DNA of 64,000 bases from Candidatus Solibacter sp. (GTDB lineage Bacteria > Acidobacteriota > Terriglobia > Terriglobales > Acidobacteriaceae): NCBI GenBank assembly GCA_035501655.1, contig DATJVU010000033.1, positions 298,770 to 362,769 on the forward strand, given 5' to 3'. Below, piece by piece: positions 1-64,000 of this stretch. The translations under genes and the position numbers were made by a program. The stretch's first letter is position 1; each line of letters opens with the position of its first letter. The notes beneath the pieces are model-generated. The model did no database searches and was not told the origin of the DNA. It saw only the letters and a program-made list of their open reading frames with translations.

Positions 1-1
1 A

Positions 2-1462
2 CTATTTCCACACAAAAGTTGCCACAGCACCGCCAGGCAAGTTCGCGTTAAAACTCTGCCCCTTCCAACTCACCGTGAAACTCGAAGATCCGCTGGCCGA
101 ATTCAGCACCAGCAACACAATCGATCCATCAGGATTCTTAAACGCAACGTCCTCAATATTTCCGTGGCCAAAGCTCGTGGAGTCGATGCGGTAAGCCCCC
201 GGCACAACGAACTTAGCAATATGCCCAAGCACATAGTATTCGACGTTGTTCTGAATGGTTGCGGGCGAAACGCTGGCGTTGATCGTTACAACGCCGCGGC
301 AATTCCCGCACCCGCCGTTCTGAGGCCCAGAATTCTGATCCAACGCCAGGTTCCACAATGAAACGCTGCGCGCCCAGTTGCGCGTCGCGCCGATGAGCAG
401 GTTCTCGGCATTCCATGCCAGATCCCCGGCAAAGCTCGATCCCACGGTGCCGGAGCATTCCGTAAACCAGATTCCTTTGTCCGGAAACGCAGTTTCGACC
501 TGCGATTGCGCGCTGACGTCGCCGTTGTAGCAGTGAAACGCGCTTCCAGCGGTGAAGCTGGCGGCGGTCGCATCGCCGAGAATCGTTTCTGGATAAGCGG
601 TGTTGTCCCAGTTGTGATCGTAGGCCAGGATCTTCACGTTTCCGAGACCGGCCGAAGCCATCGCGGGGCCGAGATTGCCGCCGATGAAGGCAGCCTCATC
701 GGTCGCCGCCAGATATTCGGTGGGATAGTTGTTGTTCGGATTCAGCGGCTCATTCTGCGGAAGCACTGCATAGATTGGCACTCCCGACTGCTGATAGCCC
801 TGCACGAACTTCACAAAATATTGCGCCAGGCTGGGGAAGTACGTGGTGTTCATGTTTCCGCCGTTCATGGAAGCGGGCGTCTTCATCCACGCGGGCGGGC
901 TCCAGGGCACGGCCACAACTTTCATGTTTGGATTGACCGCGATCGCGCTCTTCAGCAGCGGAATGATGTAGGACGTATCGTGCGCGATAGAAAAATTGTT
1001 CAGGTTCGCATCGGTCTGCCCGGCGGGCATGTCGTCGTAGCTGTAATTGCCGCTGGCGGAAAAGTCGCTCGCGCCCATCGGCTGGCGAAGAAAGCTGATG
1101 CCGATTCCCGCCGACGGGCTGAACAGGCTCTGCCAGAGCGCGGTCTGCTGGTCGGGGGTGAGCTTGTTCCAGACCACCCACGCAGCGGAGTCAGTGAGCG
1201 ACGCGCCGAAGCCATCCATTTGCTGGTAGGTGGTGGCGTCGTTGACCGTGATGACGGTGGCCGAGTTTGAGCCGCCCGTGCCAAAGGTCAGATTCGGCTG
1301 AGCCTGCAGCAGCTGAGTTTGATCCCCAGTGGTTTCCACCACTTGCACCGTGGGTCCGTTGGTTACAAAGGTAGACTGAGGCGCCTTGCTGGAGCACGAA
1401 AGCCCTGAAGCAGCCACAAACAAAGAAGCCACACCGACGCATCGAATAAAGGCGGATTTCAT
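2..1462 (-). CDS. glycoside hydrolase family 30-like secreted lipoprotein (glucosylceramidase / beta-1,6-glucanase type)
   Basis: ORF 2..1612. GH30-like blocks MDGFGASLTDSAAW, LPQNEP and IWFTECSG. Start trimmed to ATG 1462 (MKSAFIRCVG...LSCSS signal/lipobox) because the upstream ORF part reads through a repeat element. Confidence 0.8.
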   Translation of the reverse strand: MKSAFIRCVGVASLFVAASGLSCSSKAPQSTFVTNGPTVQVVETTGDQTQLLQAQPNLTFGTGGSNSATVITVNDATTYQQMDGFGASLTDSAAWVVWNKLTPDQQTALWQSLFSPSAGIGISFLRQPMGASDFSASGNYSYDDMPAGQTDANLNNFSIAHDTSYIIPLLKSAIAVNPNMKVVAVPWSPPAWMKTPASMNGGNMNTTYFPSLAQYFVKFVQGYQQSGVPIYAVLPQNEPLNPNNNYPTEYLAATDEAAFIGGNLGPAMASAGLGNVKILAYDHNWDNTAYPETILGDATAASFTAGSAFHCYNGDVSAQSQVETAFPDKGIWFTECSGTVGSSFAGDLAWNAENLLIGATRNWARSVSLWNLALDQNSGPQNGGCGNCRGVVTINASVSPATIQNNVEYYVLGHIAKFVVPGAYRIDSTSFGHGNIEDVAFKNPDGSIVLLVLNSASGSSSFTVSWKGQSFNANLPGGAVATFVWK

Positions 1463-1482
1463 AAAGCTCCGTAATTCTCCCG

Positions 1483-1529
1483 ATGTCATTCCGAACACGC
1501 GCAAAGCGCGGGTGAGGAACCTGCTTTCC
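1483..1529 (+). repeat. GTCAT-family short repeat, type A (GTCATTCCGAAC + CGCGC-AAA-GCGCG hairpin + GGTGAGGAACCTGC)
   Basis: Near-identical copies at 19606-19654 and 20204-20253. Lies in the GH30 upstream region. Confidence 0.85.
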
Positions 1530-1707
1530 GCCGGTGGCTGAGAAAGGCGGAACAAACTTAAACACTCTGGGCCGAACATACATTCTGCGCCAAAATCGGC
1601 GTAGCAGAGCAACTTTCCCGCTCGCGCAGGGTTCCAATTGGAATAGAATCCCTGAGCGGCGGCTCGCCCGGAGCCGGCCAGCGCACCTTTCGGGTGGAGG
1701 TAGTCTT

Positions 1708-2490
1708 ATGAGGAATCCCACCTTTCTGAAGGCCTTTCTCGCAAGTGCAGTCTCCCTTGCCGTTTTCTTTCTTCCAACACAATCTCTGGCGCAGCACGGT
1801 GGAGGTCACGGTGGCGGTGGCGGCCACGCCGGATCCGGAGGTGGGTTCCATGGTGGCGGCTACTCGGGCGGAGCCATGCACGGTGGTGGCTTTGGCGGCT
1901 ACCACGGTGGCGGTGAAGGGATTGGCGGTCGAGGCTCCTTCGGGGGCACGCGCGGAACCTCGTCAATGTCGCGCGGTCTGGGGGCTTCGCATCCTTGGGC
2001 CTCGGAGGGCCGGGGAGTTCGGAATACTTCTCCAGGATGGCATTCGTTTGAGCGCGGCAGCAATGGCGCTGCCTCCGGCATGAGATCGGGCATGGCAGAA
2101 CGCTCCGGCGCATTGGCCAGCAACCACGCCGCCATTGCGGATGGCAACTGGCATGGCTTTGGGGGCGAGCGTTCCGTTTCGACTGTGGCTTCCGCGACTC
2201 GTTTCGGACCGGTAGCCTCGTTCAATCGAGGAGGCTTCCTCGGTCCGGTCGCGCCAGCATGGCGAGGCGGCTTTGGCTGGGGCGGTGGATGGGGTTTCCG
2301 TGGCGGTTTCGGATGTTGGGGCTGTGGTTGGGGCTGGGGTTGGGGACTCGGTTGGGGCTGGGGCTGGGGTTGGGGACCCGGTTGGTGGGGACCCGGATAC
2401 GCCTGGGCTCCCTACTGGGATTGGTCTCCCTATTGGTACAACCCTTACTGGTCGTACGATGATCCGCCATACGCCTATCCGAATTCCTAG
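1708..2490 (+). CDS. secreted Gly/His-rich protein with C-terminal (GW)n and aromatic YW tail
   Basis: ORF 1534..2490. ATG 1708 is preceded by GGTGGAGG. Signal-like MRNPTFLKAFLASAVSLAVFFLPTQSLA, then GGGH/GGGF repeats and GWGWGWGLGWGWGWGWGPGWW. Low complexity, no family recognised. Confidence 0.6.
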   Translation: MRNPTFLKAFLASAVSLAVFFLPTQSLAQHGGGHGGGGGHAGSGGGFHGGGYSGGAMHGGGFGGYHGGGEGIGGRGSFGGTRGTSSMSRGLGASHPWASEGRGVRNTSPGWHSFERGSNGAASGMRSGMAERSGALASNHAAIADGNWHGFGGERSVSTVASATRFGPVASFNRGGFLGPVAPAWRGGFGWGGGWGFRGGFGCWGCGWGWGWGLGWGWGWGWGPGWWGPGYAWAPYWDWSPYWYNPYWSYDDPPYAYPNS

Positions 2491-3338
2491 TCTGGTTTCG
2501 GAATGATCAGATTGTCGATCAGGCGCGCCTTGCCGACGTAGGCGGCCACAGCGGCCAGCGCGCCTTGCACGGTACTCTCCACTGCATCCAGTGTTTCAGG
2601 ATCGACGATCTCAAAGTAGTCCAGCCGCACTTCATTTTCCGAGGCGATTTCGTCGCGGCCGCTGGCGGCCAGCTTCGCGCCGCTGCGCTCGCCAGCACCA
2701 ACCAGTTCTTTCACGCGCATCAACGAGCGATGCAGCACCAGCGCCTGCTTTCTCTGCTGCGGATCGAGGTATGCATTCCGCGAACTCATCGCCAGCCCGT
2801 CGGGCTCGCGTACGATCGGGCAAACCACGATTTCTACCGGCAGATTCAAATCGCGAACCATGCGCTTGATGACCGCCACCTGCGCGGCATCTTTTTGTCC
2901 GAAGAATGCCGCATCGGGCTCGACAACATGAAAGAGTTTCGCAACCACCGTCGTCACGCCGCGGAAATGTCCGGGCCGCGAGCGGCCATCGAGCTTGCCG
3001 CTGAGTTCTTCGACGGTCACCCATGTTACCGCGCCCGCCGGATACATCTCCTCGAGTGAAGGCGTAAAGAGAACGTCGACGCCTTCGCGCTCGAACAACT
3101 CCCGGTCACGCTCGAACGGCCGCGGATACCTGCTCAGATCCTCATTCGGGCCAAACTGCGTGGGATTCACAAAGATTGACGCTATGACGAAGTCGCATGA
3201 AGCCCGCGCCGCCCGCACCAGCGAGAGGTGCCCCTCGTGCAGGGCGCCCATGGTGGGCACGAAGCCAACGCGCTTCCCGTCGGCCCGTGCCGCACGAGAG
3301 GCGGCCCGCATCTCAGCGATGGTTGTGTAGATCTTCAA
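2487..3338 (-). CDS. panC: pantoate--beta-alanine ligase
   Basis: 283 aa. N-terminus GFVPTMGALHEGHLSLV and overall PanC-like sequence. TTG start. Confidence 0.95.
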   Translation of the reverse strand: MKIYTTIAEMRAASRAARADGKRVGFVPTMGALHEGHLSLVRAARASCDFVIASIFVNPTQFGPNEDLSRYPRPFERDRELFEREGVDVLFTPSLEEMYPAGAVTWVTVEELSGKLDGRSRPGHFRGVTTVVAKLFHVVEPDAAFFGQKDAAQVAVIKRMVRDLNLPVEIVVCPIVREPDGLAMSSRNAYLDPQQRKQALVLHRSLMRVKELVGAGERSGAKLAASGRDEIASENEVRLDYFEIVDPETLDAVESTVQGALAAVAAYVGKARLIDNLIIPKPD

Positions 3339-3394
3339 GATTCATGTCGGACAGCCGCTGTCAGTTGTCCGGTCGAGAAGTTCGACGGCTGCAT

Positions 3395-3856
3395 TCACGG
3401 CGAGGGCACCCACTTCACCGCAATCTTCGCGTTCGCCAGCAAGCCGCCCACTATCCCTTTAGTTCGGCGAATTGCCACTCCATCCTGTTCTGACGCGCGA
3501 ACGCCATTTTCCGCGGTCGCCACCACCCGTCCATACGGCCAGTTCGAAGCCGGCAGCTTTGCCAGCGCCGGTAACAACTCATCCGGCTTCAACTCAATTT
3601 CAGCGTTGTCGGCGAAATCGTAGAGCACGACATCATTCGTCCGTACCATGATGTAGGGATTGCGCCACTGCTTCATATTAGTAATGCGCTCGTACCGGGC
3701 AGCGTCGGCAGAGGGAATTGCCTGGAGCAAAGTCGCAGGATCAGGAGCGCTTGGCGCCTTCGGTTGCGAAGAGCAGCCGCTCAGAACGAAGAGAAAAAGA
3801 AGCGCCGAAACCAGCACACAGCCCGGAGATCGAGCCTTTCCCGGTCGAAACATCAC
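3395..3856 (-). CDS. hypothetical lipoprotein
   Basis: 153 aa. Signal peptide with lipobox LLFLFVLSGCSS. No family recognised. Confidence 0.6.
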   Translation of the reverse strand: MMFRPGKARSPGCVLVSALLFLFVLSGCSSQPKAPSAPDPATLLQAIPSADAARYERITNMKQWRNPYIMVRTNDVVLYDFADNAEIELKPDELLPALAKLPASNWPYGRVVATAENGVRASEQDGVAIRRTKGIVGGLLANAKIAVKWVPSP

Positions 3857-3880
3857 AGCGGCGAGTTTACCCCAACGTGC

Positions 3881-4087
3881 CTAGCGAACGTAAATTGGAG
3901 TGTCGTTCTTCACTGCCCACACCAAAGCCACGATCCATCCGATGACGCTCCAGCCAAGGAAGAGGTTGAGCAGAAAAATCGCCAGCAGATCGCGCTTGCT
4001 CCGGGCCAGAGCGATGATCGACGGCAGAAAATACATCACAAATCCAAGCCCGAAGAATGGGAAGAAGAAGAATCCCAAGAGATGCAT
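3881..4087 (-). CDS. small membrane protein, superinfection-immunity (Imm_superinfect)-like
   Basis: 68 aa, two TM segments. YFLPSIIALARSKRD...LNLFLGWSVIGWIVALVWA resembles the Imm_superinfect family signature (from memory). Confidence 0.65.
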   Translation of the reverse strand: MHLLGFFFFPFFGLGFVMYFLPSIIALARSKRDLLAIFLLNLFLGWSVIGWIVALVWAVKNDTPIYVR

Positions 4088-4202
4088 ATCTACCTCCTTG
4101 TAGACCTAGCCTACCGCAAACCGCCCCACACATAACAATACGCAAACCACACGATGCAGGTTCCCGAGTCGATAACGGTTCGATTTTGCCAACCCTCTCG
4201 GC

Positions 4203-4311
4203 GTCATCCCGAACGTCCACGTTTTTTCCAGCGGACGGAGGGATCTCCCCCTAAGTGCCCATTGGGGGAGATCCCTTGCTCCGCCTGAAGAACGGCTCTG
4301 CTCGGGATGAC
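4203..4311. repeat. inverted pair of GTCAT-family repeats (GTCATCCCGA..GGGATCTCCCC)
   Basis: Plus copy at 4203-4250 and reverse copy at 4265-4311, separated by 14 nt. Could fold as one long hairpin. Confidence 0.75.
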
Positions 4312-4386
4312 GGTAGCTACTCCCAATCAAGTCCTTGCGATTCAACCAAGTCCGTGCCAAATCCGCGCAAATCCGTGGCCAAGGTT

Positions 4387-5292
4387 TTATCGGCCCATAG
4401 CGCGTTTGCGAGCCAACACGGTTTCGAGACCGGCGCGGGTCTCTTTCGGCAGATGATACGACTCCGCATCCGACGGATACTGATGCGACTTCACATCCGC
4501 CCGAAATGCCTGCACCGCTTGCGTAATCACCGCCGCCGCGTCTCCATATCGCCGCACGAATTTCGCCGGCGGCCCAAAAGTCAGGTTCACGATGTCGTGA
4601 AACACCAGCACCTGGCCGTCGCACTCCGGGCCGGCGCCAATGCCGATGGTCGGCGCGCTCACCTCCGCCGTGATCATGGCCGCCACTTCGCGCGGAATCC
4701 CTTCCAGATACAGGCACGCCACACCCGCGCGATCCAGCGCCACAGCATCGCGCATCAGCTGTTCAATGCCTGCAAGATTCTTGCCCTGCACCTTGTATCC
4801 GCCCATCACATTGACCGACTGCGGCGTCAGCCCGATGTGCCCGGCGACCGGAATCTCGGCGTCGATAATCTGGCGAATCAGGTCGGCGCGCTTCTCGCCG
4901 CCTTCCATCTTCACCGCTTCCGCGCCGCCTTCTTTCACAAAGCGCAACGCATTGTCTATAGCGTTTTGGGGGTTAGACTGATAAGACCCATAAGGCATGT
5001 CCGCCACCAGCAGCGCATTCTTCACCCCGCGCCGCACGGCTTTGACATGATGCAGCATCTCGTCCATCGTGACCGAGAGCGTATTCTCGTAGCCCAGCAT
5101 GGTCTGCGCCAACGAATCGCCGACAAGAACCATCTCGACTCCGGCCTCATCGACAAGGCGCGCAGCGGAATAGTCGTAAGCGGTGACGCAAGTGATGGGA
5201 TCGTGCTGGAGTTTCTGTTCCCGCAGAGACGCGGTAGTGGTTTTCTGCCCGTGTTCGTCGAGACGACGAACACCAATCGGCGTGAGACTCAT
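4387..5292 (-). CDS. panB: 3-methyl-2-oxobutanoate hydroxymethyltransferase
   Basis: ORF 4387..5340. TAYDYSAARLVDEAGVEMVLVGDSL is PanB-like. Start set to ATG 5292, preceded by GGAGGAAAC. Confidence 0.95.
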   Translation of the reverse strand: MSLTPIGVRRLDEHGQKTTTASLREQKLQHDPITCVTAYDYSAARLVDEAGVEMVLVGDSLAQTMLGYENTLSVTMDEMLHHVKAVRRGVKNALLVADMPYGSYQSNPQNAIDNALRFVKEGGAEAVKMEGGEKRADLIRQIIDAEIPVAGHIGLTPQSVNVMGGYKVQGKNLAGIEQLMRDAVALDRAGVACLYLEGIPREVAAMITAEVSAPTIGIGAGPECDGQVLVFHDIVNLTFGPPAKFVRRYGDAAAVITQAVQAFRADVKSHQYPSDAESYHLPKETRAGLETVLARKRAMGR

Positions 5293-5501
5293 GTTTCCTC
5301 CAGTGCCCCTCCAGCCCAGCCGGATAGAGCCTGTCAACACTCATCATATTTTACTCCGAAGATACTTGTGGGCGCGCCGAAAAAGATTAGCCCAGCTGCC
5401 TTAAGCTAACCGATTGTCTTATTTAGATTTGGCCGCCTCGGGATCTAGGTAAGGCATATACTCAGTTGTCTTACTCATTTTGTTTAGGTAAAATAGTAAC
5501 C

Positions 5502-5759
5502 ATGCCGTCTTACCAAGCCACGATTAGCTCCAAGGGGCAGGTGGTAGTTCCTGCTGAGCTCCGCAAGCGTTTTGGACTTAAAAAGGGGACTCGAGCCATG
5601 TGGAGAGAAGATCGAGGCCAGCTCGTACTCACCTCCTTCGAGCGCATCCTCGACGAAGTCCAGGGATTTTTGAAGCCGCGTCCAGGCGAACCTTCAGCGT
5701 TTGAAGAATCGCTTGCCGAGCGCGAACGGCAACGCAAGCGCGAGCGGGAAGAAGAATAG
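5502..5759 (+). CDS. vapB: AbrB/SpoVT-family antitoxin (VapB-like)
   Basis: MPSYQATISSKGQVVVPAELRKRFGL is a typical SpoVT/AbrB swapped-hairpin N-terminus. Its stop overlaps the start of the PIN gene. Confidence 0.8.
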   Translation: MPSYQATISSKGQVVVPAELRKRFGLKKGTRAMWREDRGQLVLTSFERILDEVQGFLKPRPGEPSAFEESLAERERQRKREREEE

Positions 5760-6202
5760 TGCCTGCCTCTCGCTCTTCGATCCGCCGCTATGTGCTGGAT
5801 GCCAACGCCCTGATCGGATTCTTCGAAGGCCGGCAGCCTGCCGCCGAAAAAGTACGAAGGATGCTGGCAGATGCGCAATACAGTGATCTTCCTCTGTGGA
5901 TGTCGGCAGTCAATTGGGGCGAAGTTTATTACATCGAGTGGCGACGCTACGGCGAAGCGAAAGCGCAGGAAGCAGAGGTCAAGCTTGGCACGCTGCCAAT
6001 CGTTGTAATACCGGCAGACAAAACTCGCGCGACTCGCGCTGCCACAATCAAGCAGAGACACAATCTCGGCTACGCCGATTCTTTCGCCGCGGAACTGGCC
6101 ATCGAGCGCAATGCCTGGCTAGTGACGGCCGATCCGGAGTTCTCGAAAGTAGGAAAAACGCTGGCCGTGTATTGCCTGCCGCGACATGAGCCTAGCCACT
6201 GA
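5759..6202 (+). CDS. vapC: PIN-domain ribonuclease toxin
   Basis: 147 aa. YVLDANALI...ADSFAAELAI...LVTADPEF carries the PIN acidic residues. GTG start overlaps the antitoxin stop (TAGTG). Confidence 0.85.
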   Translation: MPASRSSIRRYVLDANALIGFFEGRQPAAEKVRRMLADAQYSDLPLWMSAVNWGEVYYIEWRRYGEAKAQEAEVKLGTLPIVVIPADKTRATRAATIKQRHNLGYADSFAAELAIERNAWLVTADPEFSKVGKTLAVYCLPRHEPSH

Positions 6203-6224
6203 CCACCGACCACTGGCCACTGCT

Positions 6225-6890
6225 CTACGCACTCGCCGCTTCCTGCCCGCCGAGCGGCAGGAAATACTGCGTACCCTTAATCGGCTCGGTCACTTTCCGC
6301 AGCAACTCCTGCAAATCTTCGTTGCGGTCGACGAAGTCGATCTCCGAAGTATTCACGATCAGCAGATCGGACGAAGTGTAGTGAAAGAAGAAGTGCTCAT
6401 AAGCCTTCACCACTTCTTCCAGATATTCATCGCTAACCGCTTTTTCGCCCGGAGCATTCTTCTTCTTCAGCCGCTTCTTCAACACCTCGGGCGTGGCCTG
6501 CAGATAGATCACCAGATCAGGCGTGGGCAACTGCTCGCGGAAATAGTTGTAGTAGCGATTGTAGGTGTCGAGTTCCTGATCGTTCAGATTGAGGCAGGCG
6601 AAAAGCTTGTCTTTCTCGAAAATAAAATCGGCGACCACAACTTTCTGCGAGCGCGCCGCCAGATCGAGCGCCTGCAACTGCTCGAAGCGCCGCACCAGAA
6701 ACGTAAACTGCGCCTGAAAGGCCGAGCCGCGTTCACCGTCATAGAACGACTCAAGAAACGGATTCGAATCCGGCTCCATCACGCGCTGCGCGTTCAGCCG
6801 CTCGGCCAGAATGCGCGCCAGCGTACTCTTACCGACTCGGATCGGTCCTTCCACTGCAATGTACCGGGGGAGCTCAAAAAGATTGGCCAT
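6225..6890 (-). CDS. deoxynucleoside kinase
   Basis: 221 aa. P-loop IAVEGPIRVGKSTLA and dNK-like ERGSAFQAQFTFLVRRF. Confidence 0.85.
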   Translation of the reverse strand: MANLFELPRYIAVEGPIRVGKSTLARILAERLNAQRVMEPDSNPFLESFYDGERGSAFQAQFTFLVRRFEQLQALDLAARSQKVVVADFIFEKDKLFACLNLNDQELDTYNRYYNYFREQLPTPDLVIYLQATPEVLKKRLKKKNAPGEKAVSDEYLEEVVKAYEHFFFHYTSSDLLIVNTSEIDFVDRNEDLQELLRKVTEPIKGTQYFLPLGGQEAASA

Positions 6891-6952
6891 GGAATTGGAT
6901 ATCGCAGGATATCTTGCTTGCGCCCCGGAGGCAATTGCGGGAAAAGTTAACA

Positions 6953-7054
6953 GGGATTGAGGGATTGAGCGATTGAGTCATCGAGCGATTAAAAGGCAAC
7001 GACCCCATTCCCGATTTTCAATCGCCCGATCACACAATCGCCCAATCACTCAAT
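6953..7054. repeat. imperfect palindromic GATTGAG-type low-complexity element
   Basis: Left arm GGGATTGAGGGATTGAGCGATTGAG.. and right arm ..AATCGCCCAATCACTCAAT are approximate reverse complements. Confidence 0.6.
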
Positions 7055-7078
7055 ATCTCGATCCGCTACAATCCCTGC

Positions 7079-7795
7079 ATGCTCGCGCCGCTCGCCGCCG
7101 GAAGCGCCGTCATCGCCGCCGCGCTAACCGCCGGCTACCAATCGATTGCGCCCACGGCGCAGTGGTACGGACGCACCTTCACCGGCCTCGCGCGCGGAAC
7201 CAAAAAAATTGCCCTCACCTACGACGACGGCCCAAACGATCAACACACCCAGCGATTGCTCGAAGTCTTGGCCCGCCACAACGTGCTTGCGACGTTTTTT
7301 CTCATCGGCCGCTACGCCAAGGAACGTCCAGCAATCGCGCGCGAACTCGTGCAGTCCGGGCACACTGTAGGCAATCACACCTACACACATCCGCTTCTGA
7401 TTTTCAAGAGTGCCGCCGAAATCCGCGAAGAACTCACCGCTTGCCGCGCAATCTTGCAGGATGTGATCGGCGAACACTCCAATCTTTTTCGCCCGCCATT
7501 CGGCGGCCGCAGGCCCGCAACGTTACGCATCGCGCGAGAACTCGGACTCGAGCCGATCATGTGGAACGTCACCGGCTACGACTGGAACGCGCCGCCTGCG
7601 GCCACAATCGAACGAAAAATCGCAAGACACATCCGCGGCGGCGACGTGATCCTGCTCCACGATGGCGGCCACAAGCAACTCGGTGCCGACCGCTCGCAGA
7701 CGGTCCGAGCCACCGACCATCTGATCCAACGCTACAAAGCCGAGGGATACGAGTTCGTGACCATTCCCACGATGTTGGCGGATAGCAAGTCGTGA
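7079..7795 (+). CDS. polysaccharide deacetylase (NodB homology domain)
   Basis: 238 aa. IALTYDDGPND, ATFFLIG and GNHTYTHP motifs. Confidence 0.9.
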   Translation: MLAPLAAGSAVIAAALTAGYQSIAPTAQWYGRTFTGLARGTKKIALTYDDGPNDQHTQRLLEVLARHNVLATFFLIGRYAKERPAIARELVQSGHTVGNHTYTHPLLIFKSAAEIREELTACRAILQDVIGEHSNLFRPPFGGRRPATLRIARELGLEPIMWNVTGYDWNAPPAATIERKIARHIRGGDVILLHDGGHKQLGADRSQTVRATDHLIQRYKAEGYEFVTIPTMLADSKS

Positions 7796-7820
7796 ACGTT
7801 CTGAACATGGAGCCACACCG

Positions 7821-8846
7821 ATGAAGCGTCTGTTTTTTCTGCTATTCGTCAGCACACTTGCCGTCGCCGCTCAGCCGAAGGCCCTTTTTTACATGATCGA
7901 TAATCCCGCGTCGTTGAAGTCATTCGCGGATCACGCCGATAAGGTCGATCTCCTCGTTCCTGCCTGGTATTCCACTGACGGCAATGGCCTGGTCTGGGGC
8001 GGACCGAACTCTGACACGCTGAAGACCGCCGCCGCGCATCACGTTCCAGTCATGCCGATCGTAGCCTGCATGGTGCAGCTAGACCTGCACAAGCTGCTCA
8101 CGACTCCGGCGTCGCAAAGTGCATTCATCGCAGCGCTGATCAGTGAATCAAAAAAGTTCGGCTACAGCGGCTTCCAGGTCGATTTCGAAAATGTGAACTG
8201 GACCGATCGCGGTGCGCTCTCGGCGTTCGTAGCCGAAACCGCCACTGCGCTGCACAAGGAAAAATTACAACTCACGATTGCCACCGTACCCAACGCCCCG
8301 GGATTTCCCGGCAAGAGCAACTACTCGCACTGGCTCTACGCCAACTGGCGCGGAGCCTATGACCTGAAAGCCCTCGCCGCATCCGTCGACCTGATTTGCC
8401 TGATGACCTACGACCAGAACACGCGCTGGACTCAGCCCGGTCCAGTCGCAGGATACGCATGGACCGTCGAGAACCTGGATTACGCGCTGCAGTTCGTTCC
8501 GAAAGAAAAATTGTCGCTGGGCATCCCCGTTTATGGATATCACTGGTTCGCCGGCGATCCAGGAAAAGAAGAAAAGCCGAACCCGTCCGCGGAATACATC
8601 GGCCAGCCGGAAATCAACGAGTACATGGCCGCGTATCACCCAAAGGTTCAGTGGGACGCCGCCGACCGCACGGCGTGGTTCTATTTCTATCGCGACGACA
8701 ATCGCGATTGGGTCTTCTACACCGACAAGCACGGATTCGAAGAGCGCCTGAATCTGGTCCGCGACCGCGGCCTCGAAGGTTTCTGTTCGTGGGTGCTGGG
8801 GCCCGAAGACCCGGAAATCTGGTCTGTGCTGCCCACACACAAGTGA
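7821..8846 (+). CDS. glycoside hydrolase family 18-like secreted protein
   Basis: 341 aa with a signal peptide. YSGFQVDFENVNW (DxE catalytic-type motif) and MTYDQ block. Confidence 0.75.
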   Translation: MKRLFFLLFVSTLAVAAQPKALFYMIDNPASLKSFADHADKVDLLVPAWYSTDGNGLVWGGPNSDTLKTAAAHHVPVMPIVACMVQLDLHKLLTTPASQSAFIAALISESKKFGYSGFQVDFENVNWTDRGALSAFVAETATALHKEKLQLTIATVPNAPGFPGKSNYSHWLYANWRGAYDLKALAASVDLICLMTYDQNTRWTQPGPVAGYAWTVENLDYALQFVPKEKLSLGIPVYGYHWFAGDPGKEEKPNPSAEYIGQPEINEYMAAYHPKVQWDAADRTAWFYFYRDDNRDWVFYTDKHGFEERLNLVRDRGLEGFCSWVLGPEDPEIWSVLPTHK

Positions 8847-8865
8847 GGAGGGGGTCTCGTTCGGG

Positions 8866-10179
8866 CTACTTCTTCACTGCGGCAAATGCGTCCTTCGACG
8901 CTGCAATGGTGCGCTGCACATCGTCGTCAGTATGTGCTGCTCCCAGAAACGCAGCTTCATACTGCGAAGGAGGCAAATAGACTCCCGCATCCAGCATGAC
9001 ACGGAAAAACTTCCCGAACGCAGCCGTATCAGACTTCGAAGCCGAATCCCAATCCGTGACCGGCCCGTTGTTAAAGAACCAGGTAAACATCGAGCCCACG
9101 CGATTCGCGGTCAGCGTTACTCCCGCATCCTTCGCCGCTGCGGCAACACCAGCCACCAAATCAGCGCTCAACTTTTCCAACCGCGGATAAATCTCTCCCT
9201 TGCGATCGCGCAACTGCTTCAGCATCGCGCATCCAGCAGCCATCGCCAGCGGATTGCCCGACAACGTCCCTGCCTGATACATCGGGCCGAGCGGCGCGAC
9301 CAGATCCATGATCTCCTTGGGACCACCGTAAGCGCCAACCGGCAAACCTCCGCCGATAATTTTTCCCAGCGTCGTCAAATCCGGTTTGATGTTGTACAAC
9401 TCCTGCGCTCCCCCGTGAGCCACGCGAAATCCCGTCATCACTTCGTCAAAAATCAGCACCGCGCGCTCACGCTCAGTCAGCAACCGCAAGCCAACGAGAT
9501 AATCGTCGGCCGCCGGCACGCATCCCATGTTGCCCACGACCGGCTCCACGATCACGCACGCAATCTGATGCTTGTATTTCGAGAAGGCGTGCTCCACCGC
9601 CGAAAGATTGTTAAAGGGCAGCGCCACCGTGAACTGAATGAATTCATCCGGAACCCCCGCCGATCCCGGAATCCCCAGCGTCGCCACGCCCGAGCCAGCT
9701 TTCACCAGCAGCGCATCTGCATGCCCGTGATAGCAGCCTTCAAACTTCACAATGTATTTTCGTTTTGTGTGGGTGCGGGCCAGCCGGATCGCCGACATCG
9801 TAGCTTCCGTCCCTGAACTGACGAAGCGCACCTTCTCCATGCTGGGGAATGCGCCAATCACCAGCTCTGCAAGATCGGCCTCCGACGGCGTCGACGCGCC
9901 GAAGCTGGTTCCGTTGCAAGCCGCGGCCACAATCGCATCGAGCACTCCCGGCTCAGCATGGCCGAGAATCAGCGGCCCCCACGATCCCACATAATCGATG
10001 TACTCATTCTCGTCCGCATCCCAAATGTGCGATCCTTTGCCGCGCACAATGAAGGGCGCATCGCCACCTACCGAGCGAAATGCCCGCACCGGAGAGTTCA
10101 CTCCTCCCGGAATCAAGCTCTCCGCGCGCTGTTGCAGCCGCCGCGACTGTTCAGTTTTTCGCGAAGTTGTGGAAGGCAT
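8866..10179 (-). CDS. hemL: glutamate-1-semialdehyde 2,1-aminomutase
   Basis: 437 aa. [10 protein letters not shown], class-III aminotransferase body and [18 protein letters not shown] (PLP lysine). Confidence 0.95.
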
Positions 10180-10371
10180 CCAATCCTCTCGACACAGAAA
10201 AGAAAGAAAAGAAAGATGTCACCGCAGACCGCAATAAGTACGTGGGATAACCGACTACTATAACAGCGATAAGGAATTCATCAGATATTCATCGTTCTGC
10301 AACCAGCATGCAACATCACGACGGTACCGTAACGTCATCAAGTTGCCCTTCTAACCGGGAGGGTTTTCATA

Positions 10372-10410
10372 AGGACAGTCTCGGGGGCTCCGGACTGTCC
10401 TTTTTGAATT
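10372..10410 (+). terminator. intrinsic terminator-like hairpin with no annotated upstream plus-strand gene
   Basis: AGGACAGTC..GACTGTCCT stem (plus inner GC pairs) followed by TTTTTGAATTTTT. The reverse strand has no T-run. Confidence 0.5.
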
Positions 10411-10513
10411 TTTGATTGATGATTTTTGATGGATGATTGAAACCCACCCGGGTCCGGCTGCGCGAATAGACCCGCTTTTCAATCCACAATCAAAAATCAT
10501 CAATCAAAAATTC
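10406..10513. repeat. 108-bp palindromic MITE-like element with perfect 25-bp terminal inverted repeats
   Basis: GAATTTTTGATTGATGATTTTTGAT at 10406-10430 is the exact reverse complement of 10489-10513. A related TTGATTGATGATT motif occurs at 32861-32900. Confidence 0.85.
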
Positions 10514-10542
10514 TCAGCCACTCCACCGACCCATCCCCGGCA

Positions 10543-10556
10543 TTAACTATGGTTAA
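10543..10556. promoter_or_regulatory. candidate DtxR/MntR-type operator (TTAACTATGGTTAA), 11 nt upstream of a TATAAT box
   Basis: Palindromic arms TTAAC/GTTAA. A near-identical TTAACTATAGTTTA lies upstream of the NRAMP gene (17407-17420), with similar spacing to a -10-like box. Confidence 0.45.
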
Positions 10557-10581
10557 CTCCCGCGAAGTATAATCCGAACAA

Positions 10582-11250
10582 ATGATCACCGTCTCGAAGG
10601 AAGACTATCTCAAGTCGATCCTCGAAGCCGAAACCGCCGGAGAAGTCGTCATCTCCGCGCGCCTCTCCGACCTGCTGAAAGTCACGCCGCCGGCCGTCAC
10701 CATGGCGCTGCGCCGTCTCAAAAAAGACGGACTAGTCAGCGTCGAATCCAGCGGACACATTCGCCTCACGTCAGAAGGACGTAAGATCGCACGCCGGCTC
10801 ACGCTGCGGCATCATCTGATCGAGCGCATGCTCACGGAAATGTTCGGCATGGAATGGTGGAAGGTTCACGACGAAGCCGAACGCCTGGAACACGCCGTGT
10901 CTCCCGACTTTGAAGCCAAGCTTTTGGCGAAGCTCGGCGTAGACGGAGCCTGCCCGCACGGCAATTTGAGCGAACTCGAGAGTCCAACCAGCCGCCGCCG
11001 CCGCGGTCTCGTGCTTCTCTCCGACGCCGCACTCGATAGCGCCTACACCGTCAGTGGCATCTACGAGCGCGACCGCGGCCTGCTCGAATTCCTCGAGCAC
11101 CGCGGCATCCGCCCGGGCGCGAAGCTGCGCTTGATCGAACGCAACTACGACCAGACGCTGACTCTCTCCACTCCGGCAGGAAGAGTTTCTGTTGGCCCTG
11201 CCGCGAGCGAACGAGTCTGGCTCGCCCCAGTCGGCCGCGCGAAGCGCTAA
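10582..11250 (+). CDS. DtxR/MntR-family metal-dependent transcriptional regulator with C-terminal FeoA/SH3-like domain
   Basis: 222 aa. SKEDYLKSILEAE, the HTH LSDLLKVTPPAVTMALRRLKKDGLV, and RHHLIERML..HDEAERLEH metal-site region. Confidence 0.85.
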   Translation: MITVSKEDYLKSILEAETAGEVVISARLSDLLKVTPPAVTMALRRLKKDGLVSVESSGHIRLTSEGRKIARRLTLRHHLIERMLTEMFGMEWWKVHDEAERLEHAVSPDFEAKLLAKLGVDGACPHGNLSELESPTSRRRRGLVLLSDAALDSAYTVSGIYERDRGLLEFLEHRGIRPGAKLRLIERNYDQTLTLSTPAGRVSVGPAASERVWLAPVGRAKR

Positions 11251-11354
11251 AACAATGGAGCCGCGGACGCATTTCCTCCGCGGAGCGAGCGCCGAAACTC
11301 TCAGTCCTTAAATCCTCGCTCTTCCTGGGCGGCCGAATGCGTCCGCGGCTCCAG

Positions 11355-14054
11355 CTACTTCTTCACTCCATTCATCCAGTTAGTCACCAGCACCAGCGGC
11401 GTCGGCGGACTCTCCGGCAAAGTCGTCACCACAATCCTCTGACCATCGGCACTGATGTCGAAAGGATCCCCCAGCGGAGCCGTGTAGCTGAGCTGGAACA
11501 ACTCGCGCACTGGATCCGATTCAAACTCCTCGCTTTTCGCGTTCACGGTCACATAGCGCAACGCGCCATCCGGTCCCAGGAACCACAGTTCCTTTCCGTC
11601 GCCGCGCCATGTCGGAAATGTCGCGCCTTCCTGCGAAATCTGCCAGCGGCCCTGGCCGCTCGGGAAATGGGTCACGTAGAGTTCTTCGCGGCCGGACTCA
11701 GTCGAGCTGTAAGCCAGCCAGCGTCCATCGGGCGACAGCCGGAACTGCACGATGCGCGTCTGCGCCGACTGCGGCTTCAGCACGGTAAACGGCTTCCTGT
11801 CGCCGGTCAGCGGCATAGCCTTGATTTCGGCGTCCGTGGGCCCGCTCTGCTGCATATAAAGCAAATATTTTCCATCCGGAGAAAATTGCGGTGACAAGAC
11901 GGTTGCCTGCAACGAAGTGCCAGTTTGCAACAGCACTTCTTCCTGACCACCGCCATTGGCCAGTCGCATGCGCAACGAAGTTCCCGCCATCAGCGTCGCG
12001 CCGTGTTGCGTGACATAGACGATTTTCTGGCCGTCCGGCGACCAGGAAACCATCAGGTGCGTGCCCTCGCCAAAGGTCAATCGCGTCTTCGATCCGTGTA
12101 CCAGATCGAACACCCAAACATCCGCCTCCGGATCGCCCACCGAAATCGCCAGCCGTTTCCCATCCGGAGACAACCGCCCGCTTCCCTTGTACGCCGCCCG
12201 CTCCGCCACTTTTCCCAGCGATTTGCCTGTGCGATCAAGCGATACCAGGTCCGTGCCGGCTCCCGTCCGCGATCCGGGCTCATAGACCAGCAACCCGTTC
12301 TGGCTGGCGGTGAAGGTCGTGTGCCACGTGCCGGCATCGTACTCGACGAAATTCTCGAGCATAATCGGATCGCCCGAGACTGCTCCCGTAGCCGCGTCGA
12401 ATTTCTGCGCCAGCAACTGCGACTGCTGGTGATAGATCAGATAGCCCGAAACATACTGGGCGTCGGAATCGGCATCCAGCACCCGCTTGTACGATCCGTC
12501 ATCCAGCGATGCGAAATAGATTCCGTGCTCCGAGTCTCCGGAGTGGCTGGTGGCGAAGAAGAGGAAATGTTTTTGGTCGGGCAGGAACACCGGCCAGCGG
12601 TGCGTGGTGTGCTTGCCCGCATCGAATTTTGTAAGGCGCGAGGGAGTTCCACCCAGGGCGCTGACCCGCCACAGTGAATCGCGGTAATCGGGTTCGTACA
12701 CGATGACGTTGTCGCGGTTCCATGCGCCGCCGCGCGCGTTAGGAGCGTCCGCAATCACCGTGACCGGGCCACCGGCGGCGGGAAGTTTCTTCAGCCGTCC
12801 GTCTGCGAAGAATCCGACGAATCTTTCGTCGTACGACCAGAAGGGAAACGACGCGCCCTCGCTACCTTCCAGTTTTCGAGGCGCCAGGTCGGTCAGCGAC
12901 TGCACCCACAGCGCGTTCGGCTCTTTCGCTTTACGCGCGCAAAACACGATGGCCGAACCGTCACGGCTAATTACCGGCGGACCTGCGAAATCGCCGACGA
13001 AATCGAAGATGGTGTCTTGCGGCGGCGTCAGATACGAGCGCAGCGCCGGCGAGGGTTCGTGCCCGCGCAGACTCAAGACCAAAACTGCAATTAGCAACCC
13101 CAGGGTGGTCGCGCCCAATGCCGCCAGCCACGGCCACTGCGACTTTGCAGGCACGTGCGGCGCAGCCGCCGCAACGTTCGCTCCGCCCGCCCCAATCCAC
13201 CTCAATTCCAACCCAACATCGCCCGCGCTCTGCCAGCGGTCATCAGGATCCTTCGCCAAACACTCCTGCACCACGTGGTCAAACCCCGCCGCCATCATCG
13301 GCTGCACCGACGAAACCGAAGCGGGACTGCGCTCCAGCACCGCCGCCATAGCGCTAGCCGCCGTTTTCCCTTCGAATGCGCGCTTGCCCGTAGCCATCTC
13401 ATAGAGCACCGCGCCCAAAGCAAAAATATCCGACCGCGCGTCCGCTTCCTTGCCCTCGACCTGCTCCGGCGACATGTACTGAAACGTGCCGACCACCGTG
13501 CCCTGCGCCGTCAAAGGGCTGCTGCCCAAAGGCGTAGTCATAGTCGCCGTCAAACCAGAAGACGCATCCGTAGTCAACACGACGGACTTCGCCAAGCCGA
13601 AGTCCATCAACTTCGCGCCCGTTCTCGTGAGCATGATGTTGCCCGGCTTCAGATCGCGATGCACCACGCCGCTGCGATGTGCGCGCTCCAACCCGTCGCA
13701 AATCTCAATTCCGTACTTGAACACCTGCGCCACCGGCATCGGCCCCTTGCGCAGACGCTCGGCCAGCGTCTCGCCTTCGAGATACTCCATCACCAGGTAG
13801 TCGACGCCGTCCTGATGGCCAATATCGTGCAGCGTGCAGATGTTCGGATGGTTCAGCGAAGAAATCGTCCGTGCCTCGCGCTCGAAGCGCTGCTTCGCCT
13901 CAGGATTTTCTGAAAGGTGCGCGGGCAAAGTCTTGATGGCGACCGTGCGGTCCAGCCGCGTATCCCGCGCCAGATACACCTCGCCCATGCCGCCAGCCCC
14001 GATCGGCGACCGAACCTCATATGGACCAAGCTTTGTCCCGGAAGTAAGCCCCAT
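11355..14054 (-). CDS. Ser/Thr protein kinase with TM segment and C-terminal TolB-like beta-propeller repeats
   Basis: 899 aa. GAGGMGEVYLA, HRDLKPGNIML and DFGLAK, then repeated PDG(K/R/Q) WD40-like TolB-type blades. Confidence 0.9.
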   Translation of the reverse strand: MGLTSGTKLGPYEVRSPIGAGGMGEVYLARDTRLDRTVAIKTLPAHLSENPEAKQRFEREARTISSLNHPNICTLHDIGHQDGVDYLVMEYLEGETLAERLRKGPMPVAQVFKYGIEICDGLERAHRSGVVHRDLKPGNIMLTRTGAKLMDFGLAKSVVLTTDASSGLTATMTTPLGSSPLTAQGTVVGTFQYMSPEQVEGKEADARSDIFALGAVLYEMATGKRAFEGKTAASAMAAVLERSPASVSSVQPMMAAGFDHVVQECLAKDPDDRWQSAGDVGLELRWIGAGGANVAAAAPHVPAKSQWPWLAALGATTLGLLIAVLVLSLRGHEPSPALRSYLTPPQDTIFDFVGDFAGPPVISRDGSAIVFCARKAKEPNALWVQSLTDLAPRKLEGSEGASFPFWSYDERFVGFFADGRLKKLPAAGGPVTVIADAPNARGGAWNRDNVIVYEPDYRDSLWRVSALGGTPSRLTKFDAGKHTTHRWPVFLPDQKHFLFFATSHSGDSEHGIYFASLDDGSYKRVLDADSDAQYVSGYLIYHQQSQLLAQKFDAATGAVSGDPIMLENFVEYDAGTWHTTFTASQNGLLVYEPGSRTGAGTDLVSLDRTGKSLGKVAERAAYKGSGRLSPDGKRLAISVGDPEADVWVFDLVHGSKTRLTFGEGTHLMVSWSPDGQKIVYVTQHGATLMAGTSLRMRLANGGGQEEVLLQTGTSLQATVLSPQFSPDGKYLLYMQQSGPTDAEIKAMPLTGDRKPFTVLKPQSAQTRIVQFRLSPDGRWLAYSSTESGREELYVTHFPSGQGRWQISQEGATFPTWRGDGKELWFLGPDGALRYVTVNAKSEEFESDPVRELFQLSYTAPLGDPFDISADGQRIVVTTLPESPPTPLVLVTNWMNGVKK

Positions 14055-14125
14055 GCGCGACCAAAATTATATTCCACCCCGCTCCCACACGAACAAAGCA
14101 CGTGGGCCCACTGTGCCATCAATCT

Positions 14126-14457
14126 GTCATCCTGAACGGCGGCAAAGCCGCCGTGAGGGACCGTACGACAGCAGAAATCTGCAGTGCGGCAAGCGCGGAT
14201 CGTCCATAAGGCAGACAGTCGTGACGAGAGCTGTGCCCCTCTTAGAGATGCCAAACTATATCGATTGTCATCCTGAGCGAAGCGAGGCGTAGCGAAGGAT
14301 CTCCTGCTTAGCCGGCCCAGCGCCTCAGCCAAACCGCACTTTGCTTTTGCGCTAACGATTCAGTTCGCAGCCCTGTCATGCTGAGCGCAGTCGAAGCATC
14401 CCTGCAATCTGATGTGCGTCGTGGGCGAGATTGCCAAATCCGCGCAGCCGGCGAGGG
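14126..14457 (+). repeat. cluster of three GTCAT-family repeats (types A-like, B, C)
   Basis: 14126-14163 is GTCATCCTGAAC + GGCGGCAAAGCCGCC + GTGAGGGACC. 14267-14338 is GTCATCCTGAGCGAAGCGAGGCGTAGCGAAGGATCTCC... 14375-14457 is GTCATGCTGAGCGCAGTCGAAGCATCCCTGCAATCT... Types B and C recur at 17127-17392. Confidence 0.85.
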
Positions 14458-14534
14458 TAATCTGGCTGATGACGGCCGGGGCTTTTACGTGTTTCTTACG
14501 TACCTCCGTGCTTTCGTGACCAAAACCGCGCTAC

Positions 14535-15044
14535 TTAATCTAGTGGGAAGTTGGGGTTCTCCGGAAAGAACCGCGCCGGCTCACCGCGTGTCTTCCGGAA
14601 CAGATTGCGAATGGTGGAGATCTGGCCCAGATGCCCGGCTAGATGCAGCGCCTGATGGTAGCCCAGCAAATGCGGCGTCAGGGACGGACGGCCCGGCCGC
14701 GTCGCCGGATAAGTCTGTACCGTAAGTTGGTGCAAGTCGGCTTGCGTGGTCTGGTGCAGCGCATGGAGAAAGGCGCGGTAAAGCTCCTCCAGATCCTTCA
14801 GGTTTCGCTCGAAGTCCAGGGATATGGAGGCACCTGGGTGTGCAGCACGCGGCGCGCCGGGATCGATCCTCGCCAGGTGCTCATAGGCCTCGATGAGCAA
14901 GTGTCTCAGAATCAGGTTAATGCTGTTGGCTTGCGGCAGCGGCCTCCAGTCGGCCTCCTCCTCAGTTACATCTTGGAGATCGTGCTTGAGCCGGCTCAAG
15001 ATGAGCTCGTTCATCTCGATCACGACTTGAAGGGATTGGTCCAT
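14535..15044 (-). CDS. DinB-superfamily protein
   Basis: 169 aa. Four-helix DinB-like pattern with His-containing segments (ILRHLLIEAYEHL, LAGHLGQISTI). Confidence 0.6.
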   Translation of the reverse strand: MDQSLQVVIEMNELILSRLKHDLQDVTEEEADWRPLPQANSINLILRHLLIEAYEHLARIDPGAPRAAHPGASISLDFERNLKDLEELYRAFLHALHQTTQADLHQLTVQTYPATRPGRPSLTPHLLGYHQALHLAGHLGQISTIRNLFRKTRGEPARFFPENPNFPLD

Positions 15045-15162
15045 GCTTGTACTCCTAGCGCAGGAAGCTGATCCCAGCGCTGCTGTTGCTTGTCTTGACG
15101 CCGATTATCCCTTGGCGGGTGGGGAACCAACACCCGCCAAAGCTATAATTCCCCGAACACCC

Positions 15163-16101
15163 GTGGCCCAACTCGAAAACTTCCGCCTAAAAGTCTTCCG
15201 CGCCGTAGCCGAGCACCTGAACTTCCGCAAAGCCGCCGAACATCTCTTCCTAACTCAACCAGCGATCACGCTCCAGGTCAAAGCCCTCGAAAACGATCTA
15301 GGCATCCGCCTCTTCGATCGCTCAGCCAACAAAGTAACGTTAACCGCGCAAGGAGCCACCCTTCTCCGCTATGCGCAAAAACTAGCCACACTAGCAACCG
15401 AGGCCGAACAAGAACTCCTCTGCAAAGACGGACAATTCTCCGGCGAACTCTCTCTCGGCGTCTCCACAACAATCGCACAATACGTGCTTCCACGCCTCAT
15501 CGGAGCATTTCTCAACGAGCATCCGCGCGTGCAACTCGACTTGCACAGCGGCAACACGGAAGAAGTCGTCGACCTTCTCCTCGCCGACAAAGTTTCCATC
15601 GGCTTGATCGAGGGCCCCGCCCGTGAGCGCGGAGTCCACACCGAGCCCTTCATGCGCGACGAACTCGTCCTCATCTCGCCCCCCGACACCGACGCCATTC
15701 AATTCACGCCTCAACAACTGCTAGCCTCCAGCCTGCTCATGCGCGAGCAAGGCTCCGGCTCGCGCCGTGTAGTCGAACTCGCGCTCGATAAGGCCGGACT
15801 CAAACCGAAGAACTTCAAGTCCGTGATGTATCTGGATTCCACCGAAGCCATCAAATCCGCCGTCGAAGCCGGCCTCGGCATCGGCTTCGTCTCGCGCTGG
15901 GCCATCTCCAAAGAGCTCGAGCTGGGCGTGCTGAAGACAGCCGAGGTCCGCGGACTCCAGATCGCCCGCCACTTCTCTCTCGTAACCCGCACCGGCCCCG
16001 CGCAGCAAGGCCTGCCGGCCGCCTTCCGCGCTTTCGCCCTGTCCCGCGGCCGCCTGCTTTCGGGCCCCCGAAAGCCGCGCCAGTCAAGCACTTCCGCGTG
16101 A
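15163..16101 (+). CDS. LysR-family transcriptional regulator
   Basis: ORF 15043..16101. LysR HTH LENFRLKVFRAVAEHLNFRKAAEHLFLTQPAITLQVKALE starts right after GTG 15163. TATAAT at 15144-15149. Confidence 0.88.
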   Translation: MAQLENFRLKVFRAVAEHLNFRKAAEHLFLTQPAITLQVKALENDLGIRLFDRSANKVTLTAQGATLLRYAQKLATLATEAEQELLCKDGQFSGELSLGVSTTIAQYVLPRLIGAFLNEHPRVQLDLHSGNTEEVVDLLLADKVSIGLIEGPARERGVHTEPFMRDELVLISPPDTDAIQFTPQQLLASSLLMREQGSGSRRVVELALDKAGLKPKNFKSVMYLDSTEAIKSAVEAGLGIGFVSRWAISKELELGVLKTAEVRGLQIARHFSLVTRTGPAQQGLPAAFRAFALSRGRLLSGPRKPRQSSTSA

Positions 16102-16171
16102 TAAATCCCCCTAATGACCCATTGAAACTACTGCTTGGACTCGGGCGTAGCTCGCACGCGAAACTATCTCC

Positions 16172-17092
16172 GTGGACAAGCGCCTCTTCTTCCTGGGACT
16201 CATCCTCGCCGCCACCGGTCTCATCTCCCCACCCTTCGCGTTGCTCGGCGGCCTCGTCTATGGCTTGACCGTCACCAATCCATTTCAGGGCGAATCGAAA
16301 AAACTGGCGAAATTTCTGCTGCAAGCCTCGGTCGTCGGCCTCGGCTTCGGCATGAATCTTCACGAAGTAGCGCACGCCGGACGCTCCGGCTTCCTCTACA
16401 CCGCCGTCAGCATCACCGCAGTCATGCTCGCCGGCCTGGCTCTCGGATATCTGATTCGCGTCAGCAAAAAATCGGCCTTCCTCATCTCTGCCGGAACCGC
16501 CATCTGCGGAGGCAGCGCCATCGCCGCCGTCGGCCCCATCGCCGAGGCCAGCGAAGAAGAAATGGCTGTCTCGCTAGGCGCCGTCTTCATTCTGAATTCC
16601 ATCGCGCTCTTTCTTTTCCCGCTCATTGGGCTCGCGCTGCACATGAGCCAGTCGCAATTCGGACTTTGGTCGGCACTCGCCATTCACGACACCAGTTCCG
16701 TAGTCGGCGCCACAGCGCGCTACGGCGCCGGAGCGCTAGCGGTGGGCACGACCGTCAAACTAGCACGCGCGCTCTGGATTGTTCCCCTCTCCATCGCAAC
16801 CGCAGTAGCCCTCAAAAGCAAAGCCCGCATCCAGTGGCCCTGGTTCATTCTTTTCTTCTGCGTCGCGGCGTTACTCAACACGCTGCTCCCCGGCTTCAAT
16901 CCAGCATTCACCACGCTAAGCCGCCTCGGCAAGATTGGATTAACCGTAACGCTGTTCTTAATCGGTGCAGGCCTGAACAAAGAAACCCTAAAGAAGGTAG
17001 GCCTCCGTCCGCTTCTCCAAGGCCTAACCCTCTGGATCGCCGTAGCCACAGCCACGCTCGCGCTAATCCTAATCAACTGGATTCACATCTAG
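16172..17092 (+). CDS. YeiH/UPF0324-family integral membrane protein
   Basis: 306 aa, multi-TM, YeiH-like. Sits directly downstream of a LysR regulator, as with the yeiE/yeiH pairing known in E. coli. Confidence 0.75.
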   Translation: MDKRLFFLGLILAATGLISPPFALLGGLVYGLTVTNPFQGESKKLAKFLLQASVVGLGFGMNLHEVAHAGRSGFLYTAVSITAVMLAGLALGYLIRVSKKSAFLISAGTAICGGSAIAAVGPIAEASEEEMAVSLGAVFILNSIALFLFPLIGLALHMSQSQFGLWSALAIHDTSSVVGATARYGAGALAVGTTVKLARALWIVPLSIATAVALKSKARIQWPWFILFFCVAALLNTLLPGFNPAFTTLSRLGKIGLTVTLFLIGAGLNKETLKKVGLRPLLQGLTLWIAVATATLALILINWIHI

Positions 17093-17126
17093 GGGTCAGC
17101 AGCTTCTTCAGCACTCTCAGGGCGCT

Positions 17127-17392
17127 GTCATGCTGAGCGGAGCGGGCGGCCCGCAAAGCGGACCGCCTGCGCAGTCGAAGCATCCCTACAATCTCATGTG
17201 CGTGGCGGGCGATGGGTGCCAACGCACGCAGGCACATGAAATGTCGAGGGAAAAATCCACTGCAGGTCAGTAGCGCTGTCATCCTGAGCGCAGCCGCTTT
17301 GGTAGACCCCCGGCTTATAGCCGGGGGCGAGCGAAGCGAGGCGTAGCGAAGGATCTCCCGCTCAACTGGCCTAACGCGTCAGCCAAACCGCA
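17127..17392 (+). repeat. GTCAT-family repeats type C then type B, each carrying an internal insertion
   Basis: 17127-17250 matches 14375-14457 apart from an extra GC hairpin segment. 17278-17392 matches 14267-14338 apart from an extra CCCCCGGCTTATAGCCGGGGG hairpin. Confidence 0.85.
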
Positions 17393-17406
17393 ACGCCACA
17401 AAGTAG

Positions 17407-17420
17407 TTAACTATAGTTTA
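17407..17420. promoter_or_regulatory. candidate DtxR/MntR-type operator (TTAACTATAGTTTA), 10 nt upstream of a TATACT box
   Basis: Matches 12 of 14 positions of the site at 10543-10556. Lies about 60 nt upstream of the NRAMP start. Confidence 0.45.
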
Positions 17421-17478
17421 CCTCCCTGTGTATACTGGTGCTAATAAGTAAGTGGGGGGCCCGCACCATCAGCTAACC

Positions 17479-18906
17479 ATGACTCAGGGGGATCAATCCC
17501 AATCCGCGATGCCGGCCCCGCTCAATGCGGGCGGCTCCCCCCACGCCAACCATCTCTCCCTCGAAAACGTCCACAGCTCCGTCGCAGTCCCACATCACGA
17601 GGCCGGTTTCTGGGAGCAGTGGCGAGCCTTCGTCGGCCCCGCCATCCTGGTCAGCGTCGGATACATGGACCCCGGCAACTGGGGCACCGACCTGCAAGGC
17701 GGCGCGCAATTCAAATACGGCCTCTTATGGGTCGTAGGCCTGGCCAGCCTGATGGCCATCTTCATGCAAGTCATCTCCGCCCGCCTCGGCGTAGTAACAG
17801 GAAAAGACCTAGCGCAAGCATGCCGCGACTGGTACCCGTCCTGGACCCGCTGGCCCAACTGGCTGATGAGCGAAATCGCCATCGGAGCCTGCGACCTGGC
17901 AGAAGTCTTAGGCAGCGCGGTAGCGCTAAATCTCCTCTTCCACATCCCGCTCCTATGGGCCGTGATCATCACGGGGCTAGACGTTCTCCTACTGCTAGGC
18001 CTGCAGCGCTTCGGCATGCGCACCATCGAGGCGGTCGTGCTCGTCCTGGTCGCGACCATCGGAGTCTGCTACTTCGTGGAAATTTTCATCCTCCCCGAAA
18101 CTCACCCAAGTTTCCTGGAACTCGGCGCCGCGCTAGTTACCCCTCACTTCCGACAGGCCGGAATGATCTACGTAGCCATCGGCATAATCGGCGCCACCGT
18201 CATGCCGCACAATCTGTATTTGCACTCGGCGCTGGTGCAGAGCCGTCGCCTGCAGAAGGACGACGCCTCCATCCGCCGGGCGCTGCAGTTCAACACCATC
18301 GACTCCGCTGTCGCGTTGACGATCGCTTTTTTTGTAAATGCCGCCATCCTGGTTCTGGCCGCGACCGTTTTCTTCGGAAAACAAAGCGTCGTGGTCCCGG
18401 GAGGCCACATCATCGCCTTCGGCGCCAACAGCGACTGGATTCGGGTGGCTTATCTCACGCTCGCCCCGCTGCTCGGCACGGCCTTTGCCAGCTTGTTGTT
18501 TGCGGTTGCGCTGCTGGCCGCGGGGCAAAGCAGCACGATTACGGGCACGCTCGCCGGGCAAGTTGTGATGGAAGGCTTCATGCACTGGCGCATCAAGCCG
18601 TGGCTGCGGCGCCTGATCACGCGCACTCTCGCGATCTTGCCGGCGGTGCTGGTCATCGGGCTGCGCGGAGACTCCAGCGTCACCGATCTGCTCACGCTGA
18701 GCCAGGTCGTGCTCGCGCTGCAATTGCCGTTCGCCATGTTTCCCCTGCTGCACTTCACTAGCTCGCGCCTCCGCATGGGTAGCTGGCGAAACGGCCGCTT
18801 TCTGCTGGCCGCAGGATGGGCGAGTGCTATCCTGATCGCCGCTATGGACATCTACGGCCTGCCGGACTCGGTTCGCACGGCGTGGCAGTTGATTGTTGGG
18901 GGATGA
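17479..18906 (+). CDS. mntH: NRAMP-family divalent metal (Mn2+/Fe2+) transporter
   Basis: ORF 17452..18906. GPAILVSVGYMDPGNWGTDLQGG and ATVMPHNLYLHS NRAMP signatures. Start is ambiguous (GTG 17452 or ATG 17479). Confidence 0.9.
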   Translation: MTQGDQSQSAMPAPLNAGGSPHANHLSLENVHSSVAVPHHEAGFWEQWRAFVGPAILVSVGYMDPGNWGTDLQGGAQFKYGLLWVVGLASLMAIFMQVISARLGVVTGKDLAQACRDWYPSWTRWPNWLMSEIAIGACDLAEVLGSAVALNLLFHIPLLWAVIITGLDVLLLLGLQRFGMRTIEAVVLVLVATIGVCYFVEIFILPETHPSFLELGAALVTPHFRQAGMIYVAIGIIGATVMPHNLYLHSALVQSRRLQKDDASIRRALQFNTIDSAVALTIAFFVNAAILVLAATVFFGKQSVVVPGGHIIAFGANSDWIRVAYLTLAPLLGTAFASLLFAVALLAAGQSSTITGTLAGQVVMEGFMHWRIKPWLRRLITRTLAILPAVLVIGLRGDSSVTDLLTLSQVVLALQLPFAMFPLLHFTSSRLRMGSWRNGRFLLAAGWASAILIAAMDIYGLPDSVRTAWQLIVGG

Positions 18907-18997
18907 TCGTCGAGGAATGATCGTCGAGGTATGAAAAAGTGTCCTGAAGCTGGGAACTCAACCCGTCTCGCGCGCCCCGATCGATTCACGAACTGAT

Positions 18998-19080
18998 CCA
19001 AAGCCGCGAAGCGGCAAAAGAATGCAGCCCACGGCGCAAGCCGTGGGTATGAGAAAGACAAGGAACAGCCCCGAAGGGGC
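18998..19080 (-). repeat. double-hairpin repeat (CCCACGGC..GCCGTGGG plus GCCCC..GGGGC)
   Basis: Approximate reverse complement of 50438-50524, sharing the core GGCAAAAGAATGCAGCCCACGGCGCAAGCCGTGGGT. Confidence 0.8.
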
Positions 19081-19124
19081 GTAAGAAACCAACTTCGACG
19101 CACGCGCTGATCTGAACAACAACC

Positions 19125-19541
19125 ATGTACGACAAAATTCTCGTCACTCTCGACGGCAGCCCGACCGACCGCGCCATCATCGAGCACGTGAAGCGCCTGG
19201 CCAAGCTCGCCCATAGCCGCCTCGTCCTGCTCCATGTCGCCGACGGATGGGCCGCGCGCACCTACGGCCCCGACGCCGTCAGCCGCGAGATCGCCGAAGA
19301 CACTGCCTATCTCGACAGCGTTCGCGTCGAGTTTCAATCCGAGGGCATCCCTACTGAAGCCGAACTCGCCTACGGCGAGCCCGCCAACGAAATCATCAAC
19401 TGGGTCAAGCAGAAGGGATGCGACCTGGTCGCCATGAGCACGCACGGCCACCGCTTTCTGGCTGACTTTTTTCTGGGCACGACCGCCACGCGCGTGCAGC
19501 ACAACATCAGCGTGCCCGTGTTGCTGCTGCGCGCCCGGTGA
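19125..19541 (+). CDS. universal stress protein (UspA family)
   Basis: 138 aa. MYDKILVTLDGS...LVLLHV...DLVAMSTHGH...GTTATRVQHNISVPVLLL. Confidence 0.9.
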   Translation: MYDKILVTLDGSPTDRAIIEHVKRLAKLAHSRLVLLHVADGWAARTYGPDAVSREIAEDTAYLDSVRVEFQSEGIPTEAELAYGEPANEIINWVKQKGCDLVAMSTHGHRFLADFFLGTTATRVQHNISVPVLLLRAR

Positions 19542-19570
19542 TTGGGACACGAGCGCGCTTCACTTGAGCA

Positions 19571-19654
19571 ATGTCATTCTGAACCCGCGCCAAGCGCTCA
19601 CACATGATGTCATTCCGAACGCGCGCAAAGCGCGGGTGAGGAACCTGCTTTTCC
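19571..19654 (+). repeat. composite GTCAT type-A repeat (half copy + full copy), left flank of the PD-(D/E)XK gene
   Basis: About 90% identical, by eye alignment, to the composite at 20169-20253 in the same orientation. Confidence 0.85.
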
Positions 19655-19669
19655 CCGGCGACGAATCAA

Positions 19670-20140
19670 TCACATCTTCTCCAACTCACCCCGGTCTTTC
19701 CCCAACAGCGCCCACGCCTCCCGATACCCCTCATATTTCGGACGGTTGCGCACTCCTTCAAACTGGCACAGCGTAATCGCCGACTTGCCCTTGTGCCCGG
19801 TGATGCGGTGCGCCGGAATGATGTACCACACCTCCTCCGGAATCACATACCCCACGCAAACATCCAGGTCCCCGGCGCTGTACCGCCGTATCCGCCCGCC
19901 GCTCGAGTGCGTAAACTCGCACAGATATCCCGCCCCCGACTTATAACTGGTCGACTTCACCTGCACCCGCAGCAGCCGCCCGTCTCCCTCCACCCCAACG
20001 TCGTAGGCATAGACCTCTCCCCACGGCTTGAGCACCCGATACCCATGAAACGAAGCCGCCGCCATAAACAACATCTCCACCCAGGCGCCCCGCTCCGAAA
20101 ACGACTTGAACCCAAACAACCCCCGTCTCGCTCGCCCCAT
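19670..20140 (-). CDS. PD-(D/E)XK-type endonuclease-like protein (PDDEXK_5-like)
   Basis: ORF 19670..20269 trimmed to ATG 20140 (GGAG 8 nt upstream), because the rest reads through repeats. YAYDVGVE...LLRVQVKST fits a D...(E/Q)xK nuclease core. Confidence 0.65.
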   Translation of the reverse strand: MGRARRGLFGFKSFSERGAWVEMLFMAAASFHGYRVLKPWGEVYAYDVGVEGDGRLLRVQVKSTSYKSGAGYLCEFTHSSGGRIRRYSAGDLDVCVGYVIPEEVWYIIPAHRITGHKGKSAITLCQFEGVRNRPKYEGYREAWALLGKDRGELEKM

Positions 20141-20168
20141 TTCCACTCCCCCACAGCCACCACTACCC

Positions 20169-20253
20169 GATGTCATTCCGAACCCGCGCAAAGCGTCCCA
20201 CGTGATGTCATTCCGAACCCGCGCAAAGCGCGGGTGAGGAACCTGCTTTTTCC
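20169..20253 (+). repeat. composite GTCAT type-A repeat (half copy + full copy), right flank of the PD-(D/E)XK gene
   Basis: Direct repeat of 19571-19654. Confidence 0.85.
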
Positions 20254-20265
20254 CCACCACGAAGC

Positions 20266-20299
20266 CCAAAAAGCAAAAGGCGCGACCCGTGGCCGCGCC
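20266..20299 (-). terminator. intrinsic terminator (minus strand) at the end of 175-bp repeat copy 1
   Basis: Minus-strand RNA reads GGCGCGGCC-ACG-GGTCGCGCC (9 bp, one G-U) then TTTTGCTTTTTGG. On the plus strand the same position would be an A-C mismatch. Confidence 0.7.
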
Positions 20300-20442
20300 T
20301 TCTTCGCCGAAAAATTTATCCTATATATCCAGACTAGCAAAATCAAAAGGGTAGAGTGGACATGATTGGAGACTTTATATTTCGCCCGTTTTCAACAACT
20401 TACGCCAAAAATGTATCGTCCCACCCCCTTGACAGGATTTTT
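20268..20442 (-). repeat. 175-bp direct repeat, copy 1 (unknown function, candidate ncRNA module)
   Basis: Aligns without net indels to 20609-20783 at roughly 86% identity (hand count of about 24 mismatches). Confidence 0.85.
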
Positions 20443-20606
20443 CCCATTTCGGGAATTGGGCATCACGGAACCGGGAAGGGCACGAGTTTTACTCGTGCCG
20501 AAAGAGCATCGACAACAAGAACCGGCTTTAGCCGCTGCGGGCGTGCTCACTCGCGGCAGCCCGTCAGAAAAATCGTGTAAACGTCCCGTCTGTCCCCATG
20601 TTTTCT

Positions 20607-20640
20607 TCAAAAAGCAAAAGACGCGACCTGTGGCCGCGCC
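20607..20640 (-). terminator. intrinsic terminator (minus strand) at the end of 175-bp repeat copy 2, about 180 nt downstream of the HEPN gene stop
   Basis: Minus-strand RNA reads GGCGCGGCC-ACA-GGTCGCGTC (two G-U pairs) then TTTTGCTTTTTGA. Both substitutions relative to copy 1 keep pairing only on the minus strand. Confidence 0.7.
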
Positions 20641-20783
20641 TTTTGCGCCCAAAAATTTGTCCTATATATCCAGAATAGCAAATTCAAAAGGGTAAAGTGG
20701 ACATGATTGAGAACTTTATATTTCTGGCGTTTTCAATGACTTAAGCCAAAAATGTATCGTCTGACCCCCTTGACAAAATTTTT
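20609..20783 (-). repeat. 175-bp direct repeat, copy 2
   Basis: See copy 1. Conserved blocks include CCTATATATCCAGA, AAAAGGGTA, GTGGACATGATTG, GCCAAAAATGTATCGTC and ACCCCCTTGACA (plus-strand reading). Confidence 0.85.
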
Positions 20784-20820
20784 GTCTCAGGTTGAGAAAA
20801 TGCTAACTTAGCACGCGCTT

Positions 20821-21537
20821 TCAGGCAGTGCGCGCCCGCTGTCCCCTAACACAGTACTGTCGACGATCCACGAAACGCTGGATGTTCTTCAGAATCTGTC
20901 GAATGTACAACACGACTTGGCGTTTTATCTCGATTAGAGCATCCAAAGTGAGGTCGCGCCCGCACTCCTTGAACGACTTCAACCCGTGGGCAAGATTGTT
21001 CCGTTCTTGCCGAACACGGGTTAGGTGATATCCGCCCTTGGTTGAACGGGTCGTCTGGTGCGAAAATCCATATTTCGCGGACAGCTCTCGCACACGTTCT
21101 GCATCCAGATTCCCGCTTATCGGCAACAGCTTTGAGTCGAAAAGAATGCGCTTAGAACTAATCACTAACTCAAGCATTTCGATAACGCGCTTGGCGTTGT
21201 TTTCAGGAAGGCGCATCGGGTCTGGCTTGAATTCATCATGTACCCAGAGTTCGCGGAGCTCTTGACGCAAAACCTCATACTGAACCTTATCAGCCTTAAC
21301 CGAATCGTAAATCTCGTTCAAGCCATTCCGGATCGAACTCTCGACGAGGTTATAGAGTATAAGGAGCGCATTGGCCTTAAGTATCTTGACGAGATCTTCG
21401 CTGATTGCAGCCTGCTTAGTTTTTCTGGCTCGTGGGTAGTGCAGCTTCGCGCCCTTTGCTACCACATCCGCAAGAAATGCGAAATAGACCTCTATCTCTG
21501 AGACTCTTGCTTCGTAATCCAGCAAAAGGAGGTTCAT
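20821..21537 (-). CDS. HEPN-like protein (Rx4H motif), last gene of the dcm-vsr-DUF262 operon
   Basis: 238 aa, mostly helical-looking. RQERNNLAHG contains R-N-N-L-A-H (Rx4H). Its ATG overlaps the DUF262 stop (ATGA). Confidence 0.65.
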   Translation of the reverse strand: MNLLLLDYEARVSEIEVYFAFLADVVAKGAKLHYPRARKTKQAAISEDLVKILKANALLILYNLVESSIRNGLNEIYDSVKADKVQYEVLRQELRELWVHDEFKPDPMRLPENNAKRVIEMLELVISSKRILFDSKLLPISGNLDAERVRELSAKYGFSHQTTRSTKGGYHLTRVRQERNNLAHGLKSFKECGRDLTLDALIEIKRQVVLYIRQILKNIQRFVDRRQYCVRGQRARTA

Positions 21538-22616
21538 ACGGCTGAAAGAAGCATATCGCGAACATACTCTATGCGACCCGTCAAACGTGGTGCAGAGTTA
21601 CTAGCGTGGGTGGTAACTTGATGCTGGAAGTCGCTTGAGTTTATCCACGACATGTCGCGAGGCCTCAAACTCGGATTAATCTGAAGAGCAAGATGCGTCC
21701 CAACAGCGATTGCCTCAAATCGAACACGCGGAGTCGTAGACGCGTGTTGGGTCTTTGCAAACCCGAACGGAAAGAACTTATCGACAAACAATAACATTTC
21801 GGCGAAGGAGCTCACTTTGCTCAGGCGGTCCTTCGCTGCCTCAGGGGTGCTCGTCTTGTAAAAATTGTTCTTCTCCACGACATATGCGTTCAGGAACCTA
21901 GCCACGTCGTGTTTGAATGTCTGATAACGCTCAGCGTACGCAAAAAATCGCAACACCAATTCTTGACGCTCGCCTCGCCGCGCGACGCGCTCATTTATGG
22001 GGCACAGTCGCATAAAGTCTGTTTTCCCTGCGCACTCATCGACTAGTTGATAGAACGGACCCGGATATGCGCCTTTACGCAGTTCAGCATTGCGAAGTGA
22101 GTCGCTTCCGGTATTAATTCTTTCGAAGATATCGAACTTGGAATCCGTCGTCGTGTTATCTGAAAGGACTATCATGCGTAAGGTTCGGTTCTTGAATTTT
22201 CTCTGTTGCGCCGCTGGTAAATCCGAATAGGAGACACCGTTCAACGAATTTAGGCTACCAAGACTTCGAAGGCGGAACCCATCATCCATGAAGGCACTAA
22301 GAGTTCGAATGCGCTGCGCTCCGTCTACGATCTCCAATACTCCTTCAGGGGTTTCGGCTGTAAACATGAATGGAATTGGCAGCCCAAGTATGACTGATTC
22401 TATGAAGCGTGATCTCCGCTCATCGGACCACACGAATTCGCGTTGATAGCGCGGGATCGTGAATTCACCCGCTCGAAACTTGTTTACTAACAATTCGACC
22501 GTGAATTCCTTCGTGTCGTAGTTGATAGTTCGCTGCTTTTCGGCAATTTGCTGCTCGGCGCGCGCAATCTCGGCCGCATCCATGAACAATCGTGCCTGCT
22601 TGGCGATTTGCCGCAC
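21534..22616 (-). CDS. DUF262 (ParB-like nuclease superfamily) protein without a DUF1524/HNH domain
   Basis: 360 aa. FTIPRYQREFVWSDERRSRFIESVILGLPIP and IVDGAQRIRTL (DGQQR-type motif). No His-Me finger seen in the C-terminal half. Confidence 0.85.
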   Translation of the reverse strand: MRQIAKQARLFMDAAEIARAEQQIAEKQRTINYDTKEFTVELLVNKFRAGEFTIPRYQREFVWSDERRSRFIESVILGLPIPFMFTAETPEGVLEIVDGAQRIRTLSAFMDDGFRLRSLGSLNSLNGVSYSDLPAAQQRKFKNRTLRMIVLSDNTTTDSKFDIFERINTGSDSLRNAELRKGAYPGPFYQLVDECAGKTDFMRLCPINERVARRGERQELVLRFFAYAERYQTFKHDVARFLNAYVVEKNNFYKTSTPEAAKDRLSKVSSFAEMLLFVDKFFPFGFAKTQHASTTPRVRFEAIAVGTHLALQINPSLRPRDMSWINSSDFQHQVTTHASNSAPRLTGRIEYVRDMLLSAV

Positions 22617-22621
22617 TCGCT

Positions 22622-23005
22622 TTATTCCTTATTCTTACGCTGTTTCAACATATCCATAATTATTGGGACAATCGTTTGGGGTGGTTCGTGGGCCCAGAAC
22701 CGTCGAGCTATCCAACCGTGTGCGCGCAACACCCGAAGACATCTAACATCACGTCGCCGGTTCTCCGAAAGTTTGTTAGTCCACCAGGTTCGATTTGCCT
22801 TTGGAAGGGTACCGTGATTTGGGCATCCATGCCAAAAGCAACCATCTAAGAAAACGGCAACCTTTTTTCTTGGGAACACGAAATCAGGCTGAATTCTTCG
22901 CCCAGCCAGCACTTGCACATGCATTTTGAACGAGATCCGCAAGCGCTTGAGTTCACTTGCAAGCCGGGTTTCGTTTCCTGTTCCGTATCTCCTGACGGAA
23001 AGCAT
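22622..23005 (-). CDS. vsr: very short patch repair endonuclease
   Basis: 127 aa. PDFVFPRKKVAVFLDGCFWHGC and LSENRRRD blocks typical of Vsr. Confidence 0.85.
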   Translation of the reverse strand: MLSVRRYGTGNETRLASELKRLRISFKMHVQVLAGRRIQPDFVFPRKKVAVFLDGCFWHGCPNHGTLPKANRTWWTNKLSENRRRDVRCLRVLRAHGWIARRFWAHEPPQTIVPIIMDMLKQRKNKE

Positions 23006-23043
23006 TCGTCTGGTTGCATCAAGCGATGACGAGCAAGGCCTCT

Positions 23044-24213
23044 TCAGATCGTACGCTCCTCAAATGTTCGCAAGTGTGCTTCGACAGCATCCAAGAAACC
23101 CGGAGCGAATTTGAGGCTGCTGGCTCTCGCTCGTTGAAGAAATCCAGCGGTCGCAGTATCCGACAGTGGGGTAGTTGGAAACCGTAGAAAAGTATTTAGC
23201 TCGCGGTATCGATGTCGAACGGGATATTCACTCACACGAGACGCGTACACACCGTCGCCGAGGCACCACGCAGCCGTTGGCCAACGTGCGCCGTCCTTAA
23301 GCTTCGGATCGTGCTCAGACTCATAGTGCTTTGGGTGTAAAAGACGACGACCTAGCCAAGCTGAAACTGGCACGCTAACAGCATTTCCCAGCAGGTGCCA
23401 GCGACGAGAAACACTGATTTTTCTCCTTGCGCTGGTCCATCCTGGAGGGAAGCCCTGGAGTCGTTCGGCGTCTCGTATGTTGGGGACGACTATTCCTTCG
23501 TCGCGTTGCCAAATGGCCGGTGGCGAAGCTATGCCGAATGCTGAGCCTCGTTTAAGTGGCGGGATTGCGTTTACGGCCCACCCGACTCCGGTGTTCCCTT
23601 CTGTCCAGTAAAACCCGCAAGCGGACTCCGATGGACTGATCGTGCTCTTCTCAGCATCATCAGTTAGGAGCACGCATCTGGGGTCGTGATGCCTTGACGC
23701 TAGAATGATCACCCGTCGGCGACGCTGAGGAAGTCCGAATGCCCTTGTATCCACGATGCGATAGGCCCATCGGAACCGGAGTTCCTGTAACCGACGCAGT
23801 ATCGTCCTCATCGGGCGACCTCGTTGCAGGTGCAGCATAAAGGGCACATTCTCAAGAACCAGCCACTGGGGGTCACTTTTCTTTAGAAGGCGAAAAACTT
23901 CGTTGATCAGAACCGACTGTGATCCGTCAAGTCCGGCAGTTCGTCCTGCTTGGCTCAGGTCCTGGCATGGAAACCCTGCGGTGACAACTGCGGCATCGGG
24001 CAGAGTTTTGAGAGTTCGAATGTCCGACCAGAATCGAGTCTTAGGAAAGCGCAAACGAAAAATCCTACGTGCCGCTTCATCAATCTCGCATGCAAAAGCA
24101 GTACGGAATCCTGCGCGCTCCAACCCGAGTTCCAAGCCGCCGATGCCCGCGAAAAGTGCTGCTACGGTCGGACGCTTTCCTACCGAGATATGGTGTTTGG
24201 TTTTAGTTAGCAA
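23044..24213 (-). CDS. dcm: DNA (cytosine-5)-methyltransferase
   Basis: 389 aa. Motif I LFAGIGG, IV GFPCQDLS, VI LENVP, VIII QRRRRV, X LGNAVSVP. Confidence 0.92.
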   Translation of the reverse strand: MLTKTKHHISVGKRPTVAALFAGIGGLELGLERAGFRTAFACEIDEAARRIFRLRFPKTRFWSDIRTLKTLPDAAVVTAGFPCQDLSQAGRTAGLDGSQSVLINEVFRLLKKSDPQWLVLENVPFMLHLQRGRPMRTILRRLQELRFRWAYRIVDTRAFGLPQRRRRVIILASRHHDPRCVLLTDDAEKSTISPSESACGFYWTEGNTGVGWAVNAIPPLKRGSAFGIASPPAIWQRDEGIVVPNIRDAERLQGFPPGWTSARRKISVSRRWHLLGNAVSVPVSAWLGRRLLHPKHYESEHDPKLKDGARWPTAAWCLGDGVYASRVSEYPVRHRYRELNTFLRFPTTPLSDTATAGFLQRARASSLKFAPGFLDAVEAHLRTFEERTI

Positions 24214-24393
24214 GATTATCTGTACCGTTTTCCACAGTTAAGAAGGCTTGAGCAAGTCAAGAATCTAACAGGAAAATGGCCTGAAATCACCCTCAAATGT
24301 CAAGAGGGCACTTCAATAGCACGTCTTCGAGGGTTCATCTTAGGAACAAGGGCGGGAACGCTCATACTTGTGGGCGGGGGGGAGCCGACCTTC

Positions 24394-24603
24394 GGGTTTC
24401 GATTTCACTTCCCACAACGAAAATGTGGGTGTCTCGCTCTTGCGTTTTTCAAGGGCGGGCACGATGCTGCTTGTGCCACGAGATTTCGGCGGATTCAAAA
24501 CCTTGCGCTGTCGGCGGCACTGTACCCACGTCTCGCAAATTCGGCGAGACGTGGGGCACCCACATCACTTTTGTTCTCGCGAAATCGAAGACTGGGCTGG
24601 GGC
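24394..24603 (+). repeat. about 210-bp dispersed repeat, copy 1 (TGTGGGTG..CTCTTGCGTTTTT..GGGCGGGCACGATG..GATTCAAAA..TGGGGCACCCAC..GAAATCGAAG)
   Basis: Direct repeat of 25668-25897 (which has one extra internal segment). The two bracket the CDS at 24872-25645. Confidence 0.8.
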
Positions 24604-24663
24604 TCAGCTTGCCCGCACAACGAAAGCCGCGTTGTTTGGGCCATCCGTCCTACGGCGGCGAAA

Positions 24664-24693
24664 GACGCGGGCGGGGGCGCCCGCGCCACATCT
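24664..24693 (+). repeat. REP-like hairpin GACGCGGGCG-GGGG-CGCCCGCGCCACATCT
   Basis: 30/30 identical to 26193-26222. The GCGGGCG/CGCCCGC stem is the same as in the hairpins flanking the RAYT gene. Confidence 0.85.
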
Positions 24694-24793
24694 TGCGTTC
24701 ACTTATCTGCACAGCGAGAATCGCTTGTGTAGGACACTTGTCTCCGGGCAGGATTTCTCAGCGTTTTCCACGGCATTGCAAAATCATTCAGTC

Positions 24794-24822
24794 TTGACGG
24801 TGAGCGGGGGTGAAAGAATAAT
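24794..24822 (+). promoter_or_regulatory. sigma70-like promoter candidate (TTGACG-17 nt-AATAAT)
   Basis: Hexamers at 24794-24799 and 24817-24822. Supports the downstream ATG 24872 (GAGG 8 nt upstream) as the real start. Confidence 0.35.
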
Positions 24823-24871
24823 GTCCGCGTCCAGCCTGAAACATTCCCGCTACTTCCGCGAGGTAAGAATT

Positions 24872-25645
24872 ATGCCGCAGACCCACTCATCGAAAACCGA
24901 TCCAAGCCAAACTTATTCGAGCCAGACCGATCCGAACTACGCTGATTCGAGCCAGACTTATTCGAACCAAGTCAATCCGAAGCGACACGCTTTAAGTTTG
25001 AGTGATCATTTGAACAAGCACCTGCTGGCTTATATGGCTACGGCTAGTGCGGCTGGAGTGAGCATGCTGGCGATGACTCAGCCGGCGGAGGCTACAGTTG
25101 TATATACGCCTGCGCACCGGACTATCGTTTCCGGGGCCCATCTTGATTTAAATGGCGACGGGATTCCCGACTTTACTTTTCAGGCGAATCGCTATATCTG
25201 CGGCACCTGTGGCTACTTTGACGTATTCGCCCCCAAGCCCAATCGAGTCATGAGCTACGGGAGCCCTCAGGCGGCGGGAGTGACGGTCGGACCTCCGGGC
25301 GATAACTTTAAGGGCCATGGGGGCGAGATGGTCAATTGGTGTACCTGTTCGGGAAACGGAGCCACCGGGGGCCCGTGGGTGGGAATTCAGAATGGATACA
25401 TGGGTCTGGAATTCAATATTAAAGGGACGATGCATTTTGGCTGGGCACGTTTTTCTGTGACCGACCAGGGAGCCATCACGCTGACCGGCTTTGCGTACGA
25501 GACGGTTGCGCTCAAACCCATTGTGACTGGAGATACCGGAGGCACGGAGAGCGTCGATTCGTTGGGGCCGGCGGCGGGGACAGAACTTCCACGGTTCGGA
25601 CTTGGACATCTGGCGCTTGGCGCGGTGGGGAAGTTGGGGCGGTAG
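24872..25645 (+). CDS. hypothetical secreted/anchored protein with Q/S/T-rich N-terminal repeats
   Basis: ORF 24368..25645, trimmed because the 5' part is repeat DNA. Hydrophobic LLAYMATASAAGVSMLAMTQPAEA segment. No family recognised. Confidence 0.5.
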   Translation: MPQTHSSKTDPSQTYSSQTDPNYADSSQTYSNQVNPKRHALSLSDHLNKHLLAYMATASAAGVSMLAMTQPAEATVVYTPAHRTIVSGAHLDLNGDGIPDFTFQANRYICGTCGYFDVFAPKPNRVMSYGSPQAAGVTVGPPGDNFKGHGGEMVNWCTCSGNGATGGPWVGIQNGYMGLEFNIKGTMHFGWARFSVTDQGAITLTGFAYETVALKPIVTGDTGGTESVDSLGPAAGTELPRFGLGHLALGAVGKLGR

Positions 25646-25667
25646 GGCCGAGTGATTCGGCCTTTGC

Positions 25668-25897
25668 GGTTTGATTTTTCTTTCCAGTGACATATATGTG
25701 GGTGCCCCGCTCTTGCGTTTTTGGCAAGAGCCTGCCCTGAGCTTGTCGAAGGGGCGGGCACGATGATGCTTGTGGCGGTAGATTTCTGCGGATTCAAAAT
25801 CCCACGCTGTCGGCAGCACTGTTCCCAGCCTTCGCAAAAAACGCGAAGACTGGGGCACCCACTTCATCTTTGTTTCATCGAAATCGAAGGCTGGCCG
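25668..25897 (+). repeat. about 230-bp dispersed repeat, copy 2
   Basis: Direct repeat of 24394-24603. Confidence 0.8.
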
Positions 25898-25995
25898 TCC
25901 CTCTCGTCGTTTGACCCTTCTTTTCTTGCGACTGTAAACTCGAAAGAGAGCACTCAGCATTCAGCATTCATTTGCCAGTGTGAAAGGCAACAGCA

Positions 25996-26021
25996 GGTCC
26001 CTCGACTTCGCTCGGGATGAC
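25996..26021 (-). repeat. GTCAT-family repeat fragment (GTCATCCCGAGCGAAGTCGAGGGACC on the minus strand)
   Basis: Seen just upstream of valS. Confidence 0.6.
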
Positions 26022-26078
26022 AATGCTGGAGGACCTTTCAACTGGCTGATTGCCGACGGCTGAGTGCTGACTGCTTCT

Positions 26079-28895
26079 ATGCCCCACGAACTCCCAAAAG
26101 CTTATGAGCCGGGCGCGATTGAAGCGCGCTGGGCTGAGTACTGGATCAAAGAGAAACTTTTTTCCGTCGCTACGCCTCCGGCTGACGCCGGGGACGCGGG
26201 CGGGGGCGCCCGCGCCACATCTGCGTCCGCACAACCTGTGTTTTCGCTGCTGCTGCCGCCGCCGAATGTGACTGGCAATCTGCATATGGGGCACATGTTC
26301 GAGCAGACACAGATGGACATTATTGTGCGCTGGCATCGGATGCGGGGATTTTTGACGTTGTGGCTTCCGGGCACCGACCATGCGGGCATTGCGACGCAAT
26401 TGATGGTGGAGCGGCAACTGGCGTCGGAAGGCAAGAAGCGCCGCGACCTGGGGCGCGAGAAATTTATTGAGCGCGTGTGGGAGTGGAAGAAGAAGTACGG
26501 CGGAAATATCACCGACCAGATGAAGCGGCTGGGCGCGTCGGTCGACTGGGATCGCGAATATTTCACGATGGATGAAAACTTGTCGCGGGCGGTGCGCGAA
26601 GTTTTTGTCCGGCTGTATGAAGAAGGGCTGATCTATCGCGGGAAGTACATCGTGAACTGGTGCCCGCGCTGCGAGACGGCGATCTCCGATCTCGAAGTGA
26701 AGCATGAGGATGTGCCGGGGAAGCTGTGGGAGATTCGTTATCCCGTGATCGGGACGCCGGCGGATAAGCCAGAGTTTATTACTGTCGCTACCACGCGGCC
26801 GGAGACGATGCTGGGCGATACGGCTATCGCGGTGAATATAAGAGACGAGCGCTACACGCATCTGCACGGCAAGAAAGTTTTGCTGCCGCTGATGGAGCGG
26901 GAGATTCCGATCATCACCGACGAACTGGCGCAGCCGGAGTTTGGCACGGGCGCGGTGAAGGTGACGCCGGCGCATGATCCCAATGACTTTCAGGCTGGAC
27001 TGCGCAACAACCTGCCGCAGATTGAAGTGATGGACGAGAACGCCCGCATGAATCAGAACGCGGGCAAGTATGCCGGGCTGGATCGCTACGAAGCTCGCAA
27101 GCAGGTGCTCGCCGATTTGGAGGCAGGGAATTTTTTAGTTGGGACGAAAGATCACACGCTGCCACTCGGCAAGTGCGATCGCTGCGCCACGGTGGTTGAG
27201 CCGCGGCTGTCGACGCAGTGGTTTATCAAGATTGCGCCCATGGCGAAACGCGCCGCCGACGCGGTCCGCAGCGGCGAGATTACTATCGCGCCAGAAAACA
27301 ATCAGCAAATTTATCTGAACTGGATGGACAACATCCACGACTGGTGCATCTCCCGCCAACTCTGGTGGGGACATCGGGTGCCGGCTTGGCATTGTGCTTG
27401 TGGGGAGATTGTGGTGGCGCGCGAGGCTCCGGCTGCGTGTGGGAAGTGCGGTGGGGCGGTGGAGCAGGATGCGGATGTGCTGGATACGTGGTTTTCTTCG
27501 GGGTTGTTGCCGTTCACTACTTTGGGGTGGCCGGAGAAGACTCGCGATCTGGAGGTTTTTTATCCGACGGCGCTGATGATTACCGGGTTTGACATTTTGT
27601 TTTTCTGGCTGGCGCGGATGATCATGTTCGGCTGCCATTTTATGCGGGGGCATGAGCAGGATCCGGCGATTAAGGCGTCTAGCGGATGGAGTGAGCGCAA
27701 GGATGACGCGGTGCCGTTTCGGCGGGTCTACATTCATGCTTTGGTGCGGGATGCGGACCGGCAGAAGATGTCGAAGACTAAGGGGAATGTGGTCGATCCG
27801 CTGGACATTATTGCTCGCTTTGGAACCGACGCGACTCGGTTTACGCTTGCGGCTATGGCTGCGCCGGGAACCGATATTGCGTTTAACGAGAGTCGCACGG
27901 ATGGGTATCGTGCTTTTGCTAACAAGATTTGGAATGCGGCGCGGTTCATGTTTATGAATGTGGACCGGATCGCGGACCGATCTCCGTGGACTCCGATTAA
28001 GGCAGATTCCGAAATCCTGCATGTTGGTGTTGGTGGTGTTAAGACGGTTGCTCTCGAAGACCGCTGGATTCTTTCGCGATTCAACCGCGTTGCAGCCGAC
28101 GTGAACGATGCGTTGGCGACTTATCGTTTTCACGAAGCGGCGAATCGCATCTACGATTTTTTCTGGGGCGAATTTTGCGACTGGTACTTAGAGTTGATCA
28201 AGCCGCGGCTTATGAACGAAGGGGGCTCTGCCAGGGCTGAAGCTAGCGTTGCGTGTTCTAATCTCGTCAACTTGTTTGAGTCATCGCTGCGCCTTCTGCA
28301 CCCGATCATGCCGTTTATTACGGAAGAAATCTGGCATGCGATGCAAGAGAATAAAACTTCAATCAAGTCCATCGCGTTGACGGCTTATCCGCAGGCCGAT
28401 GAAAAGCAATTTGATCTGGCCGCTGAGACCGAGATGGCGATTTTGCAGGATCTGATCGTGAGCGTTCGGAACTTGCGCGCGGAATTGAAAGTCGAAACCA
28501 AGGCCAAGGTGCCGATCGAAATTTTCGCACACGAGCCCGCGATTCGCAGCCTGATTGAGCAGAACCGCGGCGCGGTGGAGCGGCTAGCTAACGTTGAAAG
28601 TATCGCGTTTGCAGGGGGATCGTTGACCAGCAAGGCTGGCGCGCGCAGCACGGCGCGCTTCGACGTGCATGTAATCTATGAGCGCAAGATTGATGTTGCG
28701 GCTGAGTGCGAGCGGTTGAAGAAAGAGCTGGAGAGAATTGAGAAGGGGATGACGAACGGGCAGAAGCAGCTTAGCAACGAAGGCTTTTTGGCAAAGGCTC
28801 CGGCTGCGATTGTGGAGAACCTGCGCAAGCAGCATCAGGAGTTGGTTGTTTTGCAGGAGAAAACTTTGAGCAAGATGAAGGAGTTGGGTTGCTGA
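26079..28895 (+). CDS. valS: valine--tRNA ligase
   Basis: ORF 26064..28895. [13 protein letters not shown] (HIGH), KMSKTKGN (KMSKS) and a C-terminal coiled coil. ATG 26079 preferred. Confidence 0.97.
26193..26222 (+). repeat. REP-like hairpin embedded in frame in valS (encodes [10 protein letters not shown])
   Basis: Identical 30-mer to the intergenic 24664-24693. Lies in the variable N-terminal linker before PPPNVTG. Confidence 0.8.
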
Positions 28896-28932
28896 CGGCG
28901 TTCGGTCTTAGCGGGTGACTGCTCGATTGCAG

Positions 28933-28981
28933 GGATTCTTCGACTCGTGCTCGTTGTCACTCGCCCTTCGCTCAGAATGAC
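28933..28981 (-). repeat. GTCAT-family repeat (GTCATTCTGAGCGAAGG...GTCGAAGAATCC on the minus strand)
   Basis: Downstream of valS. Confidence 0.6.
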
Positions 28982-29232
28982 AGGTTGGGGAGAGTTACTT
29001 TACGGATTTATGAAGGCATTTCATAAAGAAACTGAAGTTAGAACCCGGACTGCCCTCGGGGGCTAAAAACTGGGCGGGTTTAACGCGACTTACGGCGCGG
29101 CTTGAAGCCGCGCCCTTTCAAAACTAATGCGGAATCAGGCTTTTCCTCAGCTTGTGGAACTCGCGCATTTTTTTCGGATCGATTTGTGAGATAAATTCTG
29201 AGAACTGGCCACCGGCCACTGATCACTGCTTT

Positions 29233-30126
29233 ATGGACTGGAATAGCCGCCGCATTACCGCGATTTTGGAGAACGCGCTGCTCGAAGACCGGGCGACGCG
29301 CGATGCGACTAGCTATGCGTGCATTGATGCCAACCAGCGCGCTACGGCGACCATTGTCACCAAGCAGGAGTGCATTCTTGCCGGGATCGGATGCATTGCC
29401 CGCATTCTTGATGTTTATGCGGCGCTTGATGGCGCCGTGACCGCTCATTATGAAGTTACGACGCATCCGGAGATTTTTGATGGCGTTCGGCTGCGCGCCG
29501 GGCAATCGGTCGCTGTTATCCGCCATAATGCGCGGGTGATTCTCTCCTGCGAGCGCGTGATTTTGAATTTTCTGCAGCGCATGAGCGGCATCGCCACGCT
29601 GACGCGTAAATTCGTTGATGCCGTCGGCGGCACGCGGGCCCGCATACTGGATACGCGAAAGACTGCGCCAGGTCTGCGAATTATCGACAAGAACGCCGTG
29701 CGTTGCGGCGGCGGACAAAATCATCGGCTCGATCTCTCCGACGGCGTGCTCATCAAGAACAACCACATCGCCATCGCGGGAGGCATTGTGCCCGCGCTCG
29801 AGCACGCCATTCGCAACCGGCGGGGATCGCAGATCATTGAAGTCGAAGTCCGCTCTCTCGACGACCTCGAACTCGCGCTCACGCACGGGGCCGAAGCGGT
29901 CCTGCTCGACAATATGTCGGTGGAAGAAGTGGACAAGGCTGTCGAACGCTGCTCGCGCATCGACACGCTCAGGGATGGCCGCCGCATCCCGATCGAGTGC
30001 TCGGGTGGCATTCGCCTCGAGAATGTGCGCGCCTATGCGGAGACCGGAGTCGATTTTATTTCGGTCGGGTTGCTCACGCATTCTCCTCAGGCCGCTGATA
30101 TGAGCATGCGGGTGGTGGCTACTTAG
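29233..30126 (+). CDS. nadC: nicotinate-nucleotide diphosphorylase (carboxylating)
   Basis: ORF 29152..30126. ILDTRKTAPGLR, CGGGQNHR and VEVEV...LLDNM blocks. ATG 29233 chosen. Confidence 0.92.
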   Translation: MDWNSRRITAILENALLEDRATRDATSYACIDANQRATATIVTKQECILAGIGCIARILDVYAALDGAVTAHYEVTTHPEIFDGVRLRAGQSVAVIRHNARVILSCERVILNFLQRMSGIATLTRKFVDAVGGTRARILDTRKTAPGLRIIDKNAVRCGGGQNHRLDLSDGVLIKNNHIAIAGGIVPALEHAIRNRRGSQIIEVEVRSLDDLELALTHGAEAVLLDNMSVEEVDKAVERCSRIDTLRDGRRIPIECSGGIRLENVRAYAETGVDFISVGLLTHSPQAADMSMRVVAT

Positions 30127-30194
30127 AACCAAGTGGCAAAGTGACAACGTGGCAAAGTGGCAAGGTTTCAAATGTTTCAATGTTTCGGTCTTGG

Positions 30195-30321
30195 TGCGGT
30201 TTGGCTGACGCGATAGGCCGCTGGCGCGGGAGATCCTTCGCTCCGCCTGAAGAGCGGCTACGCTCAGGATGACGCCGTATAAAACGACGACCGGCTACGC
30301 TCAGGATGACGCCGTATAAAA
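30195..30321 (-). repeat. GTCAT type-B repeat (reverse orientation) with a perfect 30-bp tandem duplication
   Basis: CGGCTACGCTCAGGATGACGCCGTATAAAA occurs at 30255-30284 and again at 30292-30321. The remainder matches the reverse complement of 14267-14338. Confidence 0.8.
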
Positions 30322-30446
30322 GAGGACCGGCTGCCCTTTCAACTCCCGTTGTTTCTTGGGGTTCCGGATTTTGCAACTATGCACCTCTGAGTGCTTTTGA
30401 CTCGCTGGTTTCAGGCTAGATTATTTGTACCGGAGGTCCTCCCCTT

Positions 30447-32816
30447 ATGTTTCCCTCGTTTCCTTTTGCACGTTCCCTCGCGTCCGTGTGCCTTATCGTT
30501 ATGGCAGCTATTAACTCTTCTCCCGCTGCGGGGGAAGCTCGATCTGGCGCTGCACCCGCACGAACTCAATCTTCGCAAACTCAATCTTCGCAAAACTCAG
30601 CCGTTCAAAACCCAGCCTCGCAAACTGCGGCGGATGATTCCGTGCCCGCTACTACCAATGTCAGCGTCACCGTTGACGCGCTTAGCAATCGCCATGCGAT
30701 CAACGCTTATGTCTACGGCGGGGCTTATCCGCAGGACGCGCCTACTATCACCGACAGCGGACTCAGCGTGGTGCGCTGGGGAGGTAATGCTACCTCGCGC
30801 TACAACTGGCAGCTGCAGACTTACAACTCGGCTAACGATTATTTCTTTGAGGACTTTGGCTACTCGGAAATCGGCGACAGCGACTCGATCAAGTTCATCA
30901 AGGATGTGAAGACTGCCGGTAGCCGACCCATTATGACCATGCCGATGCTGCCCTGGGTCGCCAACACCGCCGAGAACGGGACGAACGGGCACTGGAGTTT
31001 TTCGGTGGCGAAATACGGAACGCAGTGCGCGGTCGATCCTTTTAATACTGATGCCGGCGACGGACTTAAGACTGATTGCAGCACTACGCTTACTGCCAAT
31101 CCCAACGACGCGAACGTTCCCTTGCTCGATCAGCTGGGAACGAATGATCCGCCGGGAAGCGTTTATCGAAATCAGTGGGCTGCGGCTTTGGCTACGGCGT
31201 TCGGCACCTCGCCGCATTTTTACAACATGGATAACGAGATTGACATCTGGGGCGGCACGCACCGCGATGTGCATCCCGCGCCGACGGCTTATAACGAAAT
31301 GCGCGACACGTTTGTGGCGGAGTCGCGTGCGCTGAAGGGGTGGGATCCGAAAGCGGTCCGGCTTGGGCCTGTGAGCTGCTGCTGGTGGTTTTATTGGAAC
31401 GGCGCGGATGGCAATGACAAGGGCGCGCATGCCGGAGTCGATCTTCTTCCGTGGTGGTTGAACGAGGTTCTGTGGCAGGACAAAGTCGCGGGATCCCGGT
31501 CGGTCGATGTGCTTGACGTTCACGCCTATCCTGACGGACCCGATACTTCCACGTGGACGCAGGCGCAGAAGCAGGCACTCGCGGCGCGCATCTATCGCGA
31601 CTACTGGGACCCGACGTACGTGAGCGAATCCGACACGATTAACCAGATTTGGGCGACCTTCATTCAGCCCAACAAGACGATTCCGTTCCGCATCCCGCGC
31701 ATGCGGGCCATGGCCAACATGATCTATCCGGGAACGCCGGTCAGCTTCACGGAGTGGAGCGCAGCCTTCGCGGGCGAGTCAGATTTCTCGACGGCTCTGG
31801 GCGATGCCGACGCCTACGGAATCATGGGGCGCGAGCGCATCTATCTTGCGTCGAGGTGGGTTGCGCCGGTTCCGGGCAATCCGAACTATCTCACGCTGAA
31901 ACTGTTCACCAACTATGACGGCAAGCACCACGGCTTTGCCACCACTTCAGTCTCCGACACCAATAACGGCGACCCGAGTCTCTTCAGCAGTTTCGCTGCG
32001 GTCAACTCAACCGGGAACACGATGACGTTGCTTGTGCTGAACAAAGATCCATCGAACAGCGTGCAGGCGCAGTTCGCGATCAATGGATTCACGCCCTCGC
32101 AGATGACTTCGTACACGCTCTCCTCGACGAATGCCACAAAGATTGTGGCCTCCAAAACAACGGCGTGGTCTGCTACGCAGACTTTCGCTCCGTACTCTGC
32201 GACGCTGGTTGTTGCCACCGGTACCTCGCAACTGCCCGGAGCCAGTTGGGACCTCAATCCTGATACGACTATGGTCGCGGCTGGAGGCAAAGTCACCCTG
32301 TCGCCGAAAGTTACGTCAGGATCGGCGACGGTGACGCTGGGAACTCCGACTGCTGACAGCGGCATCAGCGTGGTCGTTACTCAGCCGACTTTGAGCACGG
32401 GGCACCCGGGCAAGATTACGGTGACGGCGGGAACCACGGCGGGCTTCTACCACTACAGCGTGCCCAGCACGGACACGAGCGGCGTGGCGCAACAGCAGAG
32501 CGGATGGATTCTGGTGGGAAATCCTCCGGCTACGCTTACGAAAACCGGCGACAAGCAGAAAGGAACCGTCGGCAGCCAGCTGAATCTTTCTGTGACGATG
32601 AATCCGGGGCAGTCGGGCGGGAGCGCTGCCGGTGGAACGATTTTCTTTACAGCGAATTCCGGGTCGCTCTCCAGCCGCATCGTCACTACGGATTCGACCG
32701 GTAAAGCGGCGGTGGTGCTGACTTTGCCTTCGACCGCGGGAACGGTGCACGTGACGGCCGAGGGGCAGTATGGTTTGGGCCATCCTACGGCTACGTTTAC
32801 GGAAACTGCGCAGTAG
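30447..32816 (+). CDS. glycoside hydrolase family 44-like enzyme with C-terminal Ig-like (Big-type) domains
   Basis: 789 aa with a signal peptide. VVRWGGNATSRYNW, MDNEIDIWGGTHRDVHP and SFTEWS resemble GH44 blocks (from memory). The C-terminal repeats look Ig-like. Confidence 0.7.
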   Translation: MFPSFPFARSLASVCLIVMAAINSSPAAGEARSGAAPARTQSSQTQSSQNSAVQNPASQTAADDSVPATTNVSVTVDALSNRHAINAYVYGGAYPQDAPTITDSGLSVVRWGGNATSRYNWQLQTYNSANDYFFEDFGYSEIGDSDSIKFIKDVKTAGSRPIMTMPMLPWVANTAENGTNGHWSFSVAKYGTQCAVDPFNTDAGDGLKTDCSTTLTANPNDANVPLLDQLGTNDPPGSVYRNQWAAALATAFGTSPHFYNMDNEIDIWGGTHRDVHPAPTAYNEMRDTFVAESRALKGWDPKAVRLGPVSCCWWFYWNGADGNDKGAHAGVDLLPWWLNEVLWQDKVAGSRSVDVLDVHAYPDGPDTSTWTQAQKQALAARIYRDYWDPTYVSESDTINQIWATFIQPNKTIPFRIPRMRAMANMIYPGTPVSFTEWSAAFAGESDFSTALGDADAYGIMGRERIYLASRWVAPVPGNPNYLTLKLFTNYDGKHHGFATTSVSDTNNGDPSLFSSFAAVNSTGNTMTLLVLNKDPSNSVQAQFAINGFTPSQMTSYTLSSTNATKIVASKTTAWSATQTFAPYSATLVVATGTSQLPGASWDLNPDTTMVAAGGKVTLSPKVTSGSATVTLGTPTADSGISVVVTQPTLSTGHPGKITVTAGTTAGFYHYSVPSTDTSGVAQQQSGWILVGNPPATLTKTGDKQKGTVGSQLNLSVTMNPGQSGGSAAGGTIFFTANSGSLSSRIVTTDSTGKAAVVLTLPSTAGTVHVTAEGQYGLGHPTATFTETAQ

Positions 32817-32828
32817 CGGGAGAATTTT

Positions 32829-32945
32829 TACCACGGAGTCGCTGAGACACGGAGAAAAGAAATTGTTGATTGATGATTGTTGATTTTTGATTGGGTCCGT
32901 TCTCAATCAGTTTCTTTTCCTCTGTGCCTCTGTTTCTCTGTGGTG
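32829..32945. repeat. MITE-like palindromic element (CCACGGAG..GAGACACGGAGAAAAGAAA / TTTCTTTTCCTCTGTGCCTCTGTTTCTCTGTGG arms)
   Basis: Imperfect inverted arms of about 34 bp around a TTGATTGATGATT core. The right arm ends 2 nt before the birA ATG. A related CCACGGAGGCACAGAGG lies at 56355-56415. Confidence 0.7.
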
Positions 32946-32947
32946 AA

Positions 32948-34039
32948 ATGCGTTTGCGGTTTGTCCTTTCGCTGAGTTTCACGCATAATCTCGGCATCAC
33001 CAAGCCGACCACAATTCGTAGACGAAAACGAGCTCCGGCGGCGCTCTCGCACGCGCAGCAGCCCACCGATATTCGGCTCGGACGGATCGTGCGGTTGCTA
33101 ACGGAACACGCTACCGTTGTGGTGAGCGGCACCAAGATTGCGCAGGAAATTTCTTCGAGCCGCTCTGAAGTGTGGCGGTTGATTCAGCAATTGCGCGGTC
33201 TTGGCGTCGACGTGGCTGGGCATCCCGCAACGGGCTACCAGCTGCGCTCTGTTCCGGACCTTCTTTTGCCCGAGTTTCTGGGTCCGCTTGTGCGTGGAAC
33301 GATTTTTTCTGACCACATCCACCACTATTACAAGATTGGCTCGACTAACACCGCCGCGATGGCCGCCGCCGCTGATGATGCGCCCGAAGGCAGCGTGTTT
33401 CTTGCCGAAGAGCAGACCGCTGGACGTGGCCGCGGATCTCATAGCTGGGAGTCTCCGCGCTCCACGGGAATTTATTGTTCGGTGGTTTTGCGTCCTCAGT
33501 TGCCTCCTTCGGAAGTGCTTGTGCTCTCGCTCGCGGCCGGACTCGCCGTTCATTCGGCTATTCAGCAGGTCGACTCGCGCGTGAGTGCTGATCTCAAGTG
33601 GCCGAACGATGTGCTGATCGGCGGGGAGAAGGTCTGCGGCATCCTCACTGAGATGAATGCGGAAGCTACGCGCGTGTGCTACATCGTTGTCGGGATGGGC
33701 ATCAACGTTAACCAGTCGACTTTTCCGAGAGAGTTGGGCGCAACTTCTCTGCGGATGGAAACTGGAAGCGAATGGTCGCGCGTGGAACTGGCCGCCGCTT
33801 TGTTAAAATCACTCGACCGCGAATATCGTCAGCTGATCGAAAACTCGCACGCGAAAGAGACGATTCTCCGCCGATTTACCCAGCAGTCTTCGTGGGTTCG
33901 GGGCAAGAGTGTACGAATCGAAGACAATGGCAGGGTACTTGAGGGAACTACGGATGGCCTCGACGATCGTGGGTTTCTGCTGCTGAAGACGCAGCGCGGT
34001 ACGCAAACGGTTTTGAGTGGAACTGTGAGAGAAACGTAG
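32948..34039 (+). CDS. birA: bifunctional biotin--[acetyl-CoA-carboxylase] ligase / biotin operon repressor
   Basis: ORF 32891..34039. N-terminal HTH (SGTKIAQEISSSRSEVWRLIQQLRGLGV), GRGRGSHSW and KWPNDVL motifs. Start uncertain. Confidence 0.85.
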   Translation: MRLRFVLSLSFTHNLGITKPTTIRRRKRAPAALSHAQQPTDIRLGRIVRLLTEHATVVVSGTKIAQEISSSRSEVWRLIQQLRGLGVDVAGHPATGYQLRSVPDLLLPEFLGPLVRGTIFSDHIHHYYKIGSTNTAAMAAAADDAPEGSVFLAEEQTAGRGRGSHSWESPRSTGIYCSVVLRPQLPPSEVLVLSLAAGLAVHSAIQQVDSRVSADLKWPNDVLIGGEKVCGILTEMNAEATRVCYIVVGMGINVNQSTFPRELGATSLRMETGSEWSRVELAAALLKSLDREYRQLIENSHAKETILRRFTQQSSWVRGKSVRIEDNGRVLEGTTDGLDDRGFLLLKTQRGTQTVLSGTVRET

Positions 34040-34076
34040 GGCCGCCGAGACGGCGGCGCTACGGTCGGCTTGCTCT

Positions 34077-34982
34077 ATGCTTCTCGTCATTGACGTCGGC
34101 AATACCAATACGGTTCTCGGAGTGTTCTCGCATGCTTCTGGCGGGGATGATGGTCTGCGTCACTACGATAATCTGGTTGCGAATTGGCGGGTGGCTACCT
34201 CGCGGCGCAGTACGGTTGATGAATACGGAGTTCTCTTCCGCAATCTTTTTTCCATGGCGGGACTGGAATCGGCCGGCATCCACGGCATCGTAATTTCTTC
34301 CGTTGTTCCGCCGCTCGATCCCGTGCTTCGCCAGGTTTGCGAACGCTATTTCAATCTGCGGCCGCTGTTCATCGAGCCTGGAGTCAAGACGGGAATGCCC
34401 GTGCATTATGACAATCCCGCCGAAGTGGGCGCTGACCGAATCGTCAACGCTGTCGCTGCATTTGAGAAATATGGCGGGCCGTGTGTTGTTGTTGATTTCG
34501 GCACGGCGACTACCTTCGACTGCGTGTCGGTGAAAGGCGAATATCTTGGAGGAGTGATTTGCCCGGGAATTGGCATCTCCGCCGACGCGCTTTTCGATCG
34601 CACTGCGCGGCTGCCTCGCGTGGAGATTCGAAAGCCGGTTCGTGTGATTGGGTCGAACACGGTGGGGAGTTTGCAGTCTGGTCTTTATTACGGATATCTC
34701 GGGCTGGTTGACGGCATCCTGGAACTTCTTCTGCAGGAACTTGGCGCCGACACGCGGGTCCTCGCCACGGGCGGACTGGGGCCGATGATCGGCACGGGAT
34801 CGAAGTTCATCAAGAATGTCGACGAGTTTCTGACTCTCGAGGGCCTGCGCATTATATGGGAGCGGAATGCGTCGGCCCGCAAAGATGCCGCGAAGCCCGC
34901 AGCGACGACGGAGTCGAGGGTGCAATCAAGAGCGAAGAATGGTGGCAGCGTGCGCGCCGTTTCCTCACGAACGTCCCGCTGA
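34077..34982 (+). CDS. coaX: type III pantothenate kinase
   Basis: MLLVIDVGNTNTVLGVF, GADRIVNAVAA and VVDFGTATTFD. Has a charged C-terminal extension. Confidence 0.93.
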   Translation: MLLVIDVGNTNTVLGVFSHASGGDDGLRHYDNLVANWRVATSRRSTVDEYGVLFRNLFSMAGLESAGIHGIVISSVVPPLDPVLRQVCERYFNLRPLFIEPGVKTGMPVHYDNPAEVGADRIVNAVAAFEKYGGPCVVVDFGTATTFDCVSVKGEYLGGVICPGIGISADALFDRTARLPRVEIRKPVRVIGSNTVGSLQSGLYYGYLGLVDGILELLLQELGADTRVLATGGLGPMIGTGSKFIKNVDEFLTLEGLRIIWERNASARKDAAKPAATTESRVQSRAKNGGSVRAVSSRTSR

Positions 34983-34988
34983 CTCGCC

Positions 34989-35705
34989 GTGGAGAATTAC
35001 TTCAACTATTTCACCGAGATTGAAGAGCGCTTTCTGCAGCGCCGCGGCGGCGGATTGCTGCTTTCTACGCTTGACTGGGCGCTGATCGAGACGTGGAAAG
35101 ATGCGGGCATCCCGCTTGAAGCTGTGCTGCGCGGCATTGACGTGGCTTTTGACAATTATGAGAGCCGGCCGATTAAGACGCGAAAGGTTAACAGCCTGGC
35201 TTACTGCTCGCAACTGGTGCTTTCTACTGCCGAAGAGATGAAGGAAGCGGCGGTCGGCGTCGCTGGCGAAAAAGAGGAGCACGCGAAACCCGACGCCCGG
35301 CAGGGTTTTGAGCCGGCGGTTGTTGTTGCGTTTTTACGATCGAATGCTGAGAAGTTGGAGGCTGCGGCGTTGTCGCAATCTGGGGCTAACTCTGCGCGGG
35401 CCATCGCTGCTGAATCGGCTCACACTTTGCGGCAGCTTGGTGAGCAGGTGGAGAAGAATCCTGGGCAGCGGCTTGAGGACTTGGAACGCCGCCTTACTGT
35501 GCTGGAAGAGAAACTTCTTGCTGCGCTACTCGCATCAACTCCGGACGACGAGATCGTCACCGTGCGCGCTGAGGCTGACCGGGACCTCCGCCCTTATCGC
35601 GGAAAAATGTCCGGTGCGCAAATCGATCAGCTTATGAAGCAGTACATCCACAAGCGGCTGTTGGAGAGATATCGTCTGCCTCGGTTGAGCCTGTTCTACA
35701 TGTAG
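34989..35705 (+). CDS. hypothetical protein
   Basis: 238 aa, GTG start 7 nt after coaX. Composition looks coding-like. No family recognised. Confidence 0.5.
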   Translation: MENYFNYFTEIEERFLQRRGGGLLLSTLDWALIETWKDAGIPLEAVLRGIDVAFDNYESRPIKTRKVNSLAYCSQLVLSTAEEMKEAAVGVAGEKEEHAKPDARQGFEPAVVVAFLRSNAEKLEAAALSQSGANSARAIAAESAHTLRQLGEQVEKNPGQRLEDLERRLTVLEEKLLAALLASTPDDEIVTVRAEADRDLRPYRGKMSGAQIDQLMKQYIHKRLLERYRLPRLSLFYM

Positions 35706-35772
35706 GAAAGCTCGTATTTGATCAGCGTGACACGACTGGCGCGAGCTTTTGCGCTGATTTACTCTTCTCGAC

Positions 35773-36939
35773 GTGACGCAGCACTTCGACGTAATCATCC
35801 TCGGGGGAGGCGCAGCGGGGTTGATGTGCGCCATCGAAGCCGGAAAGCGCGGACGCCGTGTTGCGGTGCTCGAGCGCGCCGATCACCTCGGGAAGAAGAT
35901 TTTGATTTCTGGCGGTGGGCGTTGCAACTTCACGAATCTCCACTGCGAGCCTGAGAATTTTCTGTCGGCGAATCCGCACTTTGCCAAATCGGCTCTCTCG
36001 CGTTACACGCCGGCCGACTTCATTGCGCTTGTCGAAAAACACCGCATTGCATACCACGAGAAGACGCTGGGACAGCTGTTCTGCGACGGCTCGGCGCGTG
36101 AGATTGTCAACATGCTCGAAGAAGAGTGCCGTGCGGCTCGCGTTGCCGTTTGTCTTAGCACAAACATTAAAGAGGTCCGCCGCGCGGACGAGTTCGTTGT
36201 GAAAGCAATGAACGACGAGTTTCGTGCGCCGGCATTGGTTGTTGCGACTGGCGGCCTTTCTATCCCCAAGATCGGCGCTACTTCGTTTGGATACGATCTG
36301 GCGCGGCAGTTCGGCATCAGGATTCGTGAGCCTTGGCCAGGACTAGTGCCGCTGGTGTTCGATTCGCGGGATCGAGCCGGTTACTGCGATCTCAGCGGCG
36401 TATCAGCAGAGGTGATTGCTTCCTGCGATGGACAGCAGTTTCGCGAGAAGATGTTGTTTACGCACCGGGGACTCAGTGGCCCTTCGATCTTGCAGATTTC
36501 GTCGTATTGGAAGAAGCCACAGCACATTCAGATCGATCTTGCGCCTGGTTTCGACGTGACCGGGGCTTTTCGCGATGCGAAGACGGCTCGAACTCTTGCA
36601 ACGCTCCGTGCTCAGCTTCGGAAGGTCCTTCCCGCACGGCTGGCCGACCGCTGGCTCGAGCTGCACGCGCCTGCGTCGTGGACGAACGCTGCGCTTGCGA
36701 CCTTCGAGCGTGAGCTGCATTCCTGGTCGATCGCGCCGGGTGCGACGGAGGGTTACGAGAAGGCGGAAGTTACTGCGGGCGGCGTTGATACCGACGAACT
36801 ATCGGCCAAGACTATGGAGTGCCGAAACGTTTCTGGTTTGTACTTCATCGGGGAAGTTGTTGACGTGACCGGCCAGCTCGGTGGATTCAACTTCCAGTGG
36901 GCTTGGGCGTCGGGAGCTGCGGCGGGGAGCGCGGTTTGA
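35773..36939 (+). CDS. NAD(P)/FAD-dependent oxidoreductase, HI0933/YhiN (BaiN-like) family
   Basis: DVIILGGGAAGLMCA..GRRVAVLE...KILISGGGRCNFTN. Confidence 0.85.
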   Translation: MTQHFDVIILGGGAAGLMCAIEAGKRGRRVAVLERADHLGKKILISGGGRCNFTNLHCEPENFLSANPHFAKSALSRYTPADFIALVEKHRIAYHEKTLGQLFCDGSAREIVNMLEEECRAARVAVCLSTNIKEVRRADEFVVKAMNDEFRAPALVVATGGLSIPKIGATSFGYDLARQFGIRIREPWPGLVPLVFDSRDRAGYCDLSGVSAEVIASCDGQQFREKMLFTHRGLSGPSILQISSYWKKPQHIQIDLAPGFDVTGAFRDAKTARTLATLRAQLRKVLPARLADRWLELHAPASWTNAALATFERELHSWSIAPGATEGYEKAEVTAGGVDTDELSAKTMECRNVSGLYFIGEVVDVTGQLGGFNFQWAWASGAAAGSAV

Positions 36940-36957
36940 GATGTAGTCTGGACTCAC

Positions 36958-37332
36958 ATGAATCTGCGCCCTTCGAAGCTGCTTTTTTTGTCTGCGATTC
37001 TAGCGACTGCGTTTTCTTTAGCTAACGCCGGAGTTGAGGTTGTTGAATTAGCGAAGATACAGGTCGTGAGGACGTTCGCTGGCACTCTACTGGATCCGAA
37101 CGGTGACCCGATCCGCGGCGCGACTGTCGATGAAGTGACATCCGACATGAAAACGGTGATCCAGACCGTTCAGACTGACGAGTCTGGCCGGTTCAAGTTT
37201 TTGACATGGACAAACGTGAGAACCCATCATTTGTTGATTTCTCACTCGGGATTCAATCCATTGTTCGTGCATGTCAGGGTCAGCAGATGGTCCAGGAAAT
37301 ATCTGCATCTCGAACTTCATTTGGCCACGTAA
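36958..37332 (+). CDS. small secreted carboxypeptidase-regulatory-like domain protein
   Basis: 124 aa, signal peptide. GTLLDPNGDPIRGATV...TDESGRFKF is typical of the CarboxypepD_reg fold. Confidence 0.6.
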   Translation: MNLRPSKLLFLSAILATAFSLANAGVEVVELAKIQVVRTFAGTLLDPNGDPIRGATVDEVTSDMKTVIQTVQTDESGRFKFLTWTNVRTHHLLISHSGFNPLFVHVRVSRWSRKYLHLELHLAT

Positions 37333-37356
37333 AAGATCTACGGTCGAAAGGGCTCC

Positions 37357-38700
37357 TTGCTCCTTACCATTGAAAAGCAAATTTATGGCGGCGAAGGGCT
37401 GGCTCGCCTGCCTGCTGATGACAAAGGGCGCGGCAAGGCTGTGTTTGTTCCGTTCGTACTAGCCGGGGAGAAGGTCGAGTGTTCTCTGGTTGAGCAGAAG
37501 CCGGGGTTTGCGCGGGCTCAGCTTGAGTCGATTGTGGAAGCGTCGCCTTTGCGTGTCGAGCCTGGCTGCCCTTATTTTGCACGTTGTGGTGGATGCGACT
37601 ATCAGCACGCTTCGTACCAGCATCAGCTTGAAATCAAGAAACAGATTCTGTTTGAAACTCTGCGCCGGACGGCGAAGCTCGAGCTGCAGAACGACATTCA
37701 GGTTCACGCTTCGCCGCCGTGGAACTACCGCAACCGCTCGCGCTTGCAGGTTCGAACCACGCCGGAGTTTGCTATCGGTTATTTCCAGCGCGCCTCGCAT
37801 CAGTTGCTGCCGGTGGAGAACTGCCCCATCAGCTCGCCTCTGATCAATCGCGGCATCGACTGCGTTTGGCAGAGTGGGCGGCGGGGCGAAGTGCCACTGG
37901 GCGGGAAGGAAGTCGAATTTTTCGCTGACGCCGACGATTCCAAACTGCTGATCGAAATTTACTGCGCCGCCGAATCTCGGCGTGCTTCGGTGCGTGCGTG
38001 GGCGGAACAACTTTTGGCTAGCATGCCGGAGATTGCGGGCGTGGTGGCTTTCAGGGCGAAGCAGGCTGCCGGTTCGCGCTCTGCGACTCAAGAGACAGAA
38101 AAGCTCGTCTCTGTTGGCGCCGATCACCTTATTTATCGGACGCAGAGGCATGCCTACCGCGTCAGCGCGGGATCGTTCTTCCAGACCAACCGCTTTCTTA
38201 TCGACAAATTGATTGAAATTGTCACTCACGGCGAGTCCGGAGATTTGGCTTTGGACCTTTACGCCGGAGTGGGGCTGTTTTCCACAGCTCTTTGTGACAT
38301 ACGTCACATCGTTTCTGTTGAGTCGTCACAGACATCCACAGGCGACCTTACCTACAATTTGCCACCGAATGGAAAAGCGGTACGGGCCGCGACTGAGGAG
38401 TTTTTGGCCAGTGCGGAAACTTCGGGGCGGGTTGGGAAGGGGTTAGCCTCTCACCTCACCACTTCTCACCCTGACCTTGCGGTGGTCGATCCGCCTCGAA
38501 ACGGCCTGGGCGATCGCGTGGCGCGAAGGTTGGCAAATCTGGGCGCGCCACGCGTGACCTACGTTTCCTGTGATCCCGCAACGCTGGCGCGCGACCTAGT
38601 TCCGCTGCTGGCGTCCGGGTATCGCGTGGATCAGGTACACCTGGTCGATTTGTTTCCGCAGACGTACCACCTGGAAACTGTCGTCCGATTGGCGCGATAG
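37357..38700 (+). CDS. 23S rRNA (uracil-5)-methyltransferase RlmD/RumA-like (TRAM + 4Fe-4S + SAM MTase)
   Basis: 447 aa. CPYFARCGGCDYQH cluster, DLYAGVGLFS SAM motif and VVDPPRNG. TTG start. Confidence 0.85.
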   Translation: MLLTIEKQIYGGEGLARLPADDKGRGKAVFVPFVLAGEKVECSLVEQKPGFARAQLESIVEASPLRVEPGCPYFARCGGCDYQHASYQHQLEIKKQILFETLRRTAKLELQNDIQVHASPPWNYRNRSRLQVRTTPEFAIGYFQRASHQLLPVENCPISSPLINRGIDCVWQSGRRGEVPLGGKEVEFFADADDSKLLIEIYCAAESRRASVRAWAEQLLASMPEIAGVVAFRAKQAAGSRSATQETEKLVSVGADHLIYRTQRHAYRVSAGSFFQTNRFLIDKLIEIVTHGESGDLALDLYAGVGLFSTALCDIRHIVSVESSQTSTGDLTYNLPPNGKAVRAATEEFLASAETSGRVGKGLASHLTTSHPDLAVVDPPRNGLGDRVARRLANLGAPRVTYVSCDPATLARDLVPLLASGYRVDQVHLVDLFPQTYHLETVVRLAR

Positions 38701-38764
38701 GCGCGAGCGAGGGCGAAGCAGTCTTCAAAATAGTCCCGTTACCCAGTTCCAAGAGAAAATCTGC

Positions 38765-41410
38765 TTGCCAATTTCCCCCTCGAGCAGTGCCACTACAAGT
38801 CCTCCCGCGCCCTACTTTCCTGCATTCCGCCTGAAGTCACCGCGCCAGCCCATGCTGTGGGCGGCCGCGGCATACTCTGCGGGGATCGTCGCCGGAACCT
38901 ACCTCTGGCGGCCGACCCTGTGGTGGGTCCTTGCCGGATTCTTTCTGAGCTTTGCAGCGATTTATTTCCTCAGGCGCCGCGCACTCTTCGGTTGGGCTCT
39001 CATTCTCTGCGCTTTGTTTCTCGCCGGTGCATTCCACATTCAAGCGCGTAACGCGATGCCCCTCGAAACTGGCATTCTCCCTTATGCGGACGGAGAGACC
39101 ATCCAAGTCTCGGGCCATGTGGTCCGCGATGGGCGCCTGCAAGATGCCGGATTCGGCGAAAGCGCCCAAACGCTCGACATCGAAACCGAAAGTCTCACGC
39201 GCAAGCCCGCCACCGAGATTCCCGTTCAATCCGGCATCCGGTTCAGGATTTACGGCCCACGCTCCAGTTCCTCCGCGCCGAATCAAAGCTCTGATACGGC
39301 CTCCCGTTTCCGCTACGGCGACCGCCTGCGCCTTTCGGCCCGCATCAAGCTGCCGCGAAACTTCCGCAATCCCGGCGCCTTCGACTATCGCGCCTACCTC
39401 GCCGACCGCGGTATAGCCGCTCTTGGCACCGCGAAAATGGAAGATGTCGAACGGCTGCCCGGCTTCGCCGGCAGCCGAATCGGTCTCATCCGCAGCCGCA
39501 TGCATCAGAGCGTCGTGGCGCAAGTACATCGTTTGTGGCCTGTCCGCGAGGCCGTTTTGATCGACGCCATGCTGATCGGCGAAGAGGCGTTCCTTGACCG
39601 CGACACCCGGGCCGACTTCCAGCGCTCGGGCACCTACCACGTTCTCGTGGTCTCTGGGATGAACGTCACCATCCTGGCTTTCGTCGTCTTCTGGACGCTC
39701 CGCCGCCTGCGTGTCTCCGACTTTCCGGCGACACTTACGACGATCGCCAGCTGCGTGGCTTATGCTTTCATCACCGAGGTTGGCGCTCCCGTCTGGCGCG
39801 CGACTCTGATGTGCGCCGTTTATCTTGGCGCTCGGCTGCTGTATCGGGAACGCGCCATGGTGAACGCTTTGGGTGCAGCGGCTCTGGTGTTGCTGGTCTT
39901 TGATCCGCGACAGCTTTTTACCGCCAGCTTTCAGATGACATTTGTGTGCGTGCTGATTGTTTCGGCGATCGGGGTTCCCATCCTGCAGCGTACTTCGCAA
40001 CAGCACAAACGGGCTCTGGCCAATTGGGAGTCGCCGGATTTCGCGGCGCACCTGCTTCCCCGCGTGGCCCAGTTTCGTGTTGACCTGCAAATGATCGCTA
40101 CACGCCTTGCGCCGCTGGTGACCGAAGTATGGGCTCGGCGCATCGTCCGGAGCACAGCACGATTCGCACTCGACGCGTGGGAACTAGTCTTCATCTCCGC
40201 CGTCATGCAGATGGGCCTCGCCTTGCCGATGGCCTACTATTTCCACCGCGCGACCACCATCGGACTGCCCGCCAATCTCGTAGTCGTTCCCCTGACCCAA
40301 TTGATGATGCCCGCCGCCATCGCTGCTCTTGTGCTGGGATCTTTCTCGTTGTGGCTGGCGAAAATTCCGGTTCTTCTAACTACCGTGGCCATCGATTCCA
40401 TCTCCGGCAGCGTGCGGGGGATGGGAGCGCTGCGCATCGCCGAACTGCGCGTTCCCATGCCGTCGGTCGTCATGATCGCGCTGGCCTCCGCAATTCTTGT
40501 ATTCGCTATGTGGTCGGCGCGGCGACGCGCGATTCTGGCTCTTGCGGGACTTGCTGGCATTTTCTGCGTTTCGCTCGTGCTCGCCTTCTTCACTCCATCC
40601 CTGCGCGCTCGTCCCGGAGTCCTCGAAGCCACGTCCATCGATGTCGGCGAGGGTGACTCCATGCTAGTCATCACGCCCCAGGGACGCACTCTGCTGATCG
40701 ACTCCGGAGGACCGATCGGACCGGGCGGCTCGCAACTCGATTTTGGGGAAGATGTCGTCTCGCCCTATCTCTGGAGCCGCGGCATCTCTCGCCTTGATGC
40801 GGTCGCGATCACGCACGCACACTCCGATCACATCGGCGGCATGCTTGCCGTGCTGAGAAATTTCAGGCCGCGAGAATTATGGGTTGGAATTGAGCCCCCT
40901 AGCGCCAGCCTGGAGAAGATCATCGCTACCGCCGGAGAGTTAGGAGTGCGCGTGGTGCATCATTGGGAGGGTGATGATTTTAGTTTCGGTGGGGCGGAAG
41001 TGTCGGTGCTGTTTCCGCCGCGCGATTGGCCCGCTGGTCCGAAGCCGCAGAACAACGATTCGATGGTGTTGCGCGTGGCCTACCAACAGTCTTCGGCATT
41101 GCTCGAAGGCGACGCCGAAAAGCAGGTCGAGCGACGCATCGCCGCACTGCACCATCCTGCGGCAAGCTTGCTCAAGGTTGGACATCACGGCAGCGCCAAT
41201 GCAACCACGCCCGAGCTGGTCGACTCGGCCAGGCCGCAATTCGCCGTCATTTCAGTTGGATCGGGGAACACCTTCGGGCTCCCGCGGCGGGAAACGTTGG
41301 CTCGCCTCGCCGATGCTGGCGCTCGCGTTTACCGCACCGACCTTTACGGCGCGGTAACCTTCTACCTCGACGGACACACGGTCACGCCTTCGGTGGCGGC
41401 TCTCCAATAG
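38765..41410 (+). CDS. comEC: DNA internalization-related competence protein ComEC/Rec2
   Basis: 881 aa. Multi-TM competence domain plus a C-terminal metallo-beta-lactamase domain (ITHAHSDHIGG). Start ambiguous (38765 or ATG 38852). Confidence 0.9.
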   Translation: MPISPSSSATTSPPAPYFPAFRLKSPRQPMLWAAAAYSAGIVAGTYLWRPTLWWVLAGFFLSFAAIYFLRRRALFGWALILCALFLAGAFHIQARNAMPLETGILPYADGETIQVSGHVVRDGRLQDAGFGESAQTLDIETESLTRKPATEIPVQSGIRFRIYGPRSSSSAPNQSSDTASRFRYGDRLRLSARIKLPRNFRNPGAFDYRAYLADRGIAALGTAKMEDVERLPGFAGSRIGLIRSRMHQSVVAQVHRLWPVREAVLIDAMLIGEEAFLDRDTRADFQRSGTYHVLVVSGMNVTILAFVVFWTLRRLRVSDFPATLTTIASCVAYAFITEVGAPVWRATLMCAVYLGARLLYRERAMVNALGAAALVLLVFDPRQLFTASFQMTFVCVLIVSAIGVPILQRTSQQHKRALANWESPDFAAHLLPRVAQFRVDLQMIATRLAPLVTEVWARRIVRSTARFALDAWELVFISAVMQMGLALPMAYYFHRATTIGLPANLVVVPLTQLMMPAAIAALVLGSFSLWLAKIPVLLTTVAIDSISGSVRGMGALRIAELRVPMPSVVMIALASAILVFAMWSARRRAILALAGLAGIFCVSLVLAFFTPSLRARPGVLEATSIDVGEGDSMLVITPQGRTLLIDSGGPIGPGGSQLDFGEDVVSPYLWSRGISRLDAVAITHAHSDHIGGMLAVLRNFRPRELWVGIEPPSASLEKIIATAGELGVRVVHHWEGDDFSFGGAEVSVLFPPRDWPAGPKPQNNDSMVLRVAYQQSSALLEGDAEKQVERRIAALHHPAASLLKVGHHGSANATTPELVDSARPQFAVISVGSGNTFGLPRRETLARLADAGARVYRTDLYGAVTFYLDGHTVTPSVAALQ

Positions 41411-41705
41411 TGGGAAATTCCGCCGTCACGTCCTCATCTTCCCGCAGTGGCTGGCGCTCCGCGATGATCTGGCGCGCCGAGGCGGCATCTTCCTCACGCA
41501 CCAGGATGAGCATGCCGCCCAGCCCCGGAAACGTATCCTGCACCATCGATGCCGCGGTGAGGTCGCTGTCAACGCCCGCAGAATCCAGCAGGCCTTTGAC
41601 CACGATTGCCTCCGATTCGTCCTCCGAATCGAACACCTTCACCAGCTTTTCGTTGGGATCGGGCTGCGGCCGCTCTTCCGCAGCGGAACTCTCGGGGTTT
41701 GGCAT
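41382..41705 (-). CDS. DUF2007-like small protein
   Basis: 107 aa. LVKVFDSEDESEAIVVKGLLDSAGV pattern. Overlaps the comEC 3' end by 29 nt. Confidence 0.5.
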   Translation of the reverse strand: MPNPESSAAEERPQPDPNEKLVKVFDSEDESEAIVVKGLLDSAGVDSDLTAASMVQDTFPGLGGMLILVREEDAASARQIIAERQPLREDEDVTAEFPTIGEPPPKA

Positions 41706-41947
41706 AGGAACCTCAATTTTAGGATTGGCTCACCGCGTGAGCCATCCGTAAAGCACTGTAATTCTACGCCTCTCCGGAGAGCCACATTTGGGGCAGTTAC
41801 CAGAAGTGAGGCTGGCACGAAACCCGCCCCCACCTTCGTGCAATTGCAATCTTCCCCGCCTGCGTCACAATGCCCAAACGCCGCAACGCGCGGGCCGGTT
41901 GGGTCATCCAACGTTGTGGGTAAAGGGCCGCACCAAAGGGGTAGCGA

Positions 41948-42238
41948 ATGAACATTCAGCAGGCACGTCCGGGAGACAGTTTTCCGTTAGGAGAGGATCA
42001 ATCCCGCAGTGAGCGCGAAGAAGAAGCGCGCAAAATCCGCCGCCTGCAACTCATGATCAGCATGGTCATGTCGGTGATCGGCCAGGATCCCAGCCTTACG
42101 CTTGAAGAAGCCTCAGAACTCGCCGCGGGAGCCAAGAAGGCTGCGCTCGCCATGTTCCCCGACAAGGAACTCGCCTTCGACATCCTCTACAAGCCGCGCC
42201 TGCAGCGGCTGATGCGGGAGCGCTTCAGGCTGCAATAA
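41948..42238 (+). CDS. hypothetical small protein
   Basis: 96 aa ORF in an otherwise empty interval. No family recognised. Confidence 0.4.
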   Translation: MNIQQARPGDSFPLGEDQSRSEREEEARKIRRLQLMISMVMSVIGQDPSLTLEEASELAAGAKKAALAMFPDKELAFDILYKPRLQRLMRERFRLQ

Positions 42239-42281
42239 AAGACCGTGCTCCCTTCCCGGACGAATGGCGCCCGGGGCTCCA

Positions 42282-43094
42282 CTACTCATCCACTACCGGG
42301 TTCTTTAGCGTCCCGACTCCTTCGACGCTGACTTCCATCACATCTCCCGCCACGACGGGGCCCACGCCCGCCGGCGTGCCGCTCGGAATCAGATCCCCGG
42401 GGTACAGAGTCATGGCCTGCGCAATGTGCCGGATCACACGGTCGAGATTAAAGATAAAATCCCGCGTATTGCCGGCCTGCTTAACCGCGCCGTTCACGCG
42501 CGTTTCCACTCCGACGCCTGACCCAGCGCCGAAACATGGATCAATCTCATCGGTGACGACTGGCCCCACTGGGCAGAAGGTGTCGAAGCCCTTCGCACGA
42601 GACCACTGGCCGTCTTTGTTTTGCAGATCGCGCGCCGTGACATCATTCACGCAGGTATAGCCGAGAATGAATTGCTTGATGTCGGCGTCCGCCAGAGGCT
42701 GGTAGCAAGTCTTGCCAATGACCACGCCCAGCTCTCCCTCGTAGTCCACACGCGCGGAAATCTTCGGCCGCCGCACGGTTGCACCCGGCGACAACAACGC
42801 GGAAGTCGCCTTCAAAAAGATTAACGGCTCGACCGGGACCTCGTGGCCTAGCTCCGCCGCGTGCTCGCGGTAGTTGCGCCCCACGCACACGATCTTCGAC
42901 GGACGCACCGGAGGAAGCAGTACCGCTTCCTCCAGCGGGATCGACTCGATGCGCCGCGTGCGCAGGCTCTCCATGTCGCCGTTCGCCTCTTCGGGCGCGG
43001 TCAGCAAAATCCGCACGATCGCGTCCCGCCCGGCAACGGACTCCACGAGCCCATACTGGGGCTGGCCATTGAATTGAAAGCGGCAGTATTTCAT
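42282..43094 (-). CDS. fumarylacetoacetate hydrolase (FAH) family protein
   Basis: 270 aa. [24 protein letters not shown] and [13 protein letters not shown]. Confidence 0.9.
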
Positions 43095-43255
43095 CGCTTT
43101 CTATCTAAACATATCCTTTAAAAACGGAGGGCACAGCCGTCCAAAATATTTTTAGTCGAGTTGTCGATATAAAGTTTGTCATTCGACTATCCGGTGAAAG
43201 GCCAATCCAAGAACCGGAGGTTGGCCGAAAACGAGCCAAAGGAGATCGAAACGCC

Positions 43256-43603
43256 ATGCAATATCTTCTGCTCATCTACGGACAGGAGTCCGACTGGGAC
43301 GGCAAGACCGAAGGGGATCGCAACGCCATCCTCAGCGAGTACATGGATTTCACCAAGAGCATCACGCAGAGTGGCCACTACAAGGGTGGCAACGAACTAA
43401 ACGTCACCTCCACGGCCACGACCGTACGCGTGCGCGACAAAAAGCGCCTGGTCACCGATGGCCCTTTCGCGGAAACAAAGGAGCAACTTGGCGGCTACTA
43501 CCTCATCGACGCCAAAGACCTGGACGACGCAATCTCCGTGGCCGCGCGTATTCCGTCGGCTCGCTGGGGATCGATCGAAGTGCGCCCCATCATTCCCCAC
43601 TAG
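43256..43603 (+). CDS. YciI-family protein
   Basis: 115 aa. MQYLLLIY..., DGPFAETKEQLGGYYLIDA. AAGGAG RBS. Confidence 0.85.
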   Translation: MQYLLLIYGQESDWDGKTEGDRNAILSEYMDFTKSITQSGHYKGGNELNVTSTATTVRVRDKKRLVTDGPFAETKEQLGGYYLIDAKDLDDAISVAARIPSARWGSIEVRPIIPH

Positions 43604-43740
43604 AGGCTTTGAGCTGGGCGGGCGTAGCAGGTAAGTTCCTGGATGAGAAGTCACCCGATAGATCCGCGCAGACGCGCACACGCTAGCGTTTGCCCGGTTC
43701 CTCCGGCTACTCTTGATTCCTGCCGGGCGAACGGGGCGAA

Positions 43741-45018
43741 ATGGATATTGAGCGCATTTTTCGTGAAGAATCGGGGCGGATTCTCGCCACACTCATCGGC
43801 TTGCTGGGCGACTTCGATCTGGCGGAAGAACTGATGCAGGAAGCCTTCACGGTGGCGCTGGAGCAGTGGCCCGCGCATGGCGTCCCGGGCAATCCGCGAG
43901 CCTGGCTGATTTCGACCGCGCATCACAAAGGCATCGACCTGCTGCGCCGGCGCGCCAATTTCGAATCGAAGCGCGATGAACTCAAGAAGATCGCAGACCT
44001 GGAACAGCAACTTGCCGACACGCACATGCGCGGTCACCGAATGAACCCCAACGAAGCGGATGATCAAGGATTTGGCGAAGTGTTCAAAGACGACCGGCTG
44101 CGTCTGATCTTCACCTGCTGTCACCCCGCGCTCGCCCTCGAAGCACAAGTCGCACTCACGCTAAGAACGCTTTGCGGCCTCACAACCGACGAAATAGCCC
44201 GCGGCTTTCTGGTTGCCGCTCCCACCATGGCGCAGCGCCTGCTTCGCGCGAAGCAGAAAATCCGCGACGCGGGCATTTCATATCAGGTTCCAGCCGCGCA
44301 AGATTTGGCCGAGCGGATTGACGCCGTTTTGCTCGTGGTCTATCTGGTCTTCAATGAAGGTTACAGCGCAAGTTCGGGTGACGCCGCCATTCGCCAGGAG
44401 CTCTGCTGCGAAGCCATTCGATTGGGTCGAATCTTGTGCCAGTTGCTGCCGGCGCAGCGGGAAGTTCGCGCGCTGCTCGCGCTGATGCTCCTGCACGATT
44501 CCCGTCGCGCCGCGCGCATCGGAGAAAACGGAGAGCAGATTCTTCTGGAAGAACAAAGCCGAGATCGTTGGAATCAGGACCAGATTCGCGAGGGGCTCGC
44601 ATTGGTCGACTCCGCTTTGAGAAATGGTCCGCCCGGTCCCTATGCGCTTCAAGCCGCGATCGCCGCCGTTCACGCCCGCGCGCAAACAGCCGACGAAACC
44701 GACTGGCGCCAGATTGCCGGACTTTACGAACTACTGTTGCGCGTGCAGCCGTCGCCGGTTGTCCAACTTAATCACGCGGCCGCAGTCGCCATGGCCGAGG
44801 GCCCCGACGCCGGATTGCGCCTGCTCGACGATCTCGAGTCCAATTCCGAGTTGCGCACTTATTACATGTTCCCCGCTTCTCGCGCGGATCTTCTGCGCCG
44901 CCTCGAGCGCTGGCCCGCAGCCGCCAACTATTACCGCCGCGCGCTGGATCTCGCGAACAATGAATCTGCCCGCGCATTCCTTACCCGGCGTTTGTGTGAG
45001 ATGGAATCGAAGATCTAA
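43741..45018 (+). CDS. ECF-type RNA polymerase sigma factor with long C-terminal helical extension
   Basis: 425 aa. Region 2 (NPRAWLISTAHHKGIDLLRRR) and region 4 (LCGLTTDEIARGFLVAAPTMAQRLLRAKQKI). Confidence 0.85.
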   Translation: MDIERIFREESGRILATLIGLLGDFDLAEELMQEAFTVALEQWPAHGVPGNPRAWLISTAHHKGIDLLRRRANFESKRDELKKIADLEQQLADTHMRGHRMNPNEADDQGFGEVFKDDRLRLIFTCCHPALALEAQVALTLRTLCGLTTDEIARGFLVAAPTMAQRLLRAKQKIRDAGISYQVPAAQDLAERIDAVLLVVYLVFNEGYSASSGDAAIRQELCCEAIRLGRILCQLLPAQREVRALLALMLLHDSRRAARIGENGEQILLEEQSRDRWNQDQIREGLALVDSALRNGPPGPYALQAAIAAVHARAQTADETDWRQIAGLYELLLRVQPSPVVQLNHAAAVAMAEGPDAGLRLLDDLESNSELRTYYMFPASRADLLRRLERWPAAANYYRRALDLANNESARAFLTRRLCEMESKI

Positions 45019-45088
45019 GACCGGTCATTTTGCTTGAGTCCCCGTTGCCGATACCGCGCGGAGAGCGGCGCTTAAACGCCGCGTGGAT

Positions 45089-46165
45089 CTATGGCACGCT
45101 CTCCTCTGCTTCCTCGGAGCGCGCGCTCTCGTTGCCTCGCGCATCCACCGCCGACACCGAATAAAAATAATGCTTGCCCGAAAGAACCGCCGCGTCCCGA
45201 TACGCCAGAGTCTTTATCAACTCTGCATTCAACTTCGTGGCCGGGCCGCCTTCTTCACGCCGATACACGTTGTACCCGGCCAGATCCACATCCGCCACCG
45301 GAGCCCAGATCAAATCCACAAACGCTTTCTGCCCCGGTCCCGAGAACACGGCCTGCAATCCCGACGGCACCGCCGGAGGAAATATGTCCTCGGCGAAGAC
45401 CTCGATCTCGTTTGAATCGTCCCCCGCGATCTGCTCGTCGCCGCCGGTCCGCGCGATCAGCGAATCGATCTCAACCCGGTACTCGTACGCCTTCTCCCAT
45501 TCCAGGCCGGAATCGGTAAGAGAAACATCGCCCTCGCCCGTCACCGGCAACTCTCCGGCCAGAGTCCAGTCCTTTCCGTCCTGCAGCCGCCGGTACACAC
45601 GATAAACGTAGCGCACGGATTCGCGCGCCGGTGCACTGGCGCCAGCCCAATTCAGCACCACGCCGCGGCTTGTTACCTTTGCGCGAAAATCCTGAGGCGG
45701 AGGCAGGGTTCGCATTAAAGGAACGCGCACCTGATTGGAGAGACCGGCGCTGCGGCCATTCGCGTTCTTGACTTCGACGGCGTAGCTTGCGAACGCGGAG
45801 GGGGCGTCGGTCTCTAGCGTGCGGGGTAGGGTGTCGACGTAGGAGGCAGAAATTTTCTTCGCCGCCGCATCGCCATTGATCTTCACCGGAGGCGCATCGC
45901 CGACGCCTGCTCCGCACTGCGTCAACTCCGCCTGATTGAGGCGACAGATGCGAGTTGCGCCGAAGCTGTGAGCGGTTTGGCGGTCTGTTGTCTTGGTGGG
46001 AACAGTCCAGGTGAGCGTGATGCGATCGCCTTTGCGCACTGCTCGCAAGTCTGCCGGGGGCTTTGGCAGTTCCAGCGACGGCGGCCGCGGAGGGCCAACC
46101 GTCGCGCACGCCGTGAAGAGGAGAGGCGCAATCAGCGCCGTGACCCTGCTGGTAGGCGATTTCAT
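45089..46165 (-). CDS. lipoprotein with fibronectin type III-like domains
   Basis: 358 aa. Lipobox LLFTACAT. LAGYNVYRREEGG...YFYSVSAVDARGNES is an Fn3-like pattern. Confidence 0.6.
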   Translation of the reverse strand: MKSPTSRVTALIAPLLFTACATVGPPRPPSLELPKPPADLRAVRKGDRITLTWTVPTKTTDRQTAHSFGATRICRLNQAELTQCGAGVGDAPPVKINGDAAAKKISASYVDTLPRTLETDAPSAFASYAVEVKNANGRSAGLSNQVRVPLMRTLPPPQDFRAKVTSRGVVLNWAGASAPARESVRYVYRVYRRLQDGKDWTLAGELPVTGEGDVSLTDSGLEWEKAYEYRVEIDSLIARTGGDEQIAGDDSNEIEVFAEDIFPPAVPSGLQAVFSGPGQKAFVDLIWAPVADVDLAGYNVYRREEGGPATKLNAELIKTLAYRDAAVLSGKHYFYSVSAVDARGNESARSEEAEESVP

Positions 46166-46240
46166 GCAGAAAAATCAGAGTATCAGAATGCTGGCGGAGG
46201 AGCCTCGCAACTGCATCGACGCCGCTTGCCGTCGTAAGGT

Positions 46241-46273
46241 CCTTCACCCGGCTGAGGCCGGGTTCAGGATGAC
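46241..46273 (-). repeat. GTCAT type-A-like repeat with a different hairpin (GTCATCCTGAAC + CCCGGCCTCAGCCGGG + TGAAGG on the minus strand)
   Basis: Same flanks as type A, but the stem sequence is replaced. Confidence 0.7.
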
Positions 46274-46303
46274 ATCGTTTTCGTTGACAGCCGCCGTGTC
46301 GGG

Positions 46304-47653
46304 CTAAGCGCAGAGTTCTTTGACTGCATCGCGAAACACTCTTGTGTGGCGGTCTACATCTTCATTCTCGGTTTGTGGCGACATTAGCGCCATGTTGTGA
46401 AACGGAGTCAGCAGAATTCCGCGGTTCATGGCATACAGGTGCATGAAACGCTCCAGCTCAAAATCCATCGCGTCGTGCGCCTGCTGGCCGTTCACCGGTT
46501 CAGGTCCGAACATGTATTCGGCGCGGCATCCCAGGCGCGTCACATGCCAGGGTAATTCCGCTTCCGCGATTGCCTGCGCTACTCCGGCGGTCCAGCGCTC
46601 CGCCATCGGGATCATGCGGTCGAACGCCTCTTTCGTCAGCACCTTGGACAAAGTCGCGCGCATCGCTGCCAGTGAGAGCGCATTTCCCGCCAGCGTTCCG
46701 CCAATGCCGCCGACGTCGCAGTTCTCTAGCTCTTGCTTCGCTGCGATGCGGTCGGCTACTTCTTGCGAGAAACCATATGCGGCTCCGGGGATTCCTGCGC
46801 CGATGGCTTTGCCGAAGACGATGACGTCGGCCTCAAGACTTTCTGCACGTGTGAATCCGCCGGGACCAGCGCAGATGGTGTGCGTCTCGTCGATGATGAG
46901 CAGTGTTCCACGCTCGCGCGTGATTTCGCGTAGCGCTTTGTGATATCCCGGCTGCGGGTGGACGATCCCTACGTTGGTCATCGCGGGCTCGGCCAGGACG
47001 CAGGCCACGTCGCCCGAGACGAGTGCCGCTTCCAGCGCGTCAAGGTCGTTGAACTCGACGACCTTCGTCGTCTGCGCCGGATTCACCGGCGGTCCAATAT
47101 TTCCCGGCCGGGGCCCGGCGCCATCCGGACCGATTGTGATGAACGTCTCATCCACCGTGCCGTGATAGCACCAGTTGAAGACCAGAATCTTCGGCCGTCC
47201 GGTTATTTGCCGCGCCAGCCGGATCGAGAAGCGATTCGCGTCCGTTGCCGTCAGAGCGAATTGCCAGTATGGCAGATTGAACCGCGTCTGCAATTCTTCG
47301 GCGACTACGATGGCGTCTTCTCCGGGCAGCATGAGCGTGATGCCGCGCCGCGACTGCTCCTCCACTGCTTTGACGGTGGCGAACGGGGAGTGGCCCGTCA
47401 TTGCTCCGGTGTCGCCGAGACAGAAATCGATGTAGCGGATGCCGTCGACGTCGAAAAAGTGCGCGCCTTGCGCCTCGCGCACGAATGGAGGGAATGCCCC
47501 GGCCCACTTCACCATCCAGTTCATGGGGACGCCCGCCAGCAGGGACTTCCGGGCGCGGTGGAACAGCGCCTTCGACTTCGGCCGCTCGTCGATGAACTTC
47601 TTCTGCTCGCGCTGCATGAGCGACTGCAGGCGGGAGCGATCGATGGATTTCAT
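46304..47653 (-). CDS. class-III (HemL-like) aminotransferase
   Basis: ORF 46304..47761 trimmed to ATG 47653. LIIDETHT, FGKAIGAGIP. Second GSA-aminomutase-like gene in the window. Confidence 0.85.
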   Translation of the reverse strand: MKSIDRSRLQSLMQREQKKFIDERPKSKALFHRARKSLLAGVPMNWMVKWAGAFPPFVREAQGAHFFDVDGIRYIDFCLGDTGAMTGHSPFATVKAVEEQSRRGITLMLPGEDAIVVAEELQTRFNLPYWQFALTATDANRFSIRLARQITGRPKILVFNWCYHGTVDETFITIGPDGAGPRPGNIGPPVNPAQTTKVVEFNDLDALEAALVSGDVACVLAEPAMTNVGIVHPQPGYHKALREITRERGTLLIIDETHTICAGPGGFTRAESLEADVIVFGKAIGAGIPGAAYGFSQEVADRIAAKQELENCDVGGIGGTLAGNALSLAAMRATLSKVLTKEAFDRMIPMAERWTAGVAQAIAEAELPWHVTRLGCRAEYMFGPEPVNGQQAHDAMDFELERFMHLYAMNRGILLTPFHNMALMSPQTENEDVDRHTRVFRDAVKELCA

Positions 47654-47678
47654 AAGCACGCAGGTTATCAGAGAACCG

Positions 47679-48234
47679 TGTGGTGGCGGGCGACTCGCCC
47701 GCGCAGTCAAGCAGCAGCAACCAACGCAGCGTCCCACCAAAGCCAGCGACATAAGTCCCAACGGTCAGCCAGTCGGGCCCGCACCGGATTCTGCAAAATG
47801 TAATCGACTTTCCCTCGCAAGCACTCGCATCCGCGCAGCACATGATCAAATGACTCGTCCTGCCAGACACGGCCGGTGCGTCCGAGAGCTTCGTTAATGC
47901 GATGCGCCGATTCGCTCTTGATGGTTCGAGTGATCTCGGGAATCGAGATCAGGCCTTTCGCGTCGCTAAGAGGGAGACAAATCAAGTGCACGTGATCGGG
48001 CATGACCACGGCCGCGTATAGGGTGTATTTGCGCCCGTTGGCCCTGAGGCAGGATTCTAAGGCCAGGGTTCGGGCGACGTCTGGCAGATGCCACCTTTGC
48101 CAAGTTGAATATGTGATGAATAGAGATCGATTTTCTTTTTGATAGTGCGGAAGATAGCGGCGGTAGTGATACTTTCTCTGCACTCAAAGCAGAGTAGCAC
48201 CGAAAGGCGCGCGGGCGAGTCGCCCGCGCCCACA
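47679..48234 (-). mobile_element. RAYT unit: REP-associated tyrosine transposase gene flanked by inverted REP hairpins
   Basis: GCGCGGGCGAGTCGCCCGC occurs on the plus strand at 48209-48227 and on the minus strand at 47686-47704, bracketing the gene. Confidence 0.8.
47707..48183 (-). CDS. REP-associated tyrosine transposase (IS200/IS605 Y1-like, RAYT)
   Basis: 158 aa. YRRYLPHY, HUH motif PDHVHLICLP, WQDESFDHVLR, catalytic-Tyr region VDYILQNPVRARLA. GTG start. Confidence 0.85.
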   Translation of the reverse strand: MQRKYHYRRYLPHYQKENRSLFITYSTWQRWHLPDVARTLALESCLRANGRKYTLYAAVVMPDHVHLICLPLSDAKGLISIPEITRTIKSESAHRINEALGRTGRVWQDESFDHVLRGCECLRGKVDYILQNPVRARLADRWDLCRWLWWDAALVAAA

Positions 48235-48268
48235 AGGTTCAGCTTGGTTTCCAAAGTGGGAAATTGCT

Positions 48269-49696
48269 CTACAGGATGTACCGGCTCAGATCCTGGTCCT
48301 TCACGATATCCGTCAGCATCTTGCGCACGTAATCCGCGTCCACGGTGACGGCCTGCCCCTTTTTTTCGGGCGCATCAAAGCTCAATTCGTCGAGGACGCG
48401 CTCCATGATCGTGTGGAGGCGGCGCGCGCCGATGTTCTCGGTGCTTTCGTTCACGCGAAAGGCGAAGTGCGCAATCTCATCCAGCGCCTCCGTCGTGAAT
48501 TCAAGTTTCACGCCTTCGGTTTCGAGCAGCGCCGTGTACTGCTTCACCAGCGATGACTTCGGCTCGGTGAGGATGCGGACAAAATCTTCCATCGTCAGCG
48601 ATTGCAACTCGACGCGAATCGGGAATCGCCCTTGCAGTTCCGGAATCAGATCGCTCGGCTTGGAGACGTGAAACGCGCCTGCGGCGACAAACAAGATATG
48701 ATCGGTGCGGACCATGCCGTAGCGCGTGTTGACCGTTGTCCCTTCCACGATCGGCAGAATGTCGCGCTGCACGCCTTCGCGCGAAACATCCGGACCATGG
48801 CCGCCTTCGCGCCCGGCGATCTTGTCGATCTCGTCGAGAAACACGATCCCTGAATTTTCCACGCGCTCAATCGCGACGCGGGTAACCTGATCCATATCGA
48901 TCAGCCGCTGCTCTTCTTCCTGGATCAGATATTCGAAGGCCTCGCTCACTTTCATCTTCCGCTTCTTGGTGCGCTGCCCGAAGATGTTCGGCAACATGTC
49001 TTTGATGTTGACGTCCATCTCCTCAACGCCCTGATTGGTGAGAATTTCGAATGAGGGGAAGTTCTTCTCGCGCACATCGATCTCGACGGTCCGATCGTCC
49101 AGCTTGCCTTCGCGTAACTGCTGACGCAGCTTCTCGCGCGTGCGGTTGGAAGAAGAAGACGATTCTGCCAGCGCCGTTCCGCCGTCGATCACCACTCCGC
49201 CTGCGGTTGCAGCCGGATCGGGACGCGGCGGAGGCGACGGAGGCAGCAAAATATCGAGTAGGCGCTCTTCGGCATTTAACTCAGCCTTGTCGGCCACGTC
49301 TTCCAGCTTTTCCTCGCGCACATTGTCGATGGCGATCTCCACCAGATCGCGCACCATCGACTCGACGTCGCGCCCCACGTATCCGACCTCGGTAAACTTC
49401 GACGCCTCGACTTTTAAGAACGGAGAATTCGCCAGCTTCGCCAGCCGGCGCGCTATTTCGGTTTTGCCCACACCCGTGGGCCCGATCATGATGATGTTCT
49501 TGGGGATGATTTCTTCGGCGAGATCGGGCGCCAGCTTCTGCCGCCGCATGCGATTGCGGAGAGCGATCGCTACCGCGCGCTTGGCGTCTTTTTGTCCAAT
49601 GACGTGCTTGTCCAGCTCGGCAACGATTTCGCGCGGAGTCAGTTCGTCCAGCGCGAGCTGTTCTTCTTCGGCGGTAGAGGGCAGATAGATAGCCAT
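48269..49696 (-). CDS. hslU: ATP-dependent protease ATPase subunit HslU
   Basis: 475 aa. [17 protein letters not shown], Walker [26 protein letters not shown]. Confidence 0.97.
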
Positions 49697-49703
49697 AGAA
49701 ATT

Positions 49704-49789
49704 CAGTGGTCAGTGGCCGGTGGTCAGTGGTCAGTCATCAGCTCGGAAGTTCGTTGCTGACCACTGATCACTGGCCACCAGCCACTCAC
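49704..49789. repeat. about 86-bp imperfect palindrome of CAGTGGTCAGTGG-type repeats between hslV and hslU
   Basis: Left CAGTGGTCAGTGGCCGGTGGTCAGTGGTCAG, right CTGACCACTGATCACTGGCCACCAGCCACTCAC. Related motifs at 6194-6222 and 29205-29228. Confidence 0.75.
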
Positions 49790-50334
49790 AGTTCTTCGAT
49801 CGTCACCTGATCATTGGTATAGATGCACATTTTGCCAGCGATCTTCATGGCTTCTTGGGCAATTTGTCGGGCGCTCAGTTCGGTGTGCTCCGCCAAAGCC
49901 TGCGCTGCTGCTTGTGCATAGGGCCCGCCGCTGCCAATCGCCGCCACTGCCCCGTCAGGTTCGATCACGTCTCCTTGGCCGCTGAGCAGAAACGTCTGCT
50001 CCCGGTCGCAGACCAGCAAGAGCGCCTCGAGATGGCGCAAAAACTTGTCCGTCCGCCAGTCGCGCGCCAGTTCAACCGCCCCGCGCCCCAGATTCCCGTG
50101 ATACTGCTCCAGCTTTGCCTCGAACCGGCTGAATAATGTGAACGCGTCCGCCGTCGACCCGGCAAATCCGGCGATGATCTTTTCGTTGTAGAGGCGACGA
50201 ACCTTCTTCGCCGAGTGCTTGATTACCGACTCGCCCAGGGTAACTTGCCCATCGCCTGCCAAAACGACGTTTCCGCCGCGCCGCACCGACAAAACCGTTG
50301 TCGAACGTATCAGTCTCTTCGTAGTCATGAGCAC
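49786..50334 (-). CDS. hslV: ATP-dependent protease subunit HslV
   Basis: 182 aa. [22 protein letters not shown]-terminal Thr protease signature. Confidence 0.97.
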
Positions 50335-50437
50335 AATTTTTGATTATAGCAGCGGGTTGGGAGGCGCTCATGCCGCCGACGAGCGGCAAAATGCAATGAA
50401 CACGAGCGCTGCTCGTCTGTCGGGCCACGTTTCTTCC

Positions 50438-50524
50438 GCCCCTACGGGGCTTGATTGCATTTTTCGCCTGACCCACGGCTTGCGCCGTGGGCTGCATTCT
50501 TTTGCCGCTCCGCGGCTGGGCTGG
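50438..50524 (+). repeat. double-hairpin repeat, second copy
   Basis: Approximate reverse complement of 18998-19080. Confidence 0.8.
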
Positions 50525-50527
50525 CCC

Positions 50528-50761
50528 TTATAGCTCACGACGGCGTTTTCGTCCGTCGTCAGCTACGCGGTTGATGGACGCGTTGATCTCCTTGCGTAGC
50601 CGTCGAATCTCCGCGGTGGTCATCTTTTTGGCAGCAGAGTTTGCCAATTGGTCCATGCTGTCCAAGAGCGTCTCGAGCGACGATTTGGCGCAGTGAGATT
50701 TTTTGAACTGCTCCGTCATTTTGAAATCCGCAAAGCTGATCGGCAAAGAGCCCTGCCTCAC
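50528..50761 (-). CDS. hypothetical small protein
   Basis: 77 aa ORF (GTG), or 63 aa from ATG 50719. Codon pattern looks coding-like. No family recognised. Confidence 0.4.
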   Translation of the reverse strand: MRQGSLPISFADFKMTEQFKKSHCAKSSLETLLDSMDQLANSAAKKMTTAEIRRLRKEINASINRVADDGRKRRREL

Positions 50762-50871
50762 TTCGCTTTCTTAGACAAGCATTTTCAATGAGTTGCCGGT
50801 CTGCGCAGTAACCACTTTCCCGATTACTGGTGTGACTTTACCCGCCTCTAATCAACCCGTAATTTGGGCTC

Positions 50872-51609
50872 ATGCACCGTTCTGCTGCGGTGGTATGTCA
50901 CGACAAATCGTCGCTTAAAGCTCTGGGAAGCGCTCTGGAATCGCTCGGAATCGAGCTCACCGCCTGCACCTCCGGCCGTGAGGCGCTTGAAATGGTTGTT
51001 TCCGGCGAGTGCGGCACACTGATCGTCGATTTCGACCTTCCCGGCGCCGAAGAGGTCATCCGCATGGCCGCGCTCTTGCCGCCGACGCAGAAGCCCGCAC
51101 TGCTCGCCGTTGCGAGCCGTGTGTGGCCGGGCACAGGACAAGCATTTCAGTCGGGCGCCAGCCGCATTCTCTATCGCCCGCTCGATGCCGACCAACTCAA
51201 GGACGCGCTCAAGTCCAGCGCGAAACGCGCGCACAAAACCAAGCGCAAGTCGGCGCGCTATGAGATGAAGACGCTGGTCTATCTTGAGCACGACAGCGTG
51301 ACCACCCCCGGCATCAGCATCGACATCGGTGAGCACGGTATGGCCGTGCAGGCCACCGAGCCTATCCCCGTGACCTCGAACCTCCCATTCCGTTGCGTGC
51401 TGCCCGGCACCGACTTTACTTTGCAGGGCCACGCCGATGTGATCTGGGCGAGCGACCAGGGGCGTGCCGGACTGTTTTTCTCCAAGCTCACGGCTGCCTC
51501 GAAAAAGCATCTGAAAACCTGGCTCCACAAGCGCAGCCATCACAAAGACGGCGCTCACGAACTGATTCCCCCCACCGACGTCGAAGTTCACTACGCCGCC
51601 ACGGAATAG
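50872..51609 (+). CDS. response-regulator receiver domain fused to a PilZ domain
   Basis: 245 aa. REC-like LIVDFDLPG. PilZ motifs RKSAR and DIGEHG (RxxxR ... DxSxxG-type). Confidence 0.7.
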   Translation: MHRSAAVVCHDKSSLKALGSALESLGIELTACTSGREALEMVVSGECGTLIVDFDLPGAEEVIRMAALLPPTQKPALLAVASRVWPGTGQAFQSGASRILYRPLDADQLKDALKSSAKRAHKTKRKSARYEMKTLVYLEHDSVTTPGISIDIGEHGMAVQATEPIPVTSNLPFRCVLPGTDFTLQGHADVIWASDQGRAGLFFSKLTAASKKHLKTWLHKRSHHKDGAHELIPPTDVEVHYAATE

Positions 51610-51683
51610 GCGAAGCTCGCAATAAGTCGCAAAAAATCTCCGAGGCCCGTGATAGCTCATCTTGCCCCGGTCGCGTCTTTTGG

Positions 51684-52097
51684 TCAGGCGGCGGTCGGCT
51701 TGCGGAGGGCACGCGAGACGACGGTTCCGAGCGTAAGAAGCGACATCAGTGAGATGAGGCCTAGGGAGATCACGCAGTAGATGCACCAGACGCCAAGAAT
51801 ATCCTTCTCGATGTGTGCGAGGTAGAGGGAAAAGGCGAATCCCGCGAAGGTTGGGATAATCAGCAGGCGGTAGGAGCGGAAGAAGGCCAGTCCGGCCATA
51901 AGGATGTAGCCGATGATGCCGACCGCGGCCACCGGGATGGGCCCCAGCATGGCGAAAGAGCTGTGGTTGACTACGCCACAATCCCAGTGCTCATTGATGC
52001 TGCACGGGGAGTCTCCGTACTCGCGGTAGTGCTCGCGAAGGGCCAGCGATGAGACGGTGATGCCTAGGATGGAAAGAATCAGGAGGATGTATTTCAT
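51684..52097 (-). CDS. vitamin K epoxide reductase (VKOR) family membrane protein
   Basis: 137 aa, 4 TM. Loop cysteines CSINEHWDC and CxxC (CIYC). Confidence 0.8.
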   Translation of the reverse strand: MKYILLILSILGITVSSLALREHYREYGDSPCSINEHWDCGVVNHSSFAMLGPIPVAAVGIIGYILMAGLAFFRSYRLLIIPTFAGFAFSLYLAHIEKDILGVWCIYCVISLGLISLMSLLTLGTVVSRALRKPTAA

Positions 52098-52315
52098 CGG
52101 GTCTTACTCCACAGGATTCGTAAAGGTGCAGGAAGCCGCCTAGCTTGGGCCGACAAAGGACTGGCCCACCATAAGAATTGTATCCTCAACCTATCCCGAA
52201 GAGGGGCAACGGTTTAGCCGAGGAATGCTTTGCCGCTCGGCGGGCTGCGCGTTCCTTGCCGAATCCGAAGGTGATCCAGTAGAATCAAATATTCGGAATC
52301 GAGGTTGGAACGTAC

Positions 52316-52534
52316 ATGAAAGCAGCAATTCATCCGGCATACAACGAAGTGCGCGTACATTGCGCCTGCGGCAACACATTTATGACCCGGTCGACTCACA
52401 AGGGCGACATCGGCGTGGAAATCTGCTCGAATTGCCATCCGTTTTTCACGGGCAAGCAGAAGCTGCTGGATACGGCCGGCCGCGTCGAGCGCTTCCGGCG
52501 TAAATACGCCAAGGCCGAAACGGCGAAGAAGTAA
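52316..52534 (+). CDS. rpmE: 50S ribosomal protein L31 (Cys-containing form)
   Basis: [22 protein letters not shown]...[13 protein letters not shown]. Confidence 0.95.
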
Positions 52535-52583
52535 CTTCTTTTCCGCGGATCGCGCGGATGAACGCGGATTACGACAGGAACTC

Positions 52584-52612
52584 AGCCCTCGCCCCGGCGA
52601 GGGCTTTGGTTT
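52584..52612 (+). terminator. intrinsic terminator after rpmE
   Basis: AGCCCTCGCC-CCGG-CGAGGGCT followed by TTGGTTT. Confidence 0.7.
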
Positions 52613-52646
52613 GCTAGCTCGAATAAAATGGGTTGGGGAACGAAGG

Positions 52647-53861
52647 ATGCGGAAGTTCTGGGACAATTCGAGCGGCGGAGTGGGGCGTGCAGACGAGACG
52701 TCCACCGCTCCACGTCTTGTTCCCGCGACGCTGCAGATCGGCGGTGTGACTATCTCGCCCGCGACCGTGCTCGCGCCTATGGCCGGCGTCACCGACACGG
52801 TCTTTCGCCGCTTCATCCGCAACCTGGGTGGATGCGGGCTGATCATGACCGAGTTCACCTCGGCCGATGGCGTCCTGCGCAAAAAAGACCAGAAGGCGAA
52901 GCGCTACCTGCATTTCTATGAGGACGAGCATCCGATCTCGGCTCAACTCTTCGGCAGCGATCCCTTTGTGATGGCGGAAGCCGCGCGGATGGTCGAGGGA
53001 CTCGGCTTCGATCTTGTCGACCTGAATCTCGGGTGTCCTGCGAAAAAAGTGGTGAAGTGCAATGGAGGCTCAGGCCTGCTGCGCGACCTGCCGGCGATCG
53101 GAAAGATCTTCGAGTCAGTGCGGGCAGCGGTAAAGATTCCGTTTACGGTCAAGTTCCGCGCGGGCTGGAGCGATAGCGAAATTGTCTGCGTGGAATTGGC
53201 GCGCATGGCCGAATCCTGCGGACTGGCTGCGGTGGCATTGCATGCGCGTACGCGCGAGCAAGGCTATAGCGGCGCTGCGCGGTGGGAATGGATCGCAGCC
53301 GTAAAAGATGCGGTGCAGATTCCGGTCATCGGCAACGGCGACATTCGCTCGCCGGAAGACGCTTGCGCTATGGTGACGCAGACCGGTTGCGATGCGGTGA
53401 TGATTGGGCGCATGGCGCCGTCGAATCCATGGATTTTTCGGCAGATTGAGCAGTATTGCTCGGGCATGGCCGCTGGACATGTAGGCACAGCCGCCCTCAG
53501 CTGTCCGGGCCGCACACCCGATTCGTTTCAGCCGAATGCCCTGCAGACATCGGGATCAGTCGAGCTTTGCTCGACCGGACAGCCGGGGGCGGCTGTCCCT
53601 ACATCAGAACCTTCCTACGATCATCCCTCCGAGTTCGATCGCTACGAGATGATCCGCACGTACTTCAAGATGCTGATTGAAGAAGAGTTGCCCGACGCGG
53701 TGGGCAAGATGAAGCAGTTCGCCTCGTGGTTTACCCATGGCGTGCCGGGCGGCGCCGGGTTGCGCAAAGAAATCTATGAATCGAAGAGTGCGCCCGAGAT
53801 TCTTTCGCGCGTGGAAGACTTCTTCGAGGCGCGCATCGGAGCACTCGCGTTGCAGCCGTAA
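52647..53861 (+). CDS. tRNA-dihydrouridine synthase (Dus family) carrying a 42-codon palindromic insertion
   Basis: ORF 52611..53861. LAPMAGVTD, DLNLGCPAKKV, HARTREQ and GNGDI motifs. ATG 52647. Confidence 0.9.
   Translation: MRKFWDNSSGGVGRADETSTAPRLVPATLQIGGVTISPATVLAPMAGVTDTVFRRFIRNLGGCGLIMTEFTSADGVLRKKDQKAKRYLHFYEDEHPISAQLFGSDPFVMAEAARMVEGLGFDLVDLNLGCPAKKVVKCNGGSGLLRDLPAIGKIFESVRAAVKIPFTVKFRAGWSDSEIVCVELARMAESCGLAAVALHARTREQGYSGAARWEWIAAVKDAVQIPVIGNGDIRSPEDACAMVTQTGCDAVMIGRMAPSNPWIFRQIEQYCSGMAAGHVGTAALSCPGRTPDSFQPNALQTSGSVELCSTGQPGAAVPTSEPSYDHPSEFDRYEMIRTYFKMLIEEELPDAVGKMKQFASWFTHGVPGGAGLRKEIYESKSAPEILSRVEDFFEARIGALALQP
53479..53604. repeat. 126-bp element with 30-bp terminal inverted repeats (27/30), in frame inside the Dus gene
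   Basis: ATGTAGGCACAGCCGCCCTCAGCTGTCCGG ... CCGGACAGCCGGGGGCGGCTGTCCCTACAT. The right arm contains the hairpin GGACAGCCG-GGGG-CGGCTGTCC. Confidence 0.75.
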
Positions 53862-54027
53862 TACCTCGATTCTTCGGTTATTTCTTTCCAACGCGCGTCA
53901 GGAAAGCGTACCATGCGAGCGCATACGGCGGATCGTCGCGCTCGGGGCGGCATATCACTAGGGTTTGGTTCCATCAAATGGCTGTAACGATCGCGGCGCG
54001 TCGCTCACCATCTTCACAGGAGGGTTT

Positions 54028-54669
54028 ATGCCACTGTTCGATGGGCTAACCCTGGGCGAGCTCGTGTTGCTGATCGGCGGCGCCCTTTTCTTTGTCGCAC
54101 TGCTGGCTGTGTTCCTGCGAAAGTCTTTCACCAACAAATCCGTGAAAGGGCTGCTGGCCTTCTTCGCCGTGCCGATCGTGATGATGGGCTTCCCGACGAT
54201 CTCATCATTCAAGATCAGCCAGGAAGGCGTGGAGATTGACAATCAGACAACCGCGCTGCAGAACAATCCGAATGATGAAGCGTCACGCAAGGCGCTCGAA
54301 ACGAACGTTGTGGAACTGAAGAAGAGATCGTTCAGCAATCCGCAGACGCTGGCCAAGCTGGCGCGGGCAGAGTATGCCCTTGGCCAGGAGCAGGAAGCAA
54401 AGAACGATGTAGCCCAGGCGCTGAAGAGCGATCCGTCGCTGCAGCCCGCGGTGGAATTGAAGACGAAGATCGAGTTGGCCGACAAGATTTCGGCATTGAA
54501 CGCGGCAGCCGAGAGTCCTGCAGCGACGCCGGAAGTGAAGCAACAATTGGGCACGGCGGTCGCGCAGGCGAGCCAGTACAAGTTCGCGAATCCGAAAGCG
54601 CTGCAATCGTTGCAGAAGGCGACGAAGATTCTGAAGCCGGAGCAGGTGGCGCAGGCGCCCAAGAACTAA
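54028..54669 (+). CDS. hypothetical membrane-anchored protein (2 TM + helical/TPR-like C-terminus)
   Basis: ORF 53965..54669. ATG 54028 is preceded by AGGAGGG. No family recognised. Confidence 0.55.
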   Translation: MPLFDGLTLGELVLLIGGALFFVALLAVFLRKSFTNKSVKGLLAFFAVPIVMMGFPTISSFKISQEGVEIDNQTTALQNNPNDEASRKALETNVVELKKRSFSNPQTLAKLARAEYALGQEQEAKNDVAQALKSDPSLQPAVELKTKIELADKISALNAAAESPAATPEVKQQLGTAVAQASQYKFANPKALQSLQKATKILKPEQVAQAPKN

Positions 54670-54731
54670 GCGCAAAAATGTGTTTCTCTGAATCGCGCTC
54701 CTTAAGGTTTCTGGCGATCCCCAAAAAACAA

Positions 54732-54769
54732 ACTCCACGGCACCTTACGCCGTGGAGTCTTCTTTTCTT
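54732..54769 (+). terminator. intrinsic terminator
   Basis: ACTCCACGGC-ACCTTAC-GCCGTGGAGT then CTTCTTTTCTT. Confidence 0.7.
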
Positions 54770-54802
54770 CCAGCCCAGTCTGCCATGTAGAGCTTGAGCA
54801 CA

Positions 54803-54834
54803 GAGAAAAAGCGCGCGCCGAAACGACGCGCGCC
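54803..54834 (-). terminator. intrinsic terminator (minus strand)
   Basis: Minus strand reads GGCGCGCGTC-GTTTC-GGCGCGCGC then TTTTTCTC, 30 nt after the stop of the 54864-55274 gene. Confidence 0.7.
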
Positions 54835-54863
54835 TTCTAGCGAAGCGTGAGAACAAAAGCGAG

Positions 54864-55274
54864 CTACGGGAGAACGGTCACCGCGACGCGTACACCGGGA
54901 TGCCTGAGGTTGAAAAGGTAGTATTCACCGTCAATGAAGTCGATGTAGCAATCGTCGCTGTAGGCCCATCCGGCGGGCCAGGGCTGCACGATTTCAAAGC
55001 GGTAGCCGCCATATTCGAATCGCGGGCGTCCCTCGACAACCGTTACGTGTCGCACCGCGAAATGATGCTCGCGGCCGAAGTGCTCGCGAAAATGTTCGTC
55101 GGAAATCCGGCGATGTTCCTCGCGCCGCTCCTCATGTTCATGGCGCTCTTCCTGCCGCGCCTCGTGGTGCTCTTCCTGTTTTTCGTCTCGATGTTCATCT
55201 TGGGCGAACGCGCTGAGCGCGCCTCCCAGGAGAAACGACGCGCAAATGCCGCCTGCAATTGCCAGCTTTCTCAT
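54864..55274 (-). CDS. small secreted His/Glu/Arg-rich protein
   Basis: ORF 54864..55970 trimmed to ATG 55274. Signal peptide MRKLAIAGGICASFLLGGALSAFA, then DEHRDEKQEEHHEARQEERHEHEERREEH. Confidence 0.55.
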   Translation of the reverse strand: MRKLAIAGGICASFLLGGALSAFAQDEHRDEKQEEHHEARQEERHEHEERREEHRRISDEHFREHFGREHHFAVRHVTVVEGRPRFEYGGYRFEIVQPWPAGWAYSDDCYIDFIDGEYYLFNLRHPGVRVAVTVLP

Positions 55275-55399
55275 CGTTAGTTTCCCTCGCTTGTTTTGAA
55301 GTTGCACCCAAGCGCCGTCGAATCCGAGATGTAAAGAAGATGCGGAATTGAGGGACTCTGTTGCCGGAAACTTTGGCGGCTGCGTAGGAGTTGAAAAGT

Positions 55400-56329
55400 T
55401 TAGCGAGGTTGCGAGTCGATTCTGCGCGCGACCATCTTTCCCAACTCGTCCTTTTCCACATAGGCCCACGGAGTTTTCGGATCGTGCGTGAACACAGTGA
55501 GCCACCGCTCTGGAATGGATTGCGCGTAGTAGGCCTTCTTGCTCTCGATGGTCTGCAGGGGATAGAGATCGAATCCCATGCCCCAGGTGATGTCGATGTG
55601 CGCCGTGGTTGGAATCAGATCGGAGATATAGCAGGCCACTTGAGGGACCGCTACTGCTGAGGCATCTGCGCTTAGTTCTTTTTGCTGGATCTGGGAGTTG
55701 TTGTTCGCGCCTGTAACGATGACGCCTAGCATATGCGCGGTATGGCCGGAAAATGTCTTCACCGAAATTCCGGGCACGATCTCTTCGCCCCCTTTCAGCA
55801 GGGTCATCTGGCCAGAGGCGACCAGCGGATCGTAGTTGTCCGGGATATAGCTGATGGTGTCGCGCTCGCTGGGTTTCCGGGCGTATTGCCATTCGCCCTC
55901 GGGGGCGTAGTACTTTGCGCGCGGGAAGGTCGGGACAATCTTTCCGTTGGCATCGCGCATGGTGTTCCACCCGCAGTGGTCGAAGTGCAGGTGCGTGTTG
56001 ATAACGATATCGATGTCATCCGGAGAGACTCCGGCCGTGCTGAGGTTTTCGAGCAGCTTTGCCGGCTGCCCGTAGAACTTGACCATGCGCTCGGAGAGCT
56101 TGTTGCCCATACCGGTCTCGATGAGTACGGTGTGCTTGCCGGTGCGGGGCCCATCCATGCGAACCAGGAGCGAGTTAAGTCCGGTGGTGACGTAGTTGCG
56201 CGAGTCGGCCTCGACTTTGCGCGACCACATGATCTTGGGAATCACCCCGAAGAAGGCGCCGCCGTCGAGCGGGTAGGTACCGTCGGAAAAGATGCTGAGT
56301 TCAAGGTCGCCGAGCGTCAGTTGAGCCAT
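55400..56329 (-). CDS. MBL-fold metallo-hydrolase
   Basis: ORF trimmed to ATG 56329. HxHxDH motif INTHLHFDHCGWN. Confidence 0.85.
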   Translation of the reverse strand: MAQLTLGDLELSIFSDGTYPLDGGAFFGVIPKIMWSRKVEADSRNYVTTGLNSLLVRMDGPRTGKHTVLIETGMGNKLSERMVKFYGQPAKLLENLSTAGVSPDDIDIVINTHLHFDHCGWNTMRDANGKIVPTFPRAKYYAPEGEWQYARKPSERDTISYIPDNYDPLVASGQMTLLKGGEEIVPGISVKTFSGHTAHMLGVIVTGANNNSQIQQKELSADASAVAVPQVACYISDLIPTTAHIDITWGMGFDLYPLQTIESKKAYYAQSIPERWLTVFTHDPKTPWAYVEKDELGKMVARRIDSQPR

Positions 56330-56501
56330 AAAACTAGTGTGCCACGACGCGCTTCTCCACGGAGGCACAGAGGCGCGGAGGGAATTACCGGTTTCTCATT
56401 CCCGGTGCCTCCGTAGTAGAAGGCCCGTACAGGGCCTGGACCCTTCGGGGTCTCTGTCGCATCTAATGGTTATTAGTTCAGTAATAACTCGGAGAGAAAC
56501 T

Positions 56502-57200
56502 ATGATTCACATTCGTCCGGCAGGGCAGCGCGGGGGTGGCGATCACGGCTGGCTTAAGACTCACCACACGTTCAGCTTTGCCGATTATTGGGACCCGAAA
56601 TGGATGGGATTCCGCTCGCTGCGCGTGATCAATGAAGACTGGGTGGCGCCGAACACGGGTTTCCCGACGCATCCGCACCGGGACATGGAAATCATCACGT
56701 ACGTGCTCGAAGGCAAACTGCAGCACAAGGACAGCCTCGGCACGGGCTCGGTGATTCAGCCTGGGGACGGGCAGCGTATGACGGCCGGCAGTGGAATTTG
56801 GCATAGCGAGTTCAATCCGTCGACGACCGAGCCGGTGCATCTGCTGCAGATTTGGATTCATCCGGAGAAGGATGCTCTGCCGCCGAGCTACGAGCAGAAG
56901 TCTTTCCCGGAGGATGAAAAGCGCGGTAGGCTGCGGCTGATTGCATCGCGCGATGCTAGTAACGGGTCGGTAAAGATTAACCAGGATGCAAAACTCTACG
57001 TCTCCTTGTTGAAGCCGGGAGACGAAGTCGAGCATGAGTTCGCCCGCGGACGCCACGGATGGCTGCAAGTGGCGCGAGGGTCGGTCGAATTGAATGGCCG
57101 GAAACTGGCGCAGGGTGATGGGGCGGCGATCAGCGACGAGCATAAGGTGCACATCTCGGGCGCGAGCGATGCGGAAGTGTTGCTGTTTGATTTGGCATAG
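56502..57200 (+). CDS. pirin family protein
   Basis: ORF 56337..57200. ATG 56502 after GGAGAG. HGWLKTHHTFSFA, FPTHPHRDMEIITYVLEG. Confidence 0.92.
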   Translation: MIHIRPAGQRGGGDHGWLKTHHTFSFADYWDPKWMGFRSLRVINEDWVAPNTGFPTHPHRDMEIITYVLEGKLQHKDSLGTGSVIQPGDGQRMTAGSGIWHSEFNPSTTEPVHLLQIWIHPEKDALPPSYEQKSFPEDEKRGRLRLIASRDASNGSVKINQDAKLYVSLLKPGDEVEHEFARGRHGWLQVARGSVELNGRKLAQGDGAAISDEHKVHISGASDAEVLLFDLA

Positions 57201-57329
57201 CGCGCTTTCCCACATGGGGACATCGATGGCCAGCAGCCGTTTTTTCGCGAAGGTGACAGGGCGTGGAGCGAGCGCCGATAAGGTCTCACTCGCTCCGCTA
57301 CTTTGACGCGCGGCTGCGCTCTTCGTAAG

Positions 57330-58733
57330 ATGCCTTCGATGAAGCGTCTTTCAATCTGCCTCCTTTTCGTACTTGCTGCGTCGATTCTCTTGCCTGCGCA
57401 ATCGTTGCCTGAAGTTGTCATCCGCAACATTACGGTGATTGATGTCGCTGGCGGCTATTTGCAGACACATCGCACCGTTGTGGTACGCGACGGGAAAATT
57501 GCGGAGGTCGACGACGCCAGTGCCGCCGCGAGCGGAAAGCAACACGGCATCACCGTCAATGGCACTGGTAAGTTTCTTATCCCTGGCCTGTGGGACATGC
57601 ATGTCCACATTGTTTTCGGCGACTGGTTCCCGCGCGGCAAGGAAGTCACGCTGCCGCTGTTCGTCGCCAACGGGATCACCGGCGTACGCGATATGGGCAG
57701 CGATTTGGAGACGCTGCAAGCGTGGCGCAAAGAAATTTCTGCTGGAACTCTGATCGGACCTCGCATCGTCATGTCCGGGCCGATGCTTGACGGGCCGCAG
57801 CCGCGCTTTCCTAGTTCGATCGCTATCAAAACGCCAGACGACGGACGCCGCGCCGTCGACGACTTGAAGAAGCGCGGGGCGGATTTCATCAAGCTGCAAT
57901 CGCTGATTCCGCGGGATGCGGTCTTCGCCATTGCCGACGAGGCCAAGAAGCAGGAGATCACTTTCGTCGGCCATGTGCCGGACGCGGTGCGGGCGTCCGA
58001 GGCCTCCGATGCCGGACAGAAGAGTTTTGAGCATCTGATTGGAATCTTCGAAGGCAGCTCGCCGCTGGAAGACGAGTTCATCAAGGGCGCGAAGAGCGAG
58101 GGCAAGTTTCTCTCGACTTACGACGCGGCGCGCGCGGCAAAGCTGTTCGAGTTGCTGGCGAAGAATCACACATGGCAGTGCCCGACTCTGGTGTGGGAGC
58201 GCGGCGGCAACTTAATCGAGCTCACCGATTTTGCCAAAGACGAGCGCGCAAAATATGTCCCCGCCTACTGGAAAGATGTGACGTGGAAGCGCTTCACCGA
58301 ACAGGTCATGCACGACTTCAACACTGACGATCTGGCGACGCGCAAGCGCTTCGTCGCCAAGGAACTCGAGGTTGTGAACGCCATGCACAAGGCGGGAATT
58401 CCGTTTCTCGCGGGAACCGATACGCCGCCGGGGGTTTACATTTTTCCGGGCTTCAGCCTGCACGAAGAGTTGCAGCGTTTCGTTGCCGCAGGGTTCACGC
58501 CGCTCGAAGCCTTGCAAACGGCAACGCTGAACCCGGCGAAGTTCTTCGGCAGAGAAAATGAATTGGGGACGATTGAAAAAGGCAAGCTAGCCGACCTGGT
58601 GCTGCTCGACGCGAATCCGCTCGATGACATTCGCAACACGCAGAAAATTGCAGGCGTCGTGGCGAACGGGCGCTATTTCTCGCGCGCGGATTTGGATAAG
58701 ATGCTGGCGAGTGTAGAGAAGGCCGCGAAATGA
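57330..58733 (+). CDS. amidohydrolase family protein (secreted)
   Basis: Signal peptide MKRLSICLLFVLAAS. LIPGLWDMHVHI metal-binding motif. GTDTPP region. Confidence 0.85.
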   Translation: MPSMKRLSICLLFVLAASILLPAQSLPEVVIRNITVIDVAGGYLQTHRTVVVRDGKIAEVDDASAAASGKQHGITVNGTGKFLIPGLWDMHVHIVFGDWFPRGKEVTLPLFVANGITGVRDMGSDLETLQAWRKEISAGTLIGPRIVMSGPMLDGPQPRFPSSIAIKTPDDGRRAVDDLKKRGADFIKLQSLIPRDAVFAIADEAKKQEITFVGHVPDAVRASEASDAGQKSFEHLIGIFEGSSPLEDEFIKGAKSEGKFLSTYDAARAAKLFELLAKNHTWQCPTLVWERGGNLIELTDFAKDERAKYVPAYWKDVTWKRFTEQVMHDFNTDDLATRKRFVAKELEVVNAMHKAGIPFLAGTDTPPGVYIFPGFSLHEELQRFVAAGFTPLEALQTATLNPAKFFGRENELGTIEKGKLADLVLLDANPLDDIRNTQKIAGVVANGRYFSRADLDKMLASVEKAAK

Positions 58734-58751
58734 CAACCGTACCGCGTCACG

Positions 58752-59660
58752 TCACTCGGTCTGCGGGCTCGCAATCGCTAGACCAAGAGTCGTTCCTGCA
58801 TAGAGCATCGTGTCGCCAAAATAGTTGATGCCCTCAACCTTCACTGCGGTGCTCGGGTCGAGCAGAGCCAGAATCAGAACAGGACCATAGATGACGAGAA
58901 CCTCGAGCGCGATGAAAGCGCCGAGATAGGCTGCCGCTAACCGCGTTTTCTTGGCCAGCAAAATGCACACGCCACAACCCAGTAGCATGGCGCCCGTCAG
59001 ATAACCGATGAGCGCACGCAAGGGAATCCACGCGGGCATTTCTTTCTCCAGCGGGACGCCGGGCATTCCCCACGGATGAAGGAAGTGCTCAACCCCATAA
59101 AAGATCGCGCTGATTCCGAGCACAATACGGCCAACGGTGATGAGCGTGCTCTTCGCTCGAGGCTGCCATCCATCTGTGGCACTCGCTGAGAATAACCATC
59201 CACCCGAACCGAACGACAACTCGCGTAAGAGAAGCGCCCAGCCGAACCGGTCGTGCGGCTTTTGGATCACGCCGGGAATATCCATCATCGCTACAAACGA
59301 AAACATCATGATTCCGAAGAACAGACCTGACCAGCGAATCTGAATTTTCGTGGCAATGCTCAACGACGCCGCGATCAATGCAAAGCCGACGAGATAAGTC
59401 CAGAACAAGGGCCACGGCATAAACGAGGGCACAGCCTGCGAGATACCCTGGGCTGCCGAGAGATGTTCGGCGCCGAAGATTGCCAGTGGCATCGCGAAGA
59501 GCATGTAGCCCAGCGCGACCGCTTTGTCGAGGCCGCGAGCCTGGGCGACGTCGTTTCGTGCGGCGACTGCGGCGATCACAAACAACACGGCGCCGGCGGC
59601 GCACGTCGAGAAGGCCGTGCGTGAGAGTTCGAAAAAGATAGCGAGAGTGGTTAGGTGCAT
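58752..59660 (-). CDS. integral membrane protein, family not recognised
   Basis: ORF 58752..59864 trimmed to ATG 59660, because the upstream part reads antisense through a tRNA-like sequence. About 8 hydrophobic segments. Confidence 0.55.
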   Translation of the reverse strand: MHLTTLAIFFELSRTAFSTCAAGAVLFVIAAVAARNDVAQARGLDKAVALGYMLFAMPLAIFGAEHLSAAQGISQAVPSFMPWPLFWTYLVGFALIAASLSIATKIQIRWSGLFFGIMMFSFVAMMDIPGVIQKPHDRFGWALLLRELSFGSGGWLFSASATDGWQPRAKSTLITVGRIVLGISAIFYGVEHFLHPWGMPGVPLEKEMPAWIPLRALIGYLTGAMLLGCGVCILLAKKTRLAAAYLGAFIALEVLVIYGPVLILALLDPSTAVKVEGINYFGDTMLYAGTTLGLAIASPQTE

Positions 59661-59745
59661 GGATAATCCCGAATCGGTCCAGTTCTCTCGAGTTTTAAAA
59701 GCGAAAGGTAAATTCAGCAGCGTCTCACGCGATAGTCGTGACCGG

Positions 59746-59808
59746 GGGCCCGTAGTGTAATGGCGGCATAACTGCCTGAAGGTGCGGGTTCGAATCCCGT
59801 CAGGTCCA
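59746..59808 (+). pseudogene. truncated tRNA-like sequence (63 nt, lacks the 3' half of the anticodon stem)
   Basis: GGGCCCG-TA-GTGT-AATGGCG-GCAT-A-ACTGC-CTGAAGG-T-GCGGG-TTCGAAT-CCCGT-CAGGTCC-A. Acceptor 6/7 pairs, canonical T-arm, GAA in the anticodon position, about 9 nt missing. Confidence 0.45.
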
Positions 59809-59870
59809 TTCCCCGGTTCGGTAGGGGAATCTGAAGAGGGGCCTTTGACGGGCGGGCTCCTCAAGTAATC

Positions 59871-59899
59871 TTGACTTCAAGAGAGCGCCTTTCCATAAT
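59871..59899 (+). promoter_or_regulatory. sigma70-like promoter candidate (TTGACT-17 nt-CATAAT)
   Basis: Hexamers at 59871-59876 and 59894-59899, with no protein gene downstream on this strand. Confidence 0.4.
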
Positions 59900-59905
59900 C
59901 ACAAT

Positions 59906-59971
59906 GAAGCTTGACGGGCAGATGTGCTGACCCCGAGTGCGAGTCGAAGATGCGCTCGGGGTTTCGTTTTT
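59906..59971 (+). ncRNA. candidate small RNA of about 65 nt (promoter to terminator)
   Basis: Bounded by the promoter candidate and a strand-specific terminator. Convergent with the glnS 3' end. Confidence 0.3.
59931..59971 (+). terminator. intrinsic terminator (plus strand)
   Basis: CCCCGAGTGCG-AAGTCGAAGA-TGCGCTCGGGG (includes T-G wobbles that would be A-C mismatches on the other strand) then TTTCGTTTTT. Confidence 0.7.
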
Positions 59972-59975
59972 CAAC

Positions 59976-61700
<1,725 letters not shown>

Positions 61701-61776
61701 GCATCGATCTTATCGCAACTGATTTTCTGTAAGGATCTACGGCGCGCGAGCGTGGGTGCGTGCTGGCTTTTCGCAA

Positions 61777-62340
61777 CTAGTTGTGCACGTGCGGGCTCTG
61801 CGCCGGATTATGGCGTGGGCCCGGCGGCTCCTTCACAACCTTCACTTCAAAACTGACCGGCAAAGTCTTCGGCGGGAAGCACTGCGCGTTGTCGCAGGCC
61901 TGGTAGCGCAACACGCCGTGCATCACATATTTCCCCGGCACGACAGCGTGCAGCGGGTGCACGGCCACCGCCACGGTGAAGTCACCGGTGTAGACGCTCA
62001 GCGTCTCGTCCGGAGAGAAAGGAAAAGTCAGGTCCTGGCCGGCAGGGTAGTCGATCTTGCCCAGAATGATGTCGGTGGGAAGGTCCATCTTCAGAGCGGT
62101 CGGAATCAGATATTCGGTCTTCGGCGTGTTCGAGTTGATGTGGAATCCATTGCCGATGCGAAAGTTCAGCTTGACCACCGTCTGCGCCGCGCGCGGCGCC
62201 GTGACCAGAGGTACGGGAGCCATCGACACCGAAGGAGTTTTCCCCGCTGGCACCGGTTGCAGCGGCGGATCGGACTGGGCCGCGGCCGCGCCCGCCAGCA
62301 GTGCCAGGCAAAAAAGCAGATTCAATCGTCGCAATATCAT
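61777..62340 (-). CDS. DsbD N-terminal (alpha) domain-like periplasmic protein
   Basis: 187 aa, signal peptide. HINSN...LRYQACDNAQCFPP is typical of the DsbD alpha / DsbC-N-like domain. Confidence 0.7.
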   Translation of the reverse strand: MILRRLNLLFCLALLAGAAAAQSDPPLQPVPAGKTPSVSMAPVPLVTAPRAAQTVVKLNFRIGNGFHINSNTPKTEYLIPTALKMDLPTDIILGKIDYPAGQDLTFPFSPDETLSVYTGDFTVAVAVHPLHAVVPGKYVMHGVLRYQACDNAQCFPPKTLPVSFEVKVVKEPPGPRHNPAQSPHVHN

Positions 62341-62399
62341 CGCGAATAAATGGTAGAGCGTTCGACGCTCTTTTTGCTATTGCCACTTCTGAGACTGCG

Positions 62400-63077
62400 T
62401 CACTTCTGAGCTTGCGAGGCCGAAGCCATGTCAGCCGCGTTCGTAACGGGCTGCGCATCGAGCGTCTTCTTGATCGCGTCTTCCACCTCGCCCTTGCCGC
62501 GCAGCCCGATGAACTTGTCCATGATCTTCCCGTCGCGGCTGATAAAGAAACTCTCGGGCAGCGCGGGCACCCCGCCGTACGCCTCGCCGACGGCCTCTTT
62601 TCCAATCAGTACGGGATAATTCACGCCCATGTCCTTAGCAAACTTGGCGATGTCCTCTTTCGAGGAGTCGTCCATAGCCACGCCGACGATCTGAAACCCT
62701 TGCGGGCCGTATTCTTTTTGCAGTTCCACAAACCACGGCATCTCAATCTTGCACGGACCGCACCACGTAGCCCAGAAATTCAGCAGCACGGCCTTGCCGC
62801 GAAAATCCGAAAGGCGCATGTCTTTTCCGTCGAGCGACTGCAGCGTGAAATCGGGAGCGGGCGAAGATTTGACGGTGCTCGATCTGTGCGTCGGGCCCGC
62901 GCGGCGGGCCATGTGAAAACCGAAATAGAGCATCAGCGCAGCAACGACAGCGGCGACAAACAGCGACATGGGGCTGCGGCCGCGCTCCACCGGCGGCGGT
63001 AAAACGGGCGTGCCGCCATTTACATTGCCCGCTTCTGGCTGCGGTCGCGGAGTCTGATCTTCTGGTTCGATTGACAT
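62400..63077 (-). CDS. TlpA/ResA-like membrane-anchored thioredoxin (redoxin family)
   Basis: ORF 62400..63488 trimmed to ATG 63077. TM anchor. LLNFWATWCGPCKIEMP. Confidence 0.85.
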   Translation of the reverse strand: MSIEPEDQTPRPQPEAGNVNGGTPVLPPPVERGRSPMSLFVAAVVAALMLYFGFHMARRAGPTHRSSTVKSSPAPDFTLQSLDGKDMRLSDFRGKAVLLNFWATWCGPCKIEMPWFVELQKEYGPQGFQIVGVAMDDSSKEDIAKFAKDMGVNYPVLIGKEAVGEAYGGVPALPESFFISRDGKIMDKFIGLRGKGEVEDAIKKTLDAQPVTNAADMASASQAQK

Positions 63078-63097
63078 AAGAATGGAATGACACCTCA

Positions 63098-63820
63098 CTA
63101 CAAAGCAAAACGGTTCAAAAACGACAGCCAGCTTGAGATCAAAGTGAAGCGCCCAATTACCAGCAGCACGCCGAGCGCGATCATCAATCCTCCGCTCGCT
63201 ACTTCGAGCGCATGCATGTGAGAGCGGAAACGGCTGTAAAACTTGAGGAAACGCTCCATCAGAAGCGACGTCAGCAAAAACGGCACCGCTAACCCGAGCG
63301 AATAAACGGCCAGCAGCAATATGCCTTTCACCAGCGTATCTTCTTGGCTGGCGAAGCCGAGGATGAGCGTGAGAATCGGCCCGAGGCACGGAGTCCAGCC
63401 GAAGGCGAAGGCAAAGCCGATTACGAATGCGCCGATCATCGTGCTGTTGCCCTTCACGTTGTGCAGGCGCGTATCCTGCAGCAGCCACTTGATCTGAAAA
63501 ATCCCGGTCAGGTGCAGGCCGAAAATAATGACCACTACTCCGGCCACAATCGAGAGCGTGTGCTTATATTGCGCCGCCAATTGCCCGATCTCCGTCGAGA
63601 CCGCGCCCAGCGTGATGAACACGACGCTGAAGCCCAGGATGAATCCGATGGAATTCAGCATCACGCGCCGCATCAACTGGCCTTGAGCCGCCTTCAATTC
63701 TTCTACGCCGGCGCCGGAAATCATCGAGACATATCCCGGCACAAGTGGCAGCACGCAAGGAGACAGAAACGAAATCAGACCCGCGACAAAAGCGGCAATC
63801 GGCAGTGGAAGGCTGGTCAT
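63098..63820 (-). CDS. ccdA: cytochrome c biogenesis protein CcdA (DsbD transmembrane beta-domain family)
   Basis: 240 aa. FLSPCVLPLVPGYVS and WTPCLGPIL motifs, 6 TM. Confidence 0.9.
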   Translation of the reverse strand: MTSLPLPIAAFVAGLISFLSPCVLPLVPGYVSMISGAGVEELKAAQGQLMRRVMLNSIGFILGFSVVFITLGAVSTEIGQLAAQYKHTLSIVAGVVVIIFGLHLTGIFQIKWLLQDTRLHNVKGNSTMIGAFVIGFAFAFGWTPCLGPILTLILGFASQEDTLVKGILLLAVYSLGLAVPFLLTSLLMERFLKFYSRFRSHMHALEVASGGLMIALGVLLVIGRFTLISSWLSFLNRFAL

Positions 63821-64000
63821 TCGTTATTTATTGTACCCGCACAACATTGACCATGGAGCCCGGGCCACGCTCGTCCGGAGTCGAAGCGCCGCAAATCTCG
63901 GGTTACGAGGCCGCTTTCAAGCCCACGCCACGTCCGCCCACGGGTCTTCTCGAATCAGACGCTCAATCTGACGTTGGCGTAGGGGCCTCTAGCATCTTTT

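Follow-up and report, generated by a model that had tools for sequence, protein, structure and literature searches.

The insert and its host gene

What is a 126-bp segment with inverted ends doing in the reading frame of a housekeeping gene? The question is raised by a tRNA-dihydrouridine synthase gene in the window (the whole 64-kb stretch of DNA that was analysed), for which a first-pass annotation had proposed a MITE- or BIME-like insertion tolerated between two protein domains. The gene and the segment as first delimited are:

52647-53861, plus strand: dusB, host of the element, 404 aa, reading frame unbroken on either side of the insert
53479-53604, plus strand: whole element as first delimited, a REP doublet (REPIN/BIME-like), reversed relative to most orthologous copies

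A profile search identified the product as DusB (TIGR00737, 315 bits against a cutoff of 293.3), and the Pfam Dus match spans amino acids 42-271, ending at residue 271. Translation of the dusB open reading frame showed that the frame is kept across the 126-bp segment and that the peptide is the one previously given, but the element starts on the second position of a codon, so the 42 residues are encoded by 53478-53603, one nucleotide upstream of the span first assigned to them. PDB sequence alignments likewise upheld the placement where the TIM barrel meets the C-terminal helical domain, except that the segment does not directly follow NPWIFRQIEQY: the seven residues CSGMAAG lie between this motif and the palindrome-coded peptide. 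E. coli DusB (6EI9) can be aligned to the window DusB up to residue 271, at IEQYC. Against T. maritima Dus (1VHN), its residue 271 pairs with residue 230 and its residue 324 (YDHPS) with residue 235, leaving 4 residues in the T. maritima enzyme where the window DusB has 52. This difference and the empty sites found in five orthologues (see below) support the view that the segment is an insertion. In Dus structures the position is the short linker that leads from the TIM barrel to the C-terminal helical domain.

The insert site was mapped on PDB sequence alignments owing to the poor quality of the AlphaFold2 model, which was built with a shallow 31-sequence alignment and has a mean pLDDT of 52.6. 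In this model residues 274-328 form a low-confidence coil flanked by helices 262-273 and 329-345, which is compatible with the loop that had been proposed, although the model is too poor to use. The insert might be a disordered surface loop that is harmless to the enzyme. The linker exceeds the empty site by 47-48 residues, 42 of which are coded by the palindrome, so the limits of the insertion are not exact. The tryptic peptide predicted across the insert is TPDSFQPNALQTSGSVELCSTGQPGAAVPTSEPSYDHPSEFDR. The nearest DusB homologues (74-85% identity) belong to MAGs of Ca. Sulfotelmatobacter, Acidobacteriaceae and Terriglobia; with few exceptions they measure 400-450 aa and carry additional residues at the insert position.

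Anatomy of the element

The segment can be divided into the following parts, described relative to the repeat family, F1, to which it belongs.

53481-53602: palindromic unit proper, GTAG...CTAC, 122 nt, 3 nt less than the 125-nt family consensus
53481-53506, plus strand: left REP, GTAGGCACAGCCGCCCTCAGCTGTCC, headed by GTAG, its hairpin degenerate with 2/9 stem pairs broken
53506-53521, plus strand: relic of a small inner hairpin, with a 3-nt deletion relative to the family consensus TCGGGCCTTCGGCCCGA (alignment)
53522-53558, plus strand: spacer, homologous as its reverse complement to the spacer of opposite-orientation copies
53559-53575, plus strand: intact inner hairpin, GTCGAGC-TTT-GCTCGAC
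53577-53602, minus strand: right REP, GTAGGGACAGCCGCCCCCGGCTGTCC, headed by GTAG, its 9-bp stem perfect

The two arms (53479-53508 and 53575-53604) are 30 nt each and lie 66 nt apart; their reported complementarity at 27/30 positions (90%) was confirmed, as was the perfect 9-bp hairpin of the right arm with its GGGG loop on the plus strand (53577-53598). Together they form the second longest inverted repeat within the 64-kb window. The 22-nt hairpin GGACAGCCGCCCCCGGCTGTCC matches only the two arms in the window when up to 3 mismatches are allowed, and two matches were obtained in 0/100 shuffles; neither an exact nor a 3-mismatch search found further copies of the arms in the 64 kb. As RNA, the 126 nt fold with -74.1 kcal/mol (z -7.2), the minimum-free-energy form being one long hairpin, and as DNA with -40.2 kcal/mol (z -5.9). 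No shuffled 126-nt sequence reached the fold energy of the element, either as RNA or as DNA.

Each arm is a short GC-rich imperfect palindrome with GT(A/G)G at one end, as is characteristic of GTAG-type REPs, which measure 20-40 nt; the heads are GTAGGCACAGCC... and GTAGGGACAGCC... in the window and GTGGGGACAGCC... in relatives. The pairing of the arms over 66 nt and the fold into a long hairpin are the features of a REPIN. The inner hairpin is highly constant across the F1 family, with 6/7 stem pairs invariant and pairing in 99% of cells. The window copy is partly decayed, its left REP and one inner hairpin being degenerate.

A dispersed repeat family

The first-pass annotation had anticipated copies of the element elsewhere in the genome. 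Within the 64-kb window there is one other F1 copy, and it is incomplete:

3349-3395, plus strand: degenerate half copy of F1 (REP plus inner hairpin), intergenic, nhmmer E = 3e-4

Beyond the window, copies were found in related genomes and in metagenome contigs. When reverse complemented, the window element aligns over its full length to the 125-nt dusB copies of loci L001-L019 and also to intergenic copies in L048 and L051. With an nhmmer profile, these full intergenic copies were located at L048 6814-6935 (122 nt) and L051 4132-4256 (125 nt), and about a dozen single F1 units were detected as well in the flanks of related loci. Outside dus, 12 copies occur in ~560 kb of flanks from related genomes (the copy at 3829-3953 of L007 lies in the linker and does not belong with them). 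Spacer length differs between F1 copies. The constancy of the dus copies at 125 nt was considered as proof of their orthology and dropped, the intergenic copies of L051 and L048 being of about the same length with a similar spacer.

Exact matches to the arms were present in at least 120 metagenome contigs, and no Dus-encoding contig was among the matches listed. The 132 F1 hits in the listed contigs comprise 23 doublets and 109 single or partial units. A profile of the insert peptide matched 148 protein clusters, nearly all of them short ORFs, and the clusters inspected resemble translated copies of the repeat. Long open frames contain 35 of the 132 listed metagenome hits. Ten of these 35 were checked by Pfam, and all ten lie in real genes with domains on either side of the insert: those for Lhr helicase, UvrC, an aconitase-family protein, an ATP-dependent DNA ligase, a GmhA-GmhB fusion, LpxB, ParB, MnmE, a zinc-binding dehydrogenase and MnmG. 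In the GmhA-GmhB fusion the insert sits in the linker.

In the flanks of 11 full copies no direct repeat reaches 3 nt, hence no target-site duplication is visible; the palindrome is merely extended, as CAT...ATG. No Rfam family matches the element, and the only hits, all sub-threshold at 19-26 bits (cutoffs 80-90), are to generic miRNA-precursor models of the long-hairpin type.

Linker states across orthologous dusB loci

The stretch from NPWIFRQI to MIRTYF was extracted from 77 loci and the window. The linker is empty in L065, L069, L071, L075 and L078, where QYC is separated from YD by 4-5 residues. About eleven further loci have short linkers, some with remnants of an element ('RAAVPW' in L051, 'VAVPT' in L044 and 'VGTAAP' in L032). 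Filled linkers contain at least one of five palindromic families, in frame every time:

F1 (the window's family): VGTAALGCPVERSSTGF...SGLRPDGQPRAAVPT
F1b: GADAFVRPVERSST...TPDEGVRGS
F3: VGPGLRPGQAEQSSA...RPGQRPGPT
F2: REGHDFSRA...ALAAEG plus PSGAKA...GTAEAVPFP
F4: CHPEEPLFGDEGP

F1, F1b and F3 have a common layout (a GT(A/G)GGG head, a 7-9-bp REP hairpin, a small hairpin, a spacer, a second small hairpin and an inverted REP) and differ in their stem sequences. Composite linkers occur in L004, L045, L017, L034 and L037. As a separate observation, the motif GGGGWSAS, known from the TIRs around acidobacterial 'TIRYT' genes, is fitted by the F1 arm GGGGACAG and not by F1b or F3.

Occupancy by the profiled families was scored at 64 dusB loci, which represent species-level genomes:

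Linker: 45/64 scorable loci (~70%)
300 nt after the stop codon: 8/64 loci
200 nt before the start codon: 3/64 loci
Last 45 nt of the coding sequence: 3/64 loci
Remaining coding sequence: 0/64 loci

In neighbour-joining trees built on the Dus core, the families and both orientations are scattered, but these trees are weak because the core is ~95% identical; in such a weak tree L036, with F2, clusters with the empty L069. The linker states require five or more independent insertions into a target of ~60 bp. For so busy a site, the candidate reading that we favour is a loop that is permissive and subject to a deletion ratchet, to which insertion beside resident REPs may have contributed.

Two orientations at one site

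Both orientations of F1 are found at the identical place in dusB, seven residues after QYC, which is also where the element lies in most F1 carriers. When the commoner orientation (B) is reverse complemented and read in the same frame, it gives VGTAALGCPSGQRPDSFPSN...VELRSTGQP.AAVPT, the peptide that the window shares with P0002, P0004, P0029, P0049 and P0114, spacer included. By this correspondence, the window copy is an exact flip of the commoner orientation. The simplest reading is a flip in place between the inverted arms, which could have come about by recombination or by template switching between them. Flipping the window copy back would now create a stop codon.

Hairpins are conserved, the peptide is not

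Conservation was compared among dusB genes with an F1 doublet; the core and overall figures come from eleven such genes and the codon-level figures from ten. In the Dus core of these carriers, protein identity is 94.6% whereas identity at 4-fold sites is 45.8%, which indicates that dusB is under strong purifying selection. Within the element, identity falls from 93.2% in the stems to 76.6% in the loops and 53.7% in the spacer. Fourfold third positions in the stems are 94.8% identical (n=601 comparisons), and the peptide coded by the spacer is 34% identical between carriers. The local hairpins are paired in 95.7% of cells, and nine pairs have changes on both sides. Given the near-invariant synonymous stem sites, the divergent spacer peptide and these compensatory changes, the constraint falls on the DNA or RNA hairpins and not on the peptide.

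Pairing between the arms was considered as a conserved structure and rejected: it is retained in 91.4% of cells, against 97.2% and 95.8% for the two arm hairpins, a test with few independent changes behind it. A switch from A-U to G-C within the left-arm hairpin of L001, L004 and L017 keeps the local hairpin at the expense of the arm-to-arm pair, and in L001 it turns Cys into Arg. Intergenic copies match the dusB copies both in stem conservation and in their compensatory variants, so selection acting at dusB is inseparable from recent insertion or from concerted evolution with other copies.

The first-pass annotation had named conservation of the segment at the protein level across distant Dus as evidence against an insertion. 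The ends of the peptide, HVGTAALGCP and GQPxAAVPT, do recur in most of 31 aligned homologues (~80-86% identical), but these are close relatives, and in distant Dus the ends are not conserved.

RAYT genes and a sister type of REP

The related metagenome contig L159 contains a gene for a REP-associated tyrosine transposase (RAYT), a 150-aa ORF at 9042-9491 on the minus strand (NF047646, 85.6 bits against a cutoff of 80). It is flanked by an F1 REP at 8937-8977 and an F1 doublet at 9501-9691, the outer copies being mutually inverted. F1 REPs thus surround a RAYT gene in L159, forming a REPtron, the layout by which REP/RAYT systems are defined. The window has a REPtron of its own:

47684-48229, minus strand: RAYT gene (47707-48183) with inverted REPs at 47684-47704 and 48209-48229

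The window RAYT matches NF047646 (81.1 bits against a cutoff of 80) and Pfam Y1_Tnp, and the REPs around it belong to a sister subfamily, GCGCGGGCGAGTCGCCCGC, and not to F1. The RAYT of L159 is a candidate cognate of F1 in a related contig; that of the window is associated with the other REP subfamily.

The valS gene had been named in the first-pass annotation as a second housekeeping ORF with a palindromic insert, and it is one. A single REP of the sister type, a different subfamily from the dusB element, lies in frame at 26196-26219, where it adds 15 residues relative to ValRS 1GAX immediately upstream of the HIGH motif. As for the label MITE/BIME-like, the BIME half suits the dusB element better than the MITE half, given two inverted REP hairpins with small inner hairpins, no visible target-site duplication, and REPs of this type that in L159 flank a RAYT gene.

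Origin of the insert

Very probably, the 126-bp segment is a non-autonomous, RAYT-associated repeat of the REP/REPIN type (F1) that was inserted in frame in the DusB linker. F1 is dispersed through the genomes of Ca. Sulfotelmatobacter-like Acidobacteriota and, by analogy with the IS200/IS605 family, would be mobilised by RAYT via single-stranded hairpin DNA. A copy would have inserted where a short surface linker joins the TIM barrel of DusB to its C-terminal helical domain. Because its net length is divisible by three and its frame is open, it would be translated as an added loop of ~42-48 residues; the enzyme remains under strong purifying selection. Copies may persist in the linker since their removal needs a precise in-frame deletion.

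An alternative is that the insert has been domesticated as a functional part of dusB, with hairpins selected at this site for ribosome slowing, mRNA stability or the binding of RAYT or host proteins, or with a loop that is itself useful. Much of the conservation could be read in this way: identity at synonymous sites is 94.8% in the stems compared with 45.8% elsewhere in the gene, compensatory changes preserve the hairpins, most F1 carriers share the position seven residues after QYC, and the linker is occupied at 45/64 loci, compared with 8/64 for the 300 nt downstream of the stop codon and 3/64 for the 200 nt upstream of the start codon. However, the stem conservation and compensatory variants of the intergenic copies are equal to those in dusB, which makes them a property of the family. 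Loss is tolerated, as shown by the empty sites or deletion remnants of L069, L071, L075, L078, L051, L044 and L032, and the presence of five unrelated palindromic families in both orientations argues against a specific sequence requirement. The window copy is itself decaying in its left REP and one inner hairpin, and the spacer peptide is just 34% identical between carriers. We therefore consider domestication unlikely. A related idea, that the linker is a docking site maintained for REP-type hairpins, either selected (for pausing or for binding RAYT or a host factor) or actively targeted, is rather improbable too. If it held, the site would be refilled by whichever family is active, copies would flip in place, and dusB would carry a domesticated intragenic REPIN locus conserved across the clade.

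The two other explanations that we weighed are much less plausible than insertion of a RAYT-associated repeat. A classical MITE, derived by deletion from a DDE-type IS and moved in trans by its transposase, would account for the 30-nt terminal inverted repeats, the small size and the lack of any coding capacity of its own, and should have left a target-site duplication; the 11 full copies show nothing but the CAT...ATG extension of the palindrome. Each arm is moreover a GT(A/G)G-headed REP hairpin in its own right, single or partial REP units outnumber doublets (109/132 listed hits), and the flanked gene encodes a RAYT and not a DDE transposase, all of which makes a MITE very unlikely. We give almost no credence to a native linker of this Dus clade that is under protein-level selection and only incidentally palindromic. 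Its appeal lies in the recurrence of the HVGTAALGCP and GQPxAAVPT ends in most of the 31 homologues, but it is refuted by the same DNA in intergenic regions and is also contradicted by copies in unrelated genes, by orthologues with empty sites and by an element that is read in either orientation. It is further at odds with the nearly frozen synonymous sites of the stems and with the compensatory change in L001, where a residue is altered and the hairpin kept.

Implications

If F1 is indeed mobilised as proposed, a REP/RAYT system of soil Acidobacteriota puts hairpins into housekeeping coding sequence, as Rickettsia palindromic elements (RPEs) do, which would extend the phenomenon to free-living bacteria with large genomes. 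The dusB linker offers a natural experiment, a single site that can be empty, filled by any of five families in both orientations, or reduced to a deletion remnant. Such a range of states lends itself to work on the tolerance and acquisition of new loops by proteins, on how long REPINs last, and on whether selection acts on intragenic DNA or RNA structure. Such inserts also inflate and fragment protein families, and they give rise to many spurious small ORFs in metagenome catalogues.

Comparison with known systems

REPINs and GTAG-type REPs are mobilised by RAYTs (Bertels & Rainey 2011, PMC3116915, PMC3337134; Di Nocera et al. 2013, PMC3733652), and the group I REP of SBW25 begins GTGGGAGG. 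F1 resembles them in several respects: it consists of two inverted REPs around a spacer of variable length and is capable of forming a long hairpin, its GT(A/G)G head lies beside a GC-rich imperfect palindrome, singlets and doublets are both dispersed, and in L159 its REPs surround a ~450-bp HUH/Y1 transposase gene. It differs in that published REPINs are overwhelmingly extragenic, whereas the window copy is in a coding frame, and in having a second, nearly invariant hairpin (GTCGAGC-NNN-GCTCGAC) beside each REP. The host phylum, Acidobacteriota, is also different, and the mobility of F1 is putative. For this phylum, the 2013 survey reported TIR-flanked 'TIRYT' genes only (PMC3733652).

BIMEs of E. 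coli provide a further point of comparison. F1 is of the same general kind, a mosaic of inverted REPs and short conserved motifs, here with a copy in coding sequence. In E. coli, BIMEs are mosaics of inverted REPs and other short conserved motifs, are extragenic, and bind IHF and gyrase.

Palindromic repeats in frame within genes have been described in Rickettsia as RPEs (Ogata et al. 2000, 2002, as summarised in PMC3733652). The likeness to F1 is that both are palindromes of ~100-150 bp lying in frame in working housekeeping genes, with many genes affected per genome; F1 behaves in this way in dusB, whose core is under purifying selection, and in the ten genes confirmed by Pfam. No sequence relationship is expected between the two, the phylum is another, F1 hosts are free-living whereas RPE hosts are obligate intracellular bacteria, and F1 shows a link to RAYT. 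The likeness is functional, and given the GC content and the phylum, which make homology unlikely, the element is not classed as an RPE. We know of no RPE case in which one site has been colonised repeatedly by several families.

A precedent for the location comes from the survey of Di Nocera et al. 2013, in which intragenic REP singlets and dimers code for 20-30 or more residues and reside in genes for DNA repair, tRNA synthetases and tRNA-modifying enzymes (PMC3733652). UvrC, DNA ligase, Lhr, ValRS, MnmE, MnmG and DusB are hosts of the same kinds. Neither dus genes nor Acidobacteria appear in those supplementary lists of PMC3733652 that are in text form, and the literature searched held no description of palindromic inserts in dus genes. 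A shared intragenic site was reported in that survey only for recB in two Xanthomonas species (PMC3733652), compared with the single dusB linker that is filled in ~70% of 64 species-level genomes. REPINs, intragenic REPs and RPEs are thus kinds of element that were already known; what is new is the F1 family, dusB as a host gene, and one linker that has been recolonised by several families in both orientations.

A REPtron upstream of dusB and other repeats in the window

The window carries a REPtron, in which a gene for a REP-associated tyrosine transposase (RAYT) is bordered by inverted REPs (GCGCGGGCGAGTCGCCCGC). This unit is located 4.5 kb upstream of dusB. The RAYT gene is matched by the NCBIfam model NF047646 at 81.1 bits (cutoff 80).

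47684-48229: REPtron, RAYT gene with inverted flanking REPs
47684-47704 and 48209-48229: the inverted REPs
47707-48183, minus strand: RAYT gene

Several other palindromic repeats were observed in the window. An F1b-like REP doublet, with perfect inverted arms of 18 nt and 62 nt between them, occupies the gap of a convergent gene pair (11256-11353). Two intergenic copies (20474-20539 and 29053-29119) belong to the F2 palindromic family, of the 'GHDFSRA / GTAEAVPFP' type, which in other genomes is an occupant of the dusB linker. Two more long inverted repeats, at 10406-10513 and 49705-49786, are of other types, one being AT-rich with arms of 37 nt and the other built from GTGGTCA-like units. The Rfam Acido-Lenti-1 RNA motif (gathering score 37) was matched twice.

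19002-19047, minus strand: Acido-Lenti-1 RNA motif, 47.5 bits
50472-50517, plus strand: Acido-Lenti-1 RNA motif, 45.5 bits

A repeat within valS and possible repeats at both ends of dus genes

valS contains a single in-frame REP (GCGGGCG GGGG CGCCCGC GCCACA), which belongs to the type that borders the RAYT gene. This REP codes for part of a 15-residue insertion immediately ahead of the HIGH motif, with T. thermophilus ValRS (1GAX) as the reference.

26064-28895: valS
26196-26219: in-frame REP

Among related genomes, three F1b elements are located within the dus 3' end of locus L015 or just beyond it (4241-4357, 4658-4775 and 5426-5544). Since the tblastn match to Dus extends to 4591, the gene may carry an in-frame insertion in a second place, or its product may be extended at the C-terminus. 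In the alignment of Dus homologues (A1), the peptide 'GGSARAT' is found close to the N-terminus of four proteins (P0006, P0018, P0056 and P0082), and 'CGAGAxARE' at the C-terminus of many. Both peptides resemble the translation of a REP of the RAYT-flanking type, in which case repeats would have been absorbed at both ends of dus genes as well.

A possible mosaic unit and a hybrid doublet

Directly 3' of the right arm of F1 doublets, ATGG(G/A/T)CATT, coding for W-A/T-V/L-A/P-E, was observed in L006 and L007 (related-genome loci) and L117 (a metagenome contig). Because this motif trails the right arm in dus copies and in one intergenic copy alike, the F1 repeat unit may be a mosaic longer than the 125-nt doublet. 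Another related-genome locus, L017, carries in its dus linker (3853-3977) a hybrid doublet that combines an F1b-type left arm with an F1-like right arm. For P. fluorescens SBW25, the absence of hybrid REPINs has been reported (PMC3337134).
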